Both the position numbers and the translations under genes were made by a program. From Candidatus Levyibacteriota bacterium (GTDB taxonomy: Bacteria > Patescibacteriota > Microgenomatia > Levybacterales > UBA12049): 64,000 bases of DNA. A model generated the notes under the pieces. The model had not been told where the DNA came from and searched no databases. It saw only the letters and a program-made list of their open reading frames with translations. Shown here one piece after another: positions 1-64,000 of this stretch (the first letter of the stretch is position 1; every line of letters starts with the position of its first letter). Location: assembly GCA_027459725.1 (NCBI GenBank), contig DAIDHK010000004.1:7050-71049 (forward strand), written 5' to 3'.

Positions 1-262
1 TTCCTGAGTCTCCGAAAAATACGTCTGTTACGCTTATACTATTTGGCCGTACTGTTTTTTTATTGTTAATCTTTTGAGAATTTAAGTCGCTTAAAGAAGA
101 AGAGGATTTTTTGACGTCTTTAAATATTTGCAAAACATGTTTTGCCTGCATAATATTGTTAATTACATTGTATCATCATTTATGATAATTGTATACCTTT
201 TACTTAGGTTCTTATAAATTTGCGCTTGTTTTATAAACCAAGTATAATTTTATGAACAAGAC

Positions 263-664
263 ATGAGATATTTATTGAGAAATACGGTCATATACTCATT
301 AACTTTATTTCTCTTACCTGAGGCATTTCCAGGTATAAAAGTGGAAGGTGGATTTCCCTTACTTGTTTTGGCAGGTTTTGTTCTCACTATACTTTATCTT
401 ATTGTTAAACCGATTTTGAATATAATTAGTTTTCCTATAAATCTTATTACCCTAGGATTGTTTTCTTTTTTTACCAACGTAATCATTCTATATTTATTGA
501 CAGTCTTTGTGCCAAATGTTATAGTCAGCGGATTCACATTTAGCGGGTGGTCATTTGCGGGTTTTTCTCTTCCAAAGACTAACTTGGGAATTTTTGAAGC
601 TTATGTTGTAATTGGGTTATCACTAGCTTTTTTTTCTGACATATTTAGGTGGATGGTAAAATAA
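263..664 (+). CDS. 4-TM membrane protein, phage-holin family IV / DUF360 (YvlD-like)
   Basis: 133 aa, four hydrophobic helices. Motifs PGIKVEGGF and TLGLF match the DUF360 pattern. Confidence 0.5.
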   Translation: MRYLLRNTVIYSLTLFLLPEAFPGIKVEGGFPLLVLAGFVLTILYLIVKPILNIISFPINLITLGLFSFFTNVIILYLLTVFVPNVIVSGFTFSGWSFAGFSLPKTNLGIFEAYVVIGLSLAFFSDIFRWMVK

Positions 665-1617
665 GGATTATGGAAAATAAAAATGTTGTTTGTATAGGCG
701 GCGGAATAGGCACATCTAATTTAATTAAAGGTATCAAAGAATACACACATAATATTACTGCAATTATTTCAGTGGCCGATAACGGTGGTTCCGCAGGCAG
801 ATTAAGAAGACTTTACAAAATGCATCCTCCAGGTGACATAATCTCATGTTTAGCAGCGTTATGTGATGATGAAAAGATTTCCAAATTACTAACTTATAGA
901 ATGCCTGGTGATAGATATGGAAAAGATGAAGTATTACCTGGACATAAAGTAGGGAATATCATGTTGGCAGCAACAAACCAGCTGACTGGAGATTTTGATA
1001 AAGGTATTGAATATTTAAAAACAATTTTTTCAATAAAAGGAAATGTATATTCTGCAACAAAAGATATTGTTGACTTAGTGGCTACTACAATAGATGGATT
1101 AACTATTGAGGGTGAGGAAACCATTGATTTGGGTGAATATACAGGTCAGCGAATTTTGACTGAAATTAAAATCAAACCTGGAAATCCTGCTGTCAATATA
1201 AATGTAATTCAGGCTATAATAGACGCAGATATAATTATCGCCGGTCCTGGAGATTTGTATACTGCAGTTTTACCTGTTTTAGTAGTGCCACAAATCAAAA
1301 ATGCATTGATGGAATCAAATGCAGAAAAAATATTCGTGGTTAATATTGCAAATAAACCGTTTGAAACAAAGGGATATAAACTGGAAGATTTTATATTAGC
1401 AGTAAAAAAACACTTAGGAAGTTTTCCATTTAGAAAGGTTATATGTAATAACAATTATTCTATTACAATTCCTCACAATTTACATTACTCATTTGTTAAA
1501 TTTGAAAATAATTTAGATAAGGACATTCGTTTCATAGTGGGAGATTTAGTAGATTCGGCTTTTCCTATTTATCATGACAAGCATAAGCTTGCAAAGCTGA
1601 TCGAAGAGAATATATAA
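649..1617 (+). CDS. Gluconeogenesis factor YvcK family (UPF0052/CofD-like)
   Basis: N-terminal GGGIGTSNLIKG and VADNGGSAGRLRR are the family signature. Overlaps the upstream gene by 16 bp. Confidence 0.8.
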   Translation: MDGKIRIMENKNVVCIGGGIGTSNLIKGIKEYTHNITAIISVADNGGSAGRLRRLYKMHPPGDIISCLAALCDDEKISKLLTYRMPGDRYGKDEVLPGHKVGNIMLAATNQLTGDFDKGIEYLKTIFSIKGNVYSATKDIVDLVATTIDGLTIEGEETIDLGEYTGQRILTEIKIKPGNPAVNINVIQAIIDADIIIAGPGDLYTAVLPVLVVPQIKNALMESNAEKIFVVNIANKPFETKGYKLEDFILAVKKHLGSFPFRKVICNNNYSITIPHNLHYSFVKFENNLDKDIRFIVGDLVDSAFPIYHDKHKLAKLIEENI

Positions 1618-1635
1618 TATCTAAAGAAATAAATT

Positions 1636-1845
1636 ATGATTCTCCAAATTTTACAAATTATAGTAGCTATACTGTTGATTGTGTCCATATTACTTCAGGC
1701 ACAAGGATCCGGAATTGGGACAGCTTTTGGTGGCGGTGGTGAGGTGTTTCGTAGCCGTCAAAGAATGGAAAAAGTGCTCGTAGCAGGAACTATTCTTTTT
1801 GCTACTGCTCTGGCCATTATCTCTATAATTCTCCTCAGGCAATAA
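1636..1845 (+). CDS. secG: Preprotein translocase subunit SecG
   Basis: 69 aa, two TM helices separated by the Gly-rich GSGIGTAFGGGGEVFRSR loop typical of SecG. Confidence 0.7.
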   Translation: MILQILQIIVAILLIVSILLQAQGSGIGTAFGGGGEVFRSRQRMEKVLVAGTILFATALAIISIILLRQ

Positions 1846-1852
1846 TTTATAA

Positions 1853-3205
1853 ATGCCTATGATTATTTTTAAACGTAGACTACTATTTTGGCTTATCAGA
1901 GCTTATCTCAAAAAATGGGGTAAGGTTATTGTTTTTTCTTTTCTAGCCGGTTTGGTTATCTTTTTTATTCTTTTCTATACCTCAAGTATCTTGATTCGGT
2001 TGATTCCTACACAAAAAAATGAAACTATTGGTATTGTTGGGTTTTATACAACAGATAGTCTACCCTCGTTCATTACAAATAAAATTGCAGATGGTTTAAC
2101 TACGGTTGACAGTAAAGGTAATATTAAACCTGATCTTGCTAAATCATGGGTGATCTCAGACAAGGGACATACGTATACATTCAAACTTGACTCAAACAGA
2201 ACATTTTCTGATGGTCACCACCTGACTTCTACTGATGTTAACTATAACTTCTCAGGTGTATCTGTGGAGAGGCCAAATAGCTATACTATATCTTTTCATT
2301 TGAAAGAAATATATTCTCCTTTCTTAGTAACTGTTTCACGTCCTATTTTTAGAAATTCTTATGTTGGTACAGGTAAATTCAGAATATCCAACGTCCAGCT
2401 AAATGGTAACTTTCTTGAAACAATAACGTTGGTTGATAATAGTAATCGTTTTAATACAGAAAAATATATTTTTTATTCTAATCCTGATGTCCTAAAAACT
2501 GCATTTCTATTAGGAGAGATTAATAAAATGACCATGCTTCCAGACACACAATACGAAAATTACAATTTTGCGAATTTCCCTAATGATACGGTCACCAGAA
2601 ATATACAATATTACAAATTGGTAACTCTTTTTTACAATACCCAAGACAGTGTTCTATCCGATAATCAGTTTAGAGATGCCTTGGGATACGCAATCCAGGA
2701 TAATTTTTCACAAGGAAAAAGAGCATACCTTCCTTATCCTCCCGGGGTCTGGTACTACAACACTACACTTATACCAAAGACACAGGATATAACGCATGCC
2801 AAACTTTTAATTGAAGCAAGCGGTCAGAAAGTTTCTACTTTAGATATAAAAACATTAAGCCAGTATTACACTACTGCGCAAGAAGTTGCCGCAGATTTTG
2901 CAAAGCTGGGAATTAAAACTAAAATTGAACAAGTTGATTCTATTCCAAGTAAGTTTCAAATTTATCTGGGAGAAATCTCTTTGCCGAAAGATCCAGACCA
3001 GTATACTCTGTGGCATGAAAAACAACCTGACAATATCAGTTTGCTGATTGATAAAAGAATAGATGAATATCTGGAGCAAGGTAGACAAACTATTGATCAA
3101 AGTAAACGTCAGACTATTTATAATAATTTCCAAAAATATTTAAGTGATCGGGAGCCCGCAACCTTTCTTTATTTCCCCTACTCCTATACTGTTACAAGAA
3201 AATAG
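1853..3205 (+). CDS. ABC transporter substrate-binding protein, family 5 (peptide/nickel type), N-terminal membrane anchor
   Basis: N-terminal TM helix. Segment DSKGNIKPDLAKSWVISDKGHTYTFKLDSNRTFSDG matches the SBP_bac_5 core. Confidence 0.55.
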   Translation: MPMIIFKRRLLFWLIRAYLKKWGKVIVFSFLAGLVIFFILFYTSSILIRLIPTQKNETIGIVGFYTTDSLPSFITNKIADGLTTVDSKGNIKPDLAKSWVISDKGHTYTFKLDSNRTFSDGHHLTSTDVNYNFSGVSVERPNSYTISFHLKEIYSPFLVTVSRPIFRNSYVGTGKFRISNVQLNGNFLETITLVDNSNRFNTEKYIFYSNPDVLKTAFLLGEINKMTMLPDTQYENYNFANFPNDTVTRNIQYYKLVTLFYNTQDSVLSDNQFRDALGYAIQDNFSQGKRAYLPYPPGVWYYNTTLIPKTQDITHAKLLIEASGQKVSTLDIKTLSQYYTTAQEVAADFAKLGIKTKIEQVDSIPSKFQIYLGEISLPKDPDQYTLWHEKQPDNISLLIDKRIDEYLEQGRQTIDQSKRQTIYNNFQKYLSDREPATFLYFPYSYTVTRK

Positions 3206-3212
3206 TATTTGT

Positions 3213-4553
3213 TTAAATAAATTTTTTGGATCTTAGAGTTCTATGGTATGTAATGGCAAAACGGTGAGCTTCATCTCTAATCCTTTGTAGTAATTGTAAG
3301 GCTCCCACTGAATGGGGAATTACCACTTCCCGAAACCTATTTTTAGGATCAATCTTACGATTATGACTATGTTCATCTATAACCAGTGGATGTTCTAATG
3401 GAATTACAATGGTTTCAATACGCTTAGCCAAACCTATTAATGGGATGCTAATGTCGTTTTCTTTAAAAACATCAAGAGCTGCCGATACTTGCCCCTTTCC
3501 TCCATCGACAATCAACAAATCAGGATATTCCCATTCCAAATGCTTGAATCTTCTTGTTAATACTTCTCTCATTGAAGCAAAATCATCTGGTGTTTTATCG
3601 AGTTTGACTTTAAATCTTCTGTATAATGATGATTCTTTTTCACCGTTGATGAAAACAACCAAAGAAGCTGTAGTGTTTGTCCCCTGAATATGAGAGATAT
3701 CATAACATTCAATCTTATTTAATCTATTTTGAATAGAATATCCGTTATGGTTAAGTATTTTTCTTAAATCTTCAAGTTCTTTAGAACGTAGATCGCTACG
3801 TAAATTAGGATTAAATTCGTATTCGAAAGGACTGTGTACTGGTTGGGCTATATAATTTAAGGCTTGAACTTTTTTTTGTAAAATATTGGCTGTTTCGAAA
3901 TCTTCACTTTTGCTAACTTTATCTCTTTCCTTTTCTAATTCTTTTTGTACTTTTCGAGATCCTCCTTCTAAAATATTTATTATTCTATATATAGATTTGC
4001 GATAATCTTTTTTTAATTTTGGTGAGTCAAATACCACAGGACACGGACAAAGTCCCAGATGATGATACAAGCAAACACGTTTAGAATGATTTTCTACTGA
4101 AACAAAAGGAAATATTCTACGAATTGTTTTTAGCACTAATTTCACTGATGAAGAGCTAGGATACGGGCCAAAATAAACTGAATTTTTATCATCAGGTCGA
4201 CGGGCAAATAAAATAGCAGGATAGTCTTTTTTTAAAGTTATTCTTATCAAAGGATACTGTTTTCCATCGGTCATTTTGACGTTGTAACGTGGTTCATATT
4301 TTTTAATATAATGAGCCTCTAGAAGCAGAGACTCTAGCTCTGATTCTACTTCAACTATTTTGATTTTAGCGATTTGGGAAACAAGAATTTGTGTTTTTTC
4401 TCCTAAGTTATTAGGGTTGGTGAAATAGGAAGAAACGCGGGATTTAAGATTCTTCGATTTGCCCACATAAATAACTCTACCTTTTTCATCTAGATACAGG
4501 TAGACGCCTGGCTTCTCGGGTAATGATAAATATGACGATGGTAAGTAATACAA
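3213..4553 (-). CDS. uvrC: Excinuclease ABC subunit C (UvrC), short form without the C-terminal (HhH)2 domain
   Basis: GIY-YIG N-terminus (PGVYLYLDEKGRVIYVGKSKNLKSRV), UvrBC-interaction region and RNase-H-like endonuclease region are present. The ORF ends before any HhH domain. Confidence 0.85.
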   Translation of the reverse strand: MYYLPSSYLSLPEKPGVYLYLDEKGRVIYVGKSKNLKSRVSSYFTNPNNLGEKTQILVSQIAKIKIVEVESELESLLLEAHYIKKYEPRYNVKMTDGKQYPLIRITLKKDYPAILFARRPDDKNSVYFGPYPSSSSVKLVLKTIRRIFPFVSVENHSKRVCLYHHLGLCPCPVVFDSPKLKKDYRKSIYRIINILEGGSRKVQKELEKERDKVSKSEDFETANILQKKVQALNYIAQPVHSPFEYEFNPNLRSDLRSKELEDLRKILNHNGYSIQNRLNKIECYDISHIQGTNTTASLVVFINGEKESSLYRRFKVKLDKTPDDFASMREVLTRRFKHLEWEYPDLLIVDGGKGQVSAALDVFKENDISIPLIGLAKRIETIVIPLEHPLVIDEHSHNRKIDPKNRFREVVIPHSVGALQLLQRIRDEAHRFAITYHRTLRSKKFI

Positions 4554-6309
4554 TGAAAAAACCTCCTATAATTAAATCTTTGGTGAGAACAAAAGGTGCA
4601 GTTACGACATAGGCAGTAATTGTGCGACCAGTAAGCTGTATTGTAAAAGGATAGGTGCGATTTGTCAAAAAAGGCACGCTGTTAAAATAAAAATTATCCT
4701 GTATTGTTCCATATGGAGGTATGGGTTGTAAATCGACTTCCTGGGATGATGGGGATAAAGTAGAAGAAGAAATAAGAACTTTATGTTCAGATGTCATAAT
4801 TTGTCCGCTGTTGGTAACTTGTATTTGTCCTTGCATGGGGAATCCAGCAAAATATTTATCATTAGTTACAGGTGAAAAAGAAAATTGTTCAAGAGGTAAG
4901 TGAACCGGAGGAGAAAAAGTTACGGAAACGTCCTTTGTATTTTTATCTCCTTGTGTTTTATATGTTCCGGCAGGAAGAGGATAAGTACTATCAGCTCCTT
5001 TAACTACAAATGCTACATGGTCAAAATCCAGCTGGTGAAAATAATCTATACCATGTGTGGTATTACCCCAGGTTGGATCCACCATAATCCATGTTTTTTT
5101 CTGATAATTGTAATATTCTGGCCATGCATGAAGAATGTCTTTTACATATGATAAGGGCCTAAGTTTGGTATTTTGCGTATAGGCATAACCGTCCACTTCT
5201 CTGGCTGGTATATTAGCAGCTCTGGCTAAAGCAATAAAAAGATCGGTAAATTCCAAACAGACGGCTGATTGGGGATTATTATAGACAGCTGCCGCTCCAA
5301 GTCGGGGTTCATTATTGTTGATGCGAGTAAAATCATAATGCAAATAGTTTACAACAAAGTTATAAATTGCTTCCGGAGTTTTTAATTCCTTGGCCTTAGT
5401 CTGAATCTGCGAATTATCTGCTTCCCAATAGGTTTGTGACTTTAAATCCTGAGCCCTTTGTTCTGCAGTTAGCACTTCAGGAGTTGGATGATCAGATACT
5501 ATTATATTCCCAGATGCTATTACATTAATTTGTTGGGAAGGTAGTAAATAATACTGAGCTATCCAGTTTCCATCAGAGTCCAATGAGACATTTTGCGGAG
5601 CGGGATTTAGTTTATCTAAAATGACAGTTTGATAATTTGTTGTGGGAGGTAGTGCAATTTCTGTTTTAATCGGGAAAACATTCGTATTTTTTAGATGATA
5701 CGTCAGGTTGTAACCATATGTCTGTTTATTACCAAAAGATATTGATATGCCTGAGTTTTTAAGGTCATTTTTTGTAAAATATAGATCATTATTTGTTATA
5801 TAGGGCTTTACAATACTAGGTAAGCCGAAAGTTACAGGTACATTAACTTTTATGGTTAAATCAGAAAGTTCTTGTTGGTCATACATGGCTGGGATATTCA
5901 TTTCCCAGATATTTCCTTCTTTTTGCATGATATCAGGCGTGTCAAATGAGAGATTAAAAACAAGTTTTTTCCCTACCCCAGCAACTTTGTTGTTAAATGG
6001 TAATATAACAGTTACTTCAGAATCTATTTCTTTTGTAGAGTATTTAATATTACCTAACTTGTCGGACGCTTGTATATTCGTCATATTAGAGAAATCAAAT
6101 TTCATGGAGATGGAAGTGGCGTATTTCTGAGTTATTTTGTTGGTAAGTGTACCTGTTAAATCAACGTGAGTAGTACCATCAGTTTGGGCGGTATAAATTA
6201 TGTTGTAACCAGTTAAAAAGTTAGAATCTGCGTATGATGGATTAATAAACAAAAAAGCGTAAGTAAGAATTGAAAAAACACAATAGAATAAATATTTAAA
6301 TATCTTCAT
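4486..6309 (-). CDS. Secreted/membrane-anchored transglutaminase-like cysteine protease domain protein
   Basis: Signal peptide present. Catalytic core CLEFTDLFIALARAANIPAREVDGY plus downstream HAWPEYY...DPTW (Cys-His-Asp). C-terminal TM helix. The 3' end overlaps uvrC by 68 bp. Confidence 0.6.
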   Translation of the reverse strand: MKIFKYLFYCVFSILTYAFLFINPSYADSNFLTGYNIIYTAQTDGTTHVDLTGTLTNKITQKYATSISMKFDFSNMTNIQASDKLGNIKYSTKEIDSEVTVILPFNNKVAGVGKKLVFNLSFDTPDIMQKEGNIWEMNIPAMYDQQELSDLTIKVNVPVTFGLPSIVKPYITNNDLYFTKNDLKNSGISISFGNKQTYGYNLTYHLKNTNVFPIKTEIALPPTTNYQTVILDKLNPAPQNVSLDSDGNWIAQYYLLPSQQINVIASGNIIVSDHPTPEVLTAEQRAQDLKSQTYWEADNSQIQTKAKELKTPEAIYNFVVNYLHYDFTRINNNEPRLGAAAVYNNPQSAVCLEFTDLFIALARAANIPAREVDGYAYTQNTKLRPLSYVKDILHAWPEYYNYQKKTWIMVDPTWGNTTHGIDYFHQLDFDHVAFVVKGADSTYPLPAGTYKTQGDKNTKDVSVTFSPPVHLPLEQFSFSPVTNDKYFAGFPMQGQIQVTNSGQIMTSEHKVLISSSTLSPSSQEVDLQPIPPYGTIQDNFYFNSVPFLTNRTYPFTIQLTGRTITAYVVTAPFVLTKDLIIGGFFIVLLTIVIFIITREARRLPVSR

Positions 6310-6389
6310 GCAGTTAATCCATTTTAAACGAGGGGGGTGAGGATGACAAGATGATGAAAAATTGAATTAATAGTTAATATTAGAGTAGT

Positions 6390-9290
6390 CTATTTATTAA
6401 TCACCCTTTTCAAAAATCTTCCCGTTTCCGATCTTGAATTATCAGCAATTTCTTTTGGAGTTCCTTCAGCAACAATTTCCCCACCTTTTTCTCCTCCTTC
6501 AGGTCCAAGATCGACTATGTAATCAGCATTCTTTATTACATCAAGATTATGTTCAATCACTATAATAGAGTTTCCCTGATCTGTTAATTTTCGTAGTATA
6601 AACAGTAATTTTTCCAGATCAGCAAAATGTAAGCCTGTGGTTGGCTCATCGAGGAGATAAAGAGCATCTCGCCCTCGTTTTGATAGCTCTGCTGCCAGTT
6701 TTACTCTTTGGGCTTCTCCTCCTGATAAAGTGGTAGCAGGCTGACCTAATCCAATATACGATAAACCTACATCATTGAGTGTTTGTAGTTTATGGGCAAG
6801 ACTTGGTACAAAGTTAAAGAATTTCAAAGCTTCTTCTACACTCATATCCAAGACATCAGCAATGTTTTTGCCATTGAAAAGAATTTCTAATGCTTCATTA
6901 TTATACTGTTTACCTTGACAAACATCACAAGTTACATAAACATCAGGCAAAAACTGCATTTCAATTTTAATTTGTCCTTCACCTTCACAAGCTTCACAAC
7001 GACCACCCTTCACATTAAATGAAAATCGTCCCGGGCCGTAACCTCTAACTTTGGCTTCTTTAGTAGAAGCGAATAGTTCTCGAATGTATGTAAAGGCACC
7101 TGTGTATGTTACCGGATTACTGCGGGGAGTTCTCCCAATCGGTGATTGATCTATAGAAAACACATTTTTTATATATTCATCTCCCTTTAAAGAATCAAAT
7201 TCGCCAGGTTTATGCCGGTGGTAGGGGTTTTCTTTTTGCATCAGACCATGATATAAAATGTCATTAATCAAAGTTGACTTTCCGCTTCCTGAAACACCTG
7301 TTACTACAACCAGTTTATTTAAGGGAATTTTTACTGTAACATTTTTTAAATTGTGCTCACGGGCACCGGTAATAGTTAAAAAGTGCTCTTCTTTAGTCAG
7401 TAAACTGTCTTTTTTCTCCGGAGGGAGTATTTTAATCTTTTTCTTGCCTGATAAATATTGTCCTGTTATAGAGTTTTTATCAGTAATAATCTGATCAGGA
7501 GTTCCCTGAGCAATAATGTAGCCTCCTTGTTGTCCTGCTCCAGGTCCAAAGTCATATATATAATCAGAAGCCAGCATTGTGTCTTCATCATGCTCTACGA
7601 CTAAAACAGTATTGCCAAGATTTTTCAATTTTTTAAGAGTTTCAATTAACTTGCTATTATCTCTCTGATGCAAGCCAATTGATGGCTCATCTAGAACATA
7701 CAACACTCCGGTTAAACCACTTCCAATTTGAGAAGCTAATCGAATTCTTTGTGCCTCTCCTCCTGCCAGGGTTGAAGCACTTCGAGAAAGAGTTAAGTAG
7801 TCCAAACCAACATCATATAAGAAATTTAATCTCTCTCTAATTTCTCGCAAAATCAGTTTGGCAATTTCTCCTTCTCTTTTCGAGAAAAAATTTGGGAGCT
7901 CATTTATGAAACCTCTTGCACTGTCTATGTCCATGTTAGTAATATCCACAATTGACTTGCCTTCAATGGTAACTGACAAAGCTTCTTTTTTTAACCTCCC
8001 TCCATGACAGACTGGACAAGTGTCAAAGCGCATGAATTTTTCAATCTGACCTTTGACAAATTGAGAGTCAGACTCATTAAATCTTCTTTTTAACTCGTAA
8101 TTAATTCCACGGAAAGGTTCTGAAATAATTGTTTCATGACCCAGTCTATTCTCTCCCTCAACTAAATATTCACGGTCGCCGGTACCATTTAGTAACAAAT
8201 CTTTTTTTTCCGTGTCTAGATCTTTAATTATTTTATTTAAAGGAATGTTATTCTCCTGACAAAAAGTTTTAAAAGTTCTCGAAAACCAAGTATCGCTGGT
8301 ACCAAGATTAAAAAAAGGAGTTATTCCACCTTCACTTATAGTTAAATTGTTATTGAAGACCAAGTCTTTATCTACAATTAGTACTCTTCCTAACCCCGAA
8401 CAATTCGGACATGCTCCATGAGGCGTATTAAACGAGAAGATTCTGGGTTCAATTTCAGGCAAGGAAATGTTACAAACAGGACAAGAAAATTTTTCTGAAT
8501 ACAAATGATCTTCCATGTCTTTGGGATACTCAGGTAAGTCAAAAGTTTTATCATTAATAACTGTAACTTTCATTTCTCCATTACCATATTGAAGTGCCTG
8601 TTCGACATCAGTAGCCAATCGGTTACGGTCTGTCTCTTTTGCAATAATCAGTGCATCTATTATCAGATCAATTGAATGCTTATTGGTTTTTATCAAGACA
8701 ATGGTATCATCCAGCGAATAAACTTTATTATCGATACGAACTTTCCTGTAGCCTCGTTTCTTAAGACTAACAAATAAATCTGAATATTCACCTCTTCTAT
8801 CCTTTACAATAGGAGCGAGAAGTAAGACACGCACGAGCTTATTGCCATATATTTGATTTTCGTGCATCTTAAAAATGCTGTCAGTAATTTGCTCTTTTGA
8901 CTGCTGGGCAATTTCCCTTCCACAATTTGGACAATGAGGATGTCCAACGCGGGCAAATAGCAAACGCATATAATCATATATTTCTGTAACCGTTCCTACT
9001 GTCGAACGAGGATTATGACTGGCTGATTTTTGGTCAATAGAAATAGCGGGAGATAAACCTTCAATCAAATCAACGTCTGGTTTTTTCATTGTTCCTAAAA
9101 ACTGTCTGGCGTATGACGATAAACTTTCTACATACCTTCTTTGTCCTTCTGCGTAAACGGTATCAAATGCTAAGGAAGATTTTCCACTACCGGAGAGTCC
9201 AGTCAATACAACCAGTTTATTTTTAGGAATTTCCAAATCAATATTCTTGAGATTGTGCTCTCTAGCACCTTTAATTGTAATCTTGTCCAT
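6390..9290 (-). CDS. uvrA: Excinuclease ABC subunit A (UvrA)
   Basis: 966 aa with two ABC ATPase modules ([12 protein letters not shown] / [11 protein letters not shown] Walker A, LSGGE signatures) and zinc-finger CxxC pairs. Confidence 0.95.
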
Positions 9291-9366
9291 GATAAACGAA
9301 TGTTTAGTTGATGAACCATTATAAAGGAAATCTTAAGGACTGGCAATATATCAAACTGAGTGCCAT

Positions 9367-10530
9367 TTAGGTAGAGTTTGTTGTGGGTAAACCATGTGCT
9401 TTTAATACATTCACTGGAACAACAAATAACGAATTACTCTTTTTATCCAAAGGAGCTGTGAATGGTGAATGAGTCAGTGCGGCAGCAACAACTTTTTTAT
9501 CTCTCAGACCACCAACTATTGTCCAGCTTATTTCTCTACCTCTCTCATCAATCCCAACAATAATTTGTTTGATAAATAATGTATGAATCAAATCACTTCC
9601 ATGTGCACCGGTCTGCGATAGTGGAGGCATATCATCTGTTGTAGCGATAGCAAAAGGAGGTACAATAAGCTGGTGCCTTTTATTGTATTCTCTTATAGTC
9701 GTTATATATGGTCTTTGCATATCGTATGTATACATTCCCTCATGACCAAGTAGACCTATATATCCATTTTGTAAAAACACAATCTGATTGCTTCCAGGCC
9801 AGGATAATTTTTCCGTGCTCGGTCTACCGTCGTCTACATCATTACGACTATTAGTACTAATTGAGGAAATATAGCCTTGTAAATGTTTTGGATCTTGATC
9901 ATTTACACTACCCATTCTAAATCCAGAGGTTATACCGTTCTCTACATTACCTGTTCTGTATCTGGCAACAATGTATGTTTTTCCTTCTAGAAAACCAAAT
10001 ATAAGATCTTTTTGACCTTCTTCCCCCTTAGCAATCTGTTTAGTATCCCATCGTTTACCTCTCAAACTCACTTTATTTACTCCTGGTCTCCAACTCTCTA
10101 CTAAACCAGACCCATCCGAGCGATTAGTAGTATCAGTATGTGACAAGTATAGATCAGGACCCAGCAATGAAGGTGCTGGGGTAGGATCTTCTCCAGGAAT
10201 AGATAGTCCGTCTTGTACCCATCTCATTTTGTCACCCACTATAACTGGATCTGCTGAAATTACTTGTCCATGTTGAGTACCTGGGATGTCTCCTCTTCCA
10301 ATAAAGATCATTTTATTCTTAAAGAAGACAAATACTCCGTTATATATATCTAAGGGTTTTTTCGGGTTTTTGGATTCAACATTAATTATCCTGGCTGAAT
10401 TAGGCTCTATCCAGCCCCTTCCTTTGGCCTTGAGTCCTTCATATCCATTAACCAAACTTTCCAAATAAGGTGAGGTTTTGCCTAGTGGTAAATCAACTAG
10501 ACGTATTGTACTGCTAGCTTCAACCATCAT
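9367..10530 (-). CDS. Hypothetical protein, compositionally atypical (GC-richer)
   Basis: Long clean ORF of 387 aa. No motif recognised. Codon composition differs from its neighbours. Confidence 0.4.
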   Translation of the reverse strand: MMVEASSTIRLVDLPLGKTSPYLESLVNGYEGLKAKGRGWIEPNSARIINVESKNPKKPLDIYNGVFVFFKNKMIFIGRGDIPGTQHGQVISADPVIVGDKMRWVQDGLSIPGEDPTPAPSLLGPDLYLSHTDTTNRSDGSGLVESWRPGVNKVSLRGKRWDTKQIAKGEEGQKDLIFGFLEGKTYIVARYRTGNVENGITSGFRMGSVNDQDPKHLQGYISSISTNSRNDVDDGRPSTEKLSWPGSNQIVFLQNGYIGLLGHEGMYTYDMQRPYITTIREYNKRHQLIVPPFAIATTDDMPPLSQTGAHGSDLIHTLFIKQIIVGIDERGREISWTIVGGLRDKKVVAAALTHSPFTAPLDKKSNSLFVVPVNVLKAHGLPTTNST

Positions 10531-10605
10531 GTTACTAATACTTAATGTCTATTATAACCGTTTAAAAATTTGATGCAAATTGATGCATAATGTATACTCA
10601 CATCA

Positions 10606-11502
10606 ATGAACAACGATGTGTTTTATCAAAAATTTTTAAGTGAATTTGAAAACGTGTTCAAATTAGCCGTAAATACTCTTACTAATGAATTTCAGAATTC
10701 AAATTTTGTAGAGCATTATCTTGATGATTTTTTTTCACCATTTGTCGCGTTAACAAGGTCTGGAAAAAGAATTAGACCATTTTTAATATGTCTTGGAAAA
10801 GGTAAAATTGATAAAGAGTCTTTATATTGTGGAGTGGCAATAGAGATTTTACATACAGCTGCGCTTGTGCATGATGATATTATTGATAAATCGGAATTAA
10901 GACGAAATGTAGCTTCTGCACATAAAGCGTATGTAAAAGAAGGTTATTCTCAAGATTCAGCAATATTACTGGGAGATTATCTCATAACTTATTCTAATGA
11001 ACTACTCTACAAACAATGTCCTCAAATAGTGCCAGATTTTATGCGTATGCAAAAACAGTTATATTTAGGTCAGTTTTTCGAAATGGCTAATTGGGGTAAG
11101 AAAGTAGATTATTCTGTCAGTGAAAATATTGCGATAGAAAAGTCAGTCAATTATACTTTTAAATATCCTTTGCAATTTGGACTCAGTATGGAGGGTAAGA
11201 ACGTCCATCTGCTAGATCAATATGCATATAACATTGGTCTTGCGTTTCAAATGAAGGATGATTGGCTTGATGAAGTGGGAACCACTGAAAAGAGCAGTAA
11301 TGATGAAAAAAATAATGTACCCAATATTGTTCAGCAACTGTTATTACAAAACAAACATGATATGATCAAAACCAAACAACAAGTTGAAATCAGATTAGAT
11401 GATTATCTTAATAAAGGACTTAATGTTTTTAAAAATATTAGTCTAAATAACTATCAAATAGATTCTCTTAAAAACTTAGCAGTTTTTTGTTCTTCTATTT
11501 AA
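10606..11502 (+). CDS. Polyprenyl (isoprenyl diphosphate) synthetase
   Basis: First Asp-rich motif LVHDDIIDKSELRR (DDxxD) and second motif FQMKDDWLD. Confidence 0.85.
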   Translation: MNNDVFYQKFLSEFENVFKLAVNTLTNEFQNSNFVEHYLDDFFSPFVALTRSGKRIRPFLICLGKGKIDKESLYCGVAIEILHTAALVHDDIIDKSELRRNVASAHKAYVKEGYSQDSAILLGDYLITYSNELLYKQCPQIVPDFMRMQKQLYLGQFFEMANWGKKVDYSVSENIAIEKSVNYTFKYPLQFGLSMEGKNVHLLDQYAYNIGLAFQMKDDWLDEVGTTEKSSNDEKNNVPNIVQQLLLQNKHDMIKTKQQVEIRLDDYLNKGLNVFKNISLNNYQIDSLKNLAVFCSSI

Positions 11503-11578
11503 CGGTCAGAATCATACAAAGTTTTTACTCTGATGATATGTAAGCCAGTTTAAAGATTGCTATATTTGAGTTACGGTT

Positions 11579-12625
11579 ATGCATAAAACGAAACAACATG
11601 ACACAGCAATAGATTACCTGCGCATGATTTCTATTTTAGCTGTGGTAATGATTCATACCACTACAAAAACAATTCAGTTGTCCAACAACAATTTAGATTC
11701 AGTACCTATTTCTTTGTTTCTTAATCAGGCATCTCGTTTTGCTGTCCCACTATTTTTTATGATATCTGGTTTTGTCTTGGAGATGAATTATCCCTATCAT
11801 ACTGGTTATTTTGGGTATTTGAAAAAACGTTTGAGTAAAATATTTATCCCATATGTCTTATGGAGCGCAATATATTTCTTTTTTGTTTTTCACAAGAAGT
11901 CTATCTTGTCTTTTATTACTACCGCACTTCCAACCGGAGGTTCTTCATACCAATTATATTTTATTCCCTCACTTTTAATTTTTTATTTGCTATTCCCTTA
12001 CATACACTTTAAATATAAGTCTTTATCACAGGCTCCTTCAATTATTATCATGGCAATAGTTCAATTTATTTTTTTAATATTGGATTATTATCTCCACGCT
12101 TTTCCTCTTTTTCACCCCTTTAACATTGTTTTTTTTAATTTTTTTGTTTTCTTTTTAGGAATCTTTGCTTCCCACCATAAAGACAAAGTATTATTTATAA
12201 TTAAAAAATATAAAATATTCTTGTTTCTATCAGCAATTTTATTAACCGTACTTCTTTATCTCGAAGGTAAAATATTTTATCTGGCAACTCAAGATTATCG
12301 AATGTTCTATTCACAATGGAGGCCAAGTGTGGTAATTTACACAATTATTGTCGCTTCATTGCTATACTATTTATTTACTATATCAACAAAATTTAATTTA
12401 TTTGCAAAGCAGTTGTCAAAATATTCATTTTTAGTTTTCTTTATTCATGTAATGGTTATCGAGTATACATGGAATTACTGGGCAGAGAAAATTTTAGGTC
12501 AAACTCAAAATTATTTTCAACAACTATGGTTTGACCCTCTATACTTTTTAATGGTAGTTTCTATTTCATTTATAATTGCTTTTGTAATTCGTAAAATACC
12601 AAAAGTTTCTTTTATTTTGGGGTAG
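11579..12625 (+). CDS. Acyltransferase family 3 (OafA/YrhL-like) integral membrane protein
   Basis: N-terminal IDYLRMISILAVVMIHT motif and about 10 TM helices. Confidence 0.75.
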   Translation: MHKTKQHDTAIDYLRMISILAVVMIHTTTKTIQLSNNNLDSVPISLFLNQASRFAVPLFFMISGFVLEMNYPYHTGYFGYLKKRLSKIFIPYVLWSAIYFFFVFHKKSILSFITTALPTGGSSYQLYFIPSLLIFYLLFPYIHFKYKSLSQAPSIIIMAIVQFIFLILDYYLHAFPLFHPFNIVFFNFFVFFLGIFASHHKDKVLFIIKKYKIFLFLSAILLTVLLYLEGKIFYLATQDYRMFYSQWRPSVVIYTIIVASLLYYLFTISTKFNLFAKQLSKYSFLVFFIHVMVIEYTWNYWAEKILGQTQNYFQQLWFDPLYFLMVVSISFIIAFVIRKIPKVSFILG

Positions 12626-12653
12626 ATGCTACACTTTGCTGTAAAATTTAAAT

Positions 12654-12685
12654 AAGCTTTATATTTAAAAAAATAAAGCTTTTTA
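12654..12685 (+). terminator. Intrinsic terminator after the acyltransferase gene
   Basis: 8-bp inverted repeat aagcttta...taaagctt followed by a T-run. Confidence 0.4.
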
Positions 12686-13409
12686 AAGAGTTCAACTAAA
12701 TCGAACTAATTTATTGCTAAAGCTGAATATAAATGTTGATACTACATATTCAATCAAATGAAGCTAATGATAGTAGAATTCCTTAGATTTTCCCTTGGAT
12801 GAGCCCAAGGGTCGTAGTTCGGAACCAAGTCATACCCGAACTTATTCAGTATTATAGACTTTTTGCTACCCAGATAGCAAAGCTAAATTATCAGCCAGCG
12901 TACTACTCCGTTTAAGTAATTGAACCTATGGATATACTAAACGAAAAAGTAAATAAAAACGGCGGGCCAAAGACCGAAGAGGAAAAGGCTATAAGCAAAT
13001 ATAACGCTGTAAGGCACGGTGTTTTAGTAAGTGTTTTACCCGACTACGAACACGACGAGGCTGATATTATCCAAAACAAGTTAATAGAAGAATACCAACC
13101 GCAATCAATAACCGAAGAGCTACTTATTGAAAGTATGGTTCTTTCGTATATGCGACGATAACGTGCCTGTTTTTAAGAATTACACGGTAGCATTATTACG
13201 TCTTACGAACCTACCACTTCCGGCGCGGAAACCTACCTGCGATATATAACAACCTCCGAGCGACAATTTTACCGAGCCTTACACGAGCTACAATGGTTAC
13301 AAGCTATACGAAATGGCCTTAGACCTACATCAATGGCAGTTGATATTATTGGAGCAAATAATAACGATTAAATACTGCCACATGTCGCACTTAGTTCGTT
13401 TGGTAAAAA

Positions 13410-14408
13410 TTAGTTTGAGGGAGCTATAAGTTTATTAAACTCGGTAGTTGCTTTACTAGTTGCTTCTGTATAAGCTAATTTTCCTCCGGCTCTTTGGTCT
13501 AATAGATTTTTCATAGCAACATAAAAGTCACTCCCCGTACTTGATTGCAATAGTGTATCAACCAATGTTTCTGATTGTTGACCAAAAATCGCTAATAATT
13601 CTTGTTTAGGATTATCAACCTGTTCTTTTCCAAGTCTTTTCTGTATGACTTCCTTAACCACTTCAGCGACAGGTTTACCTGTTTCAACCTCTTGTGACAA
13701 ACCAGATACTCCTTGATAACGAGTATCTTCAATGTAATCGTTCCATTTACTCGCCAAGTGTTCTTCTGTTTGAGCCTCCGTCCAGCCATTTTTCATAATT
13801 AGATATGTTTTAAGGAGTTTAGTATCTACTCCCCATTTCACTTCACGCATACGGGCTTCGCCTGTATCTTCATTACCGGGATTTATTAACGCGGTCATTT
13901 TTTCAAAAATCATTTCCTCTGGTGATTGAACAAAGAAAGTCACTCCATTAATGTTAGTTTCCCTCCAAGGAAAGTGAAGTAACTCGCCACGACCCATTAA
14001 GTCAACCATTTGGCGACCCTCACCAACATAACCTCGTTGTAGTTTTTGAGCCTCTGGGTTCCAGGCAAAGCTTGACATAGCAGTTGCCAGAGCTTCCGGT
14101 CTAACACCAATATCATAGTCATTTTTGCCTCCTGCTATTCGTTGCTCTAATATCATTAGTTGCTGTCCGTCACTTCTAAGTTCGTTTAATGTGGCATACA
14201 TACCCATACTTCCTAATACCACAAACTTTTCTAATGTTTTACCTTTAATTGCCGTTGTTACCTCTGCGACATTTTCAGTAACCAAATCAAGCTTTAATTT
14301 TTCGCCCGCCTCTACGTTATGAGCAATTGAAGAAATACGTTCTGGCAACTTTTCCCCTTTTTTAACTTGGTCAGGAGTGTACGCTGATAAAGACGCTTCG
14401 CTATCCAT
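13410..14408 (-). CDS. Hypothetical protein in a GC-richer foreign patch
   Basis: 332 aa uninterrupted ORF. Composition is clearly different from flanking AT-rich DNA. No motif recognised. Confidence 0.45.
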   Translation of the reverse strand: MDSEASLSAYTPDQVKKGEKLPERISSIAHNVEAGEKLKLDLVTENVAEVTTAIKGKTLEKFVVLGSMGMYATLNELRSDGQQLMILEQRIAGGKNDYDIGVRPEALATAMSSFAWNPEAQKLQRGYVGEGRQMVDLMGRGELLHFPWRETNINGVTFFVQSPEEMIFEKMTALINPGNEDTGEARMREVKWGVDTKLLKTYLIMKNGWTEAQTEEHLASKWNDYIEDTRYQGVSGLSQEVETGKPVAEVVKEVIQKRLGKEQVDNPKQELLAIFGQQSETLVDTLLQSSTGSDFYVAMKNLLDQRAGGKLAYTEATSKATTEFNKLIAPSN

Positions 14409-14461
14409 ACAATAAATATATCATAAGTGCGCCAACTGTCGCACTTTGATACTTGTACGCG

Positions 14462-15511
14462 TCACCCACATTTCGGAAGATTGGTTTCAATAAAAGTAAT
14501 TGGTGACATGTAATGAAGTGACCTATGAGGTCTTTGATAATTGTACCAGAAGAGATATTTGGTGAGTTTTCTGTTCATAGCTGGGATATCATAGTAGATC
14601 TCATCATTTCTCAGGATAAACTCTTCCTGAATAGTTCTGTTAAACCTTTCAATGTAGGAATTTATCTTTGGCATTCTCGGGTATATAAATTGATGCTTAA
14701 TCTTCTGTTCCTCTAAGTATGTATGGAATGACTTAAGAAACTCTGAGCCATTGTCTGTTTGCACAGTGTGAATTGGTGTGGGATTTAATTCTGTAAACTC
14801 CAGAAAGACTCTCGTGGCATTAGCACTGGAGATTGTATCTACATACACTACATGAGCAAACTTAGTGTAAATATCAATGACACTCATAAACAAATGTTTC
14901 TCATAGTTGATGTACACGACAATGGAATCCATTTGGATAAATCCAGGAGTAGTTACCTTAGGAGACTTTCTGACTCTAAGTTTCTTGAATTTGTTTGCCT
15001 GTTTTTGTGGGTAAATCTTCTTTTCAAAGGTGAAATTCTTCCTTTTTATGATCTTACCAATAGTGGTTGCACTAATGGGCGTAATACCTAGCTGTTTGCA
15101 GTAGGCACTAACAAATGGTTTGATAATCTCTTTGCCTATGTTCCCATGCTCCACTCTCATTTGTTTGATAAATTCAATTATCAGTGGGTCAGTTTTCATT
15201 ACTCTTGTTGTCTTGGGTCGTGTTGACTGAGGAACTAATGCAATGACACGTCTATTGTTTCTTTCATATGCCCACTTCCAGTCATAGAACGTGCTTTGTT
15301 TCAGATTAAATGCATCAAGTGTCGCTCTCAATCCATATTTGTAGTAATGGGTTATCACATGCATCCTAAATGCAGCAATATCTGAGATCTCACTAGCCAT
15401 TGAATCCTGTAGAGCTTTCATCTCGATATGATAGCTCAATTTGGAGAGTTTTGGTCTTAAATATATTATTCGTTTAAAATCACTTGCCATAGAACTTGAA
15501 TTTCTATTCAA
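14462..15511 (-). CDS. IS481-family DDE transposase (integrase core, rve)
   Basis: N-terminal HTH. Catalytic core shows IQMDSI...TDNGSEF...NSYIERFNRTIQEEF (D, D, E). Confidence 0.85.
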   Translation of the reverse strand: MNRNSSSMASDFKRIIYLRPKLSKLSYHIEMKALQDSMASEISDIAAFRMHVITHYYKYGLRATLDAFNLKQSTFYDWKWAYERNNRRVIALVPQSTRPKTTRVMKTDPLIIEFIKQMRVEHGNIGKEIIKPFVSAYCKQLGITPISATTIGKIIKRKNFTFEKKIYPQKQANKFKKLRVRKSPKVTTPGFIQMDSIVVYINYEKHLFMSVIDIYTKFAHVVYVDTISSANATRVFLEFTELNPTPIHTVQTDNGSEFLKSFHTYLEEQKIKHQFIYPRMPKINSYIERFNRTIQEEFILRNDEIYYDIPAMNRKLTKYLFWYNYQRPHRSLHYMSPITFIETNLPKCG

Positions 15512-15524
15512 AGTTCCGAAATGT
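14468..15524 (-). mobile_element. IS481-family insertion sequence (about 1.06 kb) with 11-bp terminal inverted repeats
   Basis: ACATTTCGGAA at 14468-14478 and its reverse complement TTCCGAAATGT at 15514-15524 bracket the transposase ORF. The length matches the IS481 family. Confidence 0.5.
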
Positions 15525-15540
15525 ATCGCGACTTATTCAT

Positions 15541-15550
15541 CGAACCAAAT
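15541..15550 (-). repeat. Short copy of the CGAACCAAAT repeat family
   Basis: catCGAACCAAATttag. Shares its core with the copies at 15645, 16346, 17248 and 18101. Confidence 0.4.
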
Positions 15551-15644
15551 TTAGCTTCAGTTTTCGTAATATTGAAGTAATTAGTATTCTCTGGAGATTT
15601 TTTTACCCTCAAGAAACTATTTGCTGGCGAGCTTGCCAACGGTT

Positions 15645-15660
15645 GGAACCAAATCGTGCC
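15645..15660 (-). repeat. Short copy of the repeat family (GGAACCAAATCGTGCC)
   Basis: Matches the 5' 16 nt of the long copies. Confidence 0.45.
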
Positions 15661-15724
15661 TAGTTTCCTCTTAACCTTCGAAAAACTCGAGCAATTAGAA
15701 ATCGAACGACTCATGTGATCGTGA

Positions 15725-16048
15725 ATGAAAACAATTCTTACAAAAATAGTATATAATAGACTTTATATGTCACAAGAATCAAAAGACTTACAATTTAAAG
15801 TGTTAATCGAACAAGATGAAAATGGAGTTTTTGTCGCATCTGCTCCCGCAATTCCAGGTTGTCATACTCAAGGTGATACTTATGAAGAAGCTGTAAAAGG
15901 AATAGAAGAAGCAATTCAATTGTGTCTTGAAGTGGCAAAGGATGATAAGACATATAAAGAAAAGATTGATTTCAGTGAAGTAGAAAATAGGAAACCAAGA
16001 TTTCTAGGTATAATTAATATTCCTATTCGACTCGGCTTCTCGCTATGA
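15725..16048 (+). CDS. hicB: HicB-family antitoxin
   Basis: KVLIEQDENGVFVASAPAIPGCHTQGDTYEEAVKGIEEAI matches the HicB N-terminal domain. True start is probably the internal Met at about 15767. Overlaps hicA by 4 bp. Confidence 0.7.
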   Translation: MKTILTKIVYNRLYMSQESKDLQFKVLIEQDENGVFVASAPAIPGCHTQGDTYEEAVKGIEEAIQLCLEVAKDDKTYKEKIDFSEVENRKPRFLGIINIPIRLGFSL

Positions 16049-16269
16049 GCGGTTTATCTCCAATTAAAGCCAAAGATTTGATAAAAATACTTAAAAAGCT
16101 TGGTTTTGTTGAAAAAAGACAAAAGGGTAGTCACCTCTTTTTATCTCACGAGGATGGAAGAACAACTGTTGTACCAGTTCATCAAGGTAAATCAATTGGC
16201 GTTGGTCTTCTTCGATCAATTCTCCGTGATGTAAAATTATCTCCAGAAGATTCCCAAAAACTTAAGTGA
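16045..16269 (+). CDS. hicA: HicA-family mRNA interferase toxin
   Basis: 74 aa. LKKLGFVEKRQKGSHLFLSH matches the YcfA/HicA fold signature. Confidence 0.8.
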   Translation: MSGLSPIKAKDLIKILKKLGFVEKRQKGSHLFLSHEDGRTTVVPVHQGKSIGVGLLRSILRDVKLSPEDSQKLK

Positions 16270-16345
16270 CTCCGAGAGCCTAAAAACGAGCACTGTAATT
16301 AGAATTTGAACAACTCTAACTGTTAAATAATTAGTGACTATTAGG

Positions 16346-16363
16346 ATTTGGTTCGAATTCATC
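16346..16363 (+). repeat. Inverted (plus-orientation) copy of the repeat family
   Basis: ATTTGGTTCGAATTCATC is the reverse complement of GATGAGTATCGAACCAAAT at 17239-17257 with 18/20 identity. Confidence 0.5.
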
Positions 16364-16621
16364 TTCGCGATGAGGTTAAGAGATAAGGATAGAAAATAGA
16401 TTTTGGAACCATTTTAGCTTCATATTTAATCTATTATGGTTTGAGGTTGAAATGCTGGCCAACTAAGAGTGGAACCCGAAATAGCCTCATTTTTATGAAA
16501 GTATTTGAAGAAAATATTCCCAGAAATAAGATTAGCCTCAGAAAAACAGCTGTGAGCCGTCATCATCATGCTTCGAATCATCCCTCGCGTGGCTAGAGCA
16601 TTTGAGAAGGATGTATGAGGT

Positions 16622-17011
16622 TTAATCAAGTTCAAGAAAACCAATCTCAACATTGCTTAAAAAGTCTATTATTGTTTCATGCTTTATCTTTATTAGTTCA
16701 ATGATTGTATTTGTGTCAGTATTCCCAGTATTTATTCGGATAATTTTTGGCGGGAATCCTTTGAGGAGACTAATATTATCAAAATCTGTATCCTGGGTGA
16801 CAATTGTAAATTTATTCTCTTTTGCATAATCCCATATCTTCATGTCATCTGCTTCTTCCAAACGAAGTAATTTTACATGTGAACTATTCGGGAAAATATG
16901 CTCAAGTTGTTTAATAATCTTATACGATAAGTTTTGATCAAATAACAACTTATGCATAGAGGGTCTTTTTCTCTTTATCTGCAGCAAATTGAAGAGCAGC
17001 TTTAATATCAT
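16622..17011 (-). CDS. PIN-like (DUF5615 / Mut7-C-like) putative toxin
   Basis: Conserved acidic residues (QDTDFDN). It is the usual partner of DUF433. True start is probably Met at 16957, giving an 8-bp overlap with the upstream DUF433 gene. Confidence 0.55.
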   Translation of the reverse strand: MILKLLFNLLQIKRKRPSMHKLLFDQNLSYKIIKQLEHIFPNSSHVKLLRLEEADDMKIWDYAKENKFTIVTQDTDFDNISLLKGFPPKIIRINTGNTDTNTIIELIKIKHETIIDFLSNVEIGFLELD

Positions 17012-17168
17012 TTGCAGTTAGTTCAGGGAAATCTTTCATAATTGTCTCAATGTTCATACCTGATGCGAGCCATTTTAGGATGTCATAGACTGTAATTCGT
17101 AGCCCGCGAATAGTAGGTTGACCACCACGTTTTCCTTTTTCAATTTTTATGATGTTTCTATAATCCAT
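16950..17168 (-). CDS. DUF433 putative antitoxin
   Basis: 72 aa. GGQPTIRGLRITVYDIL matches the DUF433 core. Confidence 0.7.
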   Translation of the reverse strand: MDYRNIIKIEKGKRGGQPTIRGLRITVYDILKWLASGMNIETIMKDFPELTANDIKAALQFAADKEKKTLYA

Positions 17169-17236
17169 AGTAAGTTTAGTGTAGCACGCTAGGTTTTCTA
17201 ATGCAACTTACCATATTCTTTGACTTTACTAAAAAA

Positions 17237-17357
17237 TCGATGAGTATCGAACCAAATTGTGCCTAACAAATTTTAAGAAAAATCATAAAGTGGACAAAAT
17301 TTGAAATATTCGAGACTAACGATTTGTACACCATGCCTACGTGTTCCCTTCGGTAAG
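17237..17357 (-). repeat. Long (about 120 nt) repeat copy A, possibly a structured sRNA
   Basis: Aligns over about 120 nt with copy B at 18089-18210. The GACTAAyGAT and GTGTTCCCTTCGGT blocks lie exactly 100 nt from the CGAACCAAAT core in both copies. Minus-strand reading ends in a short hairpin plus T-run. Confidence 0.5.
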
Positions 17358-17718
17358 CCAAATGATTACAAGGTGGAACACTGTTGTATCATCTTTATCT
17401 GTTTTATATAAAAATCTGGAGATCATAGAATTTAATAGAGAACTAATGGTGCTAAATTTCTGAAGATTATAAATAATACATTAAAGCAAACAGCCCAACG
17501 AGAATTGTATAAGCTTATAGGTACGGAACAAGAACTGACTTCAGTATATATTCGATCAGATCGTGCTGTTTTTTTGTCAGATAAGGCACATATCGTATTG
17601 AAAGTTTCTATTGACAGAAAATTATTAGAAAAAGAATATGAGTTTCTTATAAAAGCAAAACAAACTTGTGTATCGAGATTACTAGAAGAGTGGAAGAACA
17701 AAGTACATTATTATAAGT

Positions 17719-18015
17719 TTACTTATTAAAAGAGTTATCTACATCTTTTTCATCTTTATTACTTTTTCTTCTAAATAAATTTATAAGACCCAAAATAAAT
17801 ATTAATCCTCCTATTGAACCTATAATTCCTCCATAGAAAATGATCAAGAGTAATAATCCTAATATAGTTGCACTTATAGGTGATATATTGAAGCCTAGGT
17901 TATCTTTCAAATTAAGAAAGCCCTTTTTAGATCTTTCAGGTTTACGCTTATCTAACCATCTTAGTATTAAAAATGCTATTGCAAAAATAAAGATAATAAG
18001 TAGTAATACTTCCAT
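17719..18015 (-). CDS. Small two-TM membrane protein, hypothetical
   Basis: 98 aa, two hydrophobic helices, charged tail. Confidence 0.35.
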   Translation of the reverse strand: MEVLLLIIFIFAIAFLILRWLDKRKPERSKKGFLNLKDNLGFNISPISATILGLLLLIIFYGGIIGSIGGLIFILGLINLFRRKSNKDEKDVDNSFNK

Positions 18016-18088
18016 AATTAAAATATATTCCGGTATAACATTAAATGCAACAGTATAAACCCCCTATTTTTTTGATTTTATTAAAAAA

Positions 18089-18210
18089 CCCGACGGGAAT
18101 CGAACCAAATCGTGCGCAACTTAAATACGTATAAGTTTGAAGAAGAAAAAAAATGAAAACATCCAAGACTAATGATTCTAACACCGTGCGTAGGTGTTCC
18201 CTTCGGTGAA
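18089..18210 (-). repeat. Long (about 120 nt) repeat copy B, possibly a structured sRNA
   Basis: See copy A. Contains hairpin ACACC-TACGCAC-GGTGT. The 3' end (minus strand) reads GGTTCGATTCCCGTCGGG followed by TTTTTT. Confidence 0.5.
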
Positions 18211-18427
18211 CTGTTCCAACCAACTTTCGAACCAGTTTACAACTATCTTACACGAGTTTATCAAACATTACAATACGCGCAGGTGCAAATTCCTTCCTTT
18301 TACTAATTTTATAGTTAATAACTATATAATATATAAAAAATGTATTACATCTTAATAAATGTTTATTTACAAATAGTATCGGCTATTTTACTTATAATTC
18401 TAAAAGGCTTATAACAATTATTGTTTT

Positions 18428-19300
18428 CTACTTTGTTTTCCTGTGTAAAAGGCTTATCTCTACATAAGTATCAAACTTTCTTAATGAACAGTTAATAATT
18501 TTATATTGTTTCAGTCTTTTAGCAAAATAAAGGTAAATTATGTAACACGTTACAAGCACGTGGGTCATATTTTCTGGATTACGGTCAAGTATTAGTGTTT
18601 CCCCCTGTGGTGTTTTAAGCCAGAAGTGGTTAATCCCTCGCATTTGTAGGTGCGCATATTCAGAGAACATTTTATACACAAGTAAATATGTACTCTCTAA
18701 ATCTCCGCTACCATCTTTCTTGCTTTTCGCTTGCCTTTTATCTGTTGTCTTTGCCCTTTGTAGAAGGTTTGTCCAAACTCTATCAAAGTCCTTTTTGCTG
18801 GCAAATGAAAGTCCTAAATCTTTCTCATATTTAACAAATTCTTGCTCGTTATCTTTCAACATCTCTGTCAACTTTGCGTCCGTAAGTGTTTTTCCTTGCT
18901 TTCTAGGGTAACGCTTGTAGAAATCCTGCATTTGTTCTACCAGAGATTTTTTATAGTATGTGTCCTCAATTGCGAATAGCCATAGCTTGTTGTTATTTGG
19001 ATAGCTTAGGACATAGTTAGAATTTATGTATGCTTCAATTAAACTGCGCAATATAACCATAGCTGACTCTGGTCTACCTTGTTTGCATAACTCAAAAATA
19101 GCTTCTGTGTATGAATTTATCGCAGCAAAGATTGCAACAACTAGGGTTTGCTTTGGCTTTAGCTTATCTTTATAGATAGGGTTTGCTGTCAAATACTGTT
19201 TCGTGTAATTAACTAATTCCGCCAAGTGTTCCAGTATTTCTTGGTCTTCTTGTTTTATCTGAAAAATTCTGTCCATTGTGCTTACTGTATTATATTGCAA
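18428..19300 (-). CDS. Hypothetical protein (island cargo)
   Basis: 290 aa clean ORF. No recognised motif. Confidence 0.5.
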   Translation of the reverse strand: MQYNTVSTMDRIFQIKQEDQEILEHLAELVNYTKQYLTANPIYKDKLKPKQTLVVAIFAAINSYTEAIFELCKQGRPESAMVILRSLIEAYINSNYVLSYPNNNKLWLFAIEDTYYKKSLVEQMQDFYKRYPRKQGKTLTDAKLTEMLKDNEQEFVKYEKDLGLSFASKKDFDRVWTNLLQRAKTTDKRQAKSKKDGSGDLESTYLLVYKMFSEYAHLQMRGINHFWLKTPQGETLILDRNPENMTHVLVTCYIIYLYFAKRLKQYKIINCSLRKFDTYVEISLLHRKTK

Positions 19301-19440
19301 ATTACTGATGATAATTTTATTAAATAATATTATAACTCTAAATTATTAGTTTATCCTTTCATGGCAATCTAAATTGACATTTATAATTTTATGTTTTATA
19401 CTAAAAATGTCTCAAAGATAAACTTGAGAACGGGTTCAGA

Positions 19441-19529
19441 AGAATAGTCATTAGGTCCCTTACGGGTGCTGTTGATGGTTTTTGACTATTCTCAGCCGAC
19501 AGCATCACCCGCAAGGGACTTTTTATTTG
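19441..19529 (+). promoter_or_regulatory. Interleaved inverted repeats plus T-tract (attenuator-like leader or operator) upstream of the rep-like gene
   Basis: IR1 agaatagtca (19441-50) pairs with tgactattct (19483-92). IR2 gtcccttacgggtgctg (19455-71) pairs with cagcatcacccgcaagggac (19500-19), followed by ttttatttg. The two stems are mutually exclusive. Confidence 0.4.
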
Positions 19530-19596
19530 CTGATTACTATTTCCAGCTCGTTATTGGACTTTCCAGCCAATAGCTCCTAAATAGACGGGAGTTATT

Positions 19597-20358
19597 ATGG
19601 CTGAGAGAGTAAACACGATAAATATTGCATATTTTAAGCAACTTTGGAAACTATACGGCATAAACCGCTCTGAATATCTATTACTGAAATACATTGCCAG
19701 AACAACTGGAAGTGATGGATGGTCTCACGCACGCCTTAAAACAATTGCTAATGATTTGGGTCGAAGTGTAAAAGCTAAATTCATTTCAAAACTTATGAAA
19801 CGGCTCTCACATGAACGATATGCACACAGTAGAATTATTTCTCCTTTACTTGAACGAAAAAACAAGAGTACACGCTTACTTTTCCAGTGGGATGAAGATT
19901 CATATAAAGCAGAACTAGGAGGGTATTTAACAGCAATGGTTGGTGCGCAGAAAGAGTCTGGGCTAACACTTTTGCAACATAACGTGCTAAGGATAGTTGA
20001 AAACTATGCACGAAAACAGGGGTATAGCTGTAACTATCACAATCAAGGAATATGGCTTTCCTGGACAGATATTTCAAGAGCAGATATTGCAAATAAAGTG
20101 AATATAAAGGCTCAAAACGTGAAGCGCATGATTGATAGATTAAGGGTATTAAGAAGAATTGATACAGGAGCAATTTTAGATTCCGGTGGTTCAATAATAT
20201 GCAAGAAGGCAATTATAATCTTAGAGGGAGTTTTGGACATTGAAGCAAAATATGAGCTTCCAATGTCGCGCATGACAAAAAGAAATATGTTTAATAGAAA
20301 TAGGGATGATTATCGTGATAGAATCAACAATGAAAGAGATTTTGAGGAGGAATTTTAG
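19597..20358 (+). CDS. Putative replication initiator / DNA-binding protein with two winged-helix-like segments
   Basis: 253 aa, basic. Two HTH-like stretches (ARLKTIANDLGRSVKAKFISKLMKRL and RADIANKVNIKAQNVKRMIDRLRVLRRI). Immediately followed by iterons. Confidence 0.4.
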   Translation: MAERVNTINIAYFKQLWKLYGINRSEYLLLKYIARTTGSDGWSHARLKTIANDLGRSVKAKFISKLMKRLSHERYAHSRIISPLLERKNKSTRLLFQWDEDSYKAELGGYLTAMVGAQKESGLTLLQHNVLRIVENYARKQGYSCNYHNQGIWLSWTDISRADIANKVNIKAQNVKRMIDRLRVLRRIDTGAILDSGGSIICKKAIIILEGVLDIEAKYELPMSRMTKRNMFNRNRDDYRDRINNERDFEEEF

Positions 20359-20364
20359 CAAAAT

Positions 20365-20423
20365 AATCATATGTACCCTTTATATAATCATTTGTACCCC
20401 TCAAAGTAATCAATTGTACCCCT
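20365..20423 (+). repeat. Three direct iteron-like repeats AATCAWWTGTACCCYT at 21-22-bp spacing, followed by AT-rich palindromes (candidate origin)
   Basis: Copies at 20365-20380, 20386-20401 and 20408-20423, then TGTACATATAG / ACATGTATATAC palindromic AT-rich DNA. Confidence 0.55.
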
Positions 20424-20694
20424 TTTACGCACCTACATATAGTTGTACATATAGAAACATGTATATACAAAACTTCGTTTTGTAAGATATTTTCTTCTAA
20501 GAAAGAAAATACCCACGTCTTTCTGTTAGTAAAGGCTGAGGTAATTCCTGCCTTCAACTACTAAAAATAATGTCTAAGGTTCTTAGACATATCAAACTAT
20601 ATCAGTTCTAAATCTTAATATATTTGACAAAACTAATGTAAACTATATGTAGTTCGGTATTGAATCGGTAGCGGTTCGGTAGCAACGAGAACAA

Positions 20695-21276
20695 ATGGAT
20701 ACAGTATTACCTGAAAACAATGATTTATGGCTTAAAGTTATGGCTAGGTATATTTCAGATACCTCTGTTTCCTATGCTCAGCTTTCAAAGGAGTTTGGGA
20801 TTTCAACTCGAGCTATCGAAAAGCATGGCTCTGAAGAAGCTTGGCCTCGAATTAGAGCCGACATCCATATTCAAGCAATGAAACGCATACAGGAAAAAAC
20901 TCTTAATGAATTGGTGAAATACAAAGAAAAGTTAATCAAAACTGGTATGCTCGTAAGCGCGAAAGCGCTAAGACAGCTAACAGAAGGAAACATTGAGCCA
21001 GAAACTCCATCAGAAGTCCTGCGCTATCTTGAGACTGGGATTCGTTTGGAAGGAGAAGGTCTAGGTTTTAATCCGCATGAACAATCTCAAAATACTACCG
21101 TTAATGTCCAAAGCAAAATTTATGCCAAACCGTACATGACATGGGCAAATGGTGAACCACTGCCACCCTACAGAAAACCAATTGAGACTTTTGAAGAGGA
21201 ACAGGCGTGGCTAAAAGAGGAAGAACTTAAAAGACAACAAGAACTTGCTCAAACTAACGGAAACACTGTAGGTTAG
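20695..21276 (+). CDS. HTH protein resembling a phage terminase small subunit
   Basis: N-terminal YISDTSVSYAQLSKEFGISTRAIEKH HTH followed by a coiled/oligomerisation-like region. No large terminase is nearby. Confidence 0.3.
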   Translation: MDTVLPENNDLWLKVMARYISDTSVSYAQLSKEFGISTRAIEKHGSEEAWPRIRADIHIQAMKRIQEKTLNELVKYKEKLIKTGMLVSAKALRQLTEGNIEPETPSEVLRYLETGIRLEGEGLGFNPHEQSQNTTVNVQSKIYAKPYMTWANGEPLPPYRKPIETFEEEQAWLKEEELKRQQELAQTNGNTVG

Positions 21277-21407
21277 CTTTTGGAAGCTGTTGAAACGATA
21301 ATCCAATACTTAACTATGTTTTTAATAAAAATGCGCCTAAATTGATTTTGGATATCCACCGTTGACCCAAGTAATACTTATCAATTCTTTATTCTAGTGT
21401 TTTGGGA

Positions 21408-21896
21408 TTACATTCCAAGGAGCTGTTTCTTCTTTACGGCAAATTCTTTTTCAGTGATTATACCTTTCTTCTTTAGTTGTGCTAATTTTTCTAACTTATC
21501 AAGGTTATCATCTTTTGCTTCTATCGATTGGCTAATTGATTTATGCTTCCCAAGTGCATTTACTCTCTGTTGAATATCGGCTTTTAATTTTTCGGGGTTA
21601 ATTATTCCTTTTACAACTTCTCCTAAAGCATCGTTACCGCTGAGGATAATAACATCTCCAAAATTTAATATACTCCCTAGAAATCCTTGTTCAATTTTAA
21701 TTGAGTTTATCTTGTCGTAATTTATAGATATGTTTCTTTTATTGATTATTCCTCGTTTCAGAACTACCGCTTCATCTGTCAAAACTATGTAGTTTCTTGT
21801 ATATCCAATTACATCTAGCCATGTTTGAGGCATAAGTATCCTAAGTGGATTTGTTCCAGTAATCGAAAATGGACTTCTTCTATAAATGACTTCCAT
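21408..21896 (-). CDS. Bacterial PH-domain (bPH_2/YdbT-like) protein with C-terminal SHOCT motif
   Basis: The central beta-rich region fits bPH_2. The C-terminal LAQLKKKGIITEKEFAVKKKQLL is a SHOCT-type oligomerisation tail. Confidence 0.55.
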   Translation of the reverse strand: MEVIYRRSPFSITGTNPLRILMPQTWLDVIGYTRNYIVLTDEAVVLKRGIINKRNISINYDKINSIKIEQGFLGSILNFGDVIILSGNDALGEVVKGIINPEKLKADIQQRVNALGKHKSISQSIEAKDDNLDKLEKLAQLKKKGIITEKEFAVKKKQLLGM

Positions 21897-21902
21897 AATA
21901 TT

Positions 21903-21982
21903 ATTGACCTACAGTCAACATTATATAACTGTCAGTAAAAGAAAATCAAGATATTAGCCTCTATATTGTTGACTGTCAGTAA
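21903..21982. promoter_or_regulatory. Operator-like palindromes (C-box candidates) in the divergent promoter before the C-protein / Type III restriction-modification operon
   Basis: TTGACctacaGTCAA at 21903-17. Repeated AACTGTCAGTAAA at 21926-38 and GACTGTCAGTAAA at 21970-82, each containing the ACTGtCAGT palindrome. Confidence 0.3.
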
Positions 21983-22018
21983 ATACACTTTCAAATGCCT
22001 CCTTGTTACCCTTAAAGC

Positions 22019-22249
22019 ATGAATAAAATAAGCAACAACGAAGGTAGCAAAGCTCTTTCTCTAGGATATACCATTAAAGAGCTAAGATTGCGAAGAAAGA
22101 TGACGCAAGAGAAATTAGCAGAAAAGACAGGAATTTCACAAAATTACCTAGCAATTATTGAAATGGGTGCTAAGATTCCAAGCCTAAGAGTTCTTATGAA
22201 GATAGCCGATTCACTACAAACAAAAGTAAAAGACCTAATTTCTTTTTAA
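22019..22249 (+). CDS. XRE-family HTH controller (C) protein
   Basis: 76 aa. LRLRRKMTQEKLAEKTGISQNYLAIIEMG is a Cro/C1-type HTH. Sits directly upstream of mod. Confidence 0.65.
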   Translation: MNKISNNEGSKALSLGYTIKELRLRRKMTQEKLAEKTGISQNYLAIIEMGAKIPSLRVLMKIADSLQTKVKDLISF

Positions 22250-22297
22250 TTTCCTCTTTTAGGATATAGTCTGCTGTGGTAAGATTGTAGGTAAGTT

Positions 22298-23929
22298 ATG
22301 CCGCAATTTACATGGATTGGAAAAGATAAAGTTGAAAATCACGATAAAGACTTGTCATTCAGAGTACTTAAACCAAATAAATCCTTATCTGTTGGTGATT
22401 CAGACAACCTTCTTATTGAAGGAGATAACCTCGAAGCACTAAAAGCTTTAATGCCCTTTTATTACAACAAGGTTAAATGTATTTATATTGACCCTCCCTA
22501 CAATACTGGGAATGAAAAATGGGTTTATAACGATAAAGTAAATTCGCCACAAATTAAGAAATGGTTAAATTCAGTGGTCGGAATTGAAGATTTAGAAAGA
22601 CACGACAAATGGTTATGCATGATGTATCCAAGATTAAAATTATTACACGAATTACTTGGGGACGATGGAGTGATTTTTATCTCAATAGATGACAATGAGG
22701 TAAATAATTTACGCTTGATGATGGATGAAATTTTCAGCCCAAAGAATTTTGTGTCGCTTATTAGTGTTCAGATTAACCCTAGAGGCAGAAGCCTAGATAG
22801 ATTTTTAGCAAAAACCCATGAATATATTCTTCTATATGCAAAGAATATTGAAAACGATAATGCAATAAATCTTATTCCTAAGGAGGGCATATCTTTGAAG
22901 AGTTATAACAGGAAAGACGAAAAAGGAATTTATAGAGAGTTAGAGTTAAGAAATAGAAATCCGGTTTTCGGTAGAAATAATCGTCCCAATCTGTATTATC
23001 CGCTCTATGTTAATCCAAGCAGCGGGAAGATTAGTTTAAGCAAATCTAATGATTACACAATTGAAGTATTTCCTCTTAACTCAAAAAGGGAGGAGGGATG
23101 TTGGACTTGGGGAAAAAATAAAGTAGCGTCAGAAATTAACAAATTAGTCGGCAAAAAGGTATCCACAGGAGTTTGGAGAATTGCTAGAAAAGATTATTTA
23201 TACAATGAAGAGGGAGTAGAATCCTTAGCAAAAGCTAAAGCGATATGGTTAGATTCGGAATTCAATAATGAAAATGGCAAGGAAACAATGAGAAAAATTT
23301 TCGGAGGCAATTCCCCATTTGATTACCCTAAATCAGTTGAACTAATTAAGCACTGTATTAAATTGGGTTCAAAAAATAACGATATAATACTCGATTCATT
23401 TGCTGGGTCAGGGACAACTGGTCAAGCTGTTTTGGAATTAAATAAAGAAGATGGTGGAAGTAGAAAATTCATTTTGGTTGAACTTGAAAAAGAAATTGCT
23501 AGTAAAGTAACTGCAACGCGCTTACAAAAAGTTATTCAAGGCTATGATGGGGCGTTATTCCCTGAAGGAACTGGGCAAGGCTTTCAATATCTTGACCTCA
23601 ACGGCGAACTTTTTGACAATGGTGGTTTTATTAATCCAAATGCTCAATATGAGGACTTAGCTTCATATATCTACTTTACCGAAACTCATAGCTATCTTGA
23701 TTTAGCTTCTATTAAAAATCTGTATCTTGGGAGCATGGGACAAAATCATTACTTCCTTTTATTCTCAAGCAAAGGTAAAAATGTGCTGGATGATAAATCC
23801 GTAAAACCTATGCTAACTCAAGATGGAACTAAAGTAATCTATGCGGATAAGTGCTTGTTGGATGAAGAGTTTTGTCTCAAAAACAATATTATCTTTAAAC
23901 AAATTCCTTATGAACTAAAGAAATTTTAA
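22298..23929 (+). CDS. mod: Type III restriction-modification methyltransferase (Mod), beta-class N6-A/N4-C MTase
   Basis: Motif IV IYIDPPYNTG is N-terminal and motif I FAGSGTTGQAV is C-terminal, with a variable target-recognition domain between (beta permutation typical of Type III Mod). Confidence 0.85.
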   Translation: MPQFTWIGKDKVENHDKDLSFRVLKPNKSLSVGDSDNLLIEGDNLEALKALMPFYYNKVKCIYIDPPYNTGNEKWVYNDKVNSPQIKKWLNSVVGIEDLERHDKWLCMMYPRLKLLHELLGDDGVIFISIDDNEVNNLRLMMDEIFSPKNFVSLISVQINPRGRSLDRFLAKTHEYILLYAKNIENDNAINLIPKEGISLKSYNRKDEKGIYRELELRNRNPVFGRNNRPNLYYPLYVNPSSGKISLSKSNDYTIEVFPLNSKREEGCWTWGKNKVASEINKLVGKKVSTGVWRIARKDYLYNEEGVESLAKAKAIWLDSEFNNENGKETMRKIFGGNSPFDYPKSVELIKHCIKLGSKNNDIILDSFAGSGTTGQAVLELNKEDGGSRKFILVELEKEIASKVTATRLQKVIQGYDGALFPEGTGQGFQYLDLNGELFDNGGFINPNAQYEDLASYIYFTETHSYLDLASIKNLYLGSMGQNHYFLLFSSKGKNVLDDKSVKPMLTQDGTKVIYADKCLLDEEFCLKNNIIFKQIPYELKKF

Positions 23930-23930
23930 T

Positions 23931-26243
23931 ATGTTTCAATTAAAACAATACCAACAAACTACACTTGATGAATTAAAACAATTTCTTACCGACGCTTCTA
24001 CGTTAAAAGGCTCAAGAGGCATAAGGCTCGCATTTTTAGATAAAGCGGGAGAAGAAGGAAAAGCATATAAACCAATTCCAAAACTTGAAGAAACTCCATT
24101 TATTTGCATAAAAATTCCTACTGGTGGAGGAAAAACTGTTGTTGCGTGTCATAGCCTTTCAGTTATTCTTGATAATTACTTTCAAGAGAAAAATGGAACA
24201 GGACTTGTTATGTGGTTTGTGCCATCTGATGCTATCCGTAACCAAACACTCAAAGCCTTGAAAGACAGAAACCACCCATACCGGGAAGCATTGGATTCTC
24301 AGTTTGGTAATAACATAAAGATTTTTACTGTAGAAGAAGCTCTTTCCCTTCAAAAATCAGATATTCAAAATAACCTTTGTATTGTTGTTTCTAGTCTTGC
24401 AGCATTCAGAAGAAATGATAAGTTGTGGCTAAAAGTTTTCCAAAGTAATGGCGCTTTGCTTTCTCATTTTGAGAATCTCGTTGAGGATACTAACTTTTTA
24501 GATAAAGACGAAGAAGGAGGAATTTATTACTCTCTTGCCAATGTTATTAAAATCAACTCACCCATTGTCGTTTTAGATGAAGGACACAATGCTCAAACCC
24601 CACTTTCTTTTGAGATGCTTCAAAATCTTAACCCCTCCTTTATCATTGAATATACCGCTACACCAAGACAAGAAAGCAATGTACTTGTTGAAATTTCTGC
24701 CTCAGAATTAAAAGCACAAAAAATGGTGAAAATCCCTATCTGGCTTTCCAATGTCTCGCAATGGCAAGAAACAATCAGGGATGGAATAAACCAGTTAAAA
24801 GAGTTAGAGAAACTTGCTCTCAAAGAAAAACGTGAAACAAAAGAATATATTAGACCAATAATGCTTTTACAAGCTGAGCAAGAAAAAGAAAGTGAAAGTA
24901 AGATTTATGTTGAGCAGATTAAAGATTTTTTGACTTCCGAGCTTAAAGTTCCAGAAGATGAAATTGCAATTAAAACATCCAAGCAGGACGAAATAAGCAA
25001 TATTGACCTTTTATCTCCTAAATGCAAAATACGCTATATTATTACCGTTAACGCCTTAAAAGAAGGATGGGATTGTCCGTTTGCGTATGTCCTTGTTTCT
25101 GTTGCCAATATTGGCTCTACAATTGCCGTAGAACAAACCATTGGACGTATTATGCGTCTTCCTAACGCAATGGAGAAGAAAAACTTAGAACTGAATAATT
25201 CCTATGTCTTCACTTCTTCAGAAAACTTTAGAAAAGCTTCAGATGCGATAATCAAAGGTCTTGAACAGCATGGCTACTCAAAAGAGGATTTAAAAGAAAA
25301 CAAAGGTAAAATTGTCGTTGAAAAAGAAGAATACAAACAAGTGATTAAAGATGACAGCATTGAAATACCTTTGTTTGGACTCAAAGGAAGGACAGATAGT
25401 CTTGCTTTTAATAGAGACTTAATCGGAAACGAATTTTTGCTTGAAAAGTTTTACAAACCATTTGATATTAACTTTCATGAAGACCAGAATAGGAAAGCAA
25501 GAATTGATATAGACGAAAAAAATGGTCTTTTCAAAATCACGCAAGGAAAATTATCATTAATTTTATATCCTGAAGACTTTTCACTTGAGGAAGTAACAAA
25601 CTGGCTTAAAAGAAACGTGAGAAAACCAATTATAGCTTCCGAGGAAATGGCTGTATATATTGATTTGTTAATTAAGGATTTGTCTAAAACGCATAGCATA
25701 GAAGAACTAAGTCTTAATCGGTTTAGGCTAAAAGAGCGAATTTTAGAAGAAGTGTCAAAAATCATACAGGAGTACGCGACAAAACGATTTGATACGCTGT
25801 TAAATAAAGGTGAAATATCAGTACACTCTGCCTACTACACTCCAGAAAAAGAAATTTCTTTAGCAAGAATTTGCCCGGAACATTTCAATAAGCACTTGTT
25901 TGAAAGAGCAGGAAATTTAAATGGAGAAGAAACTGAACTTGCTTCAAGGCTGGATATACTGGATAACATTGAGTGGTGGTACAGAAACAGAGAGAAAGAG
26001 GATTTTTACCTTCAAGGCTGGCAATCTGGTAAATTTTACCCTGATATTATTGTCAAAACAAAAAAAGGAGATTATTTATTAATTGAGTATAAGGGAGAGG
26101 ACAGATTATCAAATGAAGATACTGAGTACAAGGTAAAACTAGGAAAGCTATGGGAGAAGATGAATGAAAATGGAAATAAATTTTTCTTGGTTAGCAAAGC
26201 AAATATGGATGATGTATTAAAGCAAATGGCTTTATTAAAATAG
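23931..26243 (+). CDS. res: Type III restriction endonuclease (Res): SF2 helicase plus C-terminal PD-(D/E)xK nuclease
   Basis: Walker A IPTGGGKTVVA, motif II VVLDEGHNA, C-terminal YPDIIVKTKKGDYLLIEYKGE. Starts 2 bp after mod. Confidence 0.85.
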   Translation: MFQLKQYQQTTLDELKQFLTDASTLKGSRGIRLAFLDKAGEEGKAYKPIPKLEETPFICIKIPTGGGKTVVACHSLSVILDNYFQEKNGTGLVMWFVPSDAIRNQTLKALKDRNHPYREALDSQFGNNIKIFTVEEALSLQKSDIQNNLCIVVSSLAAFRRNDKLWLKVFQSNGALLSHFENLVEDTNFLDKDEEGGIYYSLANVIKINSPIVVLDEGHNAQTPLSFEMLQNLNPSFIIEYTATPRQESNVLVEISASELKAQKMVKIPIWLSNVSQWQETIRDGINQLKELEKLALKEKRETKEYIRPIMLLQAEQEKESESKIYVEQIKDFLTSELKVPEDEIAIKTSKQDEISNIDLLSPKCKIRYIITVNALKEGWDCPFAYVLVSVANIGSTIAVEQTIGRIMRLPNAMEKKNLELNNSYVFTSSENFRKASDAIIKGLEQHGYSKEDLKENKGKIVVEKEEYKQVIKDDSIEIPLFGLKGRTDSLAFNRDLIGNEFLLEKFYKPFDINFHEDQNRKARIDIDEKNGLFKITQGKLSLILYPEDFSLEEVTNWLKRNVRKPIIASEEMAVYIDLLIKDLSKTHSIEELSLNRFRLKERILEEVSKIIQEYATKRFDTLLNKGEISVHSAYYTPEKEISLARICPEHFNKHLFERAGNLNGEETELASRLDILDNIEWWYRNREKEDFYLQGWQSGKFYPDIIVKTKKGDYLLIEYKGEDRLSNEDTEYKVKLGKLWEKMNENGNKFFLVSKANMDDVLKQMALLK

Positions 26244-26256
26244 CCTAATCAATTTT

Positions 26257-27210
26257 ATGCCAATTTATAAAAATAGTAATGGCAAACTTACGCCTATTAA
26301 AGAACAGAGGGTATCCCTTGAGAGAGATTTGCAAAAGTTAACAGAGGCTAATTTGGAAAATATTTTTGGGTTAACTTTTATAAGTGGAGCCTCAAATCAA
26401 GAATTTAGTGTTCGAGTAAATGAGCAGGATTTTTACCTTGATACTCTTGCATTTGATGCCTCTAAAAATTCCTTTGTCATAATTGAATACAAGAAGGATA
26501 AAAGTTTTAGTGTCATTGACCAAGGTTTTGCCTATCTTGCTGCAATGCTTAATAATCAAGCTGCATTTATTTTGGAATTGAATGAGAGATTAAAGAAAAC
26601 TTATACCAGGAAAGATATTAACTGGGAAGAATCGAGAGTTATCTTTATTTCTCCTGAATTTACAAACTATCAAAAGAACGCTATCAACTTTAAGGATTTA
26701 CCAATGTATCTTTATGAGGCTCGATTTTACGATAATGAATTAGTTGAGTATGACCCTATTAAACCTTATAAGACCAGTGAATCTATACGTAAAATCTCAA
26801 AGGATAAAGTAATTCAAACCGTCACAAAACAAGTAAAAGTCTACACCTTAGATGACCTTTTTGCGCCTTCATGGACAGATTCCCGCGAACTCTTTAATCA
26901 GCTTCAAGAATTGATAATAAAACTAGGCGCAGATGTTTCCGAAAATATAACGAAACAATATATTGCCTTTAAGGCAAAGAAGAATGGACAAGGCTATAAT
27001 TTTGTTGAAGTTGTACCACAAGCCAACGGTCTAAAAATACACTTAGATATGTCTAAAAATGAACTAAAAGACGACAGGAATATTACAGAAGACGTCTCAA
27101 AAAAAGGACATTGGGCTACGGGAAATACTAAATTTAGCTTAAACGATAGTGAAAATCTCGAATATGCCATTAAGCTAATTGAACAAAGTTATAACAAAGT
27201 TACAAGATAA
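26257..27210 (+). CDS. PD-(D/E)xK nuclease-fold protein (NucS/DUF91-like N-terminus, extended C-terminal domain)
   Basis: N-terminal ERDLQKLTEANLENIFGL...DTLAFDASKNSFVIIEYKKD matches the restriction-endonuclease-like fold. Lies 14 bp downstream of res on the same strand. Confidence 0.4.
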   Translation: MPIYKNSNGKLTPIKEQRVSLERDLQKLTEANLENIFGLTFISGASNQEFSVRVNEQDFYLDTLAFDASKNSFVIIEYKKDKSFSVIDQGFAYLAAMLNNQAAFILELNERLKKTYTRKDINWEESRVIFISPEFTNYQKNAINFKDLPMYLYEARFYDNELVEYDPIKPYKTSESIRKISKDKVIQTVTKQVKVYTLDDLFAPSWTDSRELFNQLQELIIKLGADVSENITKQYIAFKAKKNGQGYNFVEVVPQANGLKIHLDMSKNELKDDRNITEDVSKKGHWATGNTKFSLNDSENLEYAIKLIEQSYNKVTR

Positions 27211-27258
27211 ATTGTACTAAAATTAAACACATATTACAGGAATCAATTTTGGGAAAAA

Positions 27259-28002
27259 TTACCTTTGCTTCTTAAAATTATCCAGTGATTTTAATCCTCT
27301 TTGCACACCAGTCAATTGTCCAGGAATTTGATTAGCTTTAACATAATTATCAAATGCTACTAAGATTTGGTTTACAAAATTAACAAGCTTGTCTAGGCAA
27401 CCATCAATCTCTCCACTTAAGACCCATGCTAAATGCACATTCTTCCATTCGTCTTCACTTGGGGAATACAGACGTTCTTTTGAGGGATGTTCAACTAAAT
27501 CCCTATTTGTAAGAATTTTCTGAAGGCAGTCTGGTACGGGAAGTTTGAGGCTTAAATTTTTAAGAAGAATTGATAATCGTTCATAGATTGTAAAATTCTC
27601 CCAAGGCACTTCAACCTTACCACCCTTATGAATGTGAATATTATTTATCATTGTTAACATTTCTGTAGTCATGTATTCAAAAGCAAGTTTGGTAAAAATA
27701 AGAAATTGCATTGAAGCAAATTCTAGGTCGTCTCTTAATTGGTCATCTAATAAACGGGTATTATCATTTCCTACCGGTAATGCCCTTGCTTTATTTAGTA
27801 AATCTAAGACATCGTTATAAAAGTTTGCACTTTTAGAGAGGAGCATTGAATGCCTGTGATATTGAACAAAATAATATTTTCCCCAAACATTGTCCTTTGA
27901 AGGCTGAACTAGAGCTATATTTGCTCCTTTTGCGTGAGGCTTTGCTAGCGCAGGGTCAGAGATATTTCGTAATTTACTACCCTTAATGGTTTGCTTTTTC
28001 AT
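27259..28002 (-). CDS. Hypothetical protein, second gene of the unknown two-gene operon
   Basis: 247 aa. No recognisable motif. 9 bp downstream of the 405-aa gene. Confidence 0.5.
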   Translation of the reverse strand: MKKQTIKGSKLRNISDPALAKPHAKGANIALVQPSKDNVWGKYYFVQYHRHSMLLSKSANFYNDVLDLLNKARALPVGNDNTRLLDDQLRDDLEFASMQFLIFTKLAFEYMTTEMLTMINNIHIHKGGKVEVPWENFTIYERLSILLKNLSLKLPVPDCLQKILTNRDLVEHPSKERLYSPSEDEWKNVHLAWVLSGEIDGCLDKLVNFVNQILVAFDNYVKANQIPGQLTGVQRGLKSLDNFKKQR

Positions 28003-28011
28003 GTTTATACC

Positions 28012-29229
28012 TTATGACTTTTGGAGCCAATTGTAAATAGCAGTGCGGGTTATATAGAATAAATCTTCTTGAAGTTTTCTCTGGTCATCTTTTTTTGCAT
28101 CCATTCCAAAATGCCAAGGTTCTAAGTCTGATTGTAACAAATCCATACCATGTGCAAGCTGTGACCTGATTTTGTAAATTGTTTTCTTGGCTAATGGGTA
28201 TTGGTCAATATTTGGAACATTTTCTTTTAAGAATTCCTGGAAGTGTTTTGTAATGTGATAGCGGGGTTGTCCACAACACTTACAAATATCTTCATTCTGT
28301 AAAAGCGGTTGATTGCAACATTTACAAACTTCTTTATCTTGAGTAAGGCATTCAAGTGCAGTAACCAGTTCTATAAATGCAGATGATTGAGACTCTTGCC
28401 AAGTATACGAGTGTTGGGCATACCAACTACATGCCATGAAAAACTTTCTCCATTTCGTATTATCCAGCGAGAAAGCCTTATCTAAAGATGCTTCTAAATT
28501 ATCAGGTAGTTTAAATGCGTCAAGCGACCTACCTTGAGATGAATAATATTTTTTATATTCCTCTCTTTCTATTGGCTTAAAGTCATCTAAGGATGAGAAT
28601 TTACCAGCGTTATCTGGTAAGCTTTTAGGGAAATATCCTAACTGAACCCATTTCGTTGTCGCATTGTTTAGGTCATCTGTATTTATATAAGCCCATGCTG
28701 ATTGGTTATATCGATTACCAAGCCAAATATGCTGGTTTACTAACTGATTTAATAATCGAGAGTAAATGGTAGCTCTTTCTGTTAGTCGATTGTTGTTAAA
28801 TAAGAAATTTGAACTCTTTTTAATCTTAATTTCCAAAACAAAAGGGTGGTCTGCAATTGCTAAATCTGCTTTTGGTGCGCTATCAGGAACTGGGAGTATC
28901 TGAAATAAATCATTATACTTAAAATAGCCTGTTACTCTTTCGGTACAAAATCCAATTACTTGTCTAACAACTTCTCCATGGTCAGTAATAAGATTGTCTT
29001 GAATTTTCTTTTCGAGTTGGAAGAGTTCATCTTCTGGAAAATCCTTTGAGAGATTATACTCTTTTATACTACCGTCGTCGTTACAAACTAAATCAACATA
29101 AACATTTGAGTTTTGTTTCCCATACCTATAAGTAAATTCCCCTGTATTCTGCGCTAGATTGAAATACATTAACAATATTTGCATTAACTCTTGAGGTTTC
29201 ACTTCATTGATGTGCAAATAATCTTTCAT
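28012..29229 (-). CDS. Hypothetical protein with Zn-ribbon (CxCC-x12-CxCC) and C-terminal HEPN-like Rx4H motif
   Basis: 405 aa. CKCCNQPLLQNEDICKCCGQP is followed by YKIRSQLAHGMDLL (R-x4-H) in a helical C-terminal region. The N-terminal half is unknown. Confidence 0.5.
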   Translation of the reverse strand: MKDYLHINEVKPQELMQILLMYFNLAQNTGEFTYRYGKQNSNVYVDLVCNDDGSIKEYNLSKDFPEDELFQLEKKIQDNLITDHGEVVRQVIGFCTERVTGYFKYNDLFQILPVPDSAPKADLAIADHPFVLEIKIKKSSNFLFNNNRLTERATIYSRLLNQLVNQHIWLGNRYNQSAWAYINTDDLNNATTKWVQLGYFPKSLPDNAGKFSSLDDFKPIEREEYKKYYSSQGRSLDAFKLPDNLEASLDKAFSLDNTKWRKFFMACSWYAQHSYTWQESQSSAFIELVTALECLTQDKEVCKCCNQPLLQNEDICKCCGQPRYHITKHFQEFLKENVPNIDQYPLAKKTIYKIRSQLAHGMDLLQSDLEPWHFGMDAKKDDQRKLQEDLFYITRTAIYNWLQKS

Positions 29230-29349
29230 AATTTATAAGGTAATTATACCAAAGCTCAATATTATAAAAACGTTCCTTTATATTTCCCACTATCATAAAA
29301 AGAAAAGGCTTGCATTGGCTATAGGATTTCATATAATAAAATTATTAAC

Positions 29350-29985
29350 ATGACGTTTTCATTAAATCCAAGCTCTAATCCTACTACCAAAGCCTTTGCT
29401 TACCTTCGCGTTTCTACTGCTCTACAAGACCTAGAAAAGAATAAATCAGCTATTTTAGAGCTTGCCAACACAAAACACTTAGGCCATGTTGAATTCATAT
29501 CCGAGCAAGTCTCTGGCAAAATCACTTGGAGAAAGCGTAAGATTGCAGAACTTTTGGATAGTATGCAAAAAGGAGATAGCCTTATTGTCTCAGAGCTATC
29601 AAGGCTTGGCAGAAGTATGCTTGAGTGTATGGAAATACTCTCTGTAGCAATGCAGAAACAAATAAATGTCTTTTCAATAAAGGGCAATTGGGAGCTTAAC
29701 AATTCCATTCAAAGCAAACTTGTGGCAATGTGCTTCTCAATGGCAAGCGAAATTGAGCGTGATTTAATCAGCCAACGCACTAAGGAAGCACTCAGGGTAA
29801 AAAAACTTGCTGGAATCAAGTTAGGACGTCCAAAAGGCATTGGTAAAAGCAAACTTGACCAATATTCCATTGAAATTACCGCCCTTCTTAAAAACGGTTC
29901 AACCAAAGAGTTCATAGCAAAACGCTACAATACAACTCCTGCAAATCTTCATCACTGGCTCAAAAAGCGAGGGACACAGTATTAA
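29350..29985 (+). CDS. Small serine recombinase (resolvase/DNA invertase family)
   Basis: AYLRVSTALQD has the catalytic Ser. SELSRLGRS resolvase core. C-terminal HTH. Confidence 0.85.
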   Translation: MTFSLNPSSNPTTKAFAYLRVSTALQDLEKNKSAILELANTKHLGHVEFISEQVSGKITWRKRKIAELLDSMQKGDSLIVSELSRLGRSMLECMEILSVAMQKQINVFSIKGNWELNNSIQSKLVAMCFSMASEIERDLISQRTKEALRVKKLAGIKLGRPKGIGKSKLDQYSIEITALLKNGSTKEFIAKRYNTTPANLHHWLKKRGTQY

Positions 29986-29986
29986 G

Positions 29987-30169
29987 TTACTTTTTTCCTA
30001 GTTCTTCCTCAACCCACTTGAGTTTTTCTTCTAGCATTTTCTTTTTTGCTTCTAAGTGTTCTTTGGACATTTTATGCTCCATACAGCAGTCCATCATCAT
30101 GCCGTGACCTCCGTGAGCAGAACAACATCCGCAATAGCCACAATTTCCACAACATTTTCCTTTATCCAT
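29987..30169 (-). CDS. Cys/His-rich small protein (metallothionein-like)
   Basis: 60 aa: MDKGKCCGNCGYCGCCSAHGGHGMMMDCCMEH then a charged helix. Its start codon overlaps the stop of the upstream DUF488 gene (ATGA). Confidence 0.4.
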   Translation of the reverse strand: MDKGKCCGNCGYCGCCSAHGGHGMMMDCCMEHKMSKEHLEAKKKMLEEKLKWVEEELGKK

Positions 30170-30549
30170 TATGTATTCACCTCCTTTGCAATTTTAATAT
30201 CTCTTTTGTTTTCTAGTATGTCAAACAAGACTTTTGCTTCGTTATGTTTGGTATCACGAGCGCCATACAACAGCGATAGTAACTTGTGGCAGCTCTCAAG
30301 GCTTACGAGTTGATTTAACAATTCTTTTTTACTTTTTAGTTCTTCTTTGTACTTCTTTTCAAACTCCTGCCATTTGTTTGGGTCATGCGCGAACCATTCA
30401 CGCAGTTCATTGCTTGGAGCTATATCTTTAAGCCATAAATCAAGGTGAGCTTTTTCCTTTGAAATACCCCGAGGCCAGAGCCTATCTACAAGCACACGAT
30501 AACCATCTTTTTTATCATATGGCTCATAAATCCGCTTGAGTTGTATCAT
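30169..30549 (-). CDS. DUF488 (YeaO-like) protein
   Basis: RIYEP...DGYRVLVDRLWPRGISKE...DLWLKDIAPSNELREWF matches the DUF488 signature. Confidence 0.75.
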   Translation of the reverse strand: MIQLKRIYEPYDKKDGYRVLVDRLWPRGISKEKAHLDLWLKDIAPSNELREWFAHDPNKWQEFEKKYKEELKSKKELLNQLVSLESCHKLLSLLYGARDTKHNEAKVLFDILENKRDIKIAKEVNT

Positions 30550-30668
30550 CTAAAAATATTGTACTCCTTTTATTGAAATCCTACAAAATAATTTAACTGG
30601 ATATAAATACCTCACAGTTAGCTTCATTTATCTGGAAGTGGTAAAATTACACCAATATTAAAATAAAC

Positions 30669-31949
30669 ATGAACATACAACAAGAAACACCAAGTATTTC
30701 TTTTGGTGTCCTTCGTAAAATTGCTGACCACATGAAAAATATTCCTCTTTCTGATGTTTTGGAGCTGTTTGAAGAATGTGGTGTACCAAACTCTGTAATA
30801 AATAAGCATGAAGGAGAAACAAAAACTATTGTCTATCACGCGCTTAAAACACTGGCATTATCAAAAGAACCTGAGGATGAAAGTATACTCAAGAAGCTCA
30901 TTCTAGCTTCCCTTAATCCTGCACTCTACGCTGATAACTCCATTACTGAAAAAGATTGGGTTGAGCTATATAACCAATGGCTAAAAGAAGATGCAACAGA
31001 AACAGCAAAACAGATTATCCGTCTTAAAAATAACAAATTTCTTTTAGTAGACACCCTTCCGCCTTATAAAGAACAGGCAGTAATTCAACAACAAGATGCT
31101 GAATTGAGTAATCGTGTATTCCAATCTGTAGCGAAGCCTTATTCATCAGAAATAGCAGAGATACAAGAAGGATATAAAATTCTACTTCGTATCGTTAACA
31201 ATATTTTTAATACGCCATCTTTACTAACTGAAGAGTTAAATAATCAGTATATTAAACTAAGAGACATTATTAAAACAGACATAGAAAAGGTAAGCAAGGG
31301 GATAGATAAAGATATTGCTGATGAGATAAAAATTGACCCTTTAACTGAGCTTCGAGAAATAAGACCATTTTATAGAGATTATTTGGGAAAGGACCTTCTT
31401 TATATTCCCTTCACAAATCTTTACTTGGCAGAGAAAGAAATGCAAAAGTCTGGCATGACTAAAGAGGACATATTAAACCAGATGGAGGCGTGTTGTGGCG
31501 AACTAATTCATATTGCTGAACTGTCAGGCGTTACAAAACACACAAAATATCCAGGTAAGAGATATTTTAACGAGATACTTATGGATATAACGAAGAGTAC
31601 GGCCAGTAAGAATTATGTAAGTTCTCTTACGTTTGGCTTAAAAAGTGGTAACCTTACCTACTATACTTCTGATGGCAATAAATATAGAGGAAAGTTAGGA
31701 GATAATACAAACGGATTCAAGTTACTTGAGCTTCTGATGTCGCAACCACCAGAAACTGTACTTTCTTACTCAACTCTGGCTAAACATCTTAAAGCCATGA
31801 GGCCAAATATAGATAGCGATGACAAAAGGCGTGTTATTGATGCCGTTAGCTATATTCGTAAGAAGCTTAAACTAAAAAACAATGATAGCCCTTTTATTAC
31901 TCGAAACGGTTATGGGCTAAATTGCCTTCCAATTCTCACGATGGATTAA
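30669..31949 (+). CDS. Hypothetical protein with C-terminal OmpR/PhoB-type winged-helix DNA-binding domain
   Basis: The C-terminal VIDAVSYIRKKLK...FITRNGYGL resembles the trans_reg_C wing. No receiver domain. Confidence 0.45.
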   Translation: MNIQQETPSISFGVLRKIADHMKNIPLSDVLELFEECGVPNSVINKHEGETKTIVYHALKTLALSKEPEDESILKKLILASLNPALYADNSITEKDWVELYNQWLKEDATETAKQIIRLKNNKFLLVDTLPPYKEQAVIQQQDAELSNRVFQSVAKPYSSEIAEIQEGYKILLRIVNNIFNTPSLLTEELNNQYIKLRDIIKTDIEKVSKGIDKDIADEIKIDPLTELREIRPFYRDYLGKDLLYIPFTNLYLAEKEMQKSGMTKEDILNQMEACCGELIHIAELSGVTKHTKYPGKRYFNEILMDITKSTASKNYVSSLTFGLKSGNLTYYTSDGNKYRGKLGDNTNGFKLLELLMSQPPETVLSYSTLAKHLKAMRPNIDSDDKRRVIDAVSYIRKKLKLKNNDSPFITRNGYGLNCLPILTMD

Positions 31950-32223
31950 CTTTCCTCAAAATTCCTCAAAATACGAACTTTTTAAAGCTAAATCCTTTTT
32001 ATTTTCATTTTTTTTCCTCAAGAAAATAGAGCAAACTACATTTAGTATATGAAAGATGTAGAAAATCAAACCGACTTTAACACAGAACAGTATATTCAAA
32101 AACTAAAAGAACTTCCACCTCTTGACGAGAAGATTGAGTCTCGACTTCGTGCAATAGCTAACGCCATTCTTGATAGGCTCGAAGAAAGCAACAATAATTT
32201 ATCTACAGAGGAGGCTAATGCAA

Positions 32224-33972
32224 ATGTCTAATTTAACACAAGAAATAGATATAGGAATGGTAAGAGTTAGTTCATTTAAGCAGGGACTTGCTGGAGACTC
32301 GCCCGACGAGCAAAAGGAAGCAATCCAAGCTAAAAGAACAAAGGAAGGAAGAATTGATATTCCAATTGAATGGGTTGAAATAATTGAATCCGCATCGGGA
32401 GTAAAACAACCATATCAAAGAGTTTTGGCAATATGCAAACAATCACAAATAAAGATAAGTAGGGTGTATGCAAAAGTAATTGACCGGATGACAAGAGGAG
32501 GTGCAAAACCATACATCTTCTTTAAGGAACAACTTGAAAAGAATAATGTTCAACTAGTCGATGTTGCAGGTGTTATAAGTTCGCACACAGTCAATACTCT
32601 TGAACACATTACCAATAAGAAGTATGCTTGGAGTGTGTATAATCCTTCATATAAAGAAGAACTACTTGAAGCAGAAGCAGGTAAAGATGAGGTCAGGAAA
32701 ATTCTCACACGTATGATTGGTGCTGAGATTCGCTACATAAAATATGGCTATTGGGTAGGTCCATCGCCTCTCGGTTATAAAAACAAGAAAATTGATACCG
32801 CAGAACACGGAGAACGTACAATTCTTGAGCCAGATATAGAAAAAGAAGCAGTTTGGTTTGAGACAATGTTTTCCCTTGTTGCTCAAGGAACTCCTTATTT
32901 AGAAGTTGTAAAACAAGTCAATGCAATGGGCTTTAAGACAAGACCAAGAAAAATTTATGATGAGCTAATTAAAACAAAAGTAATTGGCGTACATTCTGGT
33001 GAAATTTTGACAGTTAAAAGTCTCAAGGAATACATCAAGCGACCAATTTACGCGGGAGTAAATAATCACTCTTGGCTTGAAGGAAAACCTGTTAAAGGAC
33101 GTTTTAAGAGCATTATTTCTATTGATTTATTTAATAGGGCAAATAAAGGTAAAATTACTATCGTCGAGGATGGAGAAAATGTGCGTATTTATAATGGCAA
33201 GGTGCCTTCATATTTGCAAAAAAAAGACAAATTCAATTCATATTTTCCATACAAAGACCAAGTCTTATGTCCTAAATGCAAAAAACCATTCTATGCAAGC
33301 ACTTCTAAGGGCAGAAATGGACATTATCCAGCATATCATCACGGGAGCAGAACTGGCACACATCCCTATCTTAAAGTGAGTAGGGACACATTCCATGAAA
33401 CAATTAGGAAATTCGTGCAGGAGGTAAAATTTACTGATGATTTTCTCATGTATCTTCACAAATTTATCCTTGAAGAATGGGAAACAAGAAGAAAAACCTC
33501 ATTAGACAAAAATATCACACTTGGACAGCGCCTCACTAGCATTGAACAAGAACAGAAAATGTATGCAGAAAAAATACCTTTACTCTCATCAGCTGTAGCA
33601 ATAAAGGTTATGGAAAGTAAAATAGAGGAGTTAGAGCAGGCAAAGGTTGAGGTAATGGCAGAAAAAGCAAAAAGGCAAAAAGAAGGAATGGATATTCAAA
33701 AAATTATTCACGACTCTTGGTACTTTTTCGAACACTTGGAGGATTTACTTCTCGAAGGCACAAATACACGTACAAATTCTACTCTCTTTGGTCTACTCTT
33801 TGACGAGAAGCCAACTTATGAGGATTTACTTTTTCGAACCGCTAAGTTGTCTTGTGTCTTCAAGCTAAGTGAAGCACACAAAAACACTCTGGGACAGAAA
33901 AGTATGAACAGTGACCCGACTCGGATTCGAACCGAGGACCAAGAGCTTAAAAGGCTCCTGCTCTACCGCTGA
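32224..33972 (+). CDS. Large serine recombinase (integrase) whose 3' end overlaps tRNA-Lys
   Basis: N-terminal resolvase-like domain (MVRVSS). Recombinase domain (GYWVGPSPLGYKNKK). Zn-ribbon/coiled-coil C-terminus. ORF track starts at 32170; Met at 32224 is the likelier start. The last 20 codons lie inside the tRNA-Lys gene. Confidence 0.8.
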   Translation: MSNLTQEIDIGMVRVSSFKQGLAGDSPDEQKEAIQAKRTKEGRIDIPIEWVEIIESASGVKQPYQRVLAICKQSQIKISRVYAKVIDRMTRGGAKPYIFFKEQLEKNNVQLVDVAGVISSHTVNTLEHITNKKYAWSVYNPSYKEELLEAEAGKDEVRKILTRMIGAEIRYIKYGYWVGPSPLGYKNKKIDTAEHGERTILEPDIEKEAVWFETMFSLVAQGTPYLEVVKQVNAMGFKTRPRKIYDELIKTKVIGVHSGEILTVKSLKEYIKRPIYAGVNNHSWLEGKPVKGRFKSIISIDLFNRANKGKITIVEDGENVRIYNGKVPSYLQKKDKFNSYFPYKDQVLCPKCKKPFYASTSKGRNGHYPAYHHGSRTGTHPYLKVSRDTFHETIRKFVQEVKFTDDFLMYLHKFILEEWETRRKTSLDKNITLGQRLTSIEQEQKMYAEKIPLLSSAVAIKVMESKIEELEQAKVEVMAEKAKRQKEGMDIQKIIHDSWYFFEHLEDLLLEGTNTRTNSTLFGLLFDEKPTYEDLLFRTAKLSCVFKLSEAHKNTLGQKSMNSDPTRIRTEDQELKRLLLYR

Positions 33973-33983
33973 GCTATCGGGCC
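33912..33983 (-). tRNA. tRNA-Lys (anticodon UUU)
   Basis: Cloverleaf folds by hand: acceptor GGCCCGA/TCGGGTC, anticodon loop CTTTTAA, T-arm CTCGG-TTCGAAT-CCGAG, discriminator A. No encoded CCA. Confidence 0.85.
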
Positions 33984-34092
33984 GTATGCTATACAAAACG
34001 GCTTGCTTAAAAGATAAGCACAAATTATTATACCAACAAGGCTACATCTTGACAAGCAAAAGACTTCATCCTAAACTAAGGGTAGATCTCAT

Positions 34093-34773
34093 ATGTCACC
34101 ATTAAATCCAACCTCCAATAATATTGGTAATACTGTTTTGCTATCTCTAAACAAGGGTTTGATGGCTACGATTTCCTTTATACCTAATTTTATTGCAGGT
34201 TTAATTCTTCTACTAATCGGCATTCTTTTAGGTTCCGTTCTGCGTAGAGTTTTTTATGAGGTTTTAATGTCATTGAAAATCGAAGCATATCTACATAAAT
34301 ACGGGATTCCTGAGGCCAAAAAAGATTTTAGCTGGACCAATATAATTGCTGAAATAATCCGTTGGTTTGTTATCATTTTATTCTTAATTCCTACAGCAGA
34401 GGTATGGCAGATGCCGCAAATTGTAACAGTATTAAATCAATTTCTTTTTTATTTACCTAACGTATTTGTTGCAGCGATTATCGGGATTGTCGGTTTAATT
34501 TTTGCCCGATTAGCCTATGATATTATTTTAGCCTCAACTAGACAATTATCTAGAGGTATTTCTAAAGGAATTGCCACAACTGCAAAATGGGCAATAACAG
34601 TATTCGCATTTTTGGCTGTTTTAAACCAACTAGGAGTAGCACAAGATTTAATTAGGATTCTTTTTACCGGATTTGTTGCTATGGTAGCCTTAGCAGGTGG
34701 AATTGCATTTGGCTTAGGAGGAAAAGGAGTTGCAGGTGATATTCTCGATAGTCTGTACAAAAAGTTTAAATAG
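34093..34773 (+). CDS. Membrane protein with conserved-TM-helix repeats (MscS-associated TM_helix-like)
   Basis: 226 aa, 5-6 TM helices with Gly-rich repeats. Confidence 0.4.
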   Translation: MSPLNPTSNNIGNTVLLSLNKGLMATISFIPNFIAGLILLLIGILLGSVLRRVFYEVLMSLKIEAYLHKYGIPEAKKDFSWTNIIAEIIRWFVIILFLIPTAEVWQMPQIVTVLNQFLFYLPNVFVAAIIGIVGLIFARLAYDIILASTRQLSRGISKGIATTAKWAITVFAFLAVLNQLGVAQDLIRILFTGFVAMVALAGGIAFGLGGKGVAGDILDSLYKKFK

Positions 34774-34868
34774 CTTAGCCTCAATATTAGTCACATAAGA
34801 TCTTATATAAAGAATAATTACTATGTTTTTGCTATAATATGGAGGTCAGTTGTGACTTCCAAGTACCA

Positions 34869-34945
34869 GCCGCGTTCGTCTAGTGGCCTAGGACGCTGGG
34901 CTTTCATCCCGGAAATCACGGGTTCGACTCCCGTACGCGGTACCA
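34869..34945 (+). tRNA. tRNA-Glu (anticodon UUC)
   Basis: Acceptor GCCGCGT/ACGCGGT, anticodon stem CTGGG/CCCGG with loop CTTTCAT, T-arm ACGGG-TTCGACT-CCCGT, encoded CCA. A TATAAT box lies about 25 bp upstream. Confidence 0.85.
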
Positions 34946-35353
34946 TATAGAACTTTTTACTAAATTCTCTAGATTAGCTTGTTCTGACGGGTTGTTCTTG
35001 GGTTCGAGCCGGGTAGTTTCAGCTTTTGTCTGTTTTACACCCTTTTTATAGTGTAAAAACGGTAATCGTGGCTGAAAATTCAAAATCTGATCTAGTAAGA
35101 TCAGGTTCGAGCCAACTCCTTTAACTATTGATTTTCTCTCAACTGTGTTTCCATTTTGAAATCTTTGGCTTGCTGTTAGAGCAAAATCAAAGCTTTCCCT
35201 AGCTATCTTTTCCCACTCGCTATCATCATTCATGTTTTGAAGCTGTTCGGTTAGTTTATCTTTTTCGGTAATCAGCCTTTGTTTTCTCTCTAAAAATTCA
35301 GCATCTGAAAGCATACTACCGTCAGAGTTTGCTGCTGATATTCGAAGTTCCAC
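34916..35353 (-). pseudogene. Probable C-terminal remnant of a large serine recombinase abutting tRNA-Glu
   Basis: Coiled-coil-rich 145-aa ORF whose end runs into the tRNA-Glu 3' end, mirroring the recombinase/tRNA-Lys arrangement. No catalytic domain. Confidence 0.3.
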
Positions 35354-35999
35354 TAAGTTATTTATCCGTTTGTTCCTAAAACGTGTGACTTGGCCTCATT
35401 CCATATATCTTCTGGTTGGCACTTTGCATCTGAGAGCCAGTGGGAAATACTATCGTGAGAAAGATCAACCGGGGAGACTTCTGACAAACTTAATGCAGAA
35501 TACCGTTGAGAGGTTATCCGAAGAAACGTACAATACAGTTCTTTTGTACATAAAGATTTAGTCATTTATTTAGTGTACATCAAACTATGTCATGTACGAA
35601 ACTCGTGTTTTGGTTAATTGCGCCAACGCTCTTTAGATTTATTTATATGTGTCTTAAAGACCCTTTTCTTCTTGCAGAGAGGTCAAAAGTATGTGGTAGT
35701 CTAAGACTCTGCCTATGTTTTAACAGCCACAATATATCTGTGTTCTTTAGTGGAAAATACGTCAATTTACAACGCATAAATCCTATCTTCTTGAAGAACT
35801 TTCTCTGTCCTCTTTAAAGAACTTGACAGTTCCTATATTCAAATATAGAATGTGTCTGATAAAATTGTCTATACAGATTTACAAATATTAGACAAGATAG
35901 ATCATGACCAAGGTGGTGAAATGGCTGATTTTATGAGAGTTTTTAATTCCTGTCTCGAACAGCTCGAGGCTAATATGTAGGAATTTAAAAAAGAGTAAT

Positions 36000-36395
36000 A
36001 TGAAAAAATGTCAAATTTGCGAAGTAACGCAACCTGTCGTAAGGAATATGCCAAGTGGAAGGTGGGTACTTGGAGAGAATCAGTTCTATAAAGGGTATTC
36101 GCTCCTCCTCTATCGATTTCATGTTGAACAATTGCATGAGCTTACACCAAAAGAAGTAGAAGTATTTTTACAAGATATGTATTCTATCGGCAAAGAGCTT
36201 TTTGAAAAACTCCATCCTGTACGAATCAACTATGCTATTTTAGGAAACACACTCCCCCATCTCCATGCACATATTATTCCTCGATATGCAGATGATTCTA
36301 ATCCACATCATTCTATCTGGAACACTCCATTAGAAAAACGAATAAAATTAACAACCATTGCACAAAGAGAAAATTTACTTAATGAGCTTATATGA
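36000..36395 (+). CDS. HIT-family (histidine triad) hydrolase
   Basis: HLHAHIIPR histidine triad. GC-richer patch. Confidence 0.8.
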   Translation: MKKCQICEVTQPVVRNMPSGRWVLGENQFYKGYSLLLYRFHVEQLHELTPKEVEVFLQDMYSIGKELFEKLHPVRINYAILGNTLPHLHAHIIPRYADDSNPHHSIWNTPLEKRIKLTTIAQRENLLNELI

Positions 36396-37173
36396 AATCA
36401 GTTGAAGCAATTATTCTAGCAGGTGGACGGGGGAAACGCATGGGAGAGATTACTGATAACGAACAGAAGTGTTTACTTCCCATTGATGGAAAGCCTATGT
36501 TATTGTTTCTAACAGAACAGCTAATAGAAGCGTTTGGGTCGGTAGATATTAAAATTGGTGTTGCTTATAAACAGCAGCGAGTAAAGGAGTTTATAGATCG
36601 AAACAAACCAAAAAAGGCATCTTTTACCTACGTACCCATGATTTAGATGTAGAGAGCTACTTGGCATATCAGACATTTGAGCCATACATAAAAGATGATT
36701 TTATTGCACTCCCGGGCGATGCAATTGCCTTTGCTAACGCATATAAAGATATTTATGAACGCTTCCAGCAAACGGGCAATCCAACGCTTTCTTTTTCACC
36801 ACGTATGACAGAATGTACACATGGAGTCGGTAAAGTCAGAGAGGGAGAGGTGACAGAGTTGTCTTGGTACAATGCAATTGCTCGAAAAGGAAGTATGACG
36901 CCTCTTGCGAAAAAATACGTTACTGAAACAGCACATCATGATCACTATCGTGATATGACAATCTTTGCAACTGATCGAAAGATTTTCCCTCAATTAGCAT
37001 CTTATCCAACACAAGGACGAGAAGGGATACGTATTGGGGAAGTCTTTATGCACGAACTAGCAAAAGGATATCCACTCCAGGGTAATATTTATACTGATCC
37101 TTGGGTACATGTAAGCTTTCCTAAAGACCTACGAAAAAGTATGTACAGCAGTGCACTAGAGATTGCAAGTTAA
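36392..37173 (+). pseudogene. Sugar-phosphate nucleotidyltransferase split by a frameshift
   Basis: 84-aa ORF with ILAGGRGKRMG (NTP_transferase N-terminus) stops at 36646. The continuation with the LPGD motif resumes in another frame at 36661. Confidence 0.45.
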
Positions 37174-37377
37174 AAGGGAGAGTTTTAAGTTTATGAAAGA
37201 AGGTTTAATAGTTCATTTTCCAAATAAGGAAAAACGGTTAGTCCGAAAAATTAAGAAAATAGTAAGGACTGGCTGGGATTCTTATTTAAATAGCATGTCA
37301 AGATTTGATAGATCAATTGAGTGTGAATCTTATCCTATGATTGCTCAGTCAAAGGAAGAATTCAGTTGATCATTAAT

Positions 37378-37977
37378 TCAGTTATTCAACCTTGTTTTAT
37401 TTACGTACTGAAGATAATATCCTAATAATCCAGCCATTACTGATGGCCAAACTAAGAATACATATGAGTCAAAAATATCTAACCATCCAGAACCTTGATA
37501 GGTAAAGATAGATATAAAATAAGATAAGGTACCCACTAAAAGTAAAATAAGAAAGTATTTAATCGTGAGATGTATTATGAAAAAATTAAAGATAAATAGA
37601 AATAACAGCGTGAATGTAAATACAACAATTACTAGAGGGACATATGTATATACATAGTTTTGATTTTCAGCAGTAATTATGCCTGCTCTTTGGAAGAAAT
37701 CAAGAAGTGCTACTACAGGATCAAAAATAAAAAATGAGAGAAAATATACAAATGTTGTAAAAACAATAAAGTAAAATATTCTGAGTGAAGAAATATACCT
37801 TTTTAAATATATGCTAGTAAAACAGGAGAAAATTGTTCCTGGTAGATATAAACTAAACGGAACAAGATTGAAATGGATCGGTATAGTTGATAATATACCG
37901 GAAATAATGCCTAATAATAGTAGAGGTACTAATTTCATTAGTGAGTATACCCTATAATATACCCTTATTGAAGTCAA
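37378..37977 (-). CDS. Polytopic membrane protein, hypothetical
   Basis: 199 aa, about 6 TM helices. Confidence 0.4.
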   Translation of the reverse strand: MTSIRVYYRVYSLMKLVPLLLLGIISGILSTIPIHFNLVPFSLYLPGTIFSCFTSIYLKRYISSLRIFYFIVFTTFVYFLSFFIFDPVVALLDFFQRAGIITAENQNYVYTYVPLVIVVFTFTLLFLFIFNFFIIHLTIKYFLILLLVGTLSYFISIFTYQGSGWLDIFDSYVFLVWPSVMAGLLGYYLQYVNKTRLNN

Positions 37978-38584
37978 TGCGAAGAGGGTGGAATGATTTT
38001 CGAACTATAGAGTGGTCGTAATTAGCAGATGATCCTGAGGTTATTTATCAACAAACGCAGCAGTTGGATTAAATATTACGAGAACTATTTAACTAAATGG
38101 CTGACTTTTGGTAAATCTAGCAAGCATGCGTTCCATTCTATTTGTTGCACGCAAACTGCTACGTCCTCTATGAATAAGTTGCATTCCACGATTACCAGTA
38201 ACATGCGGAACTAATAATTCGCCAACTTTTTTATAAGTAGGAGTACGGGTTCCTGGCTACGTATCTAGTCCATAATATAACCTCATTGCTTGAGCATCGC
38301 GAGTAGGCAAAATTGCTATTCGGTATCAATTCTTTGATAGTAAACATTAAGCTTATCTTCATCAACTTGCCCGTGTTTTGTATCTGTATCAATCGCACCT
38401 ACTGCTGCATGTAATTCATCAATGAGTTTTACTTTTCTCTCCCAAAGCAAACGATTCTTTTCACTCATACCCTCAACATAAGCCATTTGAACTATATCTA
38501 TAATTGAATCAGTAAATAATAGACATGTTCTGAAATAGCAGATAAGTTATGCCACAGGGATATATTTATGGGATTGGTGTTTAT

Positions 38585-39430
38585 TTAGATGGATGATAGG
38601 TGGTAATTCCAAAGTCCTGCAGATAGGAGAAGGAATTGGTCATCTATGAATGCTTTATGATTCCTCAATTTCTCGCTCATACACCTGTACCGCTTGATTC
38701 CGCCTATTGCGTGCTCAACGACGACCCTGTAGGAGGATATGATTTTGTTGGTTTCTTTATCATCAAGGCTTAGTGGCCTTCCTTTAGATCTCTTTTTGGG
38801 AATATGCAGGTTTTTATGATCTTTGTAAGATCCAATAAAGGCCGTATCCATCCATGCTGCAACTTCTTTTGGTAGTTGTTTGAGTATGTCCTCTTTATCT
38901 ACAAGTCTCTTATCGTGTCTACGGCCTGATTTTTGTTTGGTAATGACAAGTACCCTCCTTTTTTTATCACTCACAACAACACTTCTCCTCGTATGAGCTT
39001 TTTTCTTCTTCGGTCGTTGTTTTAGCCTCTAAACTCCATCAATAAATACTTCATCTGTTTCAGGAAATAACCGTAAAAATTCTTCAGGATCTTAAATCTT
39101 TCTTTGTGGTAAGACAAACTTTCGCTTCATTGTCAGTTCTAGTACAGGGAGCAGATCATGCATCCATGTACAAGCGTTACTCCTTACAAACTCTACCCAG
39201 AATGAGGCAACGTCAAAGGTGGGATAGGTTTTCATATACCAGAGTATGTAAAATAATTTCTCCTCAATAGAATCTATCTTACTGTTTCTCCCGCCTCCGA
39301 TCTTCCTCTGCCTGTTCCTCTTCCGTTTTGCCTCGTATTCGTGGTAATAATAGTCAAAATCTGCAACTAATGATGTAAATTCAGAAACCGTGAGGCCGGT
39401 GAGAGCTTCCTAATTCGAGTATTTCCTTTA
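38585..39430 (-). pseudogene. Degraded IS5-family (DDE_Tnp_4/Harbinger-like) transposase
   Basis: C-terminal fragment with RVVVEHAIGGIKRYR. An upstream out-of-frame N-terminal fragment (TYPTFDVASFWVEFVRSNACTWMHDLLPVLE) is interrupted by stops. More transposase-like fragments at 38230-38520. Confidence 0.5.
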
Positions 39431-39460
39431 TATGAATGTCTTGGATTTTATACATTCGTA

Positions 39461-41965
39461 TCATAATGATATGTTCATCTTACGAGTCATTCTAAAATAG
39501 AGCACTTTTATATAATCAAGTGCGAATATATAAACAATGGTCAAAACAAGGATGATTAGTAAAGAGGAAGTAGGAAGTGGTGTTAGAGAAAAGAGATGTG
39601 CAATGGGTGGAATATATGGTATGACAACCGATAAAAGCAGAATAAAAATAATCAGGCTTGACATAAGAACCGATGGTTTCTTTCCTTGCCACATATGTGC
39701 TTTATTTCTAACAGAAAAAATGATTATGAGTTGTGTAACATTAAGAAATATAAAGAGGCTCGTTTCAGTGACACTCGTCGCTCTAAAACCAAGTATCGTA
39801 AAATAAATAAAATCATATATCATACTAAATGTACCAAGAAAAAGAGAAATAAACATAAGTGAATGAATATTGTATTTTTGAGGGTTTTTTACCTCATTTA
39901 CATCGACATTGTCTGAATAAACACTAATAAGTGGCAAATCCTGCATCAAATTACCAATCAGAAGCTGAATTGGTAATATTGGTAAATTGAAAGAAATAAG
40001 ATAGAGTATACCGAGCGAGAAGAAAGATCCAAAATTGCCTACCATAGTATGCTTGACATATTTATTTATATTGACAAATATACTCCGTCCATAGTGTATA
40101 CCATTCACAATTACTTCTATATCTTTATTTAGTAGAATAATATCAGCACTATCTTTTGCAACATCTGTCGCATTATTTACGGCAATTGCTACATCTGCGA
40201 GTTTGAGTGATGGGGCATCGTTTATCCCATCCCCCTGATAGCCTACAATATGACTAGCTTTAAGATGTTTGATAATAAGGTATTTTTGATCAGGGGTCAC
40301 CCGTGCAAAGACATTACACACCTCAACAGCTTTTCTTAGCTGTGTTTCAGACATTTTTTCCAGATCTGTTCCTGTATATGCTTTCTCATGCACACCTAAA
40401 AGACCAATTTGACGTCCAACATATTCAGCCACTTCAATACTGTCTCCTGTGAGTATTTTAAGTGCAATACCAAGCTTTTCTGCCAATTCTATAGTATGCT
40501 TTGCATTAAGTCTGAGTGGATCGATGAGCTGAACATATCCTAAAAACTCTAAATTATCTTCATGTTTTAATATATCATAGTCATTTGAATATTCGATCTT
40601 TTTATACGCAATACCCAGATGTCGTATGCCTTGTTTTCCGTCTTCTTGTATTGACTGCAAATATACTTCTTTTTTCTTACAAATAGATATATTCAGAAGA
40701 GTTTCAACTGACCCAATTTCGATAAGATAATGGCTATTATCTTTTTTGTCTTCCAGTATGACCCATCTTCTTCTCGCCGTTGGATCAAATGGGAGGTCAT
40801 CTACTTGTTTCCATCGCCCGGAGTGTTCTTGTATATCCCTGGGCACATAGGAGAGAAAAGCCGTATCGAATGAGTTTTGAAATTTCTTTTTTCCTGTCCC
40901 TAGTTTCTCAATCGTGGCGACGGCAAATTGTTGAAAAAGCACTGAATTCTCTGTAATTACCTGTTTGACACTGAGCTTGTTTTCAGTCAATGTGCCCGTT
41001 TTGTCGGTACATAGTAAGTTAACGTCTCCTAAATCCTCAATTGCAGAAAGACGTTTGACGATAACATGTTTTTTTGCCAATCGCAATGCACCTTGGGATA
41101 GTGTCACTGTCGCAATAACAGGAAGTGCTTCAGGAATTACCGTAATTGAAAGTGCAATAATAAAAAGAAGCAGATCAGTAATATGGGAAACATTATGTGT
41201 AATAAGCAATTTAGCAAAGAAGATAATTACGAGAGTTAAAAATATAATCTTCATTAAAAAACTACTAAATGATTGTAGTTGTTTCTCGTACTGTGTTACT
41301 TTTTTTGTAGTCTGAGACAGATTTGCTATTTTCCCAAGTTGCGTATCATTACCAATTGCGAAGATCACTCCTTTGCCATCGCCTTTTTCAATAATGCTGC
41401 CGGCAAATACAAGAGAAGTATCATTTTTTGCGTTTTCGTTCTTTGAAACAGGTGCGGACTCGCCGGTTAACTGCGATTCATTGACTGAAAAATCATCTGC
41501 ATGAATCAGTTTTATATCAGCAGGAACAATATCGCCCTCTCGAAGAATAACAATATCTCCAATGGTAAGAAATTTTTCATCAACTAGCTCTGTTTTACCA
41601 TTTCGAATAACTAAACTTTGCTTACCAATAAGTTTTGCTAATTTTTCAATTGCTTTTTCTGATCTATACTCTTGAACAAATCCAAGTAAAGTGTTTATCA
41701 ATAATACGATTGTTATGACAATCGCATCAGATATATCATGAAGGAATACTGAGAGTAATGCGGCAAACGCGAGTAAGTAGACAAGTGCGCTTTGGAACTG
41801 TTTTATAAATATTTTAATAGCGTTATTTTTATCTTTTTTGAGCGTATTTTCTCCATATTGAGCTATTCTCTTGGTTACTTCTTCTTGAGACAGACCATTT
41901 ATGCTTGTTCCAATTTTTTTTAATACTTCCTCATAAGGGAGTATTGTGAGTTCTTCTTTTTTCAT
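39461..41965 (-). CDS. P-type cation-transporting ATPase (Ca2+/Mg2+ type)
   Basis: CTDKTGTLT phosphorylation motif, GDGINDAPSL hinge, 10 TM helices. Confidence 0.9.
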   Translation of the reverse strand: MKKEELTILPYEEVLKKIGTSINGLSQEEVTKRIAQYGENTLKKDKNNAIKIFIKQFQSALVYLLAFAALLSVFLHDISDAIVITIVLLINTLLGFVQEYRSEKAIEKLAKLIGKQSLVIRNGKTELVDEKFLTIGDIVILREGDIVPADIKLIHADDFSVNESQLTGESAPVSKNENAKNDTSLVFAGSIIEKGDGKGVIFAIGNDTQLGKIANLSQTTKKVTQYEKQLQSFSSFLMKIIFLTLVIIFFAKLLITHNVSHITDLLLFIIALSITVIPEALPVIATVTLSQGALRLAKKHVIVKRLSAIEDLGDVNLLCTDKTGTLTENKLSVKQVITENSVLFQQFAVATIEKLGTGKKKFQNSFDTAFLSYVPRDIQEHSGRWKQVDDLPFDPTARRRWVILEDKKDNSHYLIEIGSVETLLNISICKKKEVYLQSIQEDGKQGIRHLGIAYKKIEYSNDYDILKHEDNLEFLGYVQLIDPLRLNAKHTIELAEKLGIALKILTGDSIEVAEYVGRQIGLLGVHEKAYTGTDLEKMSETQLRKAVEVCNVFARVTPDQKYLIIKHLKASHIVGYQGDGINDAPSLKLADVAIAVNNATDVAKDSADIILLNKDIEVIVNGIHYGRSIFVNINKYVKHTMVGNFGSFFSLGILYLISFNLPILPIQLLIGNLMQDLPLISVYSDNVDVNEVKNPQKYNIHSLMFISLFLGTFSMIYDFIYFTILGFRATSVTETSLFIFLNVTQLIIIFSVRNKAHMWQGKKPSVLMSSLIIFILLLSVVIPYIPPIAHLFSLTPLPTSSLLIILVLTIVYIFALDYIKVLYFRMTRKMNISL

Positions 41966-42418
41966 AAATAATCAAGTATCATCTAAAATGGCTGTTGAGA
42001 TCTATACAATAACATCCAAAAAAATAGACATTATTAAAAAAAGGGATATGAGAACAATACCTAGAGTAAAAAACATATCTTCTGTCATCTTCTTATACTC
42101 ATGACCCTGACTAGTTCTAGAATTTATAATCAATGCTTCTGTTTCCATAAAAAATATACTAGTAATAGTACGTTAGCATAGCTATGCCCTTTAGGGCAAG
42201 GTCTTTTAGCTTCTACCAAAATCTAGTATGCTGCGATGGCATGATGAGATGCCTTCGATACTCGACGCATAATGTCTATATTGTTTGATATCGTTAATGT
42301 GTACTTTAGGAGAAGATAGGGATATGGGTAATAGATCAGATACGACAGATCTGTGATGTAAGCTATGTCAAGATTATCATGAGATTGAACCAAACAGTAA
42401 TGAATAATTCATACTTGA

Positions 42419-42439
42419 GGATAAAAGGGCTTTCAGCCC
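42419..42439 (-). terminator. Candidate intrinsic terminator downstream of the NRAMP gene
   Basis: Hairpin GGGCTGAAAGCCC followed by TTTTAT on the minus strand. Confidence 0.3.
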
Positions 42440-42592
42440 GAATGAAACATATGTACTTTCAGTGCATAGTCGTTTTGTATATACATTTCACTAATTGATC
42501 ATACCCATAATATTTTCTTTTTTTACAAACTAAAATACTATCAATAAAAATACTGATCAATTAGCTTTATTTCAATTTGTACTGTCTAACTC

Positions 42593-43918
42593 CTAGTTAT
42601 TTTTTCCGAATGTTAAAAACATTGCAACTGCTGCTGCTCCCATGCCAATAAACGTAAGCCAGATAAATAAATTTGATAGTAATCCGCTTTTGTATTTGCC
42701 CATAATTTTCTCGTTTTTTGCAACAAGAGCAATTATAAAAATAAGGGGAACGGCAACAACACCGTTAATAACGGCCGTATATACGAGTGCTTTTATAGGA
42801 TCAATTCCTAAAAAATTGATAACCAGTCCAAGAATGGTTGCTATTGTAATAACACCATAAAATCCGTGTGCCTGTTTCAGCTTTAAACCTAATCCTTCTT
42901 TCCACGAGAATGTTTCCGATAATGCATATGATGCAGAGCCTGCAAGTACAGGAATAGCAAGCAGTCCTAATCCGATAATGCCTGTCGCAAAAAGAAGCTT
43001 CGCTAAATATCCAGCATTTGGGAAAGAATTTACGAGTGGTTCAAGTGCTTTAGCTGCATCTGCTGAAGTCGCAATATTAGTAATCCCATGAGAATTCAAA
43101 ATTGTTGCGGTTACGACAATTATCGACCACGTACCAATTTCTGAGAAAAACATTCCTATAAAATTATCAAGTCTAAGATTTTTGATGAAAAATCTTCCAA
43201 TGCGTGGTTTCTTATCCCACCCAATCAAATTATCTGCCTTTTCTTCTTCCACTTCTTCAGATGCTTGCCAGAAAAACATATAAGGAGAAATTGTTGTTCC
43301 TAAAACTCCGGTAATAATGAATAAAAATTGAAAAGAAAATTCAAAATGAGGCACGAATGTAGCTTTTAACAGAGTTGCCCAAGGCTCATGAACGATAAAG
43401 ACAGTTACGGGATATGCGAACAGAGAGATACAAAGCCATTTGAGAATATTTGCATATACCTTGTATGAGGTAAAAATTTCAAGACTAAGCATTAAGGCAG
43501 TAAATAACAAAGTGAGAACAGTAAAGTTGAGTGGTAAAACCAGATTTGCAGCAGCGGCCATTGCTCCAATATCTGCTCCTATATTAATAGTATTTGCAAT
43601 AAGTACAAGAAGAACAACCCCATAAAGTATTTTTTTATTATAATGTTCTCTAACAACAGCAGCAATTCCTTTACCAGTTACCGCTCCAATCCTAGCACAT
43701 GCTTCCTGGACAGCTGTCTGAAAGGGTAACATAAAAATGGCGGTCCAAAGTTGTCCATAGCCAAATTGAGCACCCGTTTGAGAATACGTAGCAATACCCG
43801 ATGGGTCATCATCCGCTGCGCCCGTAATTACTCCCGGACCTAACAGCTTAAAAAACTTTTTTAGTGAAATCATACAGCATTCATATATTATTCTAAGTTC
43901 AACAGTGCTATATTGCAA
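42593..43918 (-). CDS. mntH: NRAMP-family divalent metal (Mn2+/Fe2+) transporter MntH
   Basis: GPGVITGAADDDPSGIATYSQTGAQFGY Nramp signature, 11 TM helices. Confidence 0.85.
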   Translation of the reverse strand: MQYSTVELRIIYECCMISLKKFFKLLGPGVITGAADDDPSGIATYSQTGAQFGYGQLWTAIFMLPFQTAVQEACARIGAVTGKGIAAVVREHYNKKILYGVVLLVLIANTINIGADIGAMAAAANLVLPLNFTVLTLLFTALMLSLEIFTSYKVYANILKWLCISLFAYPVTVFIVHEPWATLLKATFVPHFEFSFQFLFIITGVLGTTISPYMFFWQASEEVEEEKADNLIGWDKKPRIGRFFIKNLRLDNFIGMFFSEIGTWSIIVVTATILNSHGITNIATSADAAKALEPLVNSFPNAGYLAKLLFATGIIGLGLLAIPVLAGSASYALSETFSWKEGLGLKLKQAHGFYGVITIATILGLVINFLGIDPIKALVYTAVINGVVAVPLIFIIALVAKNEKIMGKYKSGLLSNLFIWLTFIGMGAAAVAMFLTFGKNN

Positions 43919-44452
43919 GGAGCTTTATGCAGTCTGCAAGCAAGAACATACGATTTATTTTTAGTGATAAAGATATAATGAATTATAAAATTTATTCGTT
44001 TTATAAATTGTTCAGTATCTTCTTCACTACCAAATCTTGTAGTACAATAAATAATATGTAATACAACTATAAAGAATGATCCAAATATTTTATCCAGTTT
44101 CCCAACGGTATATTCTTTTTATATAATACTTTATTAACAACCTCGCACTGATAAAAATATTATCCATGGAGCAATAATAGTGTCAATATAATTCATCAAG
44201 AAGTAAAAAAATAAAAAACAAAAAAAGTATCTTAGTGAAAAACTAAAACGCATATCATAAATTATACCGGAAATATACCTGTCAAAAATGTAGAGGGTAG
44301 CCGCCAGATAGTACAACGTAAGTATAGATCAATATACTTTGTGTCCACTATCTCTGTAAAAATACAATACATAATAATACGATTATAGCTTATAGAAGAG
44401 TCAAGTAAATTAATCGAATGATTTCAATAGAAATCGAGACTTAATATATAAT

Positions 44453-45226
44453 ATGACAAGACAGGTATTGTATTTAAAGATGGGAGGATCATTAATCACT
44501 GATAAAAAAGTAGCATACAAGCCTCTACTCAATAATATCCAAAATATCGCAGATATAATCAAAACAATTAACCAGCCTATGATTATTGCTCATGGAAGCG
44601 GCAGCTTTGGTCATACTTCAGCCAAAAAGTATGGAGGATTAAAAAGTTACTCATCAAGAATAGGGATTGCTAAAGTTTCAAGAGATGCTAGCGCTATAAA
44701 TAATATTGTAGTTGATGAATTACTTAAAAATGATTTACCTGTCGTATCATTTCGACCACAAAGTTTTTTATTAGCAAATGAAGGTAGGCTTAAACAAGGC
44801 TTTTTTAAGCCGATTTTAGAATCTCTTAAACAAGGACTTATTCCTATAATTTACGGAGATGTAATATGGGATAAAAGTTGGCAATCAACTATATTTTCTG
44901 GAGAAAAAATTCTCTATGAGTTAGCTAAGTATTTAATAAAACAAAACTATGAAGTAAATGCAGTTATTCAACTATCAGATGTAGACGGAGTAATGTCATC
45001 TGATGGAAAGATCATTAAAGAAATAACTAATTCTAATTGGAGAACTATAAAACAATATATATATCCTCTAAATGTAACTGATGTAACAGGAGGTATGACA
45101 CACAAAATTGAACAAGCATTAAAAGCAACTCGATATAACATCTCAACGTACATCATAAACGGCAAAGACAAATCCCTGGAAATGTTACTAAACAAAACTT
45201 TAAACTCAGGAACCCTTATTAGATAA
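44453..45226 (+). CDS. Isopentenyl phosphate kinase (amino-acid-kinase family)
   Basis: LKMGGSLITDKK and AHGSGSFGH match isopentenyl phosphate kinase signatures. Confidence 0.75.
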   Translation: MTRQVLYLKMGGSLITDKKVAYKPLLNNIQNIADIIKTINQPMIIAHGSGSFGHTSAKKYGGLKSYSSRIGIAKVSRDASAINNIVVDELLKNDLPVVSFRPQSFLLANEGRLKQGFFKPILESLKQGLIPIIYGDVIWDKSWQSTIFSGEKILYELAKYLIKQNYEVNAVIQLSDVDGVMSSDGKIIKEITNSNWRTIKQYIYPLNVTDVTGGMTHKIEQALKATRYNISTYIINGKDKSLEMLLNKTLNSGTLIR

Positions 45227-45231
45227 TAAAT

Positions 45232-45888
45232 ATGCAATCAACCGAAGTAGCAATCAATAATTTCTTAGACGAACAGATGCATTCAGTTCTAACTACTGTT
45301 GTAGGTATTGGAGCTATTGTGATCCCCAGAATGCTGGCTAATGGAGATAATATCCCCTTTCTTACAGTTGAAGAAAAACATTCCAAGCCACAGACAGGAA
45401 AAACAGCATTTAAAAGAGGTATCCCTCAGGAAACAATAAAACTTACTCGTGACAAAAACAGAGCAGAGGATCCTAATTCTACCCTTAGGGGACTTATTTT
45501 GGAAGAGATATTAGGACAATACGAATTCTCAAATTTGGGTGAATATTTTTATCGTCCCGATCTTAAGGGATCTGCAATAGTACGACTTCCATCTCTTCCT
45601 GGTAAGGCAGGAAGAATTGAGATTGTTGTTTATTCAGGTAAACCCGATGATTTATTGTCTGCTGTTGTAGATGATGAGATATTTAATCCACAATATCGCA
45701 CTTACCTTACAACAGGGCCAAATACACGTGAAACCTCAGTAGAATTAGTTAGGGCAGCACAAAATCGTGGCATACTGGTAGAAGGAGTTAGGCTGTATGA
45801 CACAGGTAATCACAAACCTGTTTTCCATCCTGAATTTGATCCAAGCTCGTTTTTAAGTAAAAGATCAAGTAGACTTGATATAATATAA
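45232..45888 (+). CDS. Hypothetical protein sandwiched between IPK and IDI
   Basis: 218 aa. Tight operon spacing (5 bp and 13 bp). No recognised motif. Confidence 0.45.
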   Translation: MQSTEVAINNFLDEQMHSVLTTVVGIGAIVIPRMLANGDNIPFLTVEEKHSKPQTGKTAFKRGIPQETIKLTRDKNRAEDPNSTLRGLILEEILGQYEFSNLGEYFYRPDLKGSAIVRLPSLPGKAGRIEIVVYSGKPDDLLSAVVDDEIFNPQYRTYLTTGPNTRETSVELVRAAQNRGILVEGVRLYDTGNHKPVFHPEFDPSSFLSKRSSRLDII

Positions 45889-45901
45889 TGCTTAAATCAC
45901 T

Positions 45902-46444
45902 ATGCAGGAATTAGTAGTATTGGTAGATGATTCCAATAACCAAATAGGAGTTTTACCAAAGCTGGAAGCACATAATTCACACACTCCTCTGCATAGAGGG
46001 TTCTCCTGTTATGTTTTTAATAAAAATGGACAATTTATGCTTACTCAAAGAGCTTTAAGTAAGAAAGTTTTTCCCGGAATATGGACAAACAGCTGCTGTG
46101 GTCATCCAGCGCCTGCAGAAGAGATAAGTCATGCTGTAAAAAGAAGATTAGAATTTGAACTTGGGCTTGAACCAAAAAAGCTCAGACTAGTTCTGCCCAA
46201 ATTCAGATATCAAGCAGAAATGAATGGAATTCTGGAAAATGAAATCTGTCCTGTATATATCGCACAAGTTCTTACCGAGCCAGTAATTAATCCAGATGAA
46301 GTTGAAGATTATAAATGGATAGACTGGAAAAGCTTTATTAACGAGATAGCACAAAATCCGCAAGAATATTCTAAGTGGTGTGTAGAACAAGTTGAACAAC
46401 TACGTTACATGAAAATTGTAAATGATTATGCCACAAAATGCTAA
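45902..46444 (+). CDS. idi: Isopentenyl-diphosphate delta-isomerase type 1 (Nudix)
   Basis: HRGFSCYVFNKNGQFMLTQRALSKKVFPGIWTNSCCGHP matches the IDI-1 catalytic region. Confidence 0.85.
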   Translation: MQELVVLVDDSNNQIGVLPKLEAHNSHTPLHRGFSCYVFNKNGQFMLTQRALSKKVFPGIWTNSCCGHPAPAEEISHAVKRRLEFELGLEPKKLRLVLPKFRYQAEMNGILENEICPVYIAQVLTEPVINPDEVEDYKWIDWKSFINEIAQNPQEYSKWCVEQVEQLRYMKIVNDYATKC

Positions 46445-46962
46445 TCATTTTTCATTAATGTCTTGTCAACTTTAGTTTCAGATCTCCTTAACAGATAAAT
46501 TCCAACACAAAATATAAGTATAGATAGGAGTACAGGAGTAATAACTGGTCCTACCCAGGGAACTGGAATAAGAAAATATACATCAATATTAAACATGTTA
46601 TTAGGCCATCCTGTTAATAAACTTAGAAATACATAATAAAAAATGTCCCATACAGAGAATGCTATAAAAAAAGCTCCAATTCTTTGTTTTAAATTACCGC
46701 CTGTGATATATGCTATTGATAAGAGCATAACTATGGTGGAAAATTCTCTCCACATTTCAATTGACTCAATTTTTCCCGTTACTAAAATAGGCTGATGAGG
46801 TAATATAAAAGCAATTACGCCTAGATTTAATAGTACCGAATAATCTTTAGCGGAAACTACATTTAAATTTTGGCCAATAATGTGATGTAAATAAACTACC
46901 ACAATTGACTCGAGTAATCCGAAGGCAATACCAAAAATGATAAGTGGCAATATTTTATTCAT
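46441..46962 (-). CDS. Membrane protein, hypothetical
   Basis: 173 aa, 4-5 TM helices. Confidence 0.4.
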   Translation of the reverse strand: MNKILPLIIFGIAFGLLESIVVVYLHHIIGQNLNVVSAKDYSVLLNLGVIAFILPHQPILVTGKIESIEMWREFSTIVMLLSIAYITGGNLKQRIGAFFIAFSVWDIFYYVFLSLLTGWPNNMFNIDVYFLIPVPWVGPVITPVLLSILIFCVGIYLLRRSETKVDKTLMKND

Positions 46963-46996
46963 AACAACATTTTATCTTCAGTTATTGTATTTAAAC

Positions 46997-47836
46997 TTAA
47001 TTTAGACTACTACTAATATATTTTGCCAAGCTCTTAGGCGTTTCTACCGGTGGTAAATGTCCGGCATGAGGTATAAAATATAAAGACGCTTGAGGAAGAA
47101 GATCATGGAATTTATTTGCCTGAGTCTTATTAATAATCAGATCTTGATCTCCATATATCAAATAAATTGGCATTTTAAGCTTCATAATTTTTTTATAGTC
47201 AAAATGAATTAGACTTATCCAGTTCTCCTCTACCGCTTTTTCATCTTGTTTTGTTTGAGAAAAAGCAGTCTTAAATGTAACTCTTATTAATTTTCTGAAG
47301 CTCCGAAATTTCAATATAAAAAAACTTAAAGGAATACTGAAAACCCTGCTTCTCCATAAGAAGAAAAATCCTTTGAATGGTCTGGGTGAATACTCACTTA
47401 GATCTGCTAAATGCAGAAACATAGATTCACTTAAGGTATCTTGTATGTAGGGTGTACTGATTAAAAAAAGTACCTTAACTAGCTCGGGGTATTTATTTGC
47501 CAGTTCAATTGCCAAAGTAGCACCCATACAATGACCACAAACTATAAGTTTCTGCAAACCAGCAAATTTTACTAGTTTATTTAAATAATCTGCGTAGGTG
47601 GTTAAAGTCAGGCGCTGGTACAGTGGCTGTGAATCTCCCCATCCAGGCAAATCAGGAATTATTACAAAATATTTTTCTTTAAGTATTTCAGCCATTTCCA
47701 ATAAATCTTTGTGTGTACCTGTATAACCCGGAAGAAATAATAGATAAGGATTCAACTCATCTCCGCAAACCCAGTAATAGTCGACTACATTTTTCTCAGG
47801 GGAAAAACTCTTTTTGGTAATTCTTTTATAAATCAT
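46997..47836 (-). CDS. Alpha/beta-fold hydrolase
   Basis: GHCMG nucleophile elbow. Asp and His are placed appropriately. Confidence 0.7.
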   Translation of the reverse strand: MIYKRITKKSFSPEKNVVDYYWVCGDELNPYLLFLPGYTGTHKDLLEMAEILKEKYFVIIPDLPGWGDSQPLYQRLTLTTYADYLNKLVKFAGLQKLIVCGHCMGATLAIELANKYPELVKVLFLISTPYIQDTLSESMFLHLADLSEYSPRPFKGFFFLWRSRVFSIPLSFFILKFRSFRKLIRVTFKTAFSQTKQDEKAVEENWISLIHFDYKKIMKLKMPIYLIYGDQDLIINKTQANKFHDLLPQASLYFIPHAGHLPPVETPKSLAKYISSSLN

Positions 47837-48543
47837 TTATGATGTTTGCCAAAATCATATTCAAAAATGTTCTGCTTAATATGACCAAGTAAAAATAAGT
47901 GAATTTCAATTGCAACATATTTTAAAGCAATTTTAAACCTTCCTTCTTCCGCTAATCTTCTAACTGAGACTGGTACTTTATAAGCATTCAAGAAAGCAAA
48001 TTTACCAAATTGTTTAGCTCTTTGTACATAATCATGATCTTCTGCTAATAACAGCTCTTCATTAAATCCTTTGATTTTATTATGTGTGCTTTTTCTCACA
48101 AACACACAAAATCCAGGTAAATGAGGATAAAATTCAGATGTCAGTTTAATATAGTAATTTACTAACGAATGAAGCATGTGGTCAACCGTCAAATTGGATA
48201 AGGGAGTAACAAAACAAGAGGCAATATCCAAATCACGTCTTTTGAATTCGGAAATAGTATCTTTAAGGAAATTTTTCGGTAAAATAACATCAGCATCTAA
48301 AAATAAGAGTATATTCCCTGTAGCCAAACGTGCACCTTGATTACGAGCATTTGCTGGCCTTCCACCGTCTATTATCTTACAACCATACAACTCTGCTATT
48401 TTACGAGTACTATCTGTGGAAAAAGCATCGCTGACTATTATTTCTTCAGGTAGAAATGTTTGTTTTTTTAGCGAGTCAAGCAAATTAGGCAAAAACTCTT
48501 CTTCGTTAAATGTAGGAATAATAATACTTACTTTAGCGTTCAT
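47833..48543 (-). CDS. Family 2 glycosyltransferase
   Basis: VSIIIPTFNEEEFL and the DAD motif. Confidence 0.8.
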   Translation of the reverse strand: MNAKVSIIIPTFNEEEFLPNLLDSLKKQTFLPEEIIVSDAFSTDSTRKIAELYGCKIIDGGRPANARNQGARLATGNILLFLDADVILPKNFLKDTISEFKRRDLDIASCFVTPLSNLTVDHMLHSLVNYYIKLTSEFYPHLPGFCVFVRKSTHNKIKGFNEELLLAEDHDYVQRAKQFGKFAFLNAYKVPVSVRRLAEEGRFKIALKYVAIEIHLFLLGHIKQNIFEYDFGKHHK

Positions 48544-48586
48544 GTATATTTATTATACTAAATACAAAATATAGGGCAAGCAAGAG

Positions 48587-49561
48587 TCATATATAATATA
48601 GGTCTTTTATCATTTTTTGAGTAGTAAGTTCCATTTCAGACAAATTTTGTGTCAGCATTATTTTAGCTCTTAAATCTGCTGAATTGGGAAAACTATTCAT
48701 GTATATTTTGCAGTATTTTTTTAAAATAGCATAATTATTGGTTTCTCCATACTCTTGTCTGAATAGATCAAGATGATGTTTAAAAAGTTCTAATCTTTCT
48801 TTGACAGTAATTTGAGTCTTATCGATTTTTTTATTAAACAACCAGGGATCAGAGAAGATTGCTCTCCCGTACATTATACCTTCAATATGATATTGTCTAG
48901 CTTTTGCTTCTCCCTCAACTAATGTCTGAACGTCCCCATTACCCAACAAAAGAGTATCAGGTGCAATTTTATTACGAAGATCAACAATTCTTGACATATA
49001 CTCCCAATGTGCAGGTACTTTGGACATCTCGGAAGCAGTACGTAAATGAATAGTTAGCACTGGTAATTTTTGCTCTAATAAAAAACGTATCCAATTGTTT
49101 ATTACCTCTGTTTTTCTACCTACCCTCGTTTTCACACTGACAGGCAAACCAATTGCCCCTTCACGTGTTGCCTGTATAATTTCCCCGGCCAATAGAGGGG
49201 TATCAATCAGTGCAGAACAGGCCCCATTTTGCGTAATATCCCGTACAGGACATCCCATATTAATATCAATTCCATCAAATCCTAATTCTACACATATTTT
49301 TGCAGATTTATAAAAAGTGTCAGGATTAGTCCCCCAGATTTGTGCAACTATTAAGTGCTCTTGTGGCTTAAATTTTAGACGCTGTATAACCTTATCTCTG
49401 CCGGTTGATAGTAACCCGTCACAATTAGTAAACTCAGTAAACAATACATCCGGCTTACCTATTTCTACTATGATTTGCCTGAATACATTATCAGTAACTC
49501 CATCCATAGGTGCCAAGGCAGAGAAAGGTTGTTTTAACCTAAGCCAAAAATTATTATCCAT
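48587..49561 (-). CDS. dus: tRNA-dihydrouridine synthase (Dus)
   Basis: LAPMDGVTDNVFRQII and GFDGIDINMGCP FMN-binding motifs. Confidence 0.85.
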   Translation of the reverse strand: MDNNFWLRLKQPFSALAPMDGVTDNVFRQIIVEIGKPDVLFTEFTNCDGLLSTGRDKVIQRLKFKPQEHLIVAQIWGTNPDTFYKSAKICVELGFDGIDINMGCPVRDITQNGACSALIDTPLLAGEIIQATREGAIGLPVSVKTRVGRKTEVINNWIRFLLEQKLPVLTIHLRTASEMSKVPAHWEYMSRIVDLRNKIAPDTLLLGNGDVQTLVEGEAKARQYHIEGIMYGRAIFSDPWLFNKKIDKTQITVKERLELFKHHLDLFRQEYGETNNYAILKKYCKIYMNSFPNSADLRAKIMLTQNLSEMELTTQKMIKDLYYI

Positions 49562-49579
49562 AAAAATTATTAATGTTTA

Positions 49580-50257
49580 TTATAAAAGCTTACCAAAAGA
49601 ACCATCAACCGTTAATCTTACTCTATTCTTTACATGAGCAATACCGTCATCTTTTTTCGAATTTGTGACTGCTTTAAGAGCTTTTTGCCTGGAGGGATAT
49701 AATGTTGCAATTATGCTCTCGATATAGGTTTCGCGTGAAGCTTCACTTGCTAATCTTATATACATTGCTTTATTATTGTCACTAGGCTCCACAGTAATTA
49801 CAGTATTATAAAAATCACTTGCTAATGTATGCATAGTTTCTCTATATCTACCGGAAACCGGCTGATCTCCTACAAATACGATTGAGCCGAGTTCTAAGAC
49901 TCTATTTCTAAAATTGTAAGTTGGCTTATAGACGGAATAGTCTAATTTCAACGCACGCATGTTTTCTGCAAATTCATTAAAACCATCCAGATATTCTTGA
50001 GGGTTGACGTCACCAAAGATATATGGGAACAACCTGCAGGCATATATAACTTTAGACCCAAAATATCTAGTTTGATCAACAATCGAGTTAGTCCAGTAAA
50101 GATGTCTATTTATTTTATTAAAATAATCCGGCCAAACAGCATTACACATCTGGTTAACGTTCTCACTTAAACCTGGATTAAGTGCTCTTCCATCTGGGCC
50201 ATACAACATGTCTGCTCTACGAGAAGGCATCGATTCACTGATTATTGTTTCAGGCAT
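49580..50257 (-). CDS. Hypothetical protein
   Basis: 225 aa clean ORF. No motif. Confidence 0.4.
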   Translation of the reverse strand: MPETIISESMPSRRADMLYGPDGRALNPGLSENVNQMCNAVWPDYFNKINRHLYWTNSIVDQTRYFGSKVIYACRLFPYIFGDVNPQEYLDGFNEFAENMRALKLDYSVYKPTYNFRNRVLELGSIVFVGDQPVSGRYRETMHTLASDFYNTVITVEPSDNNKAMYIRLASEASRETYIESIIATLYPSRQKALKAVTNSKKDDGIAHVKNRVRLTVDGSFGKLL

Positions 50258-50287
50258 AAACTCCTACTATAAGATATTTTCATCGAT

Positions 50288-51469
50288 ATGTCAAATGTTA
50301 TAATAAGTTGCATGAAGAAACTTCTGATTACACTCTTTTTTTTAATTATTTGTATCACTTTCTCTCCAAAGCCAGTATTCGCAATCGAGAATCCCCTAGC
50401 CGTTCCCAATAATAAAATCGGAATCCACATTCTCTTTCCCTCTGAAGTCGATAACGCTGCGGGATTGGTAAACAGCAATGGTGGTGACTGGGGATATGTT
50501 ACTATTCCTATTCAGTCAGATGACAAAGATCTGGTAAAGTGGCAAAATTTTATGGATGAGTGTAAGAAAGACCATATAATTCCGATTATTAGGCTGGCTA
50601 CTACTGGAGATTATTTTAATACACAAGATTGGAGTAAACCTAACTATAACGATATTATAGATTTTGCCAACTTTCTCAACTCGCTCAACTGGCCCACCCG
50701 CAACAGATACGTAATTATCTATAACGAAGTAAACCGGGCAGATGAATGGGGAGGCTCTGTTGATCCTGCAGGCTATGCTCAACTACTGGAATATGCAATT
50801 AAAGAGTTTAAATTCGTAAATCCAGATTTTTTTATCATCAGTGCGGGCATGGACAATGCAGCTCCTACCCAGGGTAATCAATATATGAACGAATACCAGT
50901 ATTATGAGGCTATGGCTCAAGCAGTCCCCAATATCTTTTCAGAGATAGACGGATTTTCAAGCCATTCATACCCCAATCCTGGCTTTATTCAACCCCCAAC
51001 TGTAGATACTCCCGAAAGCATATACAGTTATAAATATGAACAAAATTTACTTCAGCAACTTGGAGGTAAAAAATTACCTGTCTTTATCACAGAAACCGGT
51101 TGGGAAGATGATATTGTAAGCGACAATACAATTGTAAATTATTATCAACAAGCCTTTAATAATGCATGGAACGATCCTAGTATAGTAGCTATCACTCCGT
51201 TTTTACTTAATGCAGCCGCAGGACCTTTTCAACCTTTCTCTCTGATGAAGCCTGATGGAAGTCAAACAGAGGAATACAAATTTATTAAAAACCTACCCAA
51301 AACAAAAGGACAACCCGTGTTGAATAGCACACAGGTCTTAGCCGCGGCTACAACGAAAACTTTCAATCCCCCTACAAAATATTTCCCACCTCTTAAAAAC
51401 ACCTATCAACCAAAATTTATTTTGCCTGCATCGGTAAAAGCCTTGCTAAAATGGCTCTTAAAGGTTTAA
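50288..51469 (+). CDS. Secreted clan GH-A glycoside hydrolase (GH5-like)
   Basis: Signal peptide. Catalytic acid IIYNEVNRADEW (NEV) and nucleophile FITETGW. Confidence 0.55.
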   Translation: MSNVIISCMKKLLITLFFLIICITFSPKPVFAIENPLAVPNNKIGIHILFPSEVDNAAGLVNSNGGDWGYVTIPIQSDDKDLVKWQNFMDECKKDHIIPIIRLATTGDYFNTQDWSKPNYNDIIDFANFLNSLNWPTRNRYVIIYNEVNRADEWGGSVDPAGYAQLLEYAIKEFKFVNPDFFIISAGMDNAAPTQGNQYMNEYQYYEAMAQAVPNIFSEIDGFSSHSYPNPGFIQPPTVDTPESIYSYKYEQNLLQQLGGKKLPVFITETGWEDDIVSDNTIVNYYQQAFNNAWNDPSIVAITPFLLNAAAGPFQPFSLMKPDGSQTEEYKFIKNLPKTKGQPVLNSTQVLAAATTKTFNPPTKYFPPLKNTYQPKFILPASVKALLKWLLKV

Positions 51470-51555
51470 TATCATATCTTAAATGCAAAAACATTATTAT
51501 TTATTTTTAAATGTAAGTATTTTTATAATTCAAATAATAGTTAATAAGATATTAT

Positions 51556-51939
51556 ATGGAATGGGAAAACGCTGAAGATATTAAATATAAGCTGGAGAAT
51601 ATCCTAAAAATCCTTGATTTTAAGCATATTAATCTAAATCGTGTATTTTGTTACCGCACTTATGGATCAAAATCACGCGCATATGCCAGAACCTGGGCAT
51701 TCCCTAAAGTATTTCAACAGGCGTTAAATATCGAGGCAGCATATGTAATTGAAGTACTTTCTCAATATTTTGATCGTCTTGATGAAGATAAAAAAACTAA
51801 AGTTCTTATCCACGAACTTTTACATATACCCAAAAACTTTTCTGGAGCCCTAGTGCCTCATAGAACCAGGCATCAAAACATCGGTCAAGCAGTAAGCAAA
51901 CTATACAAAGAATACAAACGTAAAACAAAGGAGATATAA
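51556..51939 (+). CDS. Small putative zinc metallopeptidase (HExxH)
   Basis: LIHELLHIP HExxH motif, 127 aa. Confidence 0.35.
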   Translation: MEWENAEDIKYKLENILKILDFKHINLNRVFCYRTYGSKSRAYARTWAFPKVFQQALNIEAAYVIEVLSQYFDRLDEDKKTKVLIHELLHIPKNFSGALVPHRTRHQNIGQAVSKLYKEYKRKTKEI

Positions 51940-51978
51940 GACCTAAATTATATTTAATAATAATCAATTGTATTTTAT

Positions 51979-52665
51979 ATGTTAACAATTATTCATGGAG
52001 ATAATTTAAAAGATTCACGCAACTTTTATTTACAGCTCAAAGAAAAAGTTATTGACTCAATCACTTTGCAAGGAGATAAGATAAACATTACAGACTTAAC
52101 AGAAGCTGTAGAAGGTAATGGACTGTTCGTTGAGAATAAAGACGTGTTCATAGAGAATTTATTTAGTAAACGCAAGATCGGAAAAGAATTAGAGGCTTTA
52201 ATAGAATTTTTAAAAAACCATTTAAAAAGTAACATTGTATTATGGGAACAAAAACAACTCACCAAGCCACAACAAAAAAAGTTAGTAGGAGCACTAATGA
52301 AAGAATATTCTTACCCTCAGACTCTCTTTCAACTCTTGGATGAATTAGTTCCACTCAATAGTAAAAAAGTAATTTCACTTTATCACCAAACATTACTACA
52401 CGTCGAACCAGAAATTATTTTATTCATGATTACAAAACAAGTTCGTCTTCTCTTAGCGCTAAAAGAGAGTTCAGATAGTAATATATCAGAATTAAATGTT
52501 ATGCAGTGGCAGAAACCCAAGCTTTTAAGACAAAGTAAGCTATTTAACAAAGAACACTTATTATCCATGCATGAACAACTGTTTAATTTTGACTGGCAAT
52601 ATAAGACCGGCAATCTTACACAACCCTTACCTGATACACTTGACTTTTTTTTAGCTGAGATTTAA
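51979..52665 (+). CDS. Possible DNA polymerase III delta subunit (HolA-like), short
   Basis: N-terminal MLTIIHGDN...YLQLKEKV is delta-like. Low-complexity helical C-terminus. Weak call. Confidence 0.3.
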   Translation: MLTIIHGDNLKDSRNFYLQLKEKVIDSITLQGDKINITDLTEAVEGNGLFVENKDVFIENLFSKRKIGKELEALIEFLKNHLKSNIVLWEQKQLTKPQQKKLVGALMKEYSYPQTLFQLLDELVPLNSKKVISLYHQTLLHVEPEIILFMITKQVRLLLALKESSDSNISELNVMQWQKPKLLRQSKLFNKEHLLSMHEQLFNFDWQYKTGNLTQPLPDTLDFFLAEI

Positions 52666-52669
52666 TATT

Positions 52670-54034
52670 TTGGGTATGGTTATTAACCCATCTATATTTA
52701 AATCATATGATATCCGTGGAGTATATCCGAAAGATTTTAATGAGGAGATCGCATACCAGGTAGCACAAGCGTATGTTATTTTATATTCTCCTAAAGTTGT
52801 TGTTTTGGGTAGAGACGTACGGGAATCAGGTGATTCGCTTTTTAAATCAGCGTTAAATGGATTTTTAGATGCAGGTGTAAACGTTATAGACATTGGCGTT
52901 GTTTCCACTGATGTTTTTTACTTTGCAGTTGGTGAACTTCCTGTTGATGGAGGTATAACCATATCTGCCTCACATAATCCCAGAGAGTGGAATGGAATGA
53001 ATATTTGTAAAAAAGGCGCAGAACCTATATCATCGCAAACGGGTCTATTTGATATCAGAGATCTTATAAATAAAGGCTTTGAGCCCATAAAGTCTTCAAC
53101 CAAAGGTTCTGTTGAAAATAAAGACATGCTAGACGATTTTTTGCAAAGTGTAGTTAAATTTGTAAACAGATCTCAGTTGAAACCGTTAAAGATTGTTGCC
53201 AATGCAAATTTCGGGGTTGATGTTATTATGCTTCAAAGAGCTGTAGAACTTTTTAACCTACCTTTGACAATAGTACCCCTTAATGAAAAACCTGATGGTA
53301 CTTTTCCTAAAGGGCCACCTAATCCTCTACTACCTGATAACAGAAAAGAGTTACTGGCTTTGATAGCTAAAGAGAATGCTGATATGGGAGTCTCCTGGGA
53401 CGCAGATGGAGACAGATGTTTTTTTGCAGATGAAAAAGGTAAATTTATTGAGGGCTATTTTATTACAGCGGTTCTGGCTGTAGAATTGTTAAAGAAAAAC
53501 CCTGGTGCTACAGTAATTATCGATCCACGTCTTACTTGGGCAACTACGGAAGCTATTACAAACGCTGGGGGAACACCATTTATCAGTAAACCCGGAATGA
53601 CAATTATTGCTGACAATATGAAGAAACAGGATGCAATTTTTGGCGGTGAAATGTCTTCTCATTTTTATTTCAAAGAAAATTATGGGCGTGATAATGGGAT
53701 GGTGCCATTCTTCTTAATTTGGGAAATGATGTCCAAATATCATAAAAAAATGTCAGAATTAGTTGAACCATATACTTCAAAATATTTTATATCCGGAGAA
53801 CTTAATTTTGAAACAGAAAATAAAGATAAGATCATTGATACGATCAAGAAAAAATATAGTGATGGAAAACAGGATTTTATAGATGGTTTGTCAGTCGAAT
53901 ATGATCAATGGAGATTTAATTTACGTAAATCCAATACTGAACCATTACTGCGTATTAATGTTGAAGCCAGATCAGAAGATGTTGTCCATCAAAAAACCAG
54001 AGAGCTTGTAGATCTAGTAAAATCATTAGCTTAA
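52670..54034 (+). CDS. Phosphomannomutase/phosphoglucomutase family
   Basis: ITISASHNPREWNGM active-site Ser motif. Mg-binding DADGDR. Confidence 0.85.
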   Translation: MGMVINPSIFKSYDIRGVYPKDFNEEIAYQVAQAYVILYSPKVVVLGRDVRESGDSLFKSALNGFLDAGVNVIDIGVVSTDVFYFAVGELPVDGGITISASHNPREWNGMNICKKGAEPISSQTGLFDIRDLINKGFEPIKSSTKGSVENKDMLDDFLQSVVKFVNRSQLKPLKIVANANFGVDVIMLQRAVELFNLPLTIVPLNEKPDGTFPKGPPNPLLPDNRKELLALIAKENADMGVSWDADGDRCFFADEKGKFIEGYFITAVLAVELLKKNPGATVIIDPRLTWATTEAITNAGGTPFISKPGMTIIADNMKKQDAIFGGEMSSHFYFKENYGRDNGMVPFFLIWEMMSKYHKKMSELVEPYTSKYFISGELNFETENKDKIIDTIKKKYSDGKQDFIDGLSVEYDQWRFNLRKSNTEPLLRINVEARSEDVVHQKTRELVDLVKSLA

Positions 54035-54167
54035 CTAAGTAGAATTCATTTTTTTATTAGTATATTTTAATATATATTTTCATGATATTACTCCAGATAA
54101 GATCGCTACTTTCTTTAGTCATACATCAGGAATAATAACTATTATATATAGTAAGCCTAAAATATAC

Positions 54168-54650
54168 TTGAAAACTACTATTAATAAGAGTAAAGTAAAA
54201 ATATTAAATTTTATGTTTGATTTAAATAAGATTGATAAGACTAACTTTTCAAACGACTCCTATATACGAAAAGTTGACAAGCCTTGGGGTTATGAGCTAC
54301 ATTGGGTTCCTGAAAATGTCCCTTACATGGGTAAAATTATTCATATATATAAAGGAAGACGATTAAGCTTGCAGGTACATGATAAAAAACAAGAGAGTTG
54401 GTTAATTATGCATGGACAAGCGAAAGTCGTTTGGGAAAACTCCAAGGGTGAGTTAATTGAAACTGAACTCCAACCAGCAGTTGGATACACTTGTTCTCTA
54501 GGACAAAAGCACCGTTTAGTAGGCATAACTGATTGTGATGTAATAGAAGTGTCTACTCCTGAAATTGGCACTACTTTTCGTTTAGAGGATGACTACAAAC
54601 GTCCGGATGAAACAGAAGAACAACGAAAAAAAGAAAGACATGAGATATGA
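54168..54650 (+). CDS. Cupin-domain protein (mannose-6-phosphate isomerase type II / ManC C-terminal-like)
   Basis: KPWGYELHW...LSLQVHDKKQESWLIMHGQAKV...GQKHRLVG cupin motifs. Confidence 0.6.
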   Translation: MKTTINKSKVKILNFMFDLNKIDKTNFSNDSYIRKVDKPWGYELHWVPENVPYMGKIIHIYKGRRLSLQVHDKKQESWLIMHGQAKVVWENSKGELIETELQPAVGYTCSLGQKHRLVGITDCDVIEVSTPEIGTTFRLEDDYKRPDETEEQRKKERHEI

Positions 54651-54683
54651 AAATCAAATCTATTAATTTTACTTTAGATATTT

Positions 54684-55157
54684 TTATCTACTAATACTAA
54701 TAACATCTCCCTGAACTTCCGGTGTTGCTGAAACAGTAACTCTATTACCAGCTGATACTGAGACTGTATATCCTGTGTCGTAGTTTGTACATGTTGTAAT
54801 GTCTTTACCGTTATTTATTGAAGGATCTTCAGGCAGAGATGCTAAATACTTTGGCACAAGACTGGTACAAATATCAGCTCCTGTATTTGAGATCTCAGTA
54901 GCAGTCATATTAGTAGTCATTCCAGGAGGAAGTGCCCCATTATTATCTTCCTGATATTGACCAATGGCTGCGAATATCTCATTAATATCGTTTTGTCTTT
55001 TATTGTCATTTGCCATTTCAAATTGTCTAAGAGGATTAACTGCCACCAAAACAATACCAGTCAATATTGCAAAGATTCCTATAACAATTGATAGCTCAAT
55101 AATTGTAAAGCCTTTATCTACTCGTATTCCTGAAATATTAATAGTTAGAAATGACAT
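54684..55157 (-). CDS. Type IV pilin-like protein
   Basis: Prepilin N-terminus KGFTIIELSIVIGIFAIL. Confidence 0.6.
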   Translation of the reverse strand: MSFLTINISGIRVDKGFTIIELSIVIGIFAILTGIVLVAVNPLRQFEMANDNKRQNDINEIFAAIGQYQEDNNGALPPGMTTNMTATEISNTGADICTSLVPKYLASLPEDPSINNGKDITTCTNYDTGYTVSVSAGNRVTVSATPEVQGDVISISR

Positions 55158-55196
55158 CTGTATTACTTATTTTTTTAATACCGAATATTTTAAAAA

Positions 55197-56384
55197 TTAC
55201 TGCAATAATACCAATACATTGACAGATAATTGACTATTTGACTCCAAAATAACATTTGGCTCTACCTGCTGAATTTGTGATAAAATCCTTTGCCGCGAAG
55301 CTGCTGAAAGCTTATCATCAACCAAGACAAGATTTTGCTTATTGGAAGAACTGCTGATTTGCTGGCTGTTTACGTTTCTAATCCCGAAATTGCTCAAATT
55401 TGTTACAATTTGAGCTGCTTGTGAAGCATAATTAGTTGTATACTGTACTGAAACGGTTAATGCTTGTTCTTGCGCTGTTGCCGTAAATGCAGTGGCTGGT
55501 TGGCCGGATGGCAAAGCAGTTTGAGGAGTAACTGTCGCGCTGATATTGTTTGCTTGCAGTTCTTGCTTTAATTTAGCCTGGGCCCTTGCCTTTGCTAATG
55601 TATCACTTCTATTATTCTGGATCGTCTGTTGAACAACTATAAAGACAAAAACCAGTATTAATACAAAGAATACTCCTAACATAGCGTACATTCGTATTTT
55701 ATTTGGTTTAGAAGACTTTTGGACATCGCTTGATTGACGATCTGCTTCTTCCCTAGTATTGTCTAAATGACTTTTGGATTCGCTTGTCTTTACTGGGACT
55801 TCAATATAATCATGGTCAAGAGGCATTGTCCACATTCGAATGCTATTCAGCTTTTCAATCAGCAACCTCGCATATTCTTTAGAAAGTCCTTTTTCCAAAT
55901 TGAACTCTTTACCTAATAAAAAAGTTGGTACACACACCTCAATCTGACTACTAACTTTAAACGCATGCGTGAATACATCAATAAAATCTTGATTAGTAGC
56001 TGCCACAATTATCTTCCTGTCCAATCTATAAACTTTACTAAGTACATGTTCAAAAGGTACCATGTCAAGAAAAAGTTTTACTTCTTCAGCTTCCGAAGAA
56101 TCTGGCGCAATTAGGTTAATTTCTTTACAAAATAACATTCTGTCTGAAAGAATCAAAAGAATAGAAGAAGGAGGCAACTTATAATTTGTAATAAAACTTG
56201 TTAGCTGTCCTATCAATTTATCTATAGATAATACATCCATATGCCCTACTGTATCAGTAGTAAATGTAAATCTTAGAGGTGTTTGAAAATGTAAGGCATA
56301 GTAGTCAAAATACTGTGTGTCCAGATATATTACGGCAAAAGTTTTGTTTTCCGGCATACTATAATTCCTTCCAGGAAGATACAC
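55197..56384 (-). CDS. Type IV pilus assembly protein, PilM/PilN-like (cytoplasmic domain, TM, Q/A/T-rich periplasmic region)
   Basis: Domain organisation and position in the pilus operon. The sequence motif is weak. Confidence 0.35.
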   Translation of the reverse strand: MYLPGRNYSMPENKTFAVIYLDTQYFDYYALHFQTPLRFTFTTDTVGHMDVLSIDKLIGQLTSFITNYKLPPSSILLILSDRMLFCKEINLIAPDSSEAEEVKLFLDMVPFEHVLSKVYRLDRKIIVAATNQDFIDVFTHAFKVSSQIEVCVPTFLLGKEFNLEKGLSKEYARLLIEKLNSIRMWTMPLDHDYIEVPVKTSESKSHLDNTREEADRQSSDVQKSSKPNKIRMYAMLGVFFVLILVFVFIVVQQTIQNNRSDTLAKARAQAKLKQELQANNISATVTPQTALPSGQPATAFTATAQEQALTVSVQYTTNYASQAAQIVTNLSNFGIRNVNSQQISSSSNKQNLVLVDDKLSAASRQRILSQIQQVEPNVILESNSQLSVNVLVLLQ

Positions 56385-56739
56385 TCATAACATCATTCGT
56401 ATCGTTAGCTACAACCTGAATAGTACTATGAAATGAATCAAGAGTAGCGGTAGATGTAATCGTGTATACCCCTCCATTACTTGTCACTTGTACTATGGTT
56501 GATCCACCATTTAGTGACATCACCTCTCCAGTATAACTTGGATCTCTTAACAATCGCAACAATGCATTTTCAGCTCCTGTCTCAGCAATAGCCTTGCAGG
56601 CACCTGCTTGGGAAATTTGAGTAACATTTCTCGAATTCAACAAAATCACAATGATTGCGCCACTGGTTATGGTTACTGAAATAATAACAAAAAGTAATAA
56701 TGTAACCAATGCCTGTCCATTTTGTCTAATATTTTTCAT
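56359..56739 (-). CDS. Pseudopilin / minor pilin
   Basis: N-terminal GQALVTLLLFVIISV hydrophobic helix. Confidence 0.45.
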   Translation of the reverse strand: MKNIRQNGQALVTLLLFVIISVTITSGAIIVILLNSRNVTQISQAGACKAIAETGAENALLRLLRDPSYTGEVMSLNGGSTIVQVTSNGGVYTITSTATLDSFHSTIQVVANDTNDVMSVSSWKEL

Positions 56740-56740
56740 A

Positions 56741-57262
56741 TCAACGTAAACTAACGGTTGTAGTAAAGTTCCTTAGTTCATAACCCGTATTCCTTTGTGT
56801 AGTGCTTTTAAGTTGAAAGCTCATTTGAATAGTATCTTTACCTGCTGGATTACCTATACGAGTAAAGGTAAGATTATTCAATGTAGTGTCTACACTATTT
56901 AACTGATTCGTACCATATGTATTGGTAACAATTAAATTGTCGTTAGAATCCAAAGAATAAGTATAGTCAGAACCTCCAATTTGGATGGTTAGATTATTAC
57001 TACCGCTGCCGTAACTGCTTGGAGCTATAACCGCTTGAGCTCGGGATATATCGTAACTTAACCTAGATAATATATATGCTCCATCCTGATCTACGCTTGA
57101 GGTAGCCTTGGATGTAAGCTGTGTATCTATCGCTGAAATAAAGATTTGCATCAGTACTATCATCAAAATGGAAAAAATCCCCATATATAACAGCATCTCG
57201 ACTAAAGTAAAACCTCTCTGACTTCTGAAAAAATTTTTTAACGCAAAAAATATCTTATTCAT
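56741..57262 (-). CDS. Pseudopilin / minor pilin
   Basis: RGFTLVEMLLYMGIFSILM prepilin cleavage/methylation motif. Confidence 0.65.
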   Translation of the reverse strand: MNKIFFALKNFFRSQRGFTLVEMLLYMGIFSILMIVLMQIFISAIDTQLTSKATSSVDQDGAYILSRLSYDISRAQAVIAPSSYGSGSNNLTIQIGGSDYTYSLDSNDNLIVTNTYGTNQLNSVDTTLNNLTFTRIGNPAGKDTIQMSFQLKSTTQRNTGYELRNFTTTVSLR

Positions 57263-59256
57263 AACGAGTAGTTAGTTGAAACATCATAGACAACGGGTAA
57301 TTGAGTTAAACTAGTCGTGGACAACCAAAGCTTATAACGATAACATTGACCTGGATTAACGTAATTTGCACCATACGCTCCTACGGGAATGGCAGCCATA
57401 ATAGCTGAGGATGAGGAGGTGAAGTATTGAGTTGGATCACCATTAGGACCCACGTAAGTAAAAGATGACACATTATTACAACTTCCATTTACCGGGTTAG
57501 CCACACCCACCTGCATTTTTATTTGTGTTGATGGAGGTTGACTAATATCAGCTAGTACGCTGTTAAATGCTGCCTGAGCGCTTGCATCGAATGTATTTGA
57601 TTCATATGTTCCAGAATCAGAATAAGAACCCCCTACACCTCCTTCAATAATCTTAAATTGGTTTTGACTTTCGCCTGAAATTATATAAGAATAGGCATAA
57701 CCGTTAGACTGAAGTACAGTTGATACCCCAAAAACTCCCTGTGAAATCGACATTCCTCCGCATAAGATAGGATTAGACTCATTGGATGTATCTATTACCT
57801 GATATTGCTGAGAACCGCCGTTTCCCACAAGAATTGCTCTGTTAGCCGCGGCAATGGCCATGCCATCAGGATCAGTAGCGCCTGAATTATAGGTGCCTAT
57901 GATATTATAAAAATTAGGAAAAAACTGAGACCACCAAGAACCCTGATCAGGATAGGATGTATCAACTATAAAGAATCCATCCGGGAATAACGAACCAAGA
58001 CCTGTACCCTTATCAAAAGCTATATAAGCTCTGGTTCCATCACTGTTTACTGCTAAGCCTTCCGATGACTGATTCCAGGTAAAATTTGAAACTCCAACTA
58101 AAGACAATGTGGCACCATTATTTATAATTTTAAACTTTTGCAATCCAAACAATGTGTTAGCCGTCCCAACAAAGGCATATCCATTTGAAACGACAACTTG
58201 CTTGGCTAAAGGATCCGGACTAAAAAAACTAAAATACATTTTTACTGAAGTCAATGGAGTAGTGTGAGAACCGGTCTTTGTCGTTACATCAAATGTATAA
58301 AGTTCATTTGAACTGGTAACGTAGGCTGTATTATTGTAGACGTAAACTCCATTCGCAGCTACTCCGCTGGGCACTGAAATAGTACCGATTACATTATAGG
58401 GTGTAGTAGAGGTATCTAATATCAAAACTTGCTGGGATGATCCATCAGTAGCTAAATAGACATACCTGCCATCAGAAAAAATATCATTTGTCTTATAACT
58501 GCTGGAGTATGTGCCAACAATAGATGCTGAAGGAGTAGCCGGAGGTAATGGTTGTGTAATACTAACGTTTACAAAAGTTACACCATTAGTACCATCACCT
58601 GTACCCAGATAGGCCTCTCCTGGAAGAGCCATAATAGTATTAGCCTGTTTGGGCATGGTCAAAGTATTGATTAGAGAATCTTGAGGCTTGCACCAATCTG
58701 CATTTCCCCCATTACCAAGGGTGACCTCACCTCCGCTAGTATCTGTTACTGCGGTACCCAGCAAAGTTCCTGCATTAAAATCACTTACAGTAGTATCGAC
58801 TTTGGCATAATTATTTAAATATCTTGTCAGATAAAAAGTCTCAGAACTAGAAGAAGGATATGGATAATTCCACGACACGGTTGCTGTAATTGATTTAGTT
58901 GATGGGTCTATTGTCCCTCCTGAAGTAACAATATTACCTGTACTATCGCGGTAAACGTCTCCTATCACAACCTGTTGTGTAAAACCGTTTGTTGTAATAG
59001 AACCAGAAGACAATGCCCAGGTTGTACCAGCATTTTTAATATTATATGTTCCGTCAGTAGCTATTGCGGACCAACTTCCCTCACGAATACTACGCATTTC
59101 CTCTTCCATAGCCTGTAGCATGGTATATGCCTGAATGCGTTGTTCATTTTGCGCTCTTCCACTACTGGAAGCATAGGATCCAACCAGTAAAGCCGGCAAC
59201 AAAATAGCCGCCAATCCAATTGTTACTAACAATTCTACCAGGGTTTGTCCTCTCAT
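57259..59256 (-). CDS. Large (665 aa) pilin-like protein, probable tip or minor pilin adhesin
   Basis: N-terminal RGQTLVELLVTIGLAAIL prepilin motif, then a long Ser/Thr/Gly/Asn-rich beta-type domain. Confidence 0.55.
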   Translation of the reverse strand: MRGQTLVELLVTIGLAAILLPALLVGSYASSSGRAQNEQRIQAYTMLQAMEEEMRSIREGSWSAIATDGTYNIKNAGTTWALSSGSITTNGFTQQVVIGDVYRDSTGNIVTSGGTIDPSTKSITATVSWNYPYPSSSSETFYLTRYLNNYAKVDTTVSDFNAGTLLGTAVTDTSGGEVTLGNGGNADWCKPQDSLINTLTMPKQANTIMALPGEAYLGTGDGTNGVTFVNVSITQPLPPATPSASIVGTYSSSYKTNDIFSDGRYVYLATDGSSQQVLILDTSTTPYNVIGTISVPSGVAANGVYVYNNTAYVTSSNELYTFDVTTKTGSHTTPLTSVKMYFSFFSPDPLAKQVVVSNGYAFVGTANTLFGLQKFKIINNGATLSLVGVSNFTWNQSSEGLAVNSDGTRAYIAFDKGTGLGSLFPDGFFIVDTSYPDQGSWWSQFFPNFYNIIGTYNSGATDPDGMAIAAANRAILVGNGGSQQYQVIDTSNESNPILCGGMSISQGVFGVSTVLQSNGYAYSYIISGESQNQFKIIEGGVGGSYSDSGTYESNTFDASAQAAFNSVLADISQPPSTQIKMQVGVANPVNGSCNNVSSFTYVGPNGDPTQYFTSSSSAIMAAIPVGAYGANYVNPGQCYRYKLWLSTTSLTQLPVVYDVSTNYSL

Positions 59257-59259
59257 ATT

Positions 59260-59754
59260 TCAGTCACTCGTAATTACGCCTAAATAATTAAACTGCAAAA
59301 CTTTTTGCTCTTTGCCAACTGTATCAAACAAAGTCACTGAATTAGTCGAATTACTGTAACCAGATACCTCTCCATTTACAGGAATAAATATTAAGTCATC
59401 CTTATTAACTCCAGGTAAGGAAATGTTTGTAAACTGAAATTCAGGATCTAAATTAATTGTTTGATTATTAGGGTCAGATGGGTTATAGGTCGATCCGCTA
59501 AACAAAGTATAAGAGTTTGTGTCAAAATGGATTCCATAATAATTCGGCCCAGTTCCCAAACTATTTTCTCCAGCCATCGCCTCACTTTGCTGATTCTTAA
59601 TATCAGCTACCAGTGTTGACATGGCAGTTGAAAGACTTGCATTATGCTGTGCACCAATTAAATTTGTAGTAACAAAAGCAGAAATTGTTATAAATAGAAC
59701 TGCTACTACTACGAGTTCAATTATAGTAAATCCTTTTTGAGTATTTCTTGTCAT
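59260..59754 (-). CDS. Type IV pilin (candidate major pilin)
   Basis: QKGFTIIELVVVAVLFI prepilin motif. Confidence 0.7.
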   Translation of the reverse strand: MTRNTQKGFTIIELVVVAVLFITISAFVTTNLIGAQHNASLSTAMSTLVADIKNQQSEAMAGENSLGTGPNYYGIHFDTNSYTLFSGSTYNPSDPNNQTINLDPEFQFTNISLPGVNKDDLIFIPVNGEVSGYSNSTNSVTLFDTVGKEQKVLQFNYLGVITSD

Positions 59755-59767
59755 AAAAAGTTAAGGA

Positions 59768-60823
59768 TTAGTGCGGGTTACTGATCTGACTGATCATTCC
59801 GTACATAGGCGCTATGATAGCCAACATCATCCCGCCAATCAAAATACCCACTACTACCAGCATAACAGGCTCAATCAGAGCAGTTACGGTTTTCAATGTT
59901 TGTGCTACTTGATAATCCAGATATACTGACGCATCTTGCATGGATGTATCCAGCGAACCACTCTTTTCTCCTGCTTCTGTAATTTTAATAATCATACTGG
60001 GAAAAATATTTTTATAAGCTTTAAATCCTTCAGACAGACTTTTTCCGGCCAGAACCACCTGCCTTGAATGTTCAATCGCCTCAGCTACTTCCTTCTTATT
60101 AACAACAGAACCAGCTAGTGCCAAAGCGCTTCCAATCGGCAATCCAGAATTAAGCAGCAAATATAGACTACGCGTAAATCTTGCTATATCAATATCCTTA
60201 CCTAATTTGGAAATATAAGGTAAGCTTAAAAGCATTCTTATAAGAAATTTCTTGTGCTTTCTAATCATATATAGTATAAAAGCTGATATTAAAATAGCAA
60301 AAGAAATAGCCTCAATTGTATTTTTAATTAAAAAATTGGAAGCAACAATCATCATCTGAGTTGGCAAAGGAAGGGTAGTACCTAAACTGGAAAAAACTGT
60401 GGATATTTTAGGAATAACTACAATTAATATTACTATCATTACACTGAAAAAGACAAAAAGAATAAACACTGGATAAATCATGGCACCTCTTATCTGATCG
60501 TTAAACTCCATCTGTTTTTGAATGTTTATTTTTAAATCTTCTAAAGACACATCTAATGTTCCAGCCTCTTCACTAGCTCTAATCAAGTTAATGGTCACAT
60601 TATCAAATATTTTGGGGAATCTTGAGAATGAAGTATAAATTCTTTTACCTTGCATCAAGTCCGCCCTCAGAGTTTCAAGAACTATTTTTAATTGTCCTTT
60701 TGAATCTTCCAATAATGAATCAATAACTTCGATAATCGGTATACCAGCCCGCAACATAGTAGCCATGTTGCTAATCAAATTTATTTCTTCATTTGTTGAT
60801 ATTGATAAGTTTGCTAGTTTCAT
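59768..60823 (-). CDS. pilC: Type IV pilus platform protein PilC (GspF family)
   Basis: Two GspF repeats. Conserved ITEAGEKSGSLD. Confidence 0.85.
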   Translation of the reverse strand: MKLANLSISTNEEINLISNMATMLRAGIPIIEVIDSLLEDSKGQLKIVLETLRADLMQGKRIYTSFSRFPKIFDNVTINLIRASEEAGTLDVSLEDLKINIQKQMEFNDQIRGAMIYPVFILFVFFSVMIVILIVVIPKISTVFSSLGTTLPLPTQMMIVASNFLIKNTIEAISFAILISAFILYMIRKHKKFLIRMLLSLPYISKLGKDIDIARFTRSLYLLLNSGLPIGSALALAGSVVNKKEVAEAIEHSRQVVLAGKSLSEGFKAYKNIFPSMIIKITEAGEKSGSLDTSMQDASVYLDYQVAQTLKTVTALIEPVMLVVVGILIGGMMLAIIAPMYGMISQISNPH

Positions 60824-62502
60824 TCTGATTCGACTTTAGTTACACGCAAAACTTCTTCAATCGTTGTCAAGCCTCTTGCAACTTTAGATAAACCATCTTC
60901 TGTCATTGTACGCATACCTTCTTCCACGGCTATATTCTGAATAAAATCGGCATCCTTTTTTTGAGAAATATAATCACGAATTTTTTTTGTAACTTTTAAC
61001 ACTTCAAACACTCCAATTCTCCCTTCATATCCTGTGTTATGGCAAACCTTACACCCCGCTCCTTGATAAAGCAGAATTTGTTTGTTAGCTGGAAAGTATT
61101 TAACAATTTCTTTTTCAGGTATATGCTCGACCAACTTAGCTCTATCAATCGTAACAGATGTTTTACACATTTCACAAATTTTACGCACCAATCTTTGTGC
61201 AAAAATCACATTTACCGTTGAAGCAACTAGAAATGGCTCTACTCCCATATCAGTTAAACGAGGCAAAGTTGTAGCAGCGTCATTGGTATGCAGGGTGGAG
61301 AGTACCAAGTGTCCAGTTAGAGCAGCGTTAACAGCAATTTCTGCAGTTTCGTTATCACGTATTTCTCCTACGAAAACTATGTTAGGATCCTGGCGCAAAA
61401 TTGAACGCAATCCATCGGCAAATGTAAGTCCCGCCTTAGGATTTACATGTATTTGATTAACACCCTTGATACGATATTCCACAGGATCTTCAATAGTCGT
61501 TATATTTTTCTCACGAATATTTAATATTTTTAAAATCGAATAGATTGAAGTTGTTTTTCCAGAGCCAGTAGGTCCGGTAGATAAAACCATACCAAAGGAT
61601 TTGTTAAATCCATCAGTCACAAGTTTCAAATCCTCCTCAGTCATACCTAAATCAAGTAAAGAAAAGTTACGGAATCTTGAAGCTAACAAACGTAATACTG
61701 CTTTTTCACCATCAACAACAGGCAAGATAGAGACACGAATATCTAAATCTTCTTCTTCCAATTTAGCACGCATCTTGCCGTCCTGAGGTCCTAAGTGTTC
61801 GTCAGTTCTCAAGCGTGAAAGGACTTTTATTCTACTAATAACCTGATCGTGTAATGATTTTGGCAAGAATAAAACATCATGTAGAATTCCATCAACACGA
61901 AACCGCACTAATGAATTAAGCTCTTCAGGCTCAATATGAATATCGGAGGCTCTATCCTGATAGGCATAACGAATAATAATATCGACAATTTTAGCTATAG
62001 GTGCATCATTTTTAACATGTCCGCTTCGCCTGACTTCATCTTCAATCAGTTCATCAAAAGATTTTTGTAGGTTTTTCTGGTAAATGCGTAACGATGCATA
62101 AATATCTCTTTCTGTTGCTAAATAAGGCATTACCTGCATGTTGGTCTTTCGGGCAATGATATCCTGAATACTTTTATCAGAAGGATCAGTCATTGCTATT
62201 TTGACCGTCTGATTTTCTATCGCAAAAGGAATTGTGTGATGCTTAAGTGCGATACGTTCTGGAATAATACGTGCAATTTGTGGATCCAGTACAATTTTTG
62301 ATAAAACAATAAAGGGAATTTTTAGTGCGTCTGATAATAATATTCCCAGATTTTCATCAGAAATTAAATCTTTTTCAACCAGAGCATCAGACAGGCTAAT
62401 ATGTGTATTTTTGGCAAATTCCAGAACCTCGTCAATTTTCTTCTCATCTAAGAGTTTGGTCTGCAGAATAATTTCTTTGAGGGTTGCATCATTTATGATC
62501 AT
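60820..62502 (-). CDS. pilB: Type IV pilus assembly ATPase PilB (GspE family)
   Basis: Walker A GPTGSGKTT, Asp box, His box, tetracysteine motif CEMCKT...CKVCHNTGYEGR. Confidence 0.9.
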   Translation of the reverse strand: MIINDATLKEIILQTKLLDEKKIDEVLEFAKNTHISLSDALVEKDLISDENLGILLSDALKIPFIVLSKIVLDPQIARIIPERIALKHHTIPFAIENQTVKIAMTDPSDKSIQDIIARKTNMQVMPYLATERDIYASLRIYQKNLQKSFDELIEDEVRRSGHVKNDAPIAKIVDIIIRYAYQDRASDIHIEPEELNSLVRFRVDGILHDVLFLPKSLHDQVISRIKVLSRLRTDEHLGPQDGKMRAKLEEEDLDIRVSILPVVDGEKAVLRLLASRFRNFSLLDLGMTEEDLKLVTDGFNKSFGMVLSTGPTGSGKTTSIYSILKILNIREKNITTIEDPVEYRIKGVNQIHVNPKAGLTFADGLRSILRQDPNIVFVGEIRDNETAEIAVNAALTGHLVLSTLHTNDAATTLPRLTDMGVEPFLVASTVNVIFAQRLVRKICEMCKTSVTIDRAKLVEHIPEKEIVKYFPANKQILLYQGAGCKVCHNTGYEGRIGVFEVLKVTKKIRDYISQKKDADFIQNIAVEEGMRTMTEDGLSKVARGLTTIEEVLRVTKVESE

Positions 62503-62561
62503 AGGCAGCAGAAATATAGCTATATTTATAATAACAAATTGCTGAATTTGTCACCAGGGGT

Positions 62562-63317
62562 TTAAGAGGTTAGATAAGCATTTACTTTTTCAATCAATTT
62601 AGAATAGTCAAAGAAGCTCTTATTTATATAGTCGACGGCTCCCAACTCTCTGGCTCTTTGGATATCTTTTTCCTGACCTAAGGTTGAAAAAACAATTACT
62701 GGAATTCGTACAAGATCCTTTAAAGAAGATTGTCTTTTCTCGGCTAAAAATTCAAATCCATCTTTTACAGGCATTATTAAATCAAGCAATACAACATTAG
62801 GCATAAAATCTTGCAATTTTTTGATTCCTTCATCGCCATTACTTGCAATTTGGGTCGTAAAGCCACTTTCGTGCAATTTGTATGCATAGAAATTTTGAAA
62901 AAAATGATCATCCTCTATTAATAAAACTTTTTTATTTGGTAAAGAAGTATAATTAACTGTGTGACTATCTACTGGTAAATCATCTTTAAGTTCATTTGCT
63001 ATGGAGTTCAATAATAAGGTAATATTCTTCCCCTGTTCTTGCAAAAAAGCCAATTGCTCATTAGTAAGAGGAGTCAAAGAATCCTTAATCGGTCTTAACA
63101 TACTCTCTACTTCTCCACAGTCATTTGCCAACTCAGTATAACCCATAACATTACATTGACTTCGAATAGAATGCACAGAAATAAACATTTGTTCTATAGC
63201 TGCCTGTTCTGTTTTACTACGCAAGTAACTTTGTAAATTTGCGTTAAAATTTAATAGATATTGTTGAGCAGACTGAAGAAATAACTGCTGGTATTTTTGT
63301 TTTGTCTTCTCGTCCAT
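62562..63317 (-). CDS. Hpt-domain / CheY-like receiver regulator
   Basis: N-terminal VHSIRSQCNVMGYTELANDC is Hpt-like. C-terminal receiver with KVLLIEDD...LLDLIMP. Confidence 0.6.
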   Translation of the reverse strand: MDEKTKQKYQQLFLQSAQQYLLNFNANLQSYLRSKTEQAAIEQMFISVHSIRSQCNVMGYTELANDCGEVESMLRPIKDSLTPLTNEQLAFLQEQGKNITLLLNSIANELKDDLPVDSHTVNYTSLPNKKVLLIEDDHFFQNFYAYKLHESGFTTQIASNGDEGIKKLQDFMPNVVLLDLIMPVKDGFEFLAEKRQSSLKDLVRIPVIVFSTLGQEKDIQRARELGAVDYINKSFFDYSKLIEKVNAYLTS

Positions 63318-63431
63318 AAAACAACTAATACTATAATCTCGATTGATATAGTTGTCAATAAAACCAAAATAAAATGTATATATCCAAAATTATTCATAGT
63401 TCCACTTGCATCTATATATTATAAGGATCAA

Positions 63432-64000
63432 TAATAGATTTATGTTTGCTCATTCGACAAGTTTTGTTTTGTCGTTTTCTGATGTTGATAAGGAAGATGT
63501 ACATTTAGTGGGAGAAAAAGGTGCAAATTTAGGTGAAATTATCAAAGCGGGTTTTCCCGTTCCTGATGGCTTTATTATTTCATCTCATGCATACTTTAAT
63601 TTTTTAAGAGAAAATCGCCTTTCTGAAAAAATAAATCATTTACTCTCCACCGTGAATTATGAAAGGCCAGAATCTATAGAGCAAGTCTCAAGTCATATTA
63701 AGAGAATGATTCTTGAAGCAGAACTATCTGAAGATTTAATCAAAGATGTTACTCAAGAATATACAACCTTTAGTGGATTATTCAAACAAAAATTAGTTGC
63801 CGTTCGCCCTTCTGTTACAATCCAGGATCTACCTGTTGCTTCTCTAGCTGGTAAACAACAAACTTACCTCAATATAAAAGGATACAGCAACTTGCTTTTA
63901 AAAATTAAAGAATGTTGGACCTCTTTATTTGACACTAGTGCTATATTTTATCGTCATGAGAATAATTTTGATCAATTCCGCATTGGAATTGCGGTTATCG
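63432..64000 (+). CDS. PEP-utilising enzyme (PEP synthase / pyruvate phosphate dikinase family), N-terminal part, truncated by window end
   Basis: GEKGANLGEIIKAGFPVPDGFIISS matches the PPDK_N ATP-grasp signature. No stop before 64000. Confidence 0.6.

Follow-up and report, generated by a model that had tools for sequence, protein, structure and literature searches.

Genomic organization of the locus

The window analyzed here is a stretch of 64,000 nt from contig DAIDHK010000004.1 of the Candidatus Levyibacteriota bacterium assembly GCA_027459725.1. Two minus-strand open reading frames, referred to as gene A and gene B, lie in this window and are separated by a spacer of 9 bp (positions 28003-28011 in the ORF list; Table 1). 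The lengths of 405 and 247 aa, the shared strand and the 9-bp gap reported in an earlier interpretation of the DNA letters (the sequence-only reading) were all reproduced, and the ORF list contains no ORF of at least 60 aa on the strand opposite A and B. One flank of the gene pair is occupied by an HTH controller, an N6_N4 methylase (Type III Mod), a ResIII helicase-type Res subunit and a PDDEXK/DUF5655 gene. The other flank begins with a serine resolvase of 211 aa, beyond which are found a DUF488 gene, a winged-helix protein, a large serine recombinase and a tRNA-Lys. Pfam and PADLOC searches confirmed the defense neighborhood that had been proposed, with Type III restriction-modification (R-M) and a nuclease-fold gene on one side and the serine resolvase on the other. 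The resolvase is a linked mobile-element marker that stands outside the predicted RNase machinery, and small serine recombinases have been described in a preprint as markers of defense loci (10.1101/2025.10.07.681051).

Table 1. Positions in the window of genes A and B, their conserved elements and adjacent features.
Feature	Positions	Strand	Description
Gene A	28012..29229	(-)	405 aa; N-terminal alpha/beta region and C-terminal HEPN domain; ATG start; ORF list
A residues 1-240, alpha/beta region	28510..29229	(-)	Conserved motifs GYFRYKDLFQILPVP and DHPF
A residues 245-405, HEPN domain	28015..28497	(-)	
A E293 (ALECL), end of HEPN helix 2	28351..28353	(-)	Invariant in the 38-sequence alignment and in all distant loci
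A Cys4 zinc ribbon, C302, C305, C316, C319 (residues 302-319)	28273..28326	(-)	Between HEPN helix 2 and helix 3
A Rx4H motif, R355-S-Q-L-A-H360	28150..28167	(-)	C-terminal end of helix 345-359
Gene B	27259..28002	(-)	247 aa; compact HEPN protein, conserved extensions at both ends; ATG start
B Rx4H motif, R167-D-L-V-E-H172, then P173	27487..27504	(-)	R167 and H172 in 63/63 members; P173 in 62/63
Extended -10-like element, TGGTATAAT	29243..29251	(-)	~14 nt before the start codon of A
Small serine resolvase/invertase	29350..29985	(+)	211 aa; divergent from A; Pfam Resolvase, E 4e-28
PDDEXK/DUF5655 gene	26257-27210		PADLOC candidate PDC-S18, E 4e-99

Upstream of gene A, the extended -10-like element listed in Table 1 has a counterpart (TGCTATAAT) at the equivalent position of the orthologous locus L001, where the intergenic DNA has otherwise diverged. 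This shared TGnTATAAT element is a plausible candidate promoter and should be taken as a lead only. Generic promoter and terminator scans at A and B gave nothing above chance, and no internal promoter or terminator was detectable between the two genes.

Two other features of the locus were considered and set aside. A 17-nt inverted repeat (27249-27265 / 29237-29253) flanks A-B precisely and lies beside the invertase-like resolvase, an arrangement that could have indicated an invertible segment or cassette. Since 25 of 300 shuffled sequences gave a match of at least 14 of 17 positions and L001 lacks the repeat, it was judged to be a chance occurrence and the invertible-cassette reading was rejected. 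A type III antitoxin or other RNA component was also discarded: Rfam returned only two tRNAs in the 17-36 kb interval, and no meaningful tandem repeat was seen.

Gene A encodes a HEPN domain interrupted by a zinc ribbon

Neither A nor B has a significant match in Pfam, NCBIfam, PHROGs, PADLOC or PDB sequences, in agreement with the earlier statement that the two proteins match no recognized family. HEPN Pfam models were matched by none of 38 aligned A members, zinc-ribbon Pfam models gave weak, sub-threshold matches in up to 9 of these 38, and no B relative convincingly matches a Pfam family. Searching PDB sequences with both family alignments as profiles returned zinc-finger noise only.

An AlphaFold model of A built on the family alignment (pLDDT 87.5, pTM 0.85) places residues 245-405 in a helical domain with the four-helix up-and-down HEPN fold. 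The sequence-only reading had pointed to IRSQLAHG (residues 354-361) as a HEPN-like Rx4H motif, a proposal supported by the conservation of R355 and H360 in all 38 aligned sequences and in all distant full-length relatives. E293, C316, C319, R355, S356, H360 and G361 are among the invariant residues of the 38-sequence alignment, and an HMM alignment of all loci recovered E293 together with R355-S356-x3-H360 in every A member covering the region, down to ~24% identity. The position of E293 matches that of an acidic residue conserved in helix 2 of HEPN domains (PMC3710099). Furthermore, the modeled geometry fits the published description of the fold, with E293 ending helix 2, the ribbon filling the canonical insert site between helices 2 and 3, and the Rx4H motif ending the next core helix (PMC3710099).

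The cysteines of this insert are arranged as C302-K-C304-C305 and C316-K-C318-C319, separated by ten residues; the tandem CxCC-x12-CxCC ribbon described previously was thus correct in its cysteines and wrong in its spacer, which is x10. The cysteine core conserved across the family is CxxC-x10/11-CxxC. Its second pair (C316, C319) is invariant in the 38-sequence alignment and kept in most distant members, the first pair (C302, C305) is found in a subset of members only, and the clade formed by L015 and L027 lacks both. The helix-2/helix-3 insert has become a Cys4 zinc ribbon in one subclade only, to which the A protein of the window belongs.

The N-terminal region of A is modeled as two units of one helix and four strands, followed by a helix and two strands. 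It has no Pfam or PDB sequence match, and Bacteroidota members of the family lack its first ~90 residues. An internal duplication of the two units was rejected, as hhalign found no repeat, and similarities of the first 54 residues to SiaB kinase (E 0.077) and to 6kko (E 0.025) fell far short of the cut-offs and were dismissed as noise. The region presumably serves in regulation or sensing.

Gene B encodes a second HEPN protein

The 247-aa product of gene B had been described as unassignable. This view had to be abandoned, as B is a HEPN-fold protein with an invariant Rx4H motif (RDLVEHP) that the sequence-only reading overlooked. The invariant residues in an alignment of 63 members include G26, G41, R167, H172, W186 and W193; at position 109, in helix 2, 56 of the 63 have E, Q or D. 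No significant relationship was found between B and the DUF5677 protein encoded elsewhere in the window.

Families A and B are rare and patchily distributed

A word-indexed search of 5.8 billion protein clusters retrieved 44 relatives of A, most of them full length and 30-76% identical, whose named sources are Patescibacteria and one Ktedonobacteraceae MAG. Scans of genome and metagenome contigs extended the family to more distant members (22-29% identity) in Nitrospirota, Asticcacaulis benevestitus, Chryseobacterium/Epilithonimonas, other Bacteroidota and one IMG/VR viral contig. For B, the word-indexed search returned 4 proteins, and an exhaustive HMMER search with the resulting 4-sequence profile against 1.84 billion representatives returned 111, including many fragments and full-length proteins mostly of 230-255 aa. 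Relatives of A and B were both absent from sequenced plasmid and phage collections (tblastn), and frameshifted copies occur in loci L004 and L013. The 44 relatives of A and the 111 cluster representatives of B indicate that both are real genes under selection. Both families show a patchy distribution across phyla, and they constitute new sequence families of the well-known HEPN superfamily.

A and B do not form a conserved pair

ORFs were taken from 61 loci, 59 of which are A loci (~46 distinct after near-duplicate contigs were dropped). B loci numbered 12, of which 9 are distinct, with contexts obtained from exact-protein look-ups only. The neighborhood-conservation check went against the candidate two-gene system put forward by the sequence-only reading: a B-family HMM detected B beside A only in L001 among the ~46 distinct A loci, and an A-family HMM detected A in none of the 9 distinct B loci. 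L001 belongs to a Candidatus Levyibacteriota MAG, carries the same Type III R-M and resolvase genes, and encodes A and B proteins 76% and 85% identical to those of the window. Since it is a close orthologous region, the retention of A-B there reflects recent descent and not independent retention. Moreover, when the two genes on each side of A were compared all-against-all by BLAST, no recurrent partner emerged beyond duplicate contigs. The genes preceding B vary as well, and include a shikimate-kinase-like P-loop gene, a Fic gene, msrA (L066), a DUF6941 gene that itself follows a LexA-like gene and a peptidase gene, and a 156-aa ORF that itself follows a DUF5677 gene. Downstream of B, L062 carries a gene with weak similarity to HEPN_Cthe2314 (E 5e-5, short of the Pfam cut-off). 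Judging from these contexts, A and B look like two independent genes lying side by side in this lineage and not like a conserved two-gene system. Tight spacing inside a defense island does not make a system, which corrects a tempting over-reading of the locus.

Alternatively, A and B could act as a two-component module, either as a heteromeric HEPN-HEPN nuclease whose composite site would combine two different Rx4H chains, like the two HEPN domains of Cas13, or as a toxin-regulator pair in the RnlA-RnlB order (the large toxin gene ahead of its neutralizer) in which B would control A. The shared strand and 9-bp spacing have the look of a functional operon, which counts against independence, and the module would also agree with the lack of detectable internal signals, the retention of the pair in L001 and the nature of HEPN domains as dimerization units (PMC8266594). 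In addition, hhalign places E293/E109 and both Rx4H motifs of A and B in register, though at a non-significant probability of only 0.2, and HEPN-type genes recur beside family members (L006, L015/L027 and L062, with DUF5677 genes in L039 and L064). We nevertheless consider this explanation unlikely, because the co-occurrence amounts to a single case by descent, B keeps its own invariant catalytic residues, unlike an antitoxin, and most A relatives lack any conserved downstream gene.

Genomic context of the relatives

Pfam and PADLOC scans of 128 proteins encoded next to A revealed mobile, defense and housekeeping genes. Mobile matches comprise three resolvases, a Tn3 transposase in one locus and a phage integrase. 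Defense matches comprise N6 and Eco57I-type methylases, TIR/ThsB, QatA, a CBASS-type cyclase (L001) and a KAP NTPase, to which are added the PADLOC candidates PDC-S09 and PDC-S20 and four matches to the "mad2" model. NTase neighbors occur in two A loci only, L005 and L006, the latter being an NTase-HEPN fusion; DUF5677 genes lie beside family members in L039 and L064, a DUF5677 neighbor is seen in one A locus, and a 155-aa protein with the motif IRCNLFHG lies beside the A-family member in L015/L027. Housekeeping neighbors of A include groES/groEL (L002), ribD (L003), pfk and msrB-type genes. Given groES/groEL, ribD and, for B, msrA, defense linkage of A and B relatives is not universal. The pattern of family A suggests a sparse, horizontally moving accessory gene that is often but not always found in conflict islands.

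The housekeeping neighbors raise the possibility that A and/or B are RNA-processing or nucleotide-binding HEPN proteins devoid of any conflict role, as relatives sit among the core genes groEL, ribD and msrA and non-toxic HEPN proteins such as Las1 and sacsin exist. We find this very unlikely in view of the rarity and patchiness of both families (44 per 5.8 billion clusters for A, 111 per 1.84 billion for B), the absence of synteny between relatives, the frameshifted copies, the strict conservation of the catalytic motif and the many neighbors that are mobile or defense genes.

A resolvase divergent to A was found in three loci, namely, the window, L001 (resolvase 82% identical) and L038 (resolvase 69% identical, A only 45%), with different outer flanks in each. 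At the DNA level, the window and L001 are homologous over precisely the resolvase-A-B stretch (2.7 kb, 77%) and, as a second block, over the R-M genes; the space between these two blocks holds the PDC-S18 gene in the window and an unrelated ORF of 241 aa in L001. Resolvase-A(-B) might be carried by a small mobile element as cargo or as an addiction module, with HEPN toxin(s) that mainly stabilize or accompany the element and do not primarily protect the host. That the 2.7-kb unit stops at the resolvase on one side and with the stop codon of B on the other would fit this explanation, as would the recurrence of the linkage in the divergent L038 and the Tn3 transposase of one A locus. We hold it to be quite improbable, since the linkage is confined to three loci and the block is not delimited by terminal repeats, given that the inverted repeat of 17 nt is at chance level and absent from L001. 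Addiction and defense are, moreover, not mutually exclusive.

Proposed mode of action

The reading that we favor is that A and B are probably two separate HEPN genes of new families, each predicted to encode a homodimeric Rx4H RNase of the abortive-infection or toxin type, and that their adjacency results from independent conflict genes having piled up. HEPN enzymes dimerize so that two Rx4-6H motifs jointly make up a composite, metal-independent RNase site, and their activity is held back by an antitoxin, an alternative resting dimer or an oligomeric state until a trigger is received (PMC8266594, PMC13017515). A and B would each form a homodimer with a composite endoribonuclease site built from R355/H360 and E293 in A and from R167/H172 in B. 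Each would stay inactive until a trigger such as phage infection; the activated protein would then cleave RNA of the cell or the phage and arrest growth, in the manner of an abortive-infection system or a toxin. The N-terminal region and the zinc ribbon of A are candidate regulatory or sensing parts. The 2.7-kb resolvase-A-B block beside the Type III R-M genes is specific to this Levyibacteriota-like lineage and most likely represents independent conflict genes piling up in a variable island. The convergent Type III R-M genes next door may also allow a PrrC-like "second line" reading.

Some observations sit less comfortably with independent conflict genes, namely, the housekeeping neighbors of some relatives and the lack of homologs in the sequenced plasmid and phage collections. 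A free HEPN toxin normally needs a neutralizing partner or autoinhibition, and neither was recognized for A or B, which also speaks against the favored reading. A bolder scheme, which we regard as a long shot, would make the N-terminal region of A a new infection sensor gating the zinc-ribbon HEPN RNase, with B plugging in here as a second HEPN chain, as one instance of a wider, so far unrecognized and interchangeable HEPN-HEPN pairing, of which the HEPN-type or DUF5677 neighbors in L006, L015/L027, L039, L062 and L064 might be further signs.

Bacterial immunity and toxin-antitoxin systems count HEPN RNases among their commonest effectors. Families A and B are invisible to the curated profile libraries searched and are found for the most part in uncultivated lineages, among them CPR/Patescibacteria, whose defense repertoire is poorly charted. 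A adds a new architecture to the superfamily, in which an N-terminal module is joined to a HEPN domain that houses a zinc ribbon, and its trigger is worth finding. Cultured carriers are available in Asticcacaulis benevestitus DSM 16100 (L006) and Epilithonimonas hispanica KCTC 22104 (L008).

Comparison with known systems

RnlA/LsoA (RNase LS), the toxins of the anti-phage rnlAB/lsoAB toxin-antitoxin systems, resemble A in layout, with N-terminal alpha/beta modules, a C-terminal HEPN RNase domain and a similar total size. RnlA is divided into TBP1 (1-92), TBP2 (93-193) and HEPN (194-357) domains (PMC8266594), and the helix plus four-strand units modeled for A resemble its TBP-like domains. The gene order is also alike, as in both rnlAB/lsoAB and A-B the gene for the large HEPN protein leads and is closely followed by another gene. 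However, no Pfam match links A to RnlA/LsoA, the N-terminal units of A show no internal repeat, and hhalign of the A family against E. coli RnlA gave a probability of 0.08. When the model of A was searched against the PDB with Foldseek, the best four matches were E. coli RnlA chains, with sub-threshold E values of 0.11-0.27 and a TM of ~0.14. Downstream of A, there is no RnlB/LsoB-type antitoxin; B is a HEPN protein, absent from A loci except L001. Given these scores, the likeness between A and RnlA is a lead and not evidence of membership.

HepT-type toxins of HEPN/MNT pairs (5yep, 7ae2, 8xdj; DUF86-like) have no sequence-level match to A or B, and no MNT nucleotidyltransferase adjoins either gene in the window. 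B is, in addition, ~110 residues longer than these toxins, with its conserved N- and C-terminal extensions. The single-gene HEPN defense proteins ApeA, AbiV and Tha, as well as the R-M-embedded HEPN families AbiU2, PrrC/RloC and EC042_2821, gave no Pfam or PADLOC match to A or B and differ from them in architecture. More broadly, neither protein matched any PADLOC v2.0 system or candidate model at E values up to 1.

The only precedent found for the insert of A is the animal Cxorf38 group of the Swt1 clade, described as "Zn ribbon inserted into HEPN" (PMC3710099). In contrast to A, Cxorf38-type proteins are eukaryotic, carry other partner domains and show no detectable sequence relationship, and the two zinc-ribbon inserts were most likely acquired independently.

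RAZR (PD-T7-4), the ring-activated zinc-finger HEPN RNase, is a single-gene defense in which a zinc-binding module and a divergent HEPN RNase, activated by phage proteins, bring about abortive infection (PMC13017515). It is a protein of ~25 kDa with an N-terminal zinc finger and a DUF4145 HEPN domain (R146...H154), whereas A carries its ribbon inside the HEPN domain, preceded by an unrelated N-terminal region of 240 residues. As A matches neither DUF4145 nor the PADLOC PD-T7-4 model at E values up to 1 and its zinc module lies elsewhere, A is not a RAZR homolog. RAZR can serve instead as a model for how A could work, combining a zinc module and a HEPN RNase in one protein, and its zinc-binding module can set the trigger specificity of the HEPN RNase (PMC13017515).

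Gene neighbourhood of the HEPN pair

The 405-aa HEPN gene (A) is linked to a divergent small serine resolvase gene at three loci, namely, the window, the related Candidatus Levyibacteriota contig L001, and L038, and the outer flanks of these loci differ. This linkage persists even at 45% identity between A proteins. On the other side of the pair, a PDC-S18 candidate gene lies between the Type III Res gene and the 247-aa HEPN gene (B) in the window, and an unrelated 241-aa ORF takes its place in L001, which is otherwise syntenic. This position is a variable slot within the island.

The next gene past the resolvase in L001 encodes a CBASS-type oligonucleotide cyclase, and the window lacks any similar gene at the equivalent position. 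DUF5677 genes were also located near A or B or their homologues; hhalign of B with the DUF5677 protein of the window was not significant.

Features neighbouring A, B and their homologues
Feature	Locus	Coordinates	Strand	Evidence or position
Small serine resolvase	window	29350-29985	+	beside A, divergent
Small serine resolvase	L001	7249-7881		beside A homologue, divergent
Small serine resolvase	L038	3133-3771		beside A homologue, divergent
CBASS-type cyclase	L001	6331-7248	-	SMODS Pfam E 3e-27; PADLOC Cyclase E 4e-102
PDC-S18 candidate (DUF5655 + PDDEXK-like N-terminus)	window	26257-27210	+	PADLOC E 4e-99
241-aa ORF	L001	9981-10706
DUF5677 gene	window	18428-19300	-	~8 kb from the A-B pair
DUF5677 gene	L039	2772-3560		immediate neighbour of A homologue
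DUF5677 gene	L064	3699-4532		two genes upstream of B homologue (L064/L065)
Split A gene	L004	6288-7490
Split A gene	L013	5465-6512
IRCNLFHG ORF, 114-155 aa	L015	1521-1865		downstream of A homologue
IRCNLFHG ORF, 114-155 aa	L027	5592-6059		downstream of A homologue
60-aa ORF, very Cys/His/Met-rich (MDKGKCCGNCGYCGCCSAHGGHGMMMDCCMEH...)	window	29987-30169	-	ORF calling
DUF488 gene	window	30169-30549	-	Pfam
Large serine recombinase ORF, 600 aa	window	32170-33972	+	ORF calling
tRNA-Lys	window	33911-33983	-
tRNA-Glu	window	34869-34945	+
145-aa ORF	window	34916-35353	-	ORF calling

Divergent and split copies of A

A Nitrospirota contig (L004) and the sole viral (IMG/VR) contig with an A-family gene (L013) each carry that gene split across a pair of ORFs, and both are likely frameshifted or decaying copies. 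Both cysteine pairs of the zinc ribbon are lost from the A homologues of L015 and L027, each of which is followed by a short ORF with IRCNLFHG, another motif resembling the Rx4H catalytic motif of HEPN proteins. This ORF had no significant Pfam match, with MauJ reached at E 0.004 only.

Repeats, small ORFs and possible recombinase remnants

Towards the left side of the island, the window holds a 59-nt direct repeat (17296-17354 and 18149-18207; 78% identity, spaced 853 bp). Directly 3′ of the DUF488 gene, the 60-aa ORF may encode a small metal-binding protein. Farther along, the end of the large serine recombinase ORF overlaps tRNA-Lys, and tRNA-Glu is overlapped by the 145-aa ORF, which shares 29% identity with part of a 583-aa ORF in L001. 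A search for an att-type tRNA direct repeat was negative. Together, positions 32170-33983 and 34869-35353 resemble a hotspot of integration that retains remnants of recombinases.
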